Assembly: GCF_037042905.1 (NCBI RefSeq)
Contig: NC_087251.1
Location: 21,268,001-21,332,000, forward strand
Reading direction: 5' to 3'
From: Lytechinus pictus
Lineage: Eukaryota
DNA: 64,000 nucleotides
The notes below the pieces were generated by a model. That model was not told the DNA's origin. It saw only the letters and a program-made list of their open reading frames with translations, and ran no database searches. A program made the translations under genes and the position numbers. Of the stretch, positions 1 through 64,000 are shown in pieces (position 1 is the first letter of the stretch; every line of letters starts with the position of its first letter).

Positions 1-893
1 TTGGCACTCCTTATTGTACCAACCCCTAAGGTTCAAATTTGAACCTTCTTAGTGTTTTCATCAAACCATTTCAAGGTTGAATGACTAGACCTTATTTGCC
101 TTTGATTAGTATTCTCAATGCACTCATGGATAGAATTCATTTTTACACAGTTCTGAAAAAAGCCAGTGAAACTGTCCCAACACCCCTGTCAAATATATTT
201 GACAAAATCTGTAATGATTAAATATTTTTTTAAAGAAGGAACTTCAGTTGTTTATTCAAAATGTAAATATGAATTCATTCTCATCTGTTACTATTAAAAA
301 TTTTGTATTCACTTTCCTAACAGTTGAACCACACAAACGATGAGAAGAGGTAGAAATAAAGAGGGGGATTGCAACTGGAAGGAGATGGAAGTCCAGACAC
401 TCTGCCACTGTGTGCCATTGAACAAGAAATATATTTTAGTATGAAGGTGAGTTTTTATATAAAGTTGTGTTTATTGAATATTCTACTTGTAAATACAAGT
501 ATACTGTACGGTAATATTTATTTTAACTTATTTTATTGTTTTTAAGAGCAGTTGTAAATGTGATGTACTGTTATATATCATTCATTTTCAAATATGAATC
601 TCTTTTACAATTCATCTCATACAATTCATCTCAACAAAGAGACTAACAATGTGAGCTTACAAGCATAAACACAATATAAGTGCATTTAAGAATAAAATAG
701 TGGTAGGAGTAGAAGGGAGAGGTCGCAAGTTGATAACATAAACATGACCTTGACCTCAATTTTGTGTTGTTGTATTTTTTCGCCACATATGAACATTTTC
801 TCCAATGACTTGATTGAAATGAAATATATTCTTACAACCATATAAGGGTATAAAAAATAATATTCGGAGACTATTAACCCATTTTTTATTTTA

Positions 894-1481
894 AGTCCAC
901 CCCAACAAAAAGTTGATTTGAATAAAAAGAGAAAAATTCAACAAGCATAACACTGAAAATTTCATCAAAATCGGATGTAAAATAAGAAAATAATGACATT
1001 TTAAAGTTTTGCTTAATTTCACAAAACAGTTATATGCACATTCTGGTGGGTATGCAAATGAGGTGACTGATGACGTCATCCACTTACTATTTCTTTGGTA
1101 TTTTATAATATGAAATATGGAATATTCAATTTTTCTCCTCATTGTCAAGTGAAAGAACAATTAATTCCTCCCTGAACATGTGGAATGAGCATTGTTTAAT
1201 ACTATATGATCAGTCAAGTTGTTTCTTATTGTCAAATCTATATAAAAAAAAAGAAATATAGTATAATTCAAACAATGAAAAACAAAAGAAATAGTGAGTG
1301 AGGGACATCATCGACTGTCTCGTTTGAGTTGTGCATACAATGTTTTGTGAAAAATAAGCAAAACTTTAAAATGTCATAACTTTCTTATTTTACATCCGAT
1401 TTTGATGACATTTTCAGCGTTTTGCTAGTTTGATTTTTCTCTTTTTATTCAAATCAACATTTTCTGGGGTGGATTTGACCT
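894..1481. mobile_element. Kolobok-like (TTAA) MITE, left end slightly truncated
   Basis: Ends AAGTCCACCCC... and ...GGGGTGGATTTGACCT|TTAA, with ~150 bp imperfect TIRs. Same family as 30892-31825 and the fragment at ~49400-49590. Confidence 0.75.
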
Positions 1482-2187
1482 TTAAATCATATTTATACAG
1501 TCATGATTAAAGGACATGGGACAGGTAACAAGATTACATTGTTTTACAAATTTTAATGTGAATTTATTTTAAAAGTAATAAATTTACATAAAATGTCATT
1601 CTTTTTGCTTCATCTCTTTGTTCGTTTTTTTTTTATTGAATCGGGAGGGGGTGGGGTGTGGTTAAAATATGATTTGCCCCTCAGAACACACTTGTTTCCC
1701 TCCTAAAAATAGTAACTAATATTTGTAGAAAATTGTATGATTGTTTTTTTTATGAACTCTGAATATTTTCCCATAAATTGTCAAATTGGGAAAATAATTG
1801 ATTGAGATGAAGATTTGAAGTAGGAAGGGCGAGAAATTAAAAGAAATTTCATATAAAAGTGAGAAAGATCCAGAGATGCAAAGATTACACTGTATAGGGA
1901 ATAATGAGAGAGAGAGGGGGGGGGGCGAGGTGAAGTAGAACGGGAAAAAAAAAGTACTATAAATGTGAAGGAGTCATTAACAGAGATAGATGTATTGAGA
2001 ATTGGAGAGATAAGTTCCGAGAATGATAGTGGGCCAATCTCAGAGGGAGGATGATAATGAAAGGGGAAAAGAGGATAAAGCATTTTGGGGGGGGGATTAC
2101 ATTTGATGAGAGAGAGATAGAAAGAAAATGGCCAGGTGCTCAAAGATGAAAAAATATAAATGATGGGTGACAGAGGTATTGACATAT

Positions 2188-2625
2188 ATAATGTTACCAT
2201 GGCAACACGATTTCCGACACATGCAAAAAAAATGTCCTGTATTTGTCTTTACCTCGAGACCAATGTGTGAGCCAAATTTCATAAGAATTGGTTGAAAACT
2301 AATCAAGTAGTTGGAACCAATATATTTTTACCCAATTTGGGGCTTATAATATGTTGTAACCATGGCAACACAACTTCCAACACACACAAAATATGTGTCT
2401 CTCACACCTTTACCTCTCACTCAATGTGTGAACCAAATTCCAAGAGAATTGGTTGAAAATTGATGAAGAAATTAAAACTGAAAGTATTTTACCAATTTTT
2501 TGTCATATAATATGCCGTTACCATGGCAACATGATTTCTAACACACAAAATAGGTTTGGGGGCTAAGGGAAGCAATCGCCAACACCGGACTTGAAGACAT
2601 CCAATGTGTGTACCAAATTTCTTGT
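2188..2625. repeat. Degenerate ~165 bp tandem units with CCATGGCAAC motif (repeat remnant)
   Basis: GTTACCATGGCAACAC-like and CAATGTGTGAnCCAAATTTC motifs each recur about 3 times. Confidence 0.55.
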
Positions 2626-3799
2626 TTAATCACATCTGAATTAAGCACAAAAGGGGCGATTCTAGACTGAAAGTCAAAGTTATTATCATTATTTCGGGAT
2701 GGAGGGGTGGTGCTTGAAAAACATGTGACGTTGATATATTAAATTATAATATAATTCTAAGGAAAATGTCCTATCCTAAAAAATTAAGCACAATAACTTT
2801 TATGCTTAGGCCTAGCTTTGCTTATAAAAATAAGGGAAATATTTACGATAATTATTTTCTTTAATATTGAAAGAATACATCTTAGGCTATCCAATGACAC
2901 AAAAATTATTTGGAAACTCCAAGTAAAACTCAAAATATCATCAAATTACAAAGGGCATAATTATAAAAAAATAATCCTAAAATTTCCCTTAAGTCACTTA
3001 TTGCAGAAAGCCGCAGTTTATGTCTTGATTTTAATCACGACATAAATTTATGTCATTCAAATGGATTTATGTCATGATGTTATGTCGTGATTTATGACAT
3101 AAAGCTTTATGCAACGGATTTATGTCAATATTTGTGTTTATGTCATGATTTATGCTGTATGACATAAATCGTGACATAAATCATGACATAAATCAATACA
3201 TAAACTTTTTTGCAACAGGGCCCAGATATCAATAAAAGAACATCAAAAATAGTAGCAAAGTAAAAAGGGGGATTTTACATTAAAATGTATCCATGAAAGG
3301 ACCAATTTATAAAATTTCAAATTTAATGATTGAATAAAAACACGTCTTATATGTATTAAACAGCTGTTCAAGATTTTCTTATTTGAGGAAGATAATTCAT
3401 TTTTCTCTGCATTCCATAATAAAGATATTCCCCATGGCATCATAATTGGTTATATGTACTGCAAGAACAATGATTCATGTGAAAAACCTTTGAATTGATG
3501 AAAACACTGACATTTTTGAAATTTCATGAAATAAAATAATGAATAAAATTTCAGTATTTCTAGTTTATGAACTACAAGTAAAAATCAATACAAAAGACTA
3601 CCTGTACTCATGAAAATGGATGTTTTTATTCTAATTTCACCTTCATTAAATTTCTGTTACGATGTGCTTCGTTTTATTGTATTCAATCCATCTAAACTAT
3701 GTATTGAAATTGACACTGGCTCTTCAGATAAAAGTGACCATATGAAGTTTACTTCATGAACCCTAACATTGTTGGCTCAATTGAGGAACATATTTTAGT

Positions 3800-4560
3800 A
3801 GTTTGCTGCCCTCTTGCATCATATTCATGAAGACTGAGAGACAAGACAAGGCCAGCTTTCTTCGAATGTGGAATTCTATGCATTTATTTCCTTTGTAACT
3901 TTAAGTATGGTACGGATTTATTCTTTGGTTGTTTTTTTTACAAAAGTCAAACAGAGTCATAGATTTGACCAAAATGTTGATAATAACAAATTCACTTTTC
4001 ATTTGTCGTCAAAAAGTCTTGCACTTTTCCTCCAGACTTTTATCAATATTCAATAAACTATTAGAGCTTCTGCAACATTTCCATTTGTTCGACCCTAAAA
4101 CTCTTAAGTCTTTTTTGGCATCTTTCACACATAATACCTCTTGCTATTAAAGGTTGGGCCATCTAAGATCTCCATGCACATGATCTCCCATGGACACATT
4201 CTCTCACCATCACACTAATTTACTTTCAGTCTCTTTCCATTATGTCTCCCTAATGTTCAAACATACAAAAGGTACTTGAATATCATGACCTAATGATATT
4301 GTGAGTAATAACTACATTTTTAAACTGTCACAATCTGTCAATCAATGTTACACAGCTTCTCCCAATATAAATTCCCTCTGGCAGACATGTTTAGCTTTAA
4401 AATTCTCAGTCAATATTGTAACTTCTGTGAAAATATCATTAGTTTTGTTCATTAGTTTTGAAATCAGTTACATAGGTCACATCAATGCTTTCATCCATAC
4501 CAAGTTTGCAGATTTACAATTTGGCAATGGTTTGAACGACTTCAATATTGTAAAACAACT
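3800..4560 (-). pseudogene. Possible highly decayed LINE (RTE-like) reverse transcriptase fragment
   Basis: Hand translation gives broken motifs resembling KAFD, G.LKVN and INA.E.R. Many stops and frameshifts. Confidence 0.25.
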
Positions 4561-4696
4561 GTTGGTGCTTCTGTAGTCACACACTTTTGAAGATTGGGTT
4601 AACAGAAATATTGGGACTTCCATCACAAATGTAAAAAAAAAGAACATTAAAAAAAATCAAAATAGATAGCTTGATTTGAGCAAGATTAGAACTTAA

Positions 4697-5516
4697 ACAA
4701 GAGTGCCGCTAAGGCGGGCACATAATACGCCCGCCTATAACGCAGAAAATGGAGTTATTGGTCAAGCAAGAAAAGTGAAAAGAGGCGACTTCACCTTTGA
4801 CCTTAAACTCATTAGAATTGCTGGAATCTATGCTAGTATCATACACACCAAATTATATGAGCCTCGGTTAAGTTCAACTAAAGTTATCGTGTGAACAAGG
4901 ACTTCAGAAGGGTAAGATGAAAATATGTCACTGTGATCTTGACCTTTGACCTATTGACCTCAAAATCAATAGGCTTCCTGAGATCCATGCTAGTAGCATA
5001 CACACCAAATTATATGAGCCTAGGTTAAGATGACAACACGTCATTGCGACCTTTGGACCTAAAAATTGATAGACTTCCTGGGATCCATGCTAGTATCATA
5101 CACACCAAATATTATGAGCCTAGGTTGAGTTAAACTGAAGTTATCACATTTACAAGGACTTCAGAAGGGTATGAAAACATGTCAATGTGACCTTGACCTT
5201 TGACCTTTTGACCTCAAAATCGTTAGGCTTCCCGGGATTCATGTTAGTATCATACACACCAAATTATATGAGCCTAGATTTTGTTATACTGAAGTTATCG
5301 CGTTTACAAGAACTGCAGAAGGGTAAGATGAAAATATGTCACTGTGACCTTGACCTTTGATCTCAAGATCAATAGGCTTCCTGGGATTCATGCTAGTATC
5401 ATACACACCAAATTATATGAGCCTAGGTTAAGTTAAACTTAAGTTATCGCGTTTACAAGGACTTCAGAAGGGTAAGATGAAAACATGTCACACGTCGCGT
5501 CAAGGACAGGCGTATA
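4697..5516. mobile_element. Helentron/pearl-type non-autonomous element, family B
   Basis: Starts ACAAGAGTGCCGCTAAGGCG...ATACGCCCG and ends GACAGGCGTATA. About five ~150 bp internal units. Related copies at 30314 and 34137. Confidence 0.75.
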
Positions 5517-6037
5517 ATAAAATCTAAATCTAAATCTATAAAAATTAATGGAAATTGAGAAAATGAGACTATTGGTGCCAAATCATAAATGGAACACATA
5601 TTGCCTTGCTGTGAAACTGAATTTTGATGAGTTTTGATTTAAAAAAGAAACTTATATATATATATATACATATAAATATAAATATCAAACTTGGAATGGG
5701 TTTATTTGGGTTTGGGGTATGCTAAACTTTGACAAAAATAAACTTCACATGACTTTTGATGTTGGATGTCTTGGAACCAATATATAGCAGATTCACCCTC
5801 TTTTCAAATTTGTCTTGAATAACTGTAATACAACAATCTATAGAAGACAATGAACTACATGTACTCCCATCTTGGATTTTCCTTACATCCTAAAGTTGGA
5901 TTAAAATTTACTCATCCTCTATTCTCAAGGCAAGGTAAATTATAGGAAACAAAACAAAACTAAACTTAAAAAATCTGGGCATCAAAGGCAGAAAGCATAA
6001 AATGTGAATAATAAAACTATTGAAACTGAATACTTAC

Positions 6038-6085
6038 CAGCATTTTCTCAGACATTTCACACTGATACAAGGTGCCAATTTCATC
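6038..6085 (-). CDS. NDUFAF5: NDUFAF5 coding exon 5 (48 nt, DEIGTLYQCEMSEKML)
   Basis: ttag|GAT...CTG|gtaagt, phase 0/0. Resembles human ETIGKFFQADIAENAL (recalled). Confidence 0.9.
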
Positions 6086-6389
6086 CTAAGGGAATTTAAA
6101 TGAAACAAAAAAGGAAATATGAATGAATAAGCCTGTCTTTATTGTTATGAAAGAGAAACAATATATATTGACACAAAAATCATGATTTTGGTATTCCTGA
6201 AGAGTGTATAAAAATCTGTAAGATATGACACACATAGAGGCTACACAATTAATACCCGAGTAGTAGTTGCAGCAGCTATAATGATAAAGACAGTAATAGT
6301 TACGTAATTTACACAGTGCTTTATATTGTGACTGCAATAAATCACTTTTAACTGGATCAAGCATGTGACAAAGACCCACTTCCACGAGG

Positions 6390-7800
6390 CAGGAAAACCA
6401 TTAGGCCCTCTGTCAAACGAGATGGCTTTGTCATCTTCCAGCCAGCATGTATAAGTACTGAATATCTATGAAGCAGTGCAGGAGATGGCAACCTCCAGCA
6501 CATTGGACAGCACATCTAAAGGCAAATGGACTGTTTGATAGATTTTAGAAAGGAACAATTCTACTGGCCAAAACTATGGTGGCTTTGGCTAATCCAATAG
6601 CCGTCCCTTAACGAATAACTGAACAGTGCCTGTCAAGCTCAGTCTTCAAATCTGGTAAGTTTAATGAAGATTCTTCTCTTATATGCTGCTAGCACGCAAG
6701 ATTGCTGTGCCAAAAAACATGGCATTTGTTTAAAAGACTGATGGAGGAGTGGTTTGGTAACATGGTTTGGTAACATAATTTCAACTATATTTTTGCTATA
6801 CGGTGCATTTTACTCTTTATTAAAGAATACAGCATAATTTTGATGAAGACTGATTTATCAATCAAAGATTTGACAGAATATTCAATGTTTCATTTTCACT
6901 TTTCAGGTATGATGGCAGCCACAGAAATCTGCTTGGAGCAGCTGATGTTGTAGAAGACTGAAGAAAACTTCCAAGATGAGTTTGGAGGAGCTTCTGCCAA
7001 GATTGAGGCTTATGACCTTGATCCCCTTGATCGGCCGAAAAAAGAAAATGCCCTCAGAGGCTGGGAGGCCAAGCAAATGATTTACATCACAACAAACTCA
7101 AAGAGCTTTACAGACAGCAATTCTTTCATTTCCTTGGCCACCTGATGAGAGAGATGGAAGAAAGATTTGAAGTAGCATCAAACAAAGACCTAATAATAAT
7201 AATAATAATGTCATATTTCACCCAGGGCAGCCACTTCAGTGCTGAAAACTGTTCTACCAGAGGGCCCTGCTTAACATGATAAAGTTATTATTACCCCGGC
7301 TTTAGCACGGCTACCTTGATCAGGCGCTTGAGCATTTAAGGAATTTCTTCCTACCGGTTACCCATTCACCTCACCAGGGTCGAGTGCAGCACATTGTGGA
7401 TAAATTTCTTGAAGGAAAACATGCAATGGCTAGCATTTGAAGCCATGACCCTCTGTTTGAAAGGCAACCTGGCAACTTATGTTGAGCTTGAACGTGTTCT
7501 TGTGACTGGCATGATTGAGGGGCACTAAGAAGCAATCATCAAACATTATCTAGAATTGACAAGAAACCCTCTCTGGTTACAATGGCAGATGTTCCAGCAA
7601 AACAACAAAAGCTTCATAGTACTGTCTATGATGCCAAGATCGCTTTCCAGAAGATCTGCATTCCGAGGTGCAAGCCCTTTTCCCACATGTCAAGGCTCTT
7701 GTGAGACTATTTTTGGTTCAAGCATGTGTGAATGGAGATTTTGGGGTCTTCAACGACTGAAGTCATGGCTTCAGAAGTATGACACAATTAACAAAGGAAC
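6390..7800 (+). pseudogene. Decayed hAT-family transposase (C-terminal half including dimerisation domain)
   Basis: SSMCEWRFWGLQRLKSWL (ORF 7556-7852) resembles the hAT motif S..ERSFS.LKR.K.WLR. Upstream fragments ANGLFDRF and RPKKRKCPQRL. Frameshifts, stops, and an inserted SINE. Confidence 0.6.
7192..7465 (-). mobile_element. SINE fragment with (AAT)n tail inserted in the hAT remnant
   Basis: (AAT)6 tail. Core CTACCGGTtACCCA...GTGTGGAT is shared with 10308-10521. Confidence 0.55.
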
Positions 7801-8127
7801 AAAATACGAAGAATATGCCACAGGCTACTGCACAAAACTTACTGTCCAATAAGGTACCATATTGAACAGTCTAATGCGCAAAAAAATACAATGCGTACAA
7901 CAATGAATACAATAGGATGCAAAGCATAGAGCGCAATTATAACATCATCCTGAACTACTTATAGGGACAATATTCCACTCATCTTCGATTCATGGAATAT
8001 TGGCCCTAACTCGTATCTCTGGTATTCCATTCTGTGCCACCCAATATAAAATAAATATTACACACTGATGGTTAAAAAAAATGTTGAGGAAATATTAAAA
8101 ATGCAGTTGAATTTTTCACTTACATGT

Positions 8128-9465
8128 GGGCAGGTCCAAGCTATTGTCCCCTCTGAAGCCAAAATTAAATCTTTGCCTAAATCTAACATATTGTATGTCA
8201 TTTTAAAGCTTATACTCTGAAGGTTTTTGCCCTATATTTTTTTTTCTTCTGAAAATGTAAAGTTAATGAATGCCAAGGTCACGATTCCAAGAAATCATTT
8301 ATTAGTGTGACGTACGGGACATCACATTTTTTGATCTGCAGATAATGCAAATTATATATTTGAAAATATTTCTGTGGGGACTTGTAGTGCTAAGTTAATG
8401 CAAACATTTGAGAAAAAAAATTATTTTGAAAATTAATTAATTAAGTTAATTATCTGGTGTCCAACAGGCAGTGTCCCGTACATCACAATTTAGCATATGT
8501 TTTTTTAGATTCTAATTATGGAAAAGTTGAACAGTTTTCTTCACACCTTGGAGAGTTCTAATTTATATTACTATACATCCAAAACTTAAAGTGAATTTAC
8601 TGAATCAATTGCATGTTTAATTATATCAGCTAATTAAGCTTTGTGACGTACGGGACAAATGTGTGACGTACGGGACACACCATACTTTATACATAGGATT
8701 TCTATGTAATTCGAATTAGGGTTATTTTTCAATTAGGAGCAAAGATGAAGTAAATTGAGATAAATGATATTATTTAAGTGGTTGAATATTGGTAAAAGGC
8801 TGATAATAAAGTTATGATTTGTAATAAATAACAAGGGTGCATATATTAGCATACTTGTAAACATATGTTATTAATTAAATATATCATAATTATAAGGTCA
8901 TTAAGTTTTTTTGTGTTTTGTTTAATCATATACTATAATAGAAATATATATCAATCATAATAATCCATGTAAAACTTACTTACTTTGGTTTTCATCCAGT
9001 TAATTGTAAGTTTTGATGAAATTTCACTTTCCCCATTCGTTTTACACATGGACAAATGTCCCGTACGTCACAGCGCGAATGTTTATATTTTGAGCTATTA
9101 CATAATAACAACAATGCGTTCTATCATTTCATCATGGCTAATGAAACTTGATAAGATACAAGATGAAAACATGATAATGAGAGATTTCCAGCTTATTCCA
9201 ATTCACAGAGTTTTAATGACAAACTTTTTTTCAAAAAAATCAGCTTTTGTCTGGTCCCGTACGTCACAGCGCATATTAATTAAAATATTACATCGTTAAT
9301 GGAATTGTAGATCACTAATTTTTTTACTGAATAAAGAGGGCACAACTGGCCTTCCAAAATCCATAAAAGATTCTCTGTTGTGCATTTATTCTTTATGTTA
9401 CACAACTTTAAAGTCTCTAAATGTCCCGTACAGTACGTCACAAGTCAAATAGCTTGGACCTGCCC
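8128..9465. mobile_element. Non-autonomous DNA transposon, Sola2-like (GGG termini, 4-bp TSD ATGT)
   Basis: Perfect 18-bp TIR GGGCAGGTCCAAGCTATT. ATGT at 8124-8127 and 9466-9469. Internal motif TGTGACGTACGGGACA occurs ~7 times in both orientations. Confidence 0.8.
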
Positions 9466-10307
9466 ATGTATAAAGCATTTAAAAACCTGTTTTGGGGTTA
9501 AAACCATCTCAGAAATGATGGTAAGAGTGATCAAGTACAAAAAGTGATATACATAATAAGTTGTCATCTAACTAATTGTAATTTGTCTGTCATTTCATAG
9601 ATTAAGAAGAAAACACTGCCAACCAAGATAGATTTTAGAAAGAAGAAACATTATTAAGTTGTATGCATTATGCTTAATTAACAGATCACTTTATATGGTA
9701 CTGACAATTTTTTTTTTTTTGTCTTTCTTTTGTATGATTTATATTAGGCATACCAGTACTTGTAACATAAATTAGAATTTTGAAAATTATTTTAGTACAC
9801 TGCAATAATGAATTAATTTCCAAGAAAACTAAAGAATTTAGCATGCATATCAACCACTACAAAATATTTCAACTTATGATTTTCAGCAAGGGTCATTTTG
9901 AAAGCTCCCCATCCTCAAAAATATTTCCTCAAAAATATTTGAGTCAGTCATCTCCCCCCCCCCCCCCCATCCATGAATACAGATCGACACCATTGCATTC
10001 GATATTCCACTCACATCATCTGAAGACATGTTCAGTAAAATTGATCGAATACTAGTATAATAACATATCAGCCATTGCTCTCTCAGCAATGCCCCAGTCA
10101 CATGGAATGTGCAAACTTCTCTGCATACATATTCACATAGAGCGTGCAATGAAACGCTCAAGAGCGCCCCACAGCGTTGGGTAAGTATACATTTGTCAGC
10201 CTTCGCATATCGCCATTTTAATTTTAGGCTGTGTACAAAACATATGAGGGAAATGGTGAAGGGGTAGAGGAATAGAAGATTTTTACATTTTAAGATTTTG
10301 TTTCTTA

Positions 10308-10521
10308 ATAATAAAAATAATTTGCATTTATATAGCGCTTTATGAATCTACGACTGTTCAAAGCGCTTCACAATTATTATTACCCGATCACTGGATTCAT
10401 AGCATTCCAAGCACCCTGTTAGGCGCACACTTGCTAAACCAACCACAATGACGGTTGTTTCCTACCGGTACCCAATTAGCACCTGGGTGAGAGTGGCAAA
10501 GTGTGGATTGACGCCTTGCCA
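10308..10521 (-). mobile_element. SINE 3' part with L2-type tail
   Basis: Reverse complement of the L2-type end AAGCGCTATATAAAT. Core shared with 7192-7465 and 27160-27262. Confidence 0.6.
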
Positions 10522-10623
10522 TGTGTGTAATATGTGATAGCTTAGCACTTGCCAGCTATCAAATGCTTTTTTCATACAAGCAATTGTTTGCTTTTGTACA
10601 TACAGCTTATCATCTCAACTCAC

Positions 10624-10687
10624 CTCAGTTAAGTAGTTAGCCATTAAACCTCTCCCACAGCCAAGATCTACAGCTACTGGAAACTTT
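10624..10687 (-). CDS. NDUFAF5: NDUFAF5 coding exon 4 (64 nt, KFPVAVDLGCGRGLMANYLTE; SAM-binding motif I)
   Basis: ttttgcag|A...GAG|gtgag, phase 2/0. Contains the DLGCGRG motif. Confidence 0.95.
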
Positions 10688-10871
10688 CTGCAAAATAAGA
10701 AAAGACAACATATATTAATCAAAATTAATACGTGAAAGGGACATAAGTCTATTTCTCAATGATTTTTTAAAATTAAAGATGGATCTCTTTTAGCTAAGTT
10801 AATGTAGCATACACTATTTTTTTTTCAACCTGCCATACAAGAAAATTGCATCAATTGACTAAAAACAATAC

Positions 10872-11745
10872 ACAAGTGGAGCGCCTCTGGCAGTCTCACC
10901 TGCATCACGCGATTCAATATAGCAGCAGAGCTGACTTTGAAAACTACTATAAAATAATTATTCACAAAAACAGCATTTATATAATGATACAATACTACTT
11001 CATTGACAATAAATGACATTTGACCTTGATCATGCAACCCAAGACTTGTCAGTAATACTTGATTACCCCTATATCCACATTTTATAAACTAAATCTATAA
11101 ACTTTGAAAGTTATGACAGCAATCTAATAATTACCTCTAAAATGGCCAAAGTTCATTGACCTTAAATGACCTTTGACCTTGATTGTGTGACCTGAAACTT
11201 ACACAGGATGTGTAGTGATACTTGATTACTCTTATGTCCAAGTTTCATGAATCAGATCCATAACATTTTAAAGTTATGATGGTAATTCAACAAATACCCC
11301 CAATTTGACCAAAGTTCATTGACCCTAAATGACCTTTGACCTTGGTCATGTGACTCAAAACTCAGGCAGGATGTTCAGTAATATTTGATTAACCTTAAGT
11401 CCAAGTTTCATGAACTAGGTCCATATGTTTTCTAAGTTATGATGACATTTCAAAAACTTAACCTTAAGGTTAAGAGTTTGATGTTGATTCCCCCAACATG
11501 GTCAAGTTCATTGACCCTAAATGACCTTTGACCTTGGTCATGTGACTCAAAACTCAGGCAGGATGTTCAGTAATACTTGATTAACCTTATGGCAAAGTTT
11601 CATGAACTAGGTCCATTACTTTAATTCTAAGTTATGCTATCATTTCAAAAACTTAACCTTCGGTTAAGATTTGGCGTTGACGCCGCTGCCGCCACCGTCG
11701 GAAAAGCGGCGCCTATAGTCTCACTCTGCTTCGCAGGTGAGACAA
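10872..11745. mobile_element. Helentron/pearl-type non-autonomous element, family A
   Basis: 5' ACAAGTGGAGCGCCTCTGGCAGTCTCACCTGC. Subterminal IR GTCTCACCTGC/GCAGGTGAGAC, terminal stem-loop, (GCC)n tract and 160-190 bp internal units. Confidence 0.8.
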
Positions 11746-12104
11746 AAATGGAAATGAGTTCAAAGCCTTCTTTTATAAACATCACCCAGTATTCATATTA
11801 GTCTATAAATTTGAAATGTCATAGTTCCACTGAGGCACAATTTGCTATGAACATACATGAAGGTCAATTCACCATGATGAAGATATAGTTTGAAATGGGC
11901 TTTGGCATAGGCTAAGCAGAAATTAAAGTAAAATAGATTACAATTGGCAACTGCTTTATGTACTATAAGAAATATGTATTATCATTTTCAATACTATTAA
12001 TTCATTACCTATTGATAATCATTATAGTTCTACTTCAAGATTAATATGATTTTGAAGACACTAAATTATTACATGCTAGTTCTTATGATCTCTTCGTTAT
12101 TTAC

Positions 12105-12145
12105 CTTGTCACATCTCTAATTCTGTCCACCATTCGATAAGCTAT
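12105..12145 (-). CDS. NDUFAF5: NDUFAF5 coding exon 3 (41 nt, IAYRMVDRIRDVTR)
   Basis: ttcatcag|ATA...AG|gtaaat, phase 0/2. Resembles human VGSRIADRVYDIPR (recalled). Confidence 0.93.
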
Positions 12146-13277
12146 CTGATGAAAAAAAAAAGTGTACATTTGAATTTAGGTTACTTCAATGACCCCACAA
12201 AGGGAAGGAACAACAAGGGTTTAAGTTCAATTTAAAAAAGAAAAATTATTTGTTTGGGAGTAGAACGTCATATTTTTCCATAATATCAAACACAGCTAGC
12301 AATTTTTTTTTTTCAATTAAAATCTCATTTGTTTTGTAGTTCCACAATAAGTTTATCAAATGCATACATTTTGTATCAAAGGAAACAAAATTGATTCACA
12401 TCACATCAAGTAGTTAAGATTGATTGATAATCTCCACATTTAATCTCCCTTAGATAAGTAATTGGGAATCAGCTTCTAACTCTCCTTCATTTATCATATT
12501 TGTGACTTTGATCAAAGGGTCATACATGTACCAGGGGTATTTCATAAATATTTAGTTGTATGATTTCTTTATAGATCTGGCATATTCACAGCACTCAAAA
12601 TTTAAATATTATGAAACAAATTGAGTTCATTCAATAGCACACCACTAAAATATATGTACTTTATGAAATTTAGTTACCACAAATATTTGGATATCAAGTA
12701 AACTTCACAAATTTCAAAGAGCATAGTTTAGGCCTGTTGTTCTGAACTAGATAAGAGCCATGTTGGTCAGTGATATTAGTTTTAGTATTTGAGAGAGGTA
12801 CATGTATTAACGACTCACGTATCCATACATAAGTGCTGTATGAGCACTTACTTTATTTCTAGCTCTTTGTCCTTTCATTATTCTGTTTTTTTTTAAAGAT
12901 TTTAAGAAAATATCAATTTCATTGAATTTCCATGAGAATTGTTGACAAATTGCTTTACCTCCAATTTTAATTTAGAACTCTTTGAAATAAATTGACATTA
13001 AACAAAAAAAAAGTCAAATACAAGTAAAATAAAGTCAACCAATCAAAATTACAAACTCTGATTATTATCATTAATTATTCAAATGCATTCGAAAGACAAA
13101 TCAAACCTTACTATCTATTTTAGTCATGTACTGCAAATCTAATCTATTTCATTATTATCTTACTTTTGCCATCTTAAGTCAAAGCTATTGAACTCAAATC
13201 AGATTTATATTAGGCAAGGTTGGGAATAAAAAACTGTATGAGGAGAAGGTTTAAGGTCAGATAATAGGTTTAATTAC

Positions 13278-13915
13278 TTCATCTTTGATGTAGTCATACA
13301 CCTCTACATCTTTTGCCATTGCAGCCCTGTCCCTCTGTTTCCTCTTAGTCTTGCGATCAAAGACATTCATCACACTCTCCCCTCTAGCTGGATGACAGAG
13401 ATATGAAGAGGTTGACAGGTTTCTCTCCAATGATCTTCTTGTGACAAACATGTTCCTTTGGTCTCGAAACAATTGTTGATATCTTGAAAGATGCCGAATT
13501 CCACATTCAGATGCCAGGTGTTTTGGATCGATCTTTTTTCTATGAGAGCAAAGGTAATCATTTACCATCCTCATCATTCTAGAAACCTTTTGGCTAAATG
13601 ATGGAGGAGCAAGAAGACTCCTGAGGGAAGTTCTTTGTCTATGGGTGCCTTGGTGATTATACATGGTGTCCGTCCCAGGGCTCTCTAAAGTCCTGATGCC
13701 TAAACGCTTTTCTTTTAGAAAGTGTTGATATCCTGATGCTAATAAGCTTCTTTTCCCTCCGACTTTCTGTTTTGTTTGAAGAAGACATGAAGTCTTTCCT
13801 TTCCAAGCTGATCCTGCTAGAGAGGTCCTGGTCTGAAATGATGCCGAGAGGACACCAGACCAATACTGGCAATTATGGAACATGGCTGACTTTCCTGTTT
13901 TACGGAAGCTCAATC
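13278..13915 (-). CDS. NDUFAF5: NDUFAF5 coding exon 2 (638 nt; long basic N-terminal region then MNVFDRKTKRKQRDRAA...YDYIKDE)
   Basis: Lies within ORF 13257..14000. ttttatttcacag|GA...GAA|gtaatt. The C-terminal 31 aa match the NDUFAF5 N.FDR..KRKQ...DY..EE motif. Confidence 0.88.
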
Positions 13916-14128
13916 CTGTGAAATAAAATGAAAAAACGAAACACACAATAAGATTTTTATAAATGTAATTAGTACATGTAGATGACAAGTAGAGACACAT
14001 TATCTTGCTGTGACCTTGAAATTTAAATGATAGTACTTTGTAAAGAAAAAATCAGATGATCTTTGTTTCAGACTAGTACCAGTGACATTAATTAGTCCCA
14101 GTCTTGATCTCTAACAGTACAAATTTAA

Positions 14129-14709
14129 AGGAAACCAAAACCCAAGAAGAGAAGCAATCATATTGGAAAGAGTAAAATGAGAGGAACAATTAAAAAAAAA
14201 AGTTTCATCAAAAATTGGTTATGAAAAAACAAGTTATGGATGTTTAAAAAGTCTTGTTGTACTTTCTATGTGGATCCTCAAATTGGCTAACGTGCTGCAA
14301 AATGGCTGATTTTGTGGACAACTCTCCATTTGTTTTGTACACATATTTTCAGATTTTCCCCTTTATTTTACATATTTCACATTATCACCTCCTGACCTTG
14401 ACATATATGGTGTGGATTATATTTTCCCATGACATATGTTGTGCTCAGAAGGAGGCAAGATGCAATTTGAAAGATAATGAGGAAAATCTGAAAATTTGTG
14501 TACAAAACAAATGGAGAGTTGTCCACAAAATCAGCCATTTTGAAGCACGTTTGCCAATTTGAGAATGCCCATAGAAAGTACAGCAAGAGTTTTCAAACTC
14601 TCATAACTTGCTTATTTCATAACAAATTTTGATGAAACTCCTTTTAAATTGTTCCTCTCATTTTACTCTTTCTAATAAGATTGCTTCTCTTCTTGGGTTT
14701 TGGTTTCCT
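14129..14709. mobile_element. Kolobok-like palindromic MITE (TTAA TSD)
   Basis: TTAA|AGGAAACCAAAACCCAAG...CTTGGGTTTTGGTTTCCT|TTAA, with ~240 bp TIRs. Confidence 0.9.
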
Positions 14710-15100
14710 TTAATTCAGCATTACTGTGGCAGCCCCCCTAAAAGACTATAATGCTCTAGGAGCTTATTATACATGTATAAGGCCTACATATAGAGAGTTT
14801 ACAAAGATCTTACCTAAAATAATACACGAAGCTTAGTTTAATAGCATTCATCGAATGAATCAGGTTATATAAGAGTTTTTCTTTATATGGCTATATTAGC
14901 CGATATACCCAGAAATCTATAAATTAGCAAGAATCCTACCTAGGAATATAAATGGAAATAGAAAACACATAGCAGAATGCAGGATTGTACATGTATAATT
15001 TCTAGAGAGCAGAGGTGTAAAGCCTTTAGAGCACACAATATTGAAATAATCTGCTCATGGTCTAGTCGTAGAAGAGAGTCTAAAATCTGCTGCTTAACTA

Positions 15101-15547
15101 CAGCAGCTATGGAGAAAGGGTACACTTTTGCACCCTCCTCAATTACTCAAAAATTTTGCTTTTTGATGGGGTAAAGTGGAAGAAATAATAAAGATATATT
15201 TCTATTGAATACATTCAGCTTACCACCTTTCTGAAAGTGAAAGATATGCTGGAAATTAGCGAATTTCGATGACAAATAGATCAGGATCAGCCAGGTTCTT
15301 CTTCTTCGATCGCTGTCAGCACAGCTACAGCTGAGCGTATGAACGTGCAAGACAATCCGCTGGCACGTCCGTTCGTTCAGCTGTAGCTGACAAAGAAAGG
15401 TGGTAAGCTGATTGTGTTTGATATAGACTTAAATTTATCTATATTATTTTTTTGTTTTTCCCCCCGTCAAAAAGCAAAATTTAGGAGTAGATCTAGATCT
15501 AATCAAGGAGGGTCAACCAAAAGTGCACCCTTTTTCCATAGATGCTG
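15101..15547. mobile_element. Tc1/mariner-like MITE (TA flanks)
   Basis: TA|CAGCAGCTATGGAGAAAGGGTACACTTTTG ... CAAAAGTGCACCCTTTTTCCATAGATGCTG|TA. Confidence 0.75.
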
Positions 15548-15846
15548 TAGTTATGTGGCGGTTGTTTGCTCCACCATTACGAGCCCAATGGCCGTCATCC
15601 GTCTGTGTAGGACAAAAAAAATCAGAAAATGTGAAAATCTCAGAAGAAACAGTACATTCGTATAGATCCAAGTCTAACAGCCATGCCCCATGCCCATGGT
15701 AGACAGCTGGCAGCCATATGATTCGAGGACTTTTTATAAACATTTTTTTTTTAATTTCTCCTCGTACACGTTAGGGGGTTAATGATACAAAATCCCCCCG
15801 ATGGGGCTCTTCGATTTTTGTCTTTATTTCACAAAAAATATATAAA

Positions 15847-16997
15847 ACTAGTGGAGCGCCTCTGGCAGTCTCATCTGCATCGCGCGATTCTATAGCAGCA
15901 GTACTGACTTTGAAAACTACTATAAAACAATTATTCACAAAAAAAACCATTCATGATACAATACTACGTTCATTGACAATAATTGACATTTGACCTTGAT
16001 CATGCGACCTAAGACTTGTCAGTGATACTTGATTACCCCTATATCCACAATTATAAACTATATCTATAAACTTTGAAAGTTATGACAGCAATCTAATAAT
16101 TACTTCCAAATGGCCAAATTCAATAACCTTAAATGACCTTTGACTTTGGTCATGTGACCTGAAACTCGCACTGGATGTTCAGTGATACTTGATTACTCTT
16201 ATGTCCAAGTTTCATGAACCAGATCCATAAACTTTCAGAGTTATGATGGTAATTCAACAGATACCCCCAACATGGCCAAAGTTCATTGACCTTTGACCTT
16301 GGTCATGTGACCTGAAATTCGCACAGGATGTTCAGTGATACTAGATTACTCATGTCCAAGTTTGATGAATCAGATCCATAAACTTTCAAAGGTATGATGG
16401 TAATTCAACAGATACCCCCCACATGGCCGAAGTTTGTTGACCTTTGACCTTGGTCATGTGACCTGAAATTCGCACAGGATGTTCAGTGATAATTGATGAC
16501 TCTTATATCAAAGTTTTATGAACTAGACTAATAACCTTTCAAAGTTATGATGGTAATTCAACAAATACCCCCAACTTGGCCAAAGTTCATTGACCTTAAA
16601 TGACCTTTGACCTTGATCATGTGACCTGAAACTTGCACAGGAAGTTCAGAGATACTTGATTACTCTTATGTCCAAGTTTCATGAACTAGGTCCATATATT
16701 TTCTAAGTTATGATGACATTTCAAAAGCATAACCTTCGGTTAAGATTTTGATGTTGATTTCCCAACATGGTCTAAGTTCATTGACCTAAATGACCTTTGA
16801 ACTTGGTCACGTGACCTAAAACTAAGGCAGGATGTTCAGTAATACTTGATTAACCTTATGGCCAAGTGTCATGAACTAGGCCCATTACACTCTCTAAGTT
16901 ATGCTGTCACTTCAAAAACTTAACCTTCAGTTAAGATTTGGTGTTGATGCCGCACCGCCGCTGTCGGAAAAGCAGCACCCGCTTCGCAGGTGAGACA
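15847..16997. mobile_element. Helentron/pearl-type element, family A
   Basis: Same termini and ~160 bp units as the copy at 10872. Confidence 0.8.
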
Positions 16998-17737
16998 AAA
17001 ACAAAGATATTACATTTTGGCCTTAATTTGCACCAAAACAGAAAAAAAAAAGTTAAAAAGAAAAAAACAGTAGGCCTAACGTGACTTAGAATAGATCTAC
17101 TTCGGCTGTCGCATGACTCCCACTTCCCTGGTTTATCCGAACTTAATATGCCATTGTCATCGAGTCCCTGTACAGATCAAGTTAGAAAGTCTTTCTCACT
17201 CTCTGTAATTACCGAACATAAAAAGTCACCGTCATATTAAAGCTTTTTGCCAAAAACTTAAAGAGCATTTTTGCCAAAATTTTGGTTTAAAACTTTACTT
17301 AGGCCCATGTCATGTGTTTTGATGTGGCAGAAATAACGTGATACTGATAAAATCTAAAAATCATGAACTTGACAAGTAGTAGTAAGGATTACATAGCAAT
17401 GGAAAAGAGGAGACGAGAAAGGTAAGGAGTAGGATGTTTGACCGTAACTTCTAATTCGAGCCGAGTGACATTACGGTACGTCGGTTCTGCTGCGGAGACG
17501 AAGCCAATTCTTCCCCGTCTTCTCTGGCTGCGAGAAAAGTGGGGATACCTAGTCCTGTCTGCTGCTTTGCAATTGCAGTAAATTATTCAATCACGGTAGG
17601 CGAAACTTGTGGTTATAATTTCACAGACCTTAACCCTACCAAAAGAGAACCTATAAATCTATCGCATATTAATTAATTATATTGTATAATATCCCTGGAT
17701 CTAGCTGTATATCGATGGGAAAAATAATCCTCCTCAC

Positions 17738-17756
17738 CTTTTCCTGCGAGCTGCAT
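17738..17756 (-). CDS. NDUFAF5: NDUFAF5 probable coding exon 1 (ATG CAG CTC GCA GGA AAA G|gtgag; MQLAGK-G)
   Basis: Strong donor AAG|GTGAGG. Phase 1 joins exon 2 in frame. Located in a CpG-rich region, with a (GAA)n tract just upstream. Confidence 0.65.
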
Positions 17757-17830
17757 TCCCGACTTCTTCTTCTTCTTCTTATGTTGGTTTGAGTGGCGAT
17801 TAGTCATATTTGACTATTGTCGCCATTGAC
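17757..17830 (-). promoter_or_regulatory. Putative NDUFAF5 5' UTR / core promoter
   Basis: Directly upstream of the predicted first ATG. Local CpG enrichment from 17420 to 17830. Confidence 0.4.
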
Positions 17831-18199
17831 ATTATTAATAAAAAATCTCACTTCTCACATAATAATATTATTACCAATATGATGTATACATATATAAAAT
17901 ATTTTTTTTGTATCCTTCTGATATGAAAGAGGATAATTATGATATGTACAAAAGTTTGCAGTAACTCTTGTCAAAATGGCATATAAACAAAACTTCACCA
18001 AAAACAAACCGCTATCTTCAGCTCAGTTCCAACTAGTTGCGCTTGCCCTGCCCTTTCAAAGATGCAATCATACCGGTCAGCACGGTACATTGTGCCGATT
18101 TTTCGGACATAAATGCCTAGGTCACCCATGCATAGACGAGGGGGCGCTAGTGTACCTGTGCTTACAGATGGGTTAAACATTAAAATAATTTGTTTCTTT

Positions 18200-18645
18200 T
18201 TTTTAAACAACAACAACAACAAGGCGAAAACACTTGTGGGCTTTGTTAGTTATATGTGCAGAATATATCATATTGTATATATTATATCATACATTATTAT
18301 GTATATATATATATTTTTTCTTCTTTTCACATTAGACTTGTACAAGCATATCCATTCATATTTCTTATAGACAATACAATATTAAAATAGTACATCACTC
18401 CTTACTAAAACGTTTCGTTCTTGAAACGAAACGTAAAAATGCTTTCTGTATCCCTGGGTCATCTTTTTTTAAATACTCCATTATTTGTCCTGGCTGTGAT
18501 TCATTCAATTCTACAAGGAGCATTGATCTTTCAATTATATATTTTGGACAATGTAAAAGATAATGTCTGACAGTTTCTACCTCAGGACATCTATCACAAA
18601 ACCCTGTTGGATGGATCCCTAATCTTAGTAGATCTTGGTTAAGAT
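18200..18645 (-). mobile_element. 3' end of an I-group/Nimb-like LINE (zinc knuckle plus 3' UTR)
   Basis: LGIHPTGFCDRCPEVETVRHYLLHCPKY (CX2C..ET..H...C) in ORF 18395..18814, followed by an A-rich tail. Confidence 0.75.
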
Positions 18646-20837
18646 CTACGACGAAGTTCTTGCGACTGCGTCTTCGACGTGGCAAGAAGAAAAGAAAATT
18701 CCCTGTATTAGCGCGACTTGAGACGAGACGGTCGCTGAATTCTCGAGGGCCACAGGAACGCGGTAAAGATTTGTTCAAATCGCGGTTGATGAACATACAA
18801 TACTCATGGATCAAAATGAACCCCTTTCCCTTTCTTATTTTCCCATTCTAATGTTCCTATACATAATCATTTAAGTGGATGCACAACCCTAGACACAATT
18901 TTGTGACTGGGCCCTGGGGTGCTGATGTTGAATAATAATTATGCACTCAATTTTTTTTAAATGCCCCCCCCCCCCCATTAAAATATTTCAATTGCTTCAG
19001 ACATTTTCTTAGCCTATGGCAAACACCAAATTGCTTTCAAAATTGTGCATCTCCAGCTATGGGAAAAGAGCCAGCCCCCCCCCCCCCCCATCTATAACAG
19101 TGGCACAATTACTCAAATTTGAAATTAAAATTATTATTTCTTTTCACAACATGGAGTGAATTCAAGGGAACAAGTCATCTGGTATCCCCGCCCCCTCTCC
19201 TCCATAGCCATCTCTCTTGTTTCTTAGCCCCCCTTAATTAATTTCCATCTCTTATTCTCACCCTGCACCCCCTCATACTGTTGTTTTAGAGCTTACACTT
19301 CAACAATGTAGTGATATTCACAAGACCCAGATTTATCTAGAATTATTACACAAACAAGCCACTTTTTCCCAATTCAAAATTCCAAAAGGGTCAATTAGGA
19401 GATTTCTATTTGGTTTCTAATGGCATAAATCACTTGGCCACTGCAACCATCCTACCTGTGGGAATCTACAGTTAGGACTATGGTATGCCAATGCTGTACA
19501 GAGCACACACTTAAAAAAATCATTAAAATATCAATTTTGTGACCAATATTACTAATTTCCTTACAGTTGCAATTTATTTTTCATTAGTAACTTGGGTATA
19601 ATTTTTGTATTCACCAGAGCACTCAAAAACTTGAATTTTGGGCATATTTTTGTGTACGCCCTCTATTGGTGGAAAGTATGTATGGCAAGAAAATTTTCAT
19701 TTTTCAATCTCTATTTTAAATTAAGAAAAAAATAATTTAAAGAATCAAATTTACTGAAGAACCAAGTTGTATGATGAATAGGTGTAATGGAAACTGTCAG
19801 TGTAAAAAAAAGCATTTGTCCCAAAGAAAAAGAGAGAATAAGCCAAACATTGCCACCCTTATTTTGCCACACATGGAGGTACAACAGAGAACAAGGTTAT
19901 ATCATAACCTTGTTCATTGAATGAGTGGCATAAATGAAATTCTACTATTAAAATAATGTTGGAAGGGGTGCAATTTTTTACTGATGCGAATTTTTCACAA
20001 ATTTAATGGAAAAATCCATCCTATCAAATCAGTTTTAATAAAAGCGTGAAAAAAAAGAAGATATTGTCAAAGAAGTTTCACAAAATAAATTTAAGTTAAT
20101 GAAATGGGATAGCTTAAAAAAATTGACTGTCATTTTGGATTTTCATCAAAATATCTGTTAGTACATGTTTCTATCATTTTGTCTGCTTTAATTAGATAAA
20201 AATTGGTATGAGTGACTTATTACCAATAAAACTATTGAATTTGCCCCTCTTAAACTACTGAACATGACTTTATACAGTATGTGCTATTCTTGATTTGTAT
20301 CAATATACATGTTTATCTTTGTCTGTCTTCAGCTTGGTGGAGGGGGCTGTAACAAGTATACCCCCCCCCCTTCAGTCTCTGTTAGCAAGAATGGGATGAT
20401 CAATGTGATTATCAAAGTAGAAAGCAGTGGCGGATCTAAGGAGGTCAAAGATGGCCAAAGTAAGAAATAAATATACAGAAATATAATTTTTTAGACAGGA
20501 AACAGGAAACTTTTGACTTTTGATTACCTAGGTTCAAGACACTTTCAGAGTAATTTTGAAGATGAGAACCAATGCACTACAATCACAAAAAGAGTGGGTG
20601 TTTCACAAAGATTTATAAGTGACTATAAGTGGAATTGCTCTTGAATTTCCATTTGAATGTGGTATTAACATTAACACACCTCCACATTGGTCAGATCATG
20701 CTTAGAGGGCAAAGGCTAAGTACTGCATATCCACCAATAAGATCACTTGTGAAATAGCATGTGCATGTTGGCACCTAACCATGATGTCAAGTCATACCAG
20801 TAATTAATCCATGTGTTTAGGTCATGTGCATAAGCAA

Positions 20838-20841
20838 TATA

Positions 20842-20903
<62 letters not shown>
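20838..20903. repeat. (TA)n microsatellite
   Basis: Direct reading. Confidence 0.98.
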
Positions 20904-20904
<1 letters not shown>

Positions 20905-20969
20905 TTGTGTGTGTGAAATTATACATGTACAACAGCAGCTTTGGCAACTCTTTTTATTTTAATATTTTT

Positions 20970-21008
20970 GCCTCCGACGAAGATTCTGCTAGGATCGAAA
21001 GCTTAGGC
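20970..21008 (+). ncRNA. Minimal type I hammerhead ribozyme-like motif (Penelope-associated type; CC instead of CU in core)
   Basis: GCCT-CCGACGA-A-GATTCT(GCT)AGGATC-GAAA-GC-TT-AGGC: stem I GCCT/AGGC, 6-bp stem II, GAAA, and palindromic AAGCTT stem III. Confidence 0.6.
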
Positions 21009-21206
21009 CCCTTTTTGACTTTTTAAATATTTTGTGAAAGAAATGGATGAAGAGAACAATGGCAGGCGTAGCTTAAATCAAAGCAATAGCTTTGATCCAG
21101 CGGAGGCATGGCGACTTGTCATTGTTCAAAACCCACCTACACCCAACAAAGGAAAAATCTGTCTTCTGACGGTCAATCGGATCGGGGTCGCCCTAGCCAC
21201 TAACCT

Positions 21207-21278
21207 GTCTCTGTGGTCTAGTGGTTAAGGCACCAGCGTTCAAAGCTGGGGGCCCGGGTTCGATTACTGGCAGAGACA
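21207..21278 (+). tRNA. tRNA-like sequence (Glu-like body) with anticodon TCA; probably a pseudo-tRNA or element-borne copy
   Basis: Perfect acceptor stem GTCTCTG/CAGAGAC, D stem, anticodon stem CCAGC/GCTGG with loop GT-TCA-AA, 4-nt variable loop, TTCGATT T-loop, then T6. Atypical G32 and a G53:A61 mismatch. Confidence 0.7.
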
Positions 21279-21705
21279 TTTTTTCGACATCACCAATTTT
21301 TCCAAAAGGCAGATAGCTCTGGGGAACCTTGATTTAAGCTACTACTATCATTGTTCTATTCATCCATTTTTTTTACAAATATATAAACAAGAATCAAATT
21401 ACAAAGTGCGGTATTACTTATAAATGTACACAACATTTTATTAAATACACAATTTAATAAAATAATACAAAGCAAGGAACTAGATTCCACGCCAAAAGTA
21501 AAGCATTGTCTCATCTGCATGTCACTTTGAGTAAGGATACATGTATCTCAAATACTAAAGCGATGGGTATAATTCTCATAGCTATGGAAAATTGACCCTA
21601 GGTTATATCATGCTTTTATAAAGCGCTTGATGTGTACTCATTCATCAAGTACGCATGATTCTAATCCTGTAGAGAAAAAGTTGTTACAAAGTCCTGAAAT
21701 TTAAA

Positions 21706-22888
21706 ACTAGCACATCAATGATGTGGAGCTCATCCATCATTTCGCAACGAAATTTAACACAATTTTAATTTCAGCCCAGTTGACACTGTAGTGAATTATA
21801 TTGGTGAAATAAATTGAGGATATAGAATTGAAATTGATGAAGAAATGACATAGAAGCATTTTTTGTGATCTATGAATAAATTTCATATAAATTAAGCATA
21901 AATAACTTTCTAGTAAAAAGTTCTTAACTTTGTGTAGAACCTTGGTGAACCTCATGTAGCTCTCAGATGGAACAAAAATAATCAAAATCAATTAACAAAT
22001 AAATGGGTAATTTTTTGGGAGTTTTGAAAATATATGAATAAATTAGCATATTTAATGAATTTCAAAATTCTTTGTTGAAATTTTGTATCACCACCTCGCG
22101 CTATCATATTAAGCAAACAAAATTGAAATTGATCAACAAATGAAGAAGAAAAAAACATTTTTTGTGATTTATGAATAAATTTTGCATAAATTAGCATAAA
22201 TAATTTTCCAGACAAAATTTCAAAATTGTGTGTACAAGTTTGGTGAACCTCATGCAGCTCTACCAGATGGAAGAAAAAAAATCAAAATCTGTCAACAAAT
22301 AAAGAAGAGGCATTTCCTGTGATTTCTGAATAAATTTCGCATAAATTAGCATAAATAATTTTCTACTGTAAATTTCAAAATTCTGTGTAAAAGTATGGTG
22401 AACCGCATGAATTTCTACCAGATGGAAGAAAAAGAAAATCAAAATCGGTCAACAATTAAAGAAGAAAAAGCATTTTATGTGAATTTTTAAAACTATGAAT
22501 AATTTCGCATAAATTAGCATAAAAATTGTTCTAGTCAAAATTTCGAAATTCTGTGTAGAAGTGTGTAGAAGTTTGGTGAACCTCATGAAGCTCTACCAGA
22601 TGGAAGCAAAAAATTCAAAATCGGTCCACAAAGAAGCATTTTTTGTGAATTTTGAAAAATGCGCATAAATTAGCATATTTAATGAATTTCAAAATTCTGT
22701 GTAGAAGTCTTGAATCCCCCACCTAGTGCTATCATATAAAGCAAACAGAATTGAAATCGGACTTGAAATGGCGAAGAAGTAGCATTTTGAAATTATGGAC
22801 GGACGACAGACGACGGATGACAGACGACGGACAACGGACACCACGCCACGGCATCAGCTCATCTTGCCCTTCGGGCGGGATGAGCTAA
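21706..22888. mobile_element. Helentron/pearl-type element, family C
   Basis: Subterminal IR AGCTCATCC/GGATGAGCT, terminal stem-loop, GACG-type microsatellite at 22797-22840, and ~160 bp internal units. Confidence 0.8.
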
Positions 22889-24240
22889 AAATGTGATTAT
22901 ATGGGTATACAAAGAATCCCAAATAATTATGTTGTACAGTATCTTTGTCATAAATATTGAAAGAGTAACATAAAACCAGGCATCTCATAGAAGTCTGAAG
23001 TATAATTCTTGTTTTAGTCCAAAGATAAACCTTGGTTAATTATCAGTGATCACAATTCTTTTTCTTTTCTTTTGTCATAACATGCAAAAATAAATTGCAT
23101 TACAGAAGTTACATTGAAAATATAAAGCTGCTGAAGGTTTCCAGCCCTTAAATACACATGTTGCATAGGTTGTGGTGCTCATGTTTGAGCACTGAGTAAC
23201 CTCTATCATATAACATATCATTTTGCTACATGAAAAATTATGTGTAAGAATTTTTCCAAGCCAAACTACAGTATTTCTGAAGTCTCCAATAGTCCATTCA
23301 AGACCAAATGAAATTTTGTGGTTTGGGCTAATAATTTGGACAAAGAGTCATGAATATAGTATAAAGTATATTAAATGACAGAGAAAAATAGATCATACAA
23401 ATAAACTGAGACTATACCCCATTCATTGGGACCTTCCACTGGATGGTAATTTTTTTTGGGGGGGGATGAAAGTAATCACTAAAATGGTCAAGTTGGCAAT
23501 GCAATGAAACCTTCGAATTACTGTGCCAACATGCAAATTTTTAAATATTAAAGTTGTAAATCCATTCTCCATTTCTCTTTCTTTCGTCACCACCGAATCT
23601 AAAAGAAAATTGTAGCAACAAAAAAGACTTATGCTGCAAATCGAAGAATAAAATATCACAGAAAATAATTAATTGTCAATTCTAAGTAAAATGATTCAGG
23701 CAGAGTGGATTGTATGTTCATAAACATTAATGCTGTAGTCACACCAAAGAAACCGACTCCTAATCACCAACGGTATGGTATTCCCAATAATGCAATAGCT
23801 TTGATCGGTCTGGGGTCGGGTTCGTTGGTGTGACCGAAGCATCAGATGTCTTCCAAGAAAGTCATGCCAAACTCAAGGTTCACTGGAATAAGAAAACTGT
23901 AAAATCACATGCTATTTTTCACAAAGAATCTCAACAGTCAAATTTCAGAATGAAATCATCAAGTGGTCACTCAGAGTATACATTGACCTGTTGTCTACTG
24001 ATGACAAGTGACTCTTGTTGAAGCCTTTGAGAATTAGGATAGCAGTAGTCATAGGGTCAACATGGCAAATACAGGGATAATACACTCATTTCTCTCTCTC
24101 TATCTCTCTCATTGTTTTCAGCTGACATTCTTGTCATCAAATGTTCAAGGAAAGCATCACTGTCCAATGTCCATGTATCTGCATCAACAGGATCAAACTT
24201 GCTTTTCCTTGAATGAAATCACATTCAGCCATCCTCTGAA

Positions 24241-24323
24241 TCAAAATCTGTGATGGACTGCTTTCCCTGGTTCCTTCTCTTTAGGACTCGGTAAGTGGCT
24301 TGGTCTGTGGTCTGGTAGAAGGT
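24241..24323 (-). CDS. MRPS18A: MRPS18A terminal coding exon ((D)LLPDHRPSHLPSPKEKEPGKAVHHRF*)
   Basis: ttccaacccag|AC CTT CTA CCA GAC CAC AGA CCA, phase 1. Matches human LLPNHRP (recalled). TGA at 24243-24241. Confidence 0.85.
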
Positions 24324-24643
24324 CTGGGTTGGAAAGATAAAATATAACTGCTTTTAACATGTTTAGTGGAACTGAATGGACCCATACAAACCATGTATAC
24401 AAAAATGAAAACATTAAAAAAGTTAATTCTGCTATAAATTCTTAAAGATCAAGGATTCAAGATTGCCTGCATGCTAATCTTCAAGAAATTTTTGAAAAAT
24501 CTTAAAACCTCTTGCTGCAGATCTCCATGCTTCCACTCGGGCAATTTCACATCTCTTTGAAAATGAAAACAAACAATATGAAGACTAAATAATTACAAAT
24601 ACTAACAATAACAGTTGGGCAGCCAGAGTGTAAGATAGAAAAG

Positions 24644-26875
24644 GAATTTGACGTGTCCAAAGGACACAGATGCCCCCGCTTAACGCAATCAGAAATTCAT
24701 TCAATATGATTGAACTTAATATCGTGCAGAAACCAATATGTATATTTATAATGAACAATTTAGACTTTTGACCTAAAGACTCACCCTTTCCATAATAATC
24801 TCTGACAGAAGATATGACAGTCAGGTCATTTGATGTGACCTGACTGTATTTTGGTGTCATCTACTCAGACACCAAACATTTTTAATATCTGGTGAATACT
24901 TCCAAAGTTATCTTGCAGAAACCAACTCGTATATACAGTGCGTCCCACAAAAAACGAAACCAAGATTTATCGATGATTTATCATAACTTAATCACAAATA
25001 CAATAGACAAATGACCTACCATTTTAAAGCTTAGAATCTCCTCTTTCATCTGGTATTACTTAGATAATTCCTCATTCACGCATGAGCGAGCAAAAACAAT
25101 TTGAAGAAAGGATACCAAAAACTCATTTGGTGGGCCGTATCTGGGTTTTAAAAAGAAAACCACATGACTAAAAAGTTCAATATCTGCTCTTTAATTTGAT
25201 ACCTCAATTGCAGAAAATGGTCAAGAAATAACAAAGTTCTGGTTATTTGAAATAAGGCTTGAATTTCAATAATTTCATAAAATGAAGAGGTTTTACAGGC
25301 TAGCGTTCAAACTCACTCGACATTCCGTTTTGTTGACGATCAGCCATGCATTAAGTCTTTTGTTACCATGCTATAGCTTCTGTGGCAAACCGGTGAAAAC
25401 ATGTTTATTTAATGAAATTATGGAAATACAAGCATTGTTTGGAGGGATCATAACTTTTTTACTTCTTGACCATTTTTTGTGATTAAGGTATCAAAGAAAA
25501 GAGCAGATATTGAACTTTTTAGTCATGTGATTTTCTTTTTGAAATTCAGATACCCCCCGCCAAATGAGTTTTTGGTATCCTTTCTTCAAATTGTTTTTGC
25601 TCACTCATGCGTGAATGAGGAATTATCTAAGTAATATCAGATGAAAGAGGAGATTCTAAGCTTTACATTGGTAGGTAATTTGTCTATTTTATTTATGATT
25701 AAGTTATGATAAATCATCGCTAAATCTCGGTTTTGTTTTTTCTGGGACGCACTGTATAATGAGCTGTGACCTTCGACCTGCAAACTCTGAGTTCGAACTT
25801 AGCCTGTATTTTGGTGTCATCTATCTACACACCAAATTTTTTTTAATCCGTTGAATATTTCATAAGTTATCATGCGGAAACCAACTCGCATATTTAATGA
25901 GCTGAGACCTTTGATCTTCGGACTCCGAATTCGAACTTAGCATGTATTTTGGTGTCATCTACCTACACACCCAATTTTTAAAAAATTTCATAAGTTATCA
26001 TGCGGAAATCAACTTGCATATTTAATGAGCTGTGACCTTTGACCTGTGGACTCCGAATTCGAACATAGCCTGTATTTTGGTGTCATCTACCTACACACCC
26101 AATTTTTTAAAAATCTGTTGAATATTTCATAAGTTATCATGCGGAAACCAACTCGCATATTTAATGAGCTGAGACCTTTGATCTTCGTACTCCGAATTCG
26201 AACTTAGCATGTATTTTTGTGTCATCTACCTACACACCCAAATTTTTTTTAATCTGTTGAATATTTCATAATTTATCATGCCGAAACCAACTTGCTTATT
26301 TAATGAGCTATGACCTTTGACCTGCGGACTCCGAATTCGAACTTAGCCTGTATTTTGGTGTCATCTACCTACACACCAATTTTTTTTTAATCTGTTAAAT
26401 ATTTCATAAGTTATCATGCAGAAACCAACTCGCATATTCAATGAGCTGTGACCTTTGACCTGCAGACTCCGAATTCGAACTTAGCCTGTATATTGGTGAC
26501 ATCTACCTACACACCTAAAAAAAAATTTATCTGTTGAATATTTCATAAGTTATCATGCAGAAACCAACTCGCATATTTAATGAGCTGTGACCTTTGACCT
26601 GTGGACTCCGAATTCGAACTTAGCCTGTATGTTGGTGTCATCTACCTACACACCAAAAAAAATTTTAATCCGTTGAATATTTCATAAGTTATCATGCGGA
26701 AACCAACTCGCATATTAATGAGCTGTGACCTTTGACCTGCGGACTCTGAATTCAAACTTAGCCTGTATTCAGGTGTCATCTACCTACACACCAAAAAAAA
26801 ATCCATTAAATATTTTTTGAGTTATTGCGCGGAAACCAAGTGGGGGGACATACGGACTTCATCTGCGGAGGCAAA
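24644..26875. mobile_element. Helentron/pearl-type element, family D, with ~139 bp tandem units, interrupted by a MITE
   Basis: CTCCGAATTCGAACTTAGCCTGTATTTTGGTGTCATCTAC repeats 8 times from 25785 to 26790. Subterminal GCCCCCGC/GCGGAGGC. Confidence 0.75.
24936..25754. mobile_element. Tc1/mariner-like foldback MITE (TA TSD)
   Basis: TA|CAGTGCGTCCCA...TGGGACGCACTG|TA, with ~340 bp TIRs. Confidence 0.92.
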
Positions 26876-27159
26876 AAAAGACGCCATTCGTCAATTCACA
26901 TCTGTCCAAAGAGCAGCCCAAAACACAGATCAAGTATTTTCATTATGGACACAGGACTAATTCAAATGTATCTTGCAGCATTAACTGAACTAGATTTTAA
27001 ACAATCAATGTGGACATTCTGAACTATAGTGAATGAATGATTCCGAGCAATTCATATATATATTCATTTCACATTTCTTTCATCTAAATGAATTGCACTG
27101 CTGGTTGTAAGTGCTCAATCAATCAATAAATGTTTTGTTCATGTGGAAGTGATTTGTAA

Positions 27160-27262
27160 TGTAGGAAGTGTTGTGGTTAGTGTTTCTGGCTCTTGCCTTG
27201 GCAAAGCTGTCAATTCACACTTTGTCACTCTTCACCTACATGTAGGTGCTAAATGGGTACTC
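27160..27262 (+). mobile_element. Degenerate SINE fragment
   Basis: Approximate reverse complement of the 10465-10521 core. Confidence 0.45.
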
Positions 27263-27727
27263 TTTAGGATGCCAAACCTAATTACATTTAATCATATTTG
27301 TAAGATTTTTTTCCAATCAGAATGTAGATCCCTCATTTTATAAAAAAAAATAATACCATGATAATCAGATATCTAAAAAATTGATACTTTCTAACTTAAT
27401 AAAGTAAAGAGTAATAGTAGGCATATATCATCCATATGATATCATGTTAATGATTGAATACTTTCAGTTTAGTATACATTTAAAATTGTATAGAATATAT
27501 ATTTAACAAAACTTACATTTGACTCCCATACCAAGGGATTTCACAAGAATGCATTTTTACACTGTAGAGTAGTAGCATACATGTCAATATTGTTATCGTT
27601 ATTTCTTCCATTACAGTGTTGCCAACCATTCAGTTTTTTAAGTTTGTATTTCGCAGAAAAAAATCAACGTTTAGAGTTTGGGATTTTGTGTATTAGTGTG
27701 TCAATTATTAATGTTATCATTATTTTA

Positions 27728-27759
27728 TTATATATATATATATATAAATATATATATAT

Positions 27760-27805
<46 letters not shown>

Positions 27806-27816
27806 TATATATATAT

Positions 27817-27855
<39 letters not shown>

Positions 27856-27865
27856 TATATATATC
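27728..27865. repeat. Compound (TA)n microsatellite with internal duplication
   Basis: Two copies of TAAA(TA)nCATG(TA)n. Confidence 0.95.
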
Positions 27866-28211
27866 CATTTATATATATTCTGGTTGAGCAAATCATAACA
27901 CATGCAGGTGCAGTAATTCCTGAGGCTGAATTTTCTCTCAAGGTGTATGCACACCAGATTGCACAATTGTAAGTCCAAAAATGCCCAAAGCTCCCTATCG
28001 TGGAATTGGGGAAATCCCCCTCCCATACCCATCCCCTCTCCCCCCCCCCCCCTCGGTCACTCTGATCCCTTGGGCTTGGTCGCTTCACTTCCTTGAAATA
28101 ATTGTTTTCTGCATTTCAAATGTTGGCAAGTCTGCCATTATTATCGTCATCGATCATCATTATCAATGGTTAATGGATTGGAGCCCAAACATAGAAAATT
28201 ACTTCGGTTAC

Positions 28212-28335
28212 CTGCAGCTAATGCTCTTTCCACACATTCTCGTAAGTGTAGCTGCTGCTTTGCACACACTCCAGTTATATCTCTTGGGAGGACATTTCCT
28301 TCATTGTCCACAAACTGGCTAAGTATCAGAACATC
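28212..28335 (-). CDS. MRPS18A: MRPS18A coding exon 4 (DVLILSQFVDNEGNVLPRDITGVCAKQQLHLRECVERALAA; S18 domain)
   Basis: aacag|GAT...GCAG|gtaacc, 124 nt, phase 0/1. DVL.LSQF...G..LPR.ITG.C signature. Confidence 0.95.
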
Positions 28336-30313
28336 CTGTTCAGATTCAATGAAATGATGAAGATGATCACAAAATGGGTTACACAGCATGAAAATTATTT
28401 TAATTATATTTTTCACTCGTGTTCATTACTTTTTTCAAATGAATAGGCCAAGTCTTTAAAAGATTTTTTATGGGGGGGGGGGGGGTGTAAGATGCAATAG
28501 CCATGGTATATTGAACACATAAAAGCAATCATCTTTTAATATTAAAGAAACATACATGTATTTCATATAAAACAAAATATGAACAGTCAGACCACAGGTC
28601 TCAGCATGATTCATCCAAATCCTCTTGTGGCTAAATCAGCCTAAATACGAAATCTTGTGAATTGCATGAATCTTTCCTCAAAGAATTTAAGGACGTTCCA
28701 ATATGTCTGTGCGCATCATGATCTGCGCATGTGTAATGCTAAGCACATTTCAGTCACAATGAATGAACAGCTTATTATGCTGTTATTGGTAACAGTTGAT
28801 TTTTTATGTTACCTGCACTCCAAATGCACGCACATCTGATTTTGTGAAGCTAATTAGCTGAAAATAATCCATTAACCCAATTTTTAAATGCCTCTCAACT
28901 TCAGAGTACTTTACTTCGCAGTGTTGCAAAGTATAATGAATATAACAAGTTTGAATGGCAGAGGGGGGCTTGGAGTTTTTCCTCATCTACTACGCCTTGG
29001 CACATTTTTGGTGTTTTTGTTCTTACGTAACTGATACTATACAAACAAGCACATGAACCCCCATTTTTATATCTTAATGCACCTCTCTAGTATACTTTCT
29101 GAGGCTTCCTCTACAACTTTGCAAATTATGGTGAAAACAAAAGCACAACATTCATTGTATTTTACAATTTTGTTAGAAAATTTCAAGATTCTTTCTATTT
29201 TTCACACCATTATTTGAATTGAAGGTGCTACTATCCTTAAAGAGCAAATGAGTAGCAATATGAATGGACTCTCCATCTTAAGTCCTGTACAGACAATCAT
29301 TTTAACAACATGTACATGTATACTGTAAGTTTGATGTGTGACTCAATGTTGTGATCCTACATGTACATCTACAGGTGCCAAATTCTTTTGATTGAGTAGA
29401 CCTTGACAGCTTTCAATTGGGTGAATTTTAAAGCTCGAGAGCAAGAAATCATGAATATGACCCATGTTATTTTTTTGCAAACTTGGAGTTTATCAGCACT
29501 AAACTGTGCAAAAGTTGGTAAAAATAACATTGATTTCATTTTAAATGCGGAACGTCTTTAACCACTTTTTTTCTCAAGCAACACTGAAAAGATTATGTGA
29601 CACTTTCTTGGTCATGCTTTTGTACAAAATAGTTTGATAAATTAAATAATTTCAGGCATTAAGAGATGCCTCAAATAGTGTTCTTCCCCTGTTTTCTCTT
29701 GATAATTGTGCAAAACTTTTTATTTCAAGCCTAAATAATACTTGTTATATCATCATAAAGTTGAAAAAAAAGTCTGTACTTTGAGCACAACGTCACTCTT
29801 GGATATGTGGCACCTTTTAATCGGGTCAAGATCACTCTTTTCCAACCAAGGTACAAAACCAGGATTCTAAAATTTCTGAGTAGTATGAAATCTAGAGTTC
29901 TGATTGGCTGAATAAGGTTTCAAAACAACCGGCGTGGGTAATTTGAAGAGAAATCAACACATGGGGAGTGTGACATTTGAGGGGCTACAGCATAGAAATG
30001 TTGGGTAGGTGTATCATTTGTTTGACCAATCAAAGTGCAGTATTCTTTTTCAAGGAACTAAATATAACTGGCCTGGGAAACGTGTGATCTTGACCTCATA
30101 ACAAAAACAATCCTTCTTTTGAAACCAATACCATTTTAAGGCATACATGTAGATCTTTGATCAGTCTAAAAATCATTTGGGCTCAAACAAATATAATTAA
30201 AGTGACAGAACAACTTTTGTCTAGCCACTCAGATGAAAATAATAATTTTTTTTAATAATCATTTTCACATCAAAATTTTCACCTCTGTAATGTTTTAGGC
30301 CTAAATATATTAA

Positions 30314-30553
30314 ACTAGAGTGTTGCTAAGGCGAACACATAATACACCCAATGGAGTTATTCGTCAAGCAAAAAAAGTGGAAGGTGGCGACTTCACCTTT
30401 GAACTTCTGATCTCAAAACTGAAGTTATCACGTTTACAAGTAAACGGATGGACAGACAGACGTACGGATGGATGGACAGACGTACGGATGGATGGACAGA
30501 CGGACGGGCACTGAGTGTGATACCATAATACGTCCTGTCTACGACGGGTATAT
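30314..30553. mobile_element. Short internally deleted family B element with GGAC/GGAT microsatellite
   Basis: Family B termini and a tetranucleotide tract at 30445-30508. Confidence 0.75.
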
Positions 30554-30715
30554 AACTAGGACGGGCTTATAAAGATTCTTCTTGGTTAAAATGAAACCAA
30601 AAACATGAAATCTGATAAATATTTAGAGCAGCAATGACCAAATTAGAAGAGACCTGTGCTTTTGTCCGCAGTCAGCACATTAAATATGCAAAACTTTTCT
30701 AGTCTTAAATATCAC

Positions 30716-30746
<31 letters not shown>

Positions 30747-30891
30747 ACAAGTACTTATATAGCGCTTTACCAAAAATATGATCAAAGCACTTTACAATAA
30801 ATAAATAATAATACACTTGGATGAAAGAACCTATGTTTTGACTGCCTGCTGAATGATTGAACTGTATTTAAGGTGAAGAGATGATCATTAA

Positions 30892-31825
30892 AGGTCAAGT
30901 CCACCCCAGAAAATTGTTAGTTCGAATCAATAGAGAAAAATCAAACAAAGAACACTGCAAATTTCATCGAAATCAGATGTAAAATAAGAAATATATGACA
31001 TTTTTAAGTTTCGCTTATTTTTCAACAAGGCAAAAGCAATTTTGTGTCTCGCCCACTTATGAAAATAACCAGAAATATCGTGATTTGCGAGAGCACGCAA
31101 GATAATTATATCGAAACTTCATTGTGAAATGACTGGGATGGAATAACACTTGTCATGAGAGCCTTGCACATAAACTTTAATGTTGACCTGAAAATGACCT
31201 TTGACCTTACCATGTGACCTCAGACTGCAGCATTACATGCAGGTCCCCCAAGTCCATCTACCATCCAAGTTTGGTTGAAAAGCGACTTACGGTTGTGGAG
31301 TTATGTGTCATTATAGGTTTGTGACGGACGGACGACATTTGGATCCCTAAGTCTCGCCTTCACCTCTGGTGGGCGAGACAAAAACCAGTTAAATGCACAA
31401 CTCAGCAATATGCAAATGAGAGTCGATGATGCCCTTCACTCACTATTTCTTTTGTTCCTTATTGTTTGAATTATACAATATTTCATTTTTTACAGATTTG
31501 ACAATAAGGACCAACATGACTTAACCATAAACTGTTAAGATAATGGTAATTCCACATGTTCAGGGAGGAATAAAATTTAGTTTCACATGACAAGGAGAAA
31601 ATAAAAAATTTTCATATTTCATATAATAAAATACAAAAGAAATAGTGAGTGGGAGACGTAATCGTTTTGCCAATTTGCATACCGACCAGGATGTGCATAT
31701 GAACTGTTTTGTGAAATTAAGCGAAACTTTAAAATTTCATAACTTTTGTATTTTTCATCTGATTTTGATGAAATTTTCAGCGTTATGCTATTCAAGTCAA
31801 CTTTTTGTTGGGGTGGACTTGTCTT
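30892..31825. mobile_element. Kolobok-like MITE (TTAA TSD) containing a nested insertion
   Basis: TTAA|AGGTCAAGTCCACCCC...GGGGTGGACTTGTCTT|TTAA. Confidence 0.85.
31025..31382. mobile_element. Helentron/pearl-type element, family E (single unit)
   Basis: Subterminal IR TGTCTCGCCCAC/GTGGGCGAGACA, GACG microsatellite and terminal stem-loop. Absent from the sister MITE at ~1020. Confidence 0.8.
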
Positions 31826-32033
31826 TTAAGTGCTTTCTTAAAGGGTTCAACTGCTGCCTTGGTTATGATATATGTGAAATTGGTATCATATTCATCAGAT
31901 TTATAAAGGGATCTCACTTTTCACAAAACATGAGGTTTCATGATCTAATCTTTCATGACAATGCATTCAATCTTTGAAAATTAGTATTCTTTGGAGTTAT
32001 CCAAAGTATTACTATACTGTAATTTAAACTTAC

Positions 32034-32135
32034 CTTGTAGGTGATGTGAAGGTTTCGACTGCATATTGGGCAAGCACCATGTGGGTTATCTATTGGGGAG
32101 TAACTATTCCCTGCTTCTTCATAGGATGCTTCAAT
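32034..32135 (-). CDS. MRPS18A: MRPS18A coding exon 3 (IEASYEEAGNSYSPIDNPHGACPICSRNLHITYK)
   Basis: ttttaatag|ATT...AAG|gtaagt, 102 nt, phase 0/0. NP.G.CPIC zinc motif. Confidence 0.93.
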
Positions 32136-32387
32136 CTATTAAAAAAAAAAGGAAATTGAATTCACAAATCCCTTATACTGAGTGCATTCCCAGACACAAT
32201 TTTTAAATACATGTATGGCCAAATTTATGCATACAAATTAAGTTAACCACACAAAAGAAATTAGTCACAAATAAAACAAAAGGACTTACAACTCAAATGA
32301 TTGAGAAATACAATGATAATCATAATGGTGGAAACTTATAAAGCACACAGGTCCACCTTTGGTGCCCATGGTGCTTCCAGAAACAAT

Positions 32388-33556
32388 ACAAGTGGAATGC
32401 CTCTGGTGGTCTCACCTGCATCACGCGATTCAATAAAGCAGCAGCACTGACTTTGAAAACTACTATAAAATTATTCACAAAAAACACCATTTATACAATG
32501 ATACAATAATACGTTCATTGACATTTTACCTTGATCATGTGACCTAAAACTTGTCAGTGATACTTGATTACCCCTATATCCACATTTTATACACTACATC
32601 TCTAAACTTTGAAAGTTATGACATCAATCTAATAATTACCTCTATAATGGCCAAAGTTCAAATACCTTAAATGACCTTTGACCTTGATCATGTAACCTGA
32701 AACTCGCACAGGATTTTTAGTGATACTTGATTACTCTTATGTCCAAGTTTCATGAGTCAGATCCATAAACTTTCAAAGTTATGATGGTAATGAAACAGAC
32801 ACCCCCATTATGGCCAAAGTTCATAGATCTTTGACCTTGGTCATGTGACCTGAAGTGTGCACAGGATGTTCAGTGATACCTGATTACTCTTATGTCCAAG
32901 TTTTATGAACTAGACCAATGTACTTTCAAAGTTATGATGGTAATTCAACAAATACCCCCAATTTGGCCAAAGTTCATTGACCCTAAATGACCTTTGACCT
33001 TAATCATGTGACCTGAAACTTAAACAGGATGTTCAGTGATACTGGATTACTATTATCTCCAAGTTTCATGAATCAGATTCATAAACTTTCAAAGTTATGA
33101 TGGTAATTCAACAAATACCCCCAATTCGGCCAAAGTTCATTGACCTTAAATGACCTTGGTCATGTGACATGAAACTCATGCAGGATGTTCAGTAATACTT
33201 GATTAACCTTATGCTTAAGTTTCATGAACTAAGTCCATATATTTTAAGTTATGAAGACATTTCAAAAACTTAACCTTAGGTTAAGATTTTGATGTTGATT
33301 CCCCCAACATGGCCTAAGTTCATTGACCCTAAATGACCTTTGGCTTTGACCTTGGTCATGTGGCATGAAACTCAGGCAGGATGTTCAGTAATACTTGATT
33401 AACCTTATGGCCAGGTTTCATGAACTAGGTCCATATACTTTCTAAGTTATGCTGCCATTTCAAAAACTTAACCTTAAGATTTGGTGTTGACGCCATCACC
33501 GCCGTCGCTGTCGGAAAAGCGGCACCTAAGTCTCGCTCTGCTATGCAGGTGAGACA
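32388..33556. mobile_element. Helentron/pearl-type element, family A
   Basis: Family A termini and units. Confidence 0.8.
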
Positions 33557-33619
33557 AAAAGCAAATGAAATGTAGAATTTGAATTTTCCTGAATAAACAC
33601 ACTATTAAACTCTTAATGG

Positions 33620-34025
33620 GAGAACAAATAAGTTATCAGTTGGGACTTGAATATTTCTGTTGACGAAATTTGGTGTAATTGGATAGGCAATCGATTCCAT
33701 AGCTTTGGTCCTATAACAGAAAATGCATGGTCCCCCATTTGTGTTTTGTTCTGGGTGTCTGGAGCAATAGAGCACCGGATGATGAGCAGAGACTATGTGA
33801 AGGCTGGTATTTTCAATAGAGCTGCGGAGATATGTGAGGAAGAGAGAATAAATTGAATGATGTATTAGTAAAAGAATTTTGAAGGTGATTCTTTTATCAA
33901 CAGGCAGCCAATGTAAGGACTGGAGGATTGGCGAGATAGAGTCATACTTTTTAGTGTAGGTTAGGAGACAGGCAGCAGAGTTTTGTAGACGTTGAAGTTT
34001 TGTCAAATCTTTTTGTGGGAGGTCA
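33620..34025 (-). mobile_element. L2/CR1-group LINE ORF2 C-terminal fragment
   Basis: KLQRLQNSAA...ISPILQSLHWLPV..RI.FKILLL motif. Confidence 0.88.
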
Positions 34026-34136
34026 TATGTTGTTTATGCAACTCTAGACATTTCTTATGCACCTACAATTAACATACGAGCAATGCAGCCAGAGTGAAGG
34101 TAGTCTAGATCTAGACGTTAGTAGTTATTTATACTA

Positions 34137-36398
34137 ACAAGAGTGTCGCTAAGGCGAGCACATAATACGCCTGCCTGTAAAGCGGAAAATGGAGTTATTG
34201 GTCAAACAAGAAAAGTGGAAGGTTGCGACTTCACCTTTGACCTTCTGACCTCAAAATCAATAGAATTGCTGATATCTATGCTAGTATCATACACACCATA
34301 TTATATGAGCCTAGATTAAGTTAAACTGAAGTTATCGCATTTACAAGGACTGCAGAAGGGTAAGATGAAAACATGTGAGTGTGATCTTGACCTTTGACCT
34401 TTTGACCTCAAAATCAATAGGCTTCCTGGGATCAATGCTAGTATCATACACACCAAATTATATGAGCTTAGGTTAAGTTAAACTGCTTTTATCGCATTTA
34501 CAAGTACTGCAGAAGGGTAAGGTGATAACATGTCACTGTGAGCTTGACCTTTGGACCTCAAAATCAAAAGGCTTCCTGGGATCTATGCTAGTTCATACAC
34601 ACCAAATTATATGAGCCTAGATTAAGTTTAACTGAAGTTATCGCATTTACAAGGACTGCAGAAGGGTAAGATGAAAACATGTCAGTGTGACCTTGACCTT
34701 TGACCTTTTGACCTGAAAATCGATAGGCTTCCTGGGATCTATGCTAGTATCATACACACCAAATTAGCTTAGGTCAAGTTAAACTCAAGTTATCGCGTTT
34801 ACAAGGACTGCAGAACGGTAAGGTGATAACATGTCACTGTGACCTTGACCTTTTGACCTCAAAATCAATAAGGTTCCTGGGATCTATGCTGGTATCATAC
34901 ACACCAAATTATATGAGTCTAGATTAAGTTAAACTGAAGTTATCGCATTTTCAAGGACTGCAGAAGGGTAAGATGAAAACATGTCAGTGTGACCTTGACC
35001 TTTTGACCTCAAAATCAAAAGTCTTCCTGGGATCCATGCTAGTATCATACATACCAAATTATATGAGCCTAGATTAAGTTACATGTAAACTGAAGTTATC
35101 GCGTTTACAAGGACTGCAAAAGGGTAAGATGAAAACATGTCAGTGTGTCAGGAAAGAAATTTAATTATAAAATGTTTCAGTTTAAACATGTGTTCAACAT
35201 ATTTACTTGTCCAGGAGACCACCCCCCCCCCCCTTTAGAATACAAGTGTACCAGGTTGATGCCATATTTCGTATTAGGTATACTATAAGCATTTTCATAC
35301 AGGTGTCATAAATAGCCAATACAGTGCTCTAGCATTTATAAATGTAGTTGACAGATGCACAGGAAGTGTCTTTTATTAATAAGAATGTGTTGCTTTATGC
35401 ACATCTGTTATTTGAAATTCTTTGAATTACTTTATAGAAGTTTTACAGTTAGTCCTAGTAACGGTAGGGTATATTAGGAGGTTAATTTAAGTAATTCAGA
35501 GAGAACTCCCTAAGCTAGAATAGACTACAGATGTTCGTATAGGCAGTCTAAGTTAAAACTGAGGGACTACGTCGGTGACGAGATAACGACCCCAGCTGCC
35601 ACCGGTTCTCCACCGACATGATTCGACACAATTCATGTCATCATTGGGGGCTCGATCTCGTCCACTAATTCGTTGAAGCCACATCTTTGATCTGAGGGCT
35701 ACTCATCGAGGGGCAATATAGTCTGCGGAGGCCGAGGCCGAGTGGAAGAGACATCGCTAGCTGCGGAGGCCAGGAACTGGACCGACCACCAGGGCCGAGT
35801 GGGGCATGTCAGGCCAGATGAGATGATGGGGGCTAGAATCAACGATTACCGTTAAGTTAAGTTGTATTTTGTTATATCTGTGTATATTTTCATGTACAAA
35901 TTATTGTAAAACCATCAAAAGAGAACATCAGAAAGATTGAAGAGATATGATTAAACCTTTTTAATAACTGTATTCATCAGTTCTACGTATTCTTTATTTG
36001 GTGTCAAGCAGCAGTAAGTAAATAATTAAAAAAAAGTCACTTCCCACGTGACACAGTGTGACTTTGAACTTTTTACCTTTTTACCTCAAAATCAATGGGC
36101 TTCCTGGGATCTATGCTAGTATCATACACACCAAATTTTATGAGCCGAGGATAAGTTAAACTGAAGTTATCCCGTTTACATGACTGCAGAAGGGTAAGAG
36201 GAAAATAGGTCACTGTGATCTTGACCTTTGGACCTCAAAATCAATAGGCTTCCTGGGATCCATGCTAGTATCATACACACCAAATTATATGAGCCTAGGT
36301 TAAGTCAAACTGAAGTTATCGCGTTTACAAGGAAAAGTTAACGGACGGATGGACACCGAGCGTGATACCATAATACGTCCCGTCTAGACGGGCGTATA
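34137..36398. mobile_element. Helentron/pearl-type element, family B, interrupted by a solo LTR
   Basis: About eight ~150 bp units. Ends ATACGTCCCGTCTAGACGGGCGTATA. Confidence 0.82.
35146..36053. mobile_element. Solo LTR (908 bp)
   Basis: TGTCA...TGACA termini and a 5-bp TSD CAGTG (35141-35145, 36054-36058). The host repeat unit resumes exactly. Confidence 0.85.
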
Positions 36399-36732
36399 AG
36401 AACTCTACTCTCTTATTATACACACCAATTTACTAGTCCTCCCACTTTTCACCTTCTTTGAGAGGACAAGTATATTGGTGTGTATATATGCAATGGACAA
36501 GTGTAGGATTTTTCAAACAAATAGCTAATAAAGACCGAGATAATTAGACTAGACTGAAGCCTGAACTAGACTTTATTTTGAACTGGGCATTATTCACGCA
36601 GGGATGATGTTGTACATGTCACTGTTTTGGGATGTTTGCATTAAACTTTGAGGTTGGCCACATAAGTGAATTGAGAGCGCCTTCAAAGCTCAATTAGATC
36701 TACACACGCATACACATTGGTCATGGTCTCAC

Positions 36733-36764
36733 CTTTATTGTATCTCCGACCGTCTCTTCCGTAA
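36733..36764 (-). CDS. MRPS18A: MRPS18A coding exon 2 (32 nt, (V)TEETVGDTIK)
   Basis: ttttgtacag|TT...AAG|gtgaga, phase 1/0. Resembles human VVETQEGKTTI (recalled). Confidence 0.85.
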
Positions 36765-37338
36765 CTGTACAAAACAAAACAGACAAAAATTTTATGTCAT
36801 AATCTGTCTTACAATTACCTCTAAATCAGGCATCTGATCAATAGACTGCAGGCACACATGTGCCATTCTTTGCAAATTTTATGTGATTAAAATTATGACA
36901 AATCTTGACTTAAATTAGTTATAACTCTCTGGGTTAGCCCACTCAAGGGTTTATTACATGCCACCACGCACAGAAAAATCAAGCCATAGATGTCGTGTGT
37001 TGTGGACGCCAGAAGTGGCGTCGCAGCAGGCGCGACCCACTAGTTAGAAATCCACTGCCAAACACGGTTCTTGGTGCGAGGTTAGTATACTAATACTAAA
37101 ATCGCCTAAGTGTGAGAGGCCCTAGCCAAGGGCTGGCTAACCTAAATTAACATTAACCCTAGGCTAAATAAATCAATCCCACGATCATCTGCTAACTGGT
37201 CGCATTTCATAAGCTGGGTATGCAAAAAGGGTGGTGGAAGAACAATTTTCCACACGGTGCCATGGATAAATTATTGCTACATCACAGCATCTTGACCAAA
37301 TTTATTAAGTAAGATCTCACTTTGAAGCTAGAACTAGG

Positions 37339-38608
37339 CAGGGTGCAACAAACCCGCTTGCCCGGGGCAAGTGAAAATGACGTGCGGGCAAGCATTTTTC
37401 AAAATCAATTGCCCGATCGGGCAAGTGGTTGTTTTGAAAATAAAATAATAAAATATCAGTAGACCATCTAAATTTCAATATCTTTTGGATAATCACAACT
37501 ATCTCTCATATTAAGTCAAACCAGTAAAAAGAACAGTGGAAACTGATATAAAATCAGCGCCAATTACCAATAATCTATTGCCAGGTACCTCGTTCAAAAA
37601 ACCGTGCCATTGCATCTTACGTTCTATGTGTGCAATTACTGCGCATGCGCTACTATCTTGCGCAATTTGCCGATGCAAACCCAAAAAACCCACCAAAAGT
37701 GGCTAAAATTTCACATTTTGCAAAAATCAATGAAATGGCCATCTATTTTCCATATTACCTTGAAATTGTTTTGATTTAGTTGGAAACTGCCGAAAAAAAT
37801 GAAGATTATTCAGCTCTTTCTTGACTCTCTTTCTTGACTCTGATTGATGATGATGCTTACACTCGGTAAATGTTTTTTGTTATTGTGGTACCACATGTAG
37901 ACTTTCATGTTGCATGAAAAAAAAACATGAAAGTCTACATGTGGGACTACAATAAAAAAAATACTGACCGAGTGTTATATCATAAAATGAAGAAAAGACA
38001 AGAGAGAGGTGAATATTCTTAATTTTCTTGATAGTTTCCAACTAATTAGAAAAAAATAAAATTCAAGGAAATATGGAAAATAAATGACCATTTCATGGAT
38101 TTAAAGATGCAAAATGTGAAATTTAGCCACTCCACTTTTTTTTTTTTTCTCATCATAAAACGATCTTTTTCAGAGTCAATAAAGAGCTGAATATTTTTCA
38201 CTGGCTTTGTTTATAGTTTCCAACTAAATCAAAACAATTATAAGGAAATTTGGCAAACAGATTAACATTCCGTGGATTTAAAGATGCAAAATATGAAATT
38301 TTAGCAACTTTTGGTTAAGGTTTTTTATTAAACTTAAACGCCCATTTATAAATAGCGAAAGGTTTTTTTCAAAATAAATGTAATGACTCAGGCCTACCTT
38401 GCTGAATAAACTTTTAAATGTGTGTTCTATTATACTATACATGATTCTCAATTGTTGTTATTTTGTATGACCTTTAAAAATAATAGTAGTGCCGTCATAA
38501 TAAAATTATAAAACAAATTGGGCAAGCAGTTTTTTCTATCGGGTAAGCAAATTTTTTCATCACTTGCCCGACAGGGCAAGTGACAATAAAATTTTTTGTA
38601 GAGACCTG
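37339..38608. mobile_element. hAT-like non-autonomous element
   Basis: CAGG...CCTG imperfect TIRs, subterminal CTTGCCCG..GGGCAAG palindromes at both ends, and CTAGG on both flanks. Confidence 0.6.
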
Positions 38609-39124
38609 CTAGGCTAAATGTCTTATTATAAATTAGATTACAATATCGGGAACAAAAACTATAGCACATTAAGTTTGAAGTAACAGGGGTGGCGGAGCTA
38701 GTGGATGCGGTGAATGATAGAATGTTAATTAAACTTAATTAACAACTTAATATAATATGTAATAAGACAGTCAGCCTCATATTTCTAGGCAGCTTAAAAG
38801 CTGGGAACAAATAAATGTTATAAAAATTTGACAATTTTGAAAATATGCAGGAATAAAATACATGTGTATGTCGGCTCTGATCTGCAACCTAATCAATGAG
38901 TAAACTGGAGAAATTTTGTTAATTATCTGATTTGTAATCTTAATTTTTAGTACAAATGTTGTGTATCATTGCAACAAACATTCCTACCAATGCCAAGCAT
39001 ATAAAAAGTGACAGGTATTTGGGGCAAAAATGCAAAATTAAATATTGTTAATTTATTATTGTAACTAATATGCATACAATAACAGATTTAATCTTGATGT
39101 TACAAGATTAAAACTGCAAAATAC

Positions 39125-41286
39125 GGCTTGTTATGATCGTCTGTGTTCGCGGAGCGGGGATGGCCGCACCCTTTAGAGAAAACCGGGGGGAGTTTTTCTG
39201 GAAAGGGTGGGTTGAGGGAGGGGAGTCACATAAACGCACCTTTCGGGACAACCGGGGGAGCTTTTCACGAAAGGCTGTGTTTAATAGTTTTCTGAACCAG
39301 TCGTTCCTATGAAAATTATTCATAACAAAATAACAACAATACAAACCCCTCAAAAAAAGTTTGGAAATCTAAGTTTGGCCATTAATTTCCCCCAACTACC
39401 AATTTCACAAAATGCATATTTCATATCATTCAAAAGATCATTTAATTCTCTTAAAATGATACCATGCTTGCTTTGATCATGCCATCACGAAAAGAGCAGG
39501 ATTCAAAAGTGTTGGATGAGGTCTGAATTTAAAAGCTGCAAAACGAGCAGAAATAGTCATGAAGGGTCAATAAAGAACATGATTCTTTTGTCTGTGTCAA
39601 TAGAGATGAAAATCCATTCAAATCAAGCCCCTGCTTCTTCATTTTTGATGTTTTGTTATGGTTTACGTAGTGATCCTTCTGTGAGATAACATGGTTTGAG
39701 GCGTGGTTTGAAATACCCATGCATGTTAGTTTGTTTGTGTTTGCTTGTGGCGAGGTGTGTTTGATTCCATGTTAATGTTGATGTTATGGTGCATGAAACA
39801 AAAGATATTGCTGATAAACTCATTCATCAACGCGGAAAAAAAGAACAGTGACTTTCAATATTGTGTAATTCTGCAACTTTTGAATTTTGAACTTGCCCCA
39901 CATTTCAAGGCTATGCACCTCCATGTGAACCATAATCATATCATGTAGGGTATCAGTCCTTCACGTTTTTTAAATTTTCGTGGAGCTCAATAAATTGCTC
40001 TCCTTATTTTTTTGAGGAGCTCAATTGAGCTCCTCAGAATCGCTCTCCTTGAGGAGCTCAAATCAATTCAACACAATACATGTATGATAAATTGTAGATT
40101 TTTTCTTTACATCGTATATGCAATAGCTGTGTAGCTATTAATTAATCTGTGGTGAAACTAGGCCTGGGTCAATACGTTTACAAAACGTCACGCTCCTGCT
40201 AAAAAAAAAAAAAAAAAAAAAAATTATTTTGATTTACTATCAGAAAAATAAAGAATATTCACCTCTTTCCCGACTCTGATTTGAACTTGCACTCTGTAAA
40301 TATTGTAGTCCCACATGTAGACTTTCATGGTGTTGCCATGAAAATCTACATATGGGACTACAATATTTACCGAGTTTAAATTCAAAACAGAGTCGGGTCC
40401 GTGTCGACATGTCGGAAACACTGAAAATATAACTCGCTCTCAGTGTTTACAACGTGTACACGACCGAAAAACACGCCGTGTACAAGTGCATCAAAAACGG
40501 ACTTTCAAAACGGGCCTAATATTACTGAAGTAATTCTAGTGTAGTGAAACATATCAGTGGCGTAATGAGCCAAAATATTTGAGGGGGCTGAATATGGCAT
40601 ATTGGGCAAAATTAAAAGAAAAGTTGTGAGCGTGCAAAAATGTTGACATTTTTATCTTTAAAAAGAAATCAAATTACATGTATGGCATCATATTCAGAAA
40701 AAATATATTTCACAATTTTCTCTTTCCCTTTCTTTTTTTTTCTTGGTCGTGATTTTTTTGTTGGGGGGGGGGAAGAGCCCGAAGTCCCCCCCATCTGAAC
40801 ACCACTGAAGCAATTACTTTGAAACTGGCTTTCCTTCGCAAGCTGCTAGCTAGCACTAATATTATACATGTAGTTACCATGGTACGGCAAAACCTGGTTG
40901 ACGCGTGCACCGCCAAGACTATTGAAATTAAATAAGCCTAAATAAAAATGCACAAAATTTGTGTTTTTTCCTTCTTTCCTTCCTTTTTTAAACCAAATGT
41001 CCGAAGTGTTCCAATGATGACACACATGGACCAGCACACACCCCCACACACAACATCACCTCATATATGGCCTCCATACCCTTGCACAAATTTACAGAGA
41101 CACACAAATAAACAACTGGTACAAGAGACTACTAAGCACTGCCTTTCGTGAAAAGCTCCCCTGGTTGTCTCGAAAATGTGCATTATTTTGACTCCCCTAT
41201 CTCAACCCGGCCTTTTGAGAAAAGCTCTCCCAGTTTTCTCGAAAGGGTGCGGCCACCCCCGCTCACGCAGACGATCGTAACAAGCT
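39125..41286. mobile_element. Mutator-like (MULE) non-autonomous element with ~180 bp diverged TIRs and 9-bp TSD
   Basis: 39125-39305 is an imperfect reverse complement of 41112-41286. GCAAAATAC at 39116-39124 and 41287-41295. Confidence 0.8.
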
Positions 41287-42966
41287 GCAAAATACTAAGG
41301 TGATCCAATGTTAACTTCTAACATCATGCGCAGCAGGTCCAATTTCAGAAAAACACATTTCAAAATTCATATTTACAATACATTGACGTGAGCTGTAATA
41401 ATTAAACCAAAAGTTCGGTTTCTGTTATATTGGTTGTTCCGCTGAACTCCGTTGGCTCCACTCACCAAAGGCAATTACGAGAAATAAAAAAATAATTAAA
41501 TGTTTAAAAAACTCCTCGAAACAGACGGCTGCCAGCTATGTAATAATTAGCTGTTAATTACATGTACTAAGTCATGTTAAGGAAAAATAAAGGTATTTTA
41601 GACGTAAAACTTTTTCATTATTTACAGAATGGTAATAGGCCTACCTAACGTTTTATATCAACAAATATTTTTTTGACCATTTTTACCCTGTTCACAAAAT
41701 TATTTGGACCACCTTGTCCTTGACATAGCCTAACTAAACTCACTCACACTAGTAGAGGTTAGTATATAATACTATATATACTAACCTCGTACACCGAACC
41801 GTGTTTGACCCTTGATTTCGAAGTAGTCGGCAAACATCGCTTCATTGCTGAAGTAATATTTGCCGAAACTCCTTCTCGCTACTCACCGGGGCTCTTTCCG
41901 GTAAGTAGCAATACATTAAAAAATTAAAAATGTAATTTGAATATAATAATCGGTCAAAAAGAGCAAATTTCGCTTACCTCGGCCTGGAAAGTAACTTCGC
42001 TTGTCTCTTCTACGGAAATACAAGGAGGCCCGTTGGTGGCGCTAATAAATTTCACAACCTTGATTCAGCTCCTCGGTAATTTTATAACTGTGTCTAAATT
42101 CTTTGAATGCGCAATTCTTATGATTAATTTACTAATTATGGGCACCAATAAATGAAATACCTTCAAACGTGTCAAAAACATAATTCAAGATTATTATTGG
42201 CGATGATAACACTTTTCTGCAATTAATTTAAAACGATGACTAATAAAGAAAAATTGAAAAAAATATACGTGCCTGGAACGAAACCAGCAGTACAGGCTTT
42301 AACGAACATCAATAATACGGTATACCAAAGTCTTTACAATGAAAAGATTGGACACTTCACGGACTTTGCGTAATGACCTGCGTCAATTTGCGTGTAAAAT
42401 AGTGTAGGTGCCTAGTCTTTCCCTTGTCGTGTCTTTGATATGAATATAAATCGCGCGCCCTCTTTAGACGAAAATTGATATCGGCGCTGACCAAATTTTA
42501 TCTCCGTGAAATCTTCACTAAAGATCAAGAAAATATACATATTTTTTAGAAGAAACTTCAAGAAGTCACGGAAGGATCTAAATGATTGGGTAAGTGTCAT
42601 ACTCATAGCAGAATGTGAAATCCCTAAATTATGTGTGATGTTTTATGTAGGCGAAAGCCCAGTAGTATATGGATGTGTCGTGTGTGTTGCGTTATTATGA
42701 ATGATATTCCTTCGCACGCGAGATGATATGACTTAATGAGCCCATGGGTGAAGTTGAGTCACCATGAACTAAACTTAGAGTTAGAGTTAGACTTAGTTAG
42801 ATGTTAAGATTTATTTTACTACTTTTGTCTTTTTTACTGGGGCCAGATCTGTCTCATGACTTCAAATTCAGCACTACAATTTTCGTTTTGTAATAGTAGA
42901 TCAAACGTTAGATTTATTTAGAGTTCTATATTAAAGTTACTGTTACTGTAGTGTTACTGTTAGATC

Positions 42967-45044
42967 GGCGCTAGTGTAGTTTCGCACCTCCCCGTTTAAT
43001 GGTTTTCAAACATGTACAATCTCACCCTAAATAATTCACAACCTAAAATACTTGCATCTGAGCCTCCAATGTCCAGTAGAAGTTGAATATTTGCCGTTTT
43101 GACACTTTTTTTTACAAAGTTTTACACCTATTTCGGAATCACTCGGTCGCTTGAAGCTCAGCGCTGCACATAAGCAGTCGGTACGCGTACAGTACGTACC
43201 ACCTAGTGAAGTGCAAGAAGAGCGAGTTTTTCTATGGTATCTTCAAAAAGATTTTTTTCCCCTCTTTCAGCTTGCACCAAGTATTACGGTAGTGGTTGTG
43301 CAGAGTGGTTGAAGGAAAGTTCTCTGACCTAGAGTTCAAAACAAGGCTCTACATTATTATTTCTTATTTCATCGCTAAATCTACGTGTATTCACATTTTT
43401 CACATTTCTTATTTCATTCAAAAAAATCACACACAGGCACACCCCACACACATACCTTCACACAACAAACATCAACCACTCTGCACAACCACTACCATAA
43501 TACTTGGTGCAAGCTGAAAGAGGGGAAAAAAATCTTTTTGAAGATACCATAGAAAAACTCGCTCTTCTTGCACTTCACTCGGTGGTACGTACCAACTAAC
43601 GTAGAGGGCAGCAACACACAAGCGTGTTGCTCTAAGGAAGGTCAACTCCGCTCGAATTTTGTGACCACTTTAAAAAATAAGGTGGGGTTTTGGGAAATTT
43701 GTCGAGTTGATTTCTTTTCATTTGTTAATTTCAAATATTTTTTAATGAACAATTATTAGATCGGTTATTCTGGGTATAAATATTAAAAATATTACTTTCA
43801 TTTTTAAAGAAAATATTTAGCTTAAATAATCATGATTTTGACATTTTTCTTCATTTTGGAATATTAAGCCTGTGACGAGGATACCTCATATCTCTTATTT
43901 TCTTCTGCTGAATTTCGCTGCACCACTAATAAATGCATAGACAACTACCGTAATAATCGAGGTCATTTTTCTGGGCCGGTCGCGCAGCTAGCTAGTGACG
44001 TTGATGATGCGCTGGGGCTTCAGGCGACTCGTCATAGATCTAGCAACTTAGACAATGACGTCTAATTTGCCTGGCCTGATTTGAAGTGTAATGGCTTCAG
44101 GGCTGATGTTTATCAACGATGATTGTTCAAGGTTAGATTTCAAATTTTAAATGTCATTTGACTTTTAAGTCTATAAATCTGAAATAAAGGCGCTGTATCC
44201 CCGAAATCCGGGTCTAAATTTCAACTCTGAGTCCGAGACCATGGCATGGACGGCGAAAAAACAACCCATGCATCGGATGCATTGCATTGGCTGCGCGCTG
44301 CGCTGCAGCTGCACTGTGATGATGGGTTCAGCGAAGAGCTCAGAGAAAATAAGGTGGTTATATTCAATCCCGAAATGCTTTGCGAGTGGTCACAAAATCG
44401 TCTCGACGCAAATCACCTAATACAGCCGTCTGGTGAAATCGCTGATAACAACAATCACCGATTTGGTAATGATTTTAGTTTCCTGAAACTTATATTTGTA
44501 AAGTTTTAAATATCAAAGTATGTTTTTATATGTATGTGTATTCCTCAACATATTTTTTAAGTTATCTTTGATATTGTTGTAGTCATATTCTTTCATATTC
44601 GTTTTTTGATCGCTACTAATTTGTTGTTGTATTGGATCGGCATTTGATTTCTTCTTCTTCTTCTTCTTCTTCTTCCGGGTGTAGTACGGCAAATATTTCG
44701 TTGGCATGAACAATAAAATACGCGCGCAGCTCAGCTGCATGCGCGTATCGAGTTGACCTTCCTTATAGCAACACGCTTGTGTGTTGCTGCCCTCTACGTT
44801 CGTTGGTACGTACTGTACGCGTACCGACTGCTTACCGTATGTGCAGCGCTGAGCTTGATCAAGCGACCGAGTGATTCCGAAATAGGTGTAAAACTTTGTA
44901 AAAAAGTGTCAAAACGGCAAATATTCAACTTCTACTGGACTTTGGAGGCTCAGATGCAAGTATTTTAGGTTGTGAATTATTTAGGGTGAGATTGTACATG
45001 TTTGAAAACCATTAAACGGGGAGGTGCGAAACTACACTAGCGCC
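42967..45044. mobile_element. Long-TIR (~290 bp) non-autonomous DNA transposon, GG termini, 8-bp TSD (Merlin- or MULE-like)
   Basis: GTTAGATC|GGCGCTAGTG...CACTAGCGCC|GTTAGATC. Arms are 42967-43648 (with insert) and 44750-45044. Confidence 0.88.
43200..43584. mobile_element. MITE with ~113 bp TIRs and 8-bp TSD GTACGTAC (hAT- or P-like)
   Basis: CACC...GGTG termini. TSD at 43192-43199 and 43585-43592. The empty site is visible in the opposite arm at ~44806. Confidence 0.92.
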
Positions 45045-45172
45045 GTTAGATCTAAATTCATTCAGTTCAAATCATACATGTACAACCAATAACAACGATG
45101 TCTACGCGTGGGACTTAACAAACATGACAAAACATAGCCCCCCACCAAGTTGAATTTTAAGACTCGCCTCAC

Positions 45173-45323
45173 CTTTTCTGAACTTTTCATGAGTAGAACT
45201 TGCACAATATGCTTTCAAACAATGATCCACACCTCTTCTTCTTTCAAGGCTACAAAATCGATGCAATTTCGTTACATTTCTAGTCAAAAGTAGAGCACTC
45301 GTTCTGACGGCCGCAGAAAACAT
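45173..45323 (-). CDS. MRPS18A: MRPS18A coding exon 1 (mitochondrial presequence, MFSAAVRTSALLLTRN...KFRK)
   Basis: ATG at 45323 and donor AAAG|gtgagg. Phase 1 gives FRK-V-TEE (human FRE-V-VET, recalled). Basic and acid-poor. Confidence 0.85.
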
Positions 45324-45490
45324 GATGATGCCAGCTAGCAGCTTTAATTTGCGGCAGTCACGCTCTGCCGCGCCTCCACGTCCACCACACCGGCCGCCGC
45401 GCGCGCCCCGTGTAGCAAGCCCACGCGTGGTATAGCCGCATTGGGCATGCAGGCATGGCAGCGCAGGTACTGGGAGGGGGGGGGGGGGGT
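45324..45490 (-). promoter_or_regulatory. GC/CpG-rich putative MRPS18A promoter / 5' UTR
   Basis: Sharp GC/CpG peak immediately upstream of the start codon. Confidence 0.55.
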
Positions 45491-47109
45491 CATCTGTTGA
45501 CGCAAGCAGGTTTTTTTAATCATTTTTATTTTTGCGAGAGGGGGAGGGGGGTCATACCCTTATAGGTCTATGCAGGTAATTACATTGTTTGTAGTCATAT
45601 ACATGTATAGTCAAACCATGCAGACAAATATTTTCTTTTGTTAGCAATGCCATTAAAATTAAGAGAGTTCACCCAAAATTAGCATACCGGTATATAGGCC
45701 TACAAGAATTAGAGCAAAAATTTTGATTTCGTGAATAAAAACAATTATTTCGTATAAAATAAAAAATAACTTTGATCAAAAACCAATCAAAGCATCCTTG
45801 AATATAGGGCTAATATACACTGGTGTGAAAGTGTGTTTGTGAGAGTGTGGGTGCGTGCAGTACTGGGTGCGTGTGTGTTGGAGTCATATCCTTGTGAAAG
45901 TGGGGGTTAATTTGTACAAGAAAATATAGGCATAACCTACGCTTCATGTTAAATGAACGATGGGGTACTGATGACAATGACCCAGAAAAATCAATGCTCT
46001 TAATAAAACAAAGAGGCAAGTAGGACAGCAATATTTCCCACACACTTTAACACTTTGAATTACATTAATTAAAATAGTAATCAAACATGATTTTTTTTTC
46101 GCAAATGAATTTTGCTCAAAATTTTGAATTTTTGCATTGTTTCTTAATATATTTTTTAATATTAAAATATTACATTTTTTCAATATTCCTTCTTTTTTTT
46201 CATTTGCATCATTGTGCTCATATCCACCTTTTTGGGGGAAAGTAATATTGTGGTCCGTCTAGTCGGTGATGGCCTATTATCATTTATTAATTTCACCCTT
46301 ATTCCGATAATCATGATCCAATTTTTTTTTGTCATTCTCACTTTACCTTGCATAGTTGAACCATTAATTGAGCGAATGAACAAACTCTGGACTGTTATTT
46401 GCTCTTTATATTTCTTCCTTTTCTTCTAAAGTTTTACGTTTATTGGTTATATACCCTTATCATCCTCTGTAATGCTTATATTTACACGACTGAACCAACT
46501 TTTTCAAGGCTCGCTCATATTGATATTAACTGTAATTCATTACTTCATATCCGATATGACAACAAATCCATTACAACTTAACAATCGAAAAAAAAAATGA
46601 GAAGCCTTTAGCTGAATGATGGTAGTATTATGTACACGTTTGTCGTCCTTGGTGTGGGGTGTTCCCAAAATTTTGAATTTTCAAGTCAATTTATTGCTAT
46701 CACTAGAGGAAATTGTCTGAATATATATATAACTCCCCTGTCTTTGACTAATATACAGATTAGACCCCTGCAAGTATTATTTGCATAAGTCATGTGTAAA
46801 GAGAAAATCGTTGATCACTTTCTTGACTTCTCTATCTCCACAAGTTATTATCAAACTCTTCATTTTATTGTTGCCTATACATAGTGCTACGAAACAATGT
46901 GTTTTAATAAAGAGTTTCAGTGTTTCATAAATGTTTATATTATAACCTTCACCCACTCCGTCACTTTATTCATCAAGGGGAACAATATTGGTGCCCCCCC
47001 CCCCCCCATTATGAATACCGATCGACACTGACATATGTCGTCATTGTTTTCATTTCAGATTTTTAAACACCAATTTTCACTTTGAAAAATTGAAAGATTG
47101 AAAAAAAAA

Positions 47110-47412
47110 TAATAATCTGAATGGCCGTTATTCTACGGTGGGGCTAGCCCAGTAGCCTCATCATTCACAGGACAGCTTCTCCCAGACCGTCAGAAATTAA
47201 CTAGAATCTTAAAAATACTTAACATAACAAAAACTAATCTGTCTGAGGGTCTCATTTTCTCCTACAGTCTAAGGGACCAGCGCAGTAGGCTCATCATTCA
47301 CAGGACACCATCTCCAAGACAGAAATTAACTACATAACTACTAGGCGTTCCGTTCTTCTACAGTTTAAAGGATTAATTAGCCCAGTAGGCTTAGGGCACC
47401 ATCTCCCAGACA
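47110..47412. repeat. Degenerate outlying units of the 124-bp satellite
   Basis: CAGTAGGCTCATCATTCACAGGACACCATCTCC motif occurs 2-3 times. Confidence 0.7.
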
Positions 47413-48314
47413 AAATATCAAATTCAATTCATTTTTCTCAGTATAAAAACAACACCATAAATAGTACAAATATGATAAAAATCAAACAAAAACATAAATA
47501 AAGTATTACACTGAAAGGGTAGCAACCAAAAACAAATTAACCTTTTCTACGGCCGACCCAAATTAAACAGACATAGTATTTTTTTTAAATTAAGGCACAA
47601 AGAAAGGAATTTCCTAACAATCCATACAAACAAACATGCAAAATAATAATTAATTCGAAAATGAATAAGTAGTAATAATACCTCCTAAAAACTTGAAGAA
47701 CACAAATATCCTTAATTTCCTTTGATAAAGCATTCACAATTAATATATGGTCCCTTATAAAAGATTGATTTTTGAAATTATTTGATTATTACTTTAGGTA
47801 CGTTAACGGGATATTCAGGGCTAAAAATAATTAGGGCCTAAATCTAAATAAATAGAGTAAATCTCAATGAGCACAAAATGCTTAAGTTATCAATATCTGA
47901 GACTGATAACAAATAACGAATTTATGAATTATATTCAAGTTTAGCAATATTTTGTGAAAACATGTTATACACGCCTTCATGAATATGCATCAGATGGGCT
48001 GATATAATAGTCCCCATTCCTCGATTGCCCCTTTAACAAGTTATCTGACGAGGTGTTCCATTCTTTCAATTCAATTTAACTTATTATAATATAACCAAAC
48101 TGCACACTATACTGGTCTGATTATATATTACAGATGAAATGGTTAACAATTGCATACATTTTCAAAGATAGATAATTACTGATAATTTTAAATAATGGTA
48201 CATGCTCCTAAAAAAAGTTTATAATCATAAAAACATTCAAATAGAAGATAGTATTACACATATAAAAAAGACAAAAAACGTACACAAATGCACAAAAATC
48301 AGGTGATACTAATT

Positions 48315-49030
48315 TTACATTGCATGTACAGTTGAAGACCCCGGGATATTCCTATACTGGATTGGATCAGCTTGTGGAAGGAAAGTATTCCATATGATCA
48401 ATTTATAAACATAACATTCTAATAATTTTGCCAACACCGGGGTTAGAGATATAGGTCTCAGATCGTTTTTGATAGACACAGGCGGGTTGATTATCGGTAA
48501 TGAGATTACATTCGCTAATTTCCAGATAGGGGGAAATAACCTTCTTTGGGAGAAGAATTGATTATGGGCATACGGGTTCCGTAAGAATGTTAAATTTCTT
48601 TTCTTTTTTTTTTGGTGAGAATCCAGGAAGGTATTCCATCTGGACAAGGTTCCTTCGTTGCATCGATGGATCTCAGTTTTCTGTCTACATCATGATTATA
48701 CAGGTATATGATATACTCATCGGTGGGGGTGATTCTGTTAAGGCTATGATTCAAGAGATTGCAGTAGGTGCAGATCTTTTGACGAGGCAAAGAAGGAGTT
48801 GATCACATGGGCCATGCCGGATTTGTAAATAAAGCATATAACATCTGCCCAGTGAAAAGCTTAACTTCTTCCCATCAGTTATTACGATTATTATCATCTA
48901 ATTGACGTTGGTAGAACTGTTTTTCATACGGTTCACTTTATCCCCCCAAAAAAACTTATAAAGAATATTATGATTGTTTGTAATGCACGTTGACGCTTGG
49001 AAATCACTTTACGAACCTTAATTCATGGTT
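48315..49030 (-). mobile_element. LINE reverse transcriptase fragment (CR1/L2-group)
   Basis: CPDGIPSWIL, WKLANVI.LP, DLRPISLTPVLAKLLE and QY...PGSSTVHA motifs, frameshifted. Confidence 0.85.
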
Positions 49031-49064
49031 GCTGAATTCCCACTCCTGTCAAAATCTTGAAAGG

Positions 49065-52000
49065 GAGCTCATTCGCAGGACACCACCTCCTGGACAGAAG
49101 TTACAAATACTTACTTTAAAAAAATCTCGGCGTTCCATTCTTCTACAGTTTTAGAGGCTAACATAGTAGATTCATCATTCACAGGACACCATATCACAGA
49201 CAAAAATTAACTACATTCTTACAAATACTTCAAGTTAAAAAAAAATCATAATGATCTGACTGGGCGTTCCGTTCTCTTACTGTTAAAGAGGTAAGACTAA
49301 GATGCTCGTCATTCACAGGACATCATTTCTCAGACAGAAATGAACTACGTTCTTACAAATACTTAAAACAAGTTTACCTCCCCCCCCCCCCCCCCCCCCA
49401 TCAAAGTGTGGATTTGAATGAAAACGAGACAAATCCAACAAGCATAACGCTGAAAAAAAAATCATCAACGTCCGGTGTAAAATAAGTTATGACATTTTGA
49501 AGTTTCACATAATTTCATAAAACAGTTATGTGCACAACCTGGTGGGTATGCCAACGATGGGACTGATGACACCATCTTCTTACTATATTCTTTCAAATAA
49601 TTAACATAAAAAATAATCTGACTATGACTTTCCATCTATCTACAGTTTGAAGGGGCAAGCCCAGTAGGCACATAATTCACAGGACACCGTCTCCTAGACA
49701 AAAGTTAACTACATTCTTACAATTTTGTAGCATGACAAAATTATATGACTGGGCGTTCCGTCTCCTACACTTTAAGGGGCAAACTCAGTAGGCTCATCAT
49801 TCAAAGGACACCATCTTCCAAACAGAAATAAACTACATTCTTTCAAATACTTAACATGAAATAATTATCTGACTGGGCGTTCTGTTCTCCTATAGTTTAA
49901 GGGGCAAGGCCAGTAGGCTCATCATTCACAGGACACCATCTCCCAGACAGAAATAAACTACATTTTTACAAATACTCAATATGAAATAATAATCTGACTG
50001 TGCGTTCCGTTCTCCAACAGTTTAAGGGGCAAGCCCAGTAGGCTCATCATTCACAGGCCACCATCTCCCAGACAGAAATAACTACATTTTTACAAATACT
50101 CAATATAAAATAATAATATGACTCGGCGTTCCGTTCTCCTACAGTTTAAGGGGCAAGCCCAGTAGCCACATCATTCACAGGACACCATCTCCCAGACAGA
50201 AATAACTACATTTTTACAAATACTCAATATAAAATAATCTGACTGGGCGTTCCGTTCTCCTACAGTTTAAGGGGCAAGCCCAGTAGGCTCATCATTCACA
50301 GGACACCATCTCCCAGACAGAAATAAACTACAATTTTACAAATACTCAATATAAAATAATAATCTGACTGCGCGTTCCGTTCTCGTATAGTTTAAGGGGC
50401 AAGCCCAGTAGGCTCATCATTCACAGGACACCATCTCCCAGACAGAAATAAACTACATTTTTACAAATACTCAATATAAAATAATAATCTGACTGGGCGT
50501 TCCGTTCTCCTACAGTTTAAGGGGCAAGCCCAGTAGGCTCATCATTCACAGGACACCATCTCCCAGACAGAAATAACTACATTTTTACAAATACTCAATA
50601 TAAAATAATAATATGACTGGGCGTTCCGTTCTCCTACAGTTTAAGGGGCAAGCCCAGTAGGCTCATCATTCACAGGACACCATTACCCAGACAGAAATAA
50701 AGTACATTTTTACAAATACTCAATATAAAATAATAATCTGACTGGGCGTTCCGTTCTCCTACAGTTTAAGGGGCAAGCCCAGTAGGCTCATCATTCACAG
50801 GACACCATCTCCCAGACAGAAATAAACTAAAATTTTACAAATACTCAATATAAAATAATAATCTGACTGCGCGTTCCGTTCTCGTATAGTTTAAGGGGCA
50901 AGCCCAGTAGGCTCATCATTCACAGGACACCATCTCCCAGACAGAAATAAAGTACATTTTTACAAATACTCAATATAAAAAAATAATCTGACTGGGCGTT
51001 CCGTTCTCCTACAGTTTAAGGGGCAAGTCCAGTAGGCACATCATTCATAGAACACCATCTCCCAGACAGAAATAACTACATTTTTACAAATACTCAATAT
51101 AAAATAATAATATGACTGGGCGTTCCGTTCTCCTACAGTTTAAGGGGCAAGCCCTGTAGGCTCATCATTCACAGGACACCATCTCCCAGACAGAAATAAA
51201 CTACAATTTTACAAATACTCAATATAAAATAATAATCTGACTGCGCGTTCCGTTCTCGTATAGTTTAAGGGGCAAGCCCAGTAGGCTCATCATTCACAGG
51301 ACACCATCTCACAGACAGAAATAAACTACATTTTCACAAATACTCAACATAAAATATTTATATGACTGGGCGTTCCGTCTCCTACACTTTAAGGGGCAAA
51401 CTCAGTAGGCTCATCATTCAAAGGACACCATCTTCCAAACAGAAATAAACTACATTCTTTCAAATACTTAACATGAAATAATTATCTGCCTGGGCGTTCT
51501 GTTCTCCTATAGTTTAAGGGGCAAGGCCAGTAGGCTCATCATTCACAGGACACCATCTCCCAGACAGAAATAAACTACATTTTTACAAATACTCAATATG
51601 AAATAATAATTTGACTGTGCGTTCCGTTCTCCTACAGTTTAAGGGGCAAGCCCAGTAGGCTCATCATTCACAGGACACCATCTCCCAGACAGAAATAACT
51701 ACATTTTTACAAATACTCAATATAAAATAATAATATGACTCGGCGTTCCGTTCTCCTACAGTTTAAGGGGCAAGCCCAGTAGCCATATCATTCACAGGAC
51801 ACCATCTCCCAGACAGAAATAACTACATTTTTACAAATACTCTATATAAAATAATAATCTGACTGCGCGTTCCGTTCTCGTATAGTTTAAGGGACAAGCC
51901 CAGTAGGCTCATCATTCACAGGACACCATCTCCCAGACAGAAATAAAGTACATTTTTACAAATACTCAATATAAAAAAATAATCTGACTGGGCGTTCCGT

Positions 52001-54590
52001 TCTCCTACAGTTTAAGGGGCAAGTCCAGTAGGCACATCATTCATAGAACACCATCTCCCAGACAGAAATAACTACATTTTTACAAATACTCAATATAAAA
52101 TAATAATATGACTGGGCGTTCCGTTCTCCTACAGTTTAAGGGGCAAGCCCTGTAGGCTCATCATTCACAGGACACCATCTCCCAGACAGAAATAAACTAC
52201 AATTTTACAAATACTCAATATAAAATAATAATCTGACTGCGCGTTCCGTTCTCGTAAAGTTTAAGGGGCAAGCCCAGTAGGCTCATCATTCACAGGACAC
52301 CATCTCCCAGACAGAAATAAACTACATTTTCACAAATACTCAACATAAAATATTTATATGACTGGGCGTTCCGTCTCCTACACTTTAAGGGGCAAACTCA
52401 GTAGGCTCATCATTCAAAGGACACCATCTTCCAAACAGAAATAAACTACATTCTTTCAAATACTTAACATGAAATAATTATCTGACTGGGCGTTCTGTTC
52501 TCCTATAGTTTAAGGGGCAAGGCCAGTAGGCTCATCATTCACAGGACACCATTACCCAGACAGAAAAAAAGTACATTTTTACAAATACTCAATATATAAT
52601 AATAATATGATTGGGCGTTCCGTTCTCCTACAGTTTAGGAGCAAGCCCAGTAGGCTCATCATTACCCAGACAGAAATAAAGTAAATTTTTACAAAATACT
52701 CAATATAAAATAATAATCTGACAGTGCGTTCCGTTCTCCTACAGTTTAAGGGGCAAGCCCAGTAGGCTCATCATTCACAGGACACCATCTCCCAGACAGA
52801 AATAAACTACATTTTTACAAATACTCAATATAAAAAAAAAATCTGACTGGGCGTTCCGTCCTCCTACAGTTTAAGAGGCAAGCCAAGTAGGCTTATCATT
52901 CACAGGACACCATCTCCCAGACAGAAATAAACTACATTTTTACAAATACTCAACATAAAATAATTATATGACTGGGCGTTCCGTCTCCTACACTTTAAGG
53001 GGCAAACTCAGTAGGCTCATCATTCAAAGGACACCATCTCCCATACAGAAATAGACTACATTCTTTCAAATACTTAACATGAAATAATTATCTGACTGGG
53101 CGTTTCGTTCTCCTATAGTTTAAGGGGCAAGGCCAGTAGGCTCATCATTCACAGGACACCATCTCCCAGACAGAAATAACTACATTTTTACAAATACTCA
53201 ATATAAAATAATAATATGACTGGGCGTTCCGTTCTCCTACAGTTTAAGGGGCCAGCCCAGTAGGCTCATCATTCACAGGACACCATCTCCCAGACAGAAA
53301 TAAAGTACATTTTTACAAATACTCAATATAAAATAATAATCTGACTGGGCGTTCCGTCCTCCTACAGTTTAAGAGGCAAGCCAAGTAGGCTCATCATTCA
53401 CAGGACACCATCTCCCAGACAGAAATAAACTACATTTTTACAAATACTCAATATAAAAAAATAATCTGACTGGGCGTTCCGTCCTCCTACAGTTTAAGAG
53501 GCTAGCCAAGTAGGCTTATCATTCACAGGACACCATCTCCCAGACAGAAATAAACTACATTTTTACAAATACTTAAAATAATAATCTGACTGGGCGTTCC
53601 GTTTTCCTACAGTTTAACGGGCAAGCCCATTAGGCTCATCATTACCCAGACAGAAATAAAGTACATTTTTACAAAATACTCAATATAAAATAATAATCTG
53701 ACTGGGCGTTCCGTTCTACTACAGTTTAAGGGGCAAGCCCAGTAGGCTCATCATTCACAGGACACCATCTCCCAGACAGAAATAAACTACATTTTTACAA
53801 ATACTTAAAATAATAATCTGACTGGGCGTTCCGTTTTCCTACAGTTTAAGGGGCAAGCCCAGTAGGTTCATTCATAGAACACCATCTCCAAGACAGAAAT
53901 TACTTACATTCTTACATATACATAGTATTTTTTAAATACACTAATTATGGGGTTAACACAGTCGGCTCATAATTCACAGGACACCATCTACCAGACAGAC
54001 ATTGACTACTTTCTAAACATGAATACTAATAATAAAAAATACACTAATATGGCTCGGTAATCCGTTATCCTATATATGGTTTAAGGGGTTATCACAGTCG
54101 GCTCATAATTCACAGGAAACCATATCCCAGATATTAACTACATTCTTAAAAAATACCCAATATAAAACAGTAATCTGAATAAGATGAGCTTTCCGTTGTC
54201 CTACAGTTTTAGGTTAAAGCCCAGTAGGCTCATCATTCACAGGTTACCATCTCCCAGATAGAAATAAACTACATTTTTACAAATACTTAAAATAATAATC
54301 TGACTGGGCGTTCCGTTCTCCTACAGTTTAAGGGGCAAGCACAGTAGGCTCATCATTCATAGGACACCATCTCCAAGACAGAAATTACTTACATTCTTAC
54401 ACATACATATCCTTATTTTTTTCAGAAAGAACTAAACTACATCCTTGCAAACACGTATGATTTAAAAAAAATAATCTGAATGGGGGTTTTATTCTTCAAT
54501 TTAAGGGGCAACGCAGTGTATTCATCATTCACAGGACACTATCTCCCAGAAAGAAAATATCCAACTCTTTAAAATAATCTGACTAAGCAC
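49065..54590. repeat. ~124 bp tandem satellite, roughly 40 units (homogeneous core 49615-53900)
   Basis: Unit CTGACTGGGCGTTCCGTTCTCCTACAGTTTAAGGGGCAAGCCCAGTAGGCTCATCATTCACAGGACACCATCTCCCAGACAGAAATAAACTACATTTTTACAAATACTCAATATAAAATAATAAT. Confidence 0.97.
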
Positions 54591-55476
54591 GTTCTGTTCG
54601 CATTCAGCTTATAAGTATCTAGACTATAAGGCTATTTATTACATCCATAGACCTGTTAGGGTTTATTTAGTTTTACATGTTGGATTATGTGCTTGGATAA
54701 ACGTGCCGATTTTCCATCGGAGCAAATGTCGCCGAATAAAATGTCATTAAAACAAAATATCAGGCGACTTGAAGGAAGGAAAATAAAACTTTTTATCACA
54801 TTTTTTATTCCCAAGTACTGTAATACAAAGTCTTAATGTTGAGCACAATATATGGCCATGTTTACAATACGATTTTTGTTATTACCGTTTATTAGAATCA
54901 CTTGATTACTTATTCTGTTTCGTAAGTTGATGTGTTTTATTCTTTAATTCTTTAATCCCTAGTTAAGAGGTTTTAACTGTAACATTAAATGACTGAATAA
55001 CAGTTGTGCAAATCTTGTACATTGATATATGAGCGAGCGAAGAAAGCAACGCGTTTTTGTGAATTTTATATGGAAGACTGAATGGTGTGCAAAGTCGTAA
55101 AGATGAAGATTGAAGAGTCAAAATCTATTAAAATAAAACTCGTCTCCTTCTCCTCAAAAGTGAGAAGACAATAGAAGGAAATGTGATAATGATTACAAGG
55201 AATGAGGAGGACATGATTTACATTAGCTATCACACGTCATAATATAAACTCACGTAAAAGCGTGGACATAGTACATTGATGCAAATGAAAAGGGAAACAA
55301 TGCCGAAATTAAATATTTTGAATAATCTTTAACATCATATTCAGATATGACAGAACATTAGGCATTCTAAACAAAATATCATTCACATTTAAGATATTTA
55401 GTTTAGATTTTTTATAATGCTATTTTAAGTCTCTTATGTGTTGTTAAGTCCCTTTTAGTTGATAGAATCTATATAA

Positions 55477-55999
55477 ACAAGTGGAACGCCTCCGGCAGTC
55501 TCACCTGCATTACGCGATTTGATATAGCAGCAGCACTGACTTTGAAAACAGCTAATGAATAATTATTCACAAAAGAAAACATTCATACGATAATAAAATA
55601 CTGTGTACATTGACCCATGGCCTAAAACTTAAGCAGAATGTTCAGTATAAATACGTGATTGCCCTCATGTCCAAGTTTTATTAACTAGGCTCATATGACG
55701 ACATTTCAAAAACTTAACCTTGGTTAAGATTTCGATTTTGATTCCCCCAACATGGTCTATGTTCATTTACCCTAAATGACCTTTAACCTTGGTCATGTTG
55801 CCTGAAACTTAAGCAAGATATTTAGTAATACTTAGTCACCCTTATGTCTAAGTTTCATGACCTAGGTTCATATAATTTTTAACTTATGATGACATTTCAA
55901 AAACTTCACCTAGGTTAAGATTTCAATGTAGACGAGTCCGCCGCCGTCGCCGTCGGAAAAGTGGTGCCTATAGTCTCGCTCTGCTCTGCAGGCGAGACA
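55477..55999. mobile_element. Helentron/pearl-type element, family A (short copy)
   Basis: Family A termini. Confidence 0.8.
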
Positions 56000-56039
56000 A
56001 AAATAACTCAAAGATACGTTAAATATTACTGTCTCAAGT

Positions 56040-59000
56040 GTTTTTATAACGTAATTGATTTCATCTTCAGTTAAGGGCAAAGGTATATGGAAATTTAATA
56101 ACTCACTTCTTAGAGACGACATATCTAAAGAAACAATCAGAAATATTATAAAGAAAGTGAAACTAGAAAATATAAACTATAATGATCAAATGTTATGGGA
56201 TTTATGCAAGATAAAGATCAAATAATATGCAATGAAATACTCAAAGACAATACAGAAGGATAGAAACCAAATATATCATACCTCGCAAAGTAAACTTGAA
56301 ATCCTTTCGAAAGCAAATGATGCTCACCCGAGAGACAATAATCTCACTGAACTTAACGATGTTACTAAGCAGATTGATAAATTAATTGAAGATAAATGTA
56401 AAGGTGCCTTTGTGAGATCCCGTGAAAATTGGATGGAAGAAGGTGAAAAAATCATCAAAATATTTTTTCAAATTGGAAAAAAGGAACGCGATAAAGAAAC
56501 ATCTAGACTTTTTGAAATGGGATAAAGATGTCATTTTTGATGAAGAAGCCATTTTAAAAGAAATCTATGAACACTACCAAAATCTATATTCAAATAAGAA
56601 TAATGTTCTTGTAACAGAAATATATGATTATTTGAATGATGTTGAGTTTACTACCCTGTCGGAAGAAGAAGCTGACCTTTGCGAGGGTTTACTTACAGAA
56701 TCCGAGTGTTACAAAGCATTGAAGTCAATGAAAGGTAACAAGACTCCAGGTAGCGATGGACTATCAGCAGAGTTTTATCAATGCTTTTGGCAAGATATAA
56801 AATATATGGCTATCAATAGTTTGAAAGAAGGTTACAGAAATAATAAGTTGTCAGAATCTCAAAAGCAAGGTATTTTGATATTGTTACATAAAAAAAGGTG
56901 ACAGAGGTTTACTTGACAATTGGCGTCCTATATCACTTCTAAACATCGATTACAAAATTGCAGCCAAAGTCATTTGTTCACGTCTTCAACGTGTTATCGA
57001 TGATATCATTTCTAAGGATCAAACTGGTTATCTAAAATTGCGTTCAGCTTCAGAAAATGTTCGTTTAGTTGAAGATGTAATTGATCTTTGTTCGCACCTA
57101 AATCTTCCAGGTTATTTCATTTTTTTAGATGTCAAAAAAAGCTTTTGATAATGTTAACCATCAATTTTTATTTCAGTTATTACATAAATTAAAATTCAAG
57201 AATTCATTTATTAATTGGATTAAAGTTCTGTATTATTATGCTTCCGGTAGAGTGATTAATAACGGTTGGATGTCACAAAATTTCAAAATAGAACAAGGTG
57301 TAAAACAAGGCTGCCCACTCTCAGCCTTACTGTTTTTATTAATTGCTGATGTTATGGCAAGGAAAATAAAACAAGTGAAATGCCTCTGGCGGTCTCACCT
57401 GCATCACGCGATTCAATATAGCAGCGGTGCTGATTTTGAAAACTTCTATAACTCGCACGAGATGTTCAGTGATACATGTACTTGGTTACTCTTATTTCCA
57501 CGTTTTATGAACTAGACCAATACACTTACAGAGATATGATGGCAATTCAACAAATACCCCCAACGTGGCCAAAGTTCTTTGACCTTACATGACCTTTGAC
57601 CTTGATCATGTGACCTGAAACTCGCACAGGATGTTCAGTGATACTTGATTACTCTTATGTCCAAGTTACAAGAGTCAGATCCATAAACATTCAAAGTAAT
57701 GATGGTAATTCAACAGATACCCCCATTATGGCCAAATTTTATTGACCTTTGACCTTGGTCATGTGACCTAAAATGCGCACAGGATGTTCAGTGATACTTG
57801 ATTACTCTTATGTCCAAGTTTTATGAACTAGACCAACACACTTTCAGAGTTATGATGATAATTCAACAAATACCCCAATTTGGCCAAAGTTCATTGACCC
57901 TAAATGACCTTTGACCTTGATCATGTGACCTGAAACTTGCACAGGATGTTCAGTAATACTTGATTACTATTATGTCTAAGTTTCATGAATCAGATCCATA
58001 AACTTTCAAAGATATGATGGTAATTCAACAGATACCCCCAATTCGGCCAAAGTTCATTGACCCTAAATGACCTTTGACCTTGGTCATGTGAGGTGAAACT
58101 CATGCAGGATGTTCAGTGATACTTGATTAACCTTATGTTCAAGTTACAAGAGTCAGATCCATAAACATTCAAAGTAATGATGGTAATTCAACAGATACCC
58201 CCCAATTCGGCCAAAGTTCATTGACCCTAAATGACCTTTGACCTTGGTCATGTGAGGTGAAACTCATGCAGGATGTTCAGTGATACTTGATTAACCTTAT
58301 GTTCAAGTTACAAGAGTCAGATCCATAAACATTCAAAGTAATGATGGTAATTCAACAGATACCCCCATTATGGCCAAAGTTTATTGACCTTTGACCTTGG
58401 TCATGTGACCTAAAATGCGCACAGGATGTTCAGTGATACTTGATTACTCTTATGTCCAAGTATTATGAACTAGACCAACACACTTTCAAAGTTATGATGA
58501 TAATTCAACAAATACCCCAATTTGGCCAAAGTTCATTGACCCTAAATGACCTTTGACCTTGATCATGTGACCTGAAACTTGCACAGGATGTTTAGTAATA
58601 CTTGATTACTATTATGTCTAAGTTTCATGAATCAGATCCATAAACTTTCAAAGATATGATGGTAATTCAACAGCTACCCCCAATTCGGCCAAAGTTCATT
58701 GACCCTAAATGACCTTTGACCTTGGTCATGTGACGTGAAACTCATGCAGGATGTTCAGTGATACTTGATTAACCTTATGTTCAAGTTACAAGAGTCAGAT
58801 CCATAAACATTCAAAGTAATGATGGTAATTCAACAGATACCCCCATTATGGCCAAAGTTTATTGACCTTTGACCTTGGTCATGTGACCTAAAATGCGCAC
58901 AGGATGTTCAGTGATACTTGATTACTCTTATGTCCAAGTATTATGAACTAGACCAACACACTTTCAAAGTTATGATGATAATTCAACAAATACCCCAATT

Positions 59001-61150
59001 TGGCCAAAGTTCATTGACCCTTAATGACCTTTGACCTTAATCATGTGACCTGAAACTTGCACAGGATGTTTAGTTATACTTGATTACTATTATGTCTAAG
59101 TTTCATGAATCAGATCCATAAACTTTCAAAGATATGATGGTAATTCAACAGATACCCCCATTCGGCCAAAGTTCATTGACCCTAAATGACCTTTGATCTT
59201 GGTCATGTGACGTGAAACTCATGCAGGATGTTTAGTGATACTTGATTAACCTTATGTTCAAGTTTCATGAACTAGGTTCATATATTTTCTAAGTTATGAT
59301 GACATTTCAAAAACTTAACCTTAGGTTAAGATTTTGATGTTGATTCCCCCAACATGGTCTACGTTCATTGACCCTAAATGACCTTTGACCTTGGTCATGT
59401 GACATGAAACTCAGGCAGGATGTTCAGTAATATTATTAACACTTGATTAACCTTATGGCCAAGTTTCATGAACTAGGTCCATATACTTTCTAAGTTATGC
59501 TGTCATTTCAAAAACTTAACCTCAGGTTAAGATTTGGTGTTGACGCCGCCGCCGCCGCCGCCGCCGTCGGAAAAGCGGCGCCTATAGTATCACTCTGCTA
59601 TGCAGGTGAGACAACAAAACGATAATATTTAAGGAATCATTATTCCAGGAGAAAATGGAACCCAGTGTTCAGAAAAAGAAATCAAAATATCACAGCTTGC
59701 TGATGATGCAGTAAGTTTTGTGAGTTTTGTTAATTCCGGTAATATTGCGAAAGAAGATATAAGGCAATTTGGAGAAATTGCAGGCCCTAAACTTAATTTA
59801 ACAAAAACTCATGCAATGTCCATCTTCCCTCAAGATGAAACCTTAAGAGATATACAATGGACAAATGATCTAGTGAAATACCTTGGTATTTTTGTAGGAA
59901 CGGATAAACGTAAAAAAGAAAGAATGAATTGTGATACAAAATTAGTTAAAATTCAATCTATAATGAACATCTGGAAAATGAGAAATTTAACTATATGTGG
60001 CAAAATAGTAATACTTAAATCTTTGATAATATCACAGATTGTTTACCCTGCAACTGTAATACACGTGTCAAACAACCTGGCACGTGAATTAGAGAAAATG
60101 ATGTATACGTTTATTTGGGGCTCGAAAAAAAGAAAAGATAAAACGAAATGTTTGTATTAATTCATTTCATAAAGGAGGATTAGATATGATAGATTTAAAT
60201 TCAAAATTATCTTCATTGAAACTTTCATGGATTTCAAAATATTTAAAATACGATGATCAACCATGGATGTACTTGTTAAAATTTTGGACAGCAAAGATAG
60301 GACCGATGCCTTTGTGTCTCCGTTTCAATTGTTCTAAAAAAGATATGTTAATTTTATGTATGAAAAAGCAAATTCCATCCTTTTATACAGATCTATTATG
60401 CTCTTGGTATGACATACAATTTACTGAATATCACAATATTAGTAGTATAAAACACGAAATGTTATGGTATAACAGTCATATAAAATTTGAAAGAAACCTT
60501 TTATATTTCAACAGATGGTTCGACCACAACATATTTTATGTTCACCAATTATTACGTAATCATGCCTGGAAACCTTCCGAAGAAATATTTGAAATAGTAG
60601 CATGTAAATCACTTTTAGTCGAGTTTGAATATTCAAAGCTAAAAAGATCTGTTCCAGCAGAGTGGACTAACAGATGTGACACCTTATCTTCAAAGCTTCC
60701 AGAAGATCTTTTTGAAATCAGTGGAGGAGATATTGTAAATTTAAAGAACATGAAATCAAAAGATTTTTATGTTTTACTTGTAACCACAAAAAAATCTGAT
60801 CCACACTTTATACAATACTGGCAATCTAAATAAGGATTACCAGTAGACTTTGAATGGCAAAATGTTTTTAATTTCAAACTAAAGTATTTAAAGCAAAACA
60901 AGATTCGACAATACAACTTGAAAATGCTTCACAATTTATTACCCTTTAAATTCAATTTATGTCGATGGAAATTAGCTAATGACACATCTTGTATGTTCTG
61001 TGAAGAAACTTTTGTTCATATTACGTTAGAATGTAATCCTGTTGCCAATTTTTGGATAAAGATAAATAATTCTCTGCAATTTATGTTTAAAATCACAATT
61101 CCTATTAACGAAACGACTGTTAAGGTCTTAAACTGTAAACTCTTGCTATA
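56040..61150 (+). mobile_element. 5'-truncated, decayed L1/Tx1-clade LINE ORF2 (RT plus C-terminal zinc knuckle), split by an insertion
   Basis: Motifs in order: GIWKFNNSLL, KTPGSDGLSAEFY, NWRPISLLNIDYKI, KKAFD, GVKQGCPLS, SQLADD, KYLG, CMFC.ET..H...C. Frameshifts and stops. Confidence 0.93.
57371..59613. mobile_element. Helentron/pearl-type element, family A, expanded copy (~12 units)
   Basis: Family A termini. Removing it restores the LINE reading frame (ARKIK|QNDNI). Confidence 0.88.
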
Positions 61151-61158
61151 GTGTAACT

Positions 61159-61686
61159 CCGCATACATTCGTAATTCCGAAGCTTCGTTATTCCGAAGGT
61201 TCGGTTATTCCGAAGGTTCGTAATTCTGAAGGTTCGTTAGTCCGAAAAAACGAAATGAGGTTCGTAATTCCGAAGGTTCGTTAGTCCGAAAACGAAGTGA
61301 GGTTCGTAATTCCGAAGGTTCGTTAATCCGAAAAAGAAATGAGGTTCGTAATTCCGAAGGTTCGTTAGTCCGAAAACTAAATGATTAACTAACCTTATTT
61401 CGTTTTCGGACTGACGAACCTTCGGAACAACGAACCTTATTTCGTTTTCGGATTAACGAACCTTCAGAACAACGAACCTTATTCGTTTTCGGATTAACGA
61501 ACCTTCGGAACATCGAACCTTATTTCGTTTTCGGATTATCGAACCTTCGGAATAACGCCACAAATGTTCGGATTAACGAACCCTTTTACGTTTTCGGATT
61601 AACGAACATCGAGGTATAGGCAATTTGCGTGTTTCGGAATTACGAACCTTCGGAATAAAGAACCTTCGGAATTACGAAGTGTAACC
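61159..61686. mobile_element. Foldback MITE built from short TTCCGAAGGTTCG repeats
   Basis: Forward repeats at 61168-61375 and inverted repeats at 61390-61680. GTGTAACT at 61151-61158 and 61687-61694 is a candidate TSD. Confidence 0.8.
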
Positions 61687-62089
61687 GTGTAACTGGCTCC
61701 CTAGCTTATTGAAAATGTGTCCAGTGTGTGCGCGCACTGCCTCTGTGTTGTTTGGTACCATTTGTTTGTACACCAACGCACCGGATGCACGCATAGGATC
61801 CACTGCATCCACTGCATGCACACGTACACGATCGCCTATGATTTGCTCTAAATGAAAAATATGCTGCATTTTTTTACCAGGTTATTATATGTCTTAAATC
61901 TCTTTTATTTTGTGATGAGAAAGATGTGTTTTTTCTAAAACGGACTACAACTCCCCACCCCAAAAGAAAAACGTAAGTAGTTGGAAAAAAGAAAAATACA
62001 GAGTGTTTGTGCGTGAATATTTTATTGAAGCGATATTCTCGCATAAACTCCCAATAGTAGAGCGGATTAGCTCCAAAAATCACAACAAT

Positions 62090-63685
62090 TGTGCAAATTT
62101 TGACTAAAGCATGAAACTTTCACAAGTATTAGTATATGCCGTAAGATTTATTTTAAAGATGGGAGGTAAATTTTTAAATGCCATTTTCGGCCGTTGCCAT
62201 GGCAACGGATTAATTTCTCCAAAACAACATACATTCCCATGTAAATGGTAAATAAACATGATATAGATGACCAAAATGATAATTTTCAGGCTCCCGATTG
62301 AATACATATGAAATTTAGAAATATTCAAGATCATCAAGATAGTTCCAATTGGTCCGTTGCCATGGCAACGGCTTGTTTTTCCCCAGAAAAATAAAAACAT
62401 TTGTTTGAAAAACCTTGTAGAATATGATTTATCTTTAATTTCCCCTAATTTTACAGTGCTTAACAAAGATATTTTGGTTGCTAAATGTGTAAATTACATC
62501 TCAAGCCATTGCCATGGCAACCAAATATAAACTAGTTTACAAAAATAACATGGTTGACAAGACAATGGACAGGTGGAAAATACAATTGGAATTGACTTTA
62601 ATCTGTATGCTTAAGTTTTGACCCCCTCATTTGAACAAAATATACAAAAAGTGTTCTGCAGGAGTTCTTTATAAAGATACAAAATTTTGTTCCCTTGGTT
62701 ATGCTTGAATTAAATTTAAAAAGGAACAATTTTACAAAGGGCCTGTTGCCATGGCAACAGCTTATTTCTCTCTAGAAAGGTAAAAATATTGATAAAAATG
62801 TAGAATACATGTACGGTATGATCATCATTCCATTTTCCCAAATTTAAAGGTACTAATCGAGATATGTTTGTGACTAAATTTATAAATATAACATCTTAAG
62901 CCATTGCCATGGCAACCAAATAACATCTAATTTTTTTTTTAAAGTGGATGATAAGGTTAACAACAGGTGAAAAATACAATGAATATTAACTTAATGTACA
63001 TGCGTAAGGTTTGACCTACTCAACTAATTTAGGGGAAAATAATACAGTCAGTGTTCTGCATGAACTAATTAAAATGATAAACATTGATGTTGCCTTGGTA
63101 ATACTTGAATTCAACGATAAATATCAATGTTCCAAATGGCCTGTTGCCATAGCAACGGATCATTTACCCAAGAACAGTACCAGTTTTGATTTAAAAAAGG
63201 ACTGTATAATTTTAGGATTAGAATAGATATGTTTGCTGTTAACATGCAAATAATATCTAAATCCATTGTCATGGCAACCAAATAACATCTGATTTGAAAA
63301 AAATATATAACATGGTTGACATGATAATGGACAGGTGGAAAATGCAATTTATAACAATTAACTCAAGGTTTGACCCAGTCATTTAATTTTGAACAAAGAT
63401 TACAGTGTTTCGCATTAGTTCATTAGAATGATGAAATTTGAGATTGCCTTGGTAATGCTTGAATTTAATGATAAATATCAATGTTGCATATGGGCCGTTG
63501 CCATGGCAACAACTCTTTTTTCCCCAAGAAAAGCACCAAACTTGATCGAAAAACAGTTTAGAATCTGCATTTTGTCATAAATTTCCCCTAATTATAGGGT
63601 GCGAAGCATAGATATGTTTGCTGTTGATGTACAAATAACTTAGGCCATTGCCATCAATGCCATGACAACCAAATAACATCTAATT
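62090..63685. repeat. ~350-400 bp tandem units carrying GTTGCCATGGCAAC palindromes
   Basis: Perfect palindrome at 62193, 62356, 62745 and 63497. Variants at ~62508, 62903, 63143, 63264 and 63657. Confidence 0.8.
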
Positions 63686-64000
63686 CAGTGGCTTAATTTG
63701 GTTTCTATTCAATGGTTTTCAGGGTGAAGTAGTACATTGGGACTAGTTACAAGGACAGCTCGTGGTCTGACGTGTCCAAAACCCTAAGACGGCTTCCAAA
63801 AATGGAGTTTTAAATGGCTGTTGATGTATAAATGGACATAGCTCATTTCATATCCGTCTGAGATATATTATTTTGGTGTCTAGACCATGGTTTCAATGGT
63901 CAAATAATACACTATGACAAGTTGAACGGACAGTCAGTATATAAAAAATCCAAGATGACTTCCAAGAATGGAGTCTAAAATTGCTGTTGCTGCATTGAAA

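Follow-up and report, generated by a model that had tools for sequence, protein, structure and literature searches.

The window analysed here is a 64-kb stretch of the 812-Mb Lytechinus pictus genome. Window positions 20837 to 21385 hold a hammerhead motif, an inverted repeat and a tRNA-shaped gene, together with pieces of two repeat families, referred to as A and B. The features are as follows.

20837 to 20909, no strand: (TA)n tract ending in (TG)n, the target of family B; (TA)n proper occupies 20837 to 20904.
20910 to 20958, minus strand: family B 3' tail, the outer part of an inverted copy (unit positions about 367 to 407).
20959 to 20968, no strand: first copy of an A/T target duplication of about 10 bp, one base unlike the second copy.
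20966 to 21023, plus strand: 5'-truncated 3' tip of the autonomous Penelope-like family A, with 57/57 bases identical to RT/GIY-YIG element ends (loci L073-L076).
20970 to 21008, plus strand: hammerhead motif (minimal, type I) belonging to family A, in single copy here, with a predicted cut after 21004.
21024 to 21033, no strand: second copy of the target duplication.
21022 to 21081, minus strand: inner part of the inverted family B copy (unit positions about 305 to 366), which is the left arm of the inverted repeat.
21077 to 21081, no strand: five bases shared by the two copies where the inversion joins them; locus L195 has this junction too.
21077 to 21385, plus strand: family B unit in forward orientation, truncated at its 5' side (positions 28 to about 358), with a 22-bp internal deletion and a tail-less end.
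21158 to 21206, plus strand: leader predicted to pair with the tRNA as a rod in full-length RNA (prediction made on the young unit of L008).
21207 to 21278, plus strand: 72-nt tRNA-shaped gene with anticodon TCA at 21240 to 21242, G32 and A73; the window copy has a B-box/T-stem change.
21279 to 21284, plus strand: Pol III terminator T6, conserved between families B and C.
21329 to 21385, plus strand: right arm of the inverted repeat, which is the ordinary 3' part of the forward unit.

The three parts reported in the initial annotation are all present. The hammerhead descriptor has a single match in the window, at 20970-21008, while 20 Markov controls give a mean of 0 palindromic-type matches and 0.25 matches of any type per 64 kb. 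The motif is built from a 4-bp stem I, the core C-C-G-A-N-G-A, one extra A, a 6-bp stem II, GAA, and palindromic AGCU. Its core, the extra base after A9, G10.1-C11.1, and the palindromic helix III are the marks of the minimal hammerheads of Penelope-like elements (PLEs), and the Penelope-type origin first proposed for it is borne out. An Rfam scan returns no hammerhead match at the locus; the minimal form falls outside the Rfam models. The monomer folds no better than shuffled sequence (z -0.5), and position N7 is variable among RNA reads. PLE minimal hammerheads as described by Cervera and de la Pena (2014; PMC4209133) likewise have an extra base between 9 and 10.1, G10.1-C11.1, a palindromic 15.2-16.2, a location in the pLTR, and many copies scattered off full elements; measured against that description, the window motif shows no substantive difference, being a solo tip nested in another repeat. 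In the same account, single copies of these hammerheads did not cleave (PMC4209133). Since motifs of this kind require a partner copy, the lone window hammerhead is predicted to lack activity.

The hammerhead comes from family A, an autonomous element represented in the genome by 1,236 exact copies of the motif. A single 909-aa ORF encodes RT together with a GIY-YIG endonuclease at the C terminus (YIDD at 547, GIY-YIG at 824; PF01541), with a DKG motif and a CX2-5CxxC linker ahead of the endonuclease (motif names as used in PMC8557442). Judged by these motifs, family A is probably a Neptune-type PLE. The hammerhead terminates the pLTR and lies 957 bases past the stop codon that closes the 909-aa ORF (L250). 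Among 19 other hammerhead loci, the best-scoring of 561 candidates (40 scored), 10 retain more of the pLTR and 9 are solo tips; target duplications of 10-13 bp are present at 6 of these 9 tips. The proteins found are ordinary PLE ORFs. By eye, the tails of A and B share a short likeness in opposite orientation.

The inverted repeat is likewise real, with arms at 21031-21081 and 21329-21379 that align over 51 nt at 86%, yet it does not delimit an element as was initially supposed. The left arm runs on past the hammerhead to 20910, so that the hammerhead interrupts the arm. The family B copy in the window consists of an inverted, 5'-truncated arm with a tail and a forward arm without one, joined over 5 common bases. 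The inverted repeat is the sequence overlap of these two arms, a by-product of insertion.

The tRNA-shaped gene at 21207-21278 scores 51.6 bits against the Rfam tRNA model, is read by ARAGORN with anticodon TCA, and runs into T6 at 21279-21284. Its proposed union with the hammerhead in one unit fails genome-wide. When 20930-21400 is searched against the genome, 21077-21390 recurs hundreds of times in tandem units of about 410 bp that lack the hammerhead. The hammerhead is absent from 30/30 family B loci selected by tail and from 30/30 selected by tRNA pattern, and 0 of the 19 other hammerhead loci (again the best-scoring of 561 candidates, 40 scored) contain any other part of 20901-21420, the tRNA repeat included. 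The hammerhead-B junction itself has 1 match in the genome, where about 1.3 nestings of a hammerhead in B are expected by chance from 1,236 hammerheads and 2,049 matches to the B anticodon arm. On either side of the hammerhead, RNA reads depart from the window sequence, and reads of the B tail skip it.

That the hammerhead, the inverted repeat, and the tRNA form one non-autonomous element is barely credible. All three parts do lie within 410 bp beside (TA)n, and tRNA-derived repeats with hammerheads are described elsewhere (Sm-alpha; PMC2770079), but the junction is unique, a target duplication of about 10 bp flanks the hammerhead tip, the hammerhead is antisense to the tail that it interrupts, and A and B differ in age. 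Family A likely inserted after B because its tip in the window is 100% identical to its family, whereas the B copy is only 84-88% identical to young B copies. The composite is almost certainly a chance nesting of two separate families, a coincidence to be dropped; its parts occur apart and are adjacent only here, the outcome that the initial annotation had named beforehand as contradicting it. On this reading family B, a 410-bp tRNA repeat, lies head-to-head in the TA tract, and the hammerhead tip of the unrelated family A, about 55 bp long, likely inserted later into the B tail.

Family B is abundant and carries its own signature of mobility. Its unit of about 410 bp is present in about 2,000 units, with exact matches to 1,753 B tails and 2,049 B-type anticodon/T arms. 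Units form head-to-tail arrays with inverted 5'-truncated arms and end at two fixed 3' ends about 50 bp apart (unit positions about 358 and 407-410). Among 30 loci selected by tail, the tail is followed by (TA)n in 21 and by a further unit in 9. Arrays usually comprise 2-5 units; very long, satellite-like arrays with a 406-bp period lie at C2:8866000-8879200 and C28:872000-952000.

The unit has no hammerhead core on either strand and no match to an Rfam ribozyme, which separates it from non-LTR retrozymes, where each unit holds a hammerhead. Nor is it built like a tRNA-SINE, in which a 5' tRNA head is read through into body and tail, since the B tRNA occupies unit positions 181-252 of 410 and is followed by T6. 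Its 5'-truncated copies, which stand in tandem or inverted and stop at two fixed 3' ends, are instead those of a non-autonomous PLE passenger. The inverted repeat and the arrays point to PLE-type insertion because they match the architecture described in PMC8557442 and PMC11167929, in which a comparable insertion pattern occurs and the tail is explained by two internal RT start sites. A non-autonomous Penelope-type architecture in (TA)n, proposed at the outset for the whole composite, thus holds for the tRNA carrier. Nesting, together with family B as a Penelope-type passenger bearing a tRNA cassette, explains the whole locus best and is probably correct.

Several known systems come close to family B. 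As described by Craig et al. (2021; PMC8557442), Naiad, Hydra, and the non-autonomous Chlamys element MRC1 share with B its 5' truncation, partial tandems, inverted 5' copy, one-end tail, (TA)n target, and non-autonomous head-to-tail forms. Family B differs from these elements, as they are described there, in having no ORF, no similarity found to the 3' end of a helper, a tail of about 50 bp rather than the 30-40 reported, and an internal tRNA gene with a terminator. Animal non-LTR retrozymes are described as similarly short, tandem, non-coding PLE passengers (PMC7229834; bioRxiv 10.64898/2026.07.22.740005), and in Schistosoma Sm-alpha a tRNA-derived part is joined to a hammerhead (PMC2770079). 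Unlike retrozymes and Sm-alpha as given in these sources, B has no hammerhead, and its tRNA is central, complete, and then followed by T6. Helenus and Cassandra, as presented by Kojima (2024; PMC10886601), are also non-autonomous, contain an internal tRNA- or 5S-derived Pol III cassette, and inflate tRNA counts, including those of predicted suppressor tRNAs; however, they are LTR elements with a primer-binding site, whereas B has Penelope-type ends and paired changes in its cloverleaf. In the literature searched, mostly at listing level, no description of a Penelope passenger with a complete internal tRNA was found. Family B is a Penelope-type passenger that lacks a hammerhead and carries a tRNA cassette that has been maintained, a variant near MRC1, the retrozymes, and Helenus/Cassandra.

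The B tail was not found on any autonomous PLE among 39 Hydra-type, 30 GIY-YIG, and 14 further loci. Hydra-type families that target (TA)n, with open ORFs of 700-810 aa and hammerhead-like motifs of their own, share tracts with B, and none has its tail. Family B would be copied by a Penelope-type RT/endonuclease, most likely that of a (TA)n-targeting Hydra-type family of this genome. At least five Hydra-type families (L206-L218, L071:1840-3560) have open ORFs, hammerhead-like motifs, (TA)n targets, and tails of about 65 nt with a common short GAGCAC. A second tandem (TA)n repeat of about 410 bp (L142:2260-2850, L150-L169; 610 candidates) is close to B and C in unit length. It shows no similarity to either, no tRNA, and no helper, and was rejected.

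The tRNA cassette is better preserved in young B copies (60.9 Rfam bits) than in the window copy, whose B box and T stem are damaged, with an A at 21266 in place of the base C of its own family and a mismatch closing the T loop. A young B unit has all 21 pairs intact and carries G at position 32. The D and T arms agree with those of host tRNA-Glu, with 48/72 positions matching overall. Folded as a full unit, B is predicted to form a rod (z about -6), with every tRNA stem except the anticodon arm hidden by the leader.

Whether this cloverleaf is maintained can be judged from an older sister, family C (L122-L141; 150 candidates, 20 loci fetched), which has a unit of about 400 bp with the same architecture and a predicted rod (z -5.3). 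The consensus sequences of C and B are 58-75% alike in the flanks and agree at 62/72 tRNA positions. Of the 10/72 that differ, 8 lie in stems, yet no pair is broken and 3 are double changes (2:71, 6:67, 28:42). The simulated chance of all pairs being kept between B and C is 0.0002-0.024, depending on transition bias, in what is a single comparison of two lineages; pair counts come from 4 B and 10 C copies, whose relatedness inflates the shuffle test. Anticodon UCA, the A and B boxes, and T6 are kept between the families, as are five loop bases, which at such divergence is not significant alone. Anticodon TCA is found in 95/98 B contexts (overlapping loci, hence not independent) and in 17/20 C copies. 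By contrast, ordinary SINE heads that share these promoter boxes keep 2-5 of 7 acceptor pairs in 16/16 copies, as counted in fixed register. The cloverleaf itself is maintained, because its stem changes keep pairing while SINE heads lose acceptor pairs. The rod does not explain the two acceptor-stem double changes because the acceptor 5' strand sits in the end loop of the B rod. Patterns excluding B and C yielded only B/C mutants and ordinary SINE heads, and no third sister family. Two metagenome scans for the tRNA gave 0 matches each. Loci L130 and L136 combine B tails with C bodies. L364-L366 hold a repeat, at multi-kb tandem spacing, in which a tRNA-like A/B-box segment precedes a long stretch of T.

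The initial annotation had pointed to the in-frame UGA/Sec codons of Naiad elements, but a link of the B tRNA to Naiad or selenocysteine finds no support. Loop bases 33-38 of the B tRNA do equal those of host tRNA-Sec, and Naiads are described as targeting (TA)n and lacking hammerheads (PMC8557442). Still, a tRNA-Sec or a selenocysteine helper for Naiad is a very improbable identity for the B tRNA, which has 72 nt, no long variable arm, a 7/5 fold, and A73, when serylation needs the long arm and G73. The host tRNA-Sec is a separate gene of 86 nt with 2 copies over the Rfam cut-off. An endonuclease before the RT is seen in 0/30 GIY-YIG loci and 0/13 ORFs; a Naiad RT motif gave 11 matches, and none of the 7 distinct ones translated is an intact RT. 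Both identities were rejected, that of tRNA-Sec for want of a long variable arm, an extended acceptor/T helix, and G73, and that of a Naiad because B has no ORF and an N-terminal GIY-YIG ORF with in-frame UGA and SECIS was not found in the sampled loci. PLE searches scored the best 150 candidates each, and the Naiad negative applies to those. In automatic annotation, family B accounts for about 2,000 false 'tRNA-Sec' calls.

As a maintained tRNA with a stop-reading anticodon, the cassette might instead be what the initial annotation called a UGA decoder. At family level it has the structure of an opal suppressor: UCA in a 7-nt loop, an intact cloverleaf, and Pol III boxes. Under this reading, the B repeat would have reassembled parts of a SINE or of tRNA-Glu into a tRNA with a Trp-type acceptor and UCA, selected across two element lineages; about 2,000 UGA-to-Trp suppressor genes would have spread through an animal genome; and an antisense leader would hide the tRNA in the mobile RNA. 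The free B tRNA would be a working opal suppressor, likely charged with Trp, that reads UGA for a helper element or the host. The persistence of TCA noted above (95/98 overlapping, non-independent B contexts, 17/20 C copies), a purine kept at 37, and the 60.9 Rfam bits of young copies are in keeping with this. All six acceptor-end positions common to B and C (1, 3, 4, 5, 7, 73) equal those of host tRNA-Trp, C matches the tRNA-Trp 5' acceptor strand at 6/7 positions, and among the first 30 of 41 matches to the 3' acceptor signature no host tRNA type other than Trp was called. With a second acceptor pattern, no host tRNA was seen by eye among 29 matches; what these searches cover is bounded by the patterns used. 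A73, G1-C72, C35, and A36 are among the Trp determinants listed in PMC9976931, although C34, where B has U34, is listed as well.

The likeness to tRNA-Trp may be inherited because, over the T arm and 3' acceptor strand of B, a SINE family has 21/23 bases in common with it. G32 has no counterpart in any host tRNA fetched. A UGA-containing reading frame to be served also failed to appear: no Penelope family among the ORFs examined has a fixed in-frame TGA, and the ORFs are open over 700-1,026 aa. TGA-only stops occur in 5/150 Hydra and 7/149 GIY-YIG matches listed, and those checked either belong to decayed copies or are changes of an Arg, Cys, or Trp codon confined to one copy. Keeping about 2,000 suppressor genes active should moreover be costly, and the predicted suppressor tRNAs of Helenus are judged unlikely to be functional in the account of PMC10886601. 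The kept cloverleaf and the Trp-like acceptor thus lend the decoder indirect support, but no target ORF was found, and a working suppressor seems a doubtful role, the least probable of the three considered for the cassette. A trans-acting product confers no advantage on the copy that encodes it. The paired changes between B and C reflect a maintained tRNA shape, unlike that of SINE heads, and make the idea of a stop-codon-reading tRNA from a mobile element directly testable.

Within the preferred explanation, a cis-acting Pol III head is the role we favour, if by a small margin over doubt. B likely keeps the cloverleaf because the tRNA serves it as a head for promotion and processing of its own RNA rather than for decoding. 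RNA starting at the tRNA cassette would lack the leader, so its cloverleaf could fold and be handled as a pre-tRNA. In RNA from downstream units or host read-through, the leader is predicted to mask the cloverleaf within the rod, which would shield the template from RNase P/Z. Pol III terminates at T runs, and a T5 lies 20 bases past the T6 behind the B tRNA; the cis-head model must assume read-through because T6 and then T5 should stop Pol III before the tail. It also leaves the kept UCA and the Trp-like acceptor unexplained. By eye, B-copy 5' ends show no clear excess at the tRNA start. B reads occur in 3 raw RNA-seq runs, and reads of both A and B in 2 of those; both strands are about equally represented, with no preferred starts or ends, in libraries blind to a 72-nt RNA. 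This pattern is as expected of passengers in host transcripts or of an unstranded library.

The tRNA shape could alternatively serve as an RNase P/Z cutting signal that resolves multimer transcripts into monomers and so replaces the hammerhead. The acceptor stem is kept under selection, and no hammerhead core is present in B, C, or E (a further passenger family, below) where scanned; C has one CTGATGA with no fitting GAAA by eye. RNase P and RNase Z need particular substrate features, however, and the acceptor, D, and T stems have a predicted probability of about 0 in the full unit, where the cloverleaf is hidden. No copy missing exactly the tRNA appears in the BLAST maps examined, and the T stem of E is broken. 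A cutting signal is therefore unlikely, though slightly less so than the suppressor.

Family E (L353-L370, e.g. L354:718-2091 and L358:717-2461) is a second passenger with a Pol III cassette. It is non-coding, has a 334-bp unit and at least 291 copies by exact 26-mer, and lies off (TA)n. Its copies form PLE-type tandem and inverted arrays with A and B boxes, T6, and a 7-bp terminal stem, and no hammerhead core is found. The predicted rod (z -5.4) has the same protruding hairpin as that of B, with a variable loop and a broken T stem. This variable loop and broken T stem point to a cassette that acts in cis with no anticodon needed, as the cis-acting Pol III head supposes for B. Family E is unrelated to B, and in this genome hammerhead-free PLE passengers with a Pol III cassette have arisen two or more times, in B/C and in E, offering a test of what replaces the hammerhead. 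The E 3' end (L354) and the B leader region share a 17-base likeness on opposite strands (E 0.002 in a tiny search) that is missing in C.

Two further repeats lie in the window. Adjoining the locus, the repeat at 21460-22890 has internal tandem units of about 160 bp, an ACRG-type microsatellite, a short sub-terminal inverted repeat, and a 3' hairpin, and presumably resembles a Helentron/Pearl-type element. At 56416-61151, on the plus strand, LINE-like ORF2 pieces with RT motifs are spread over several frames.
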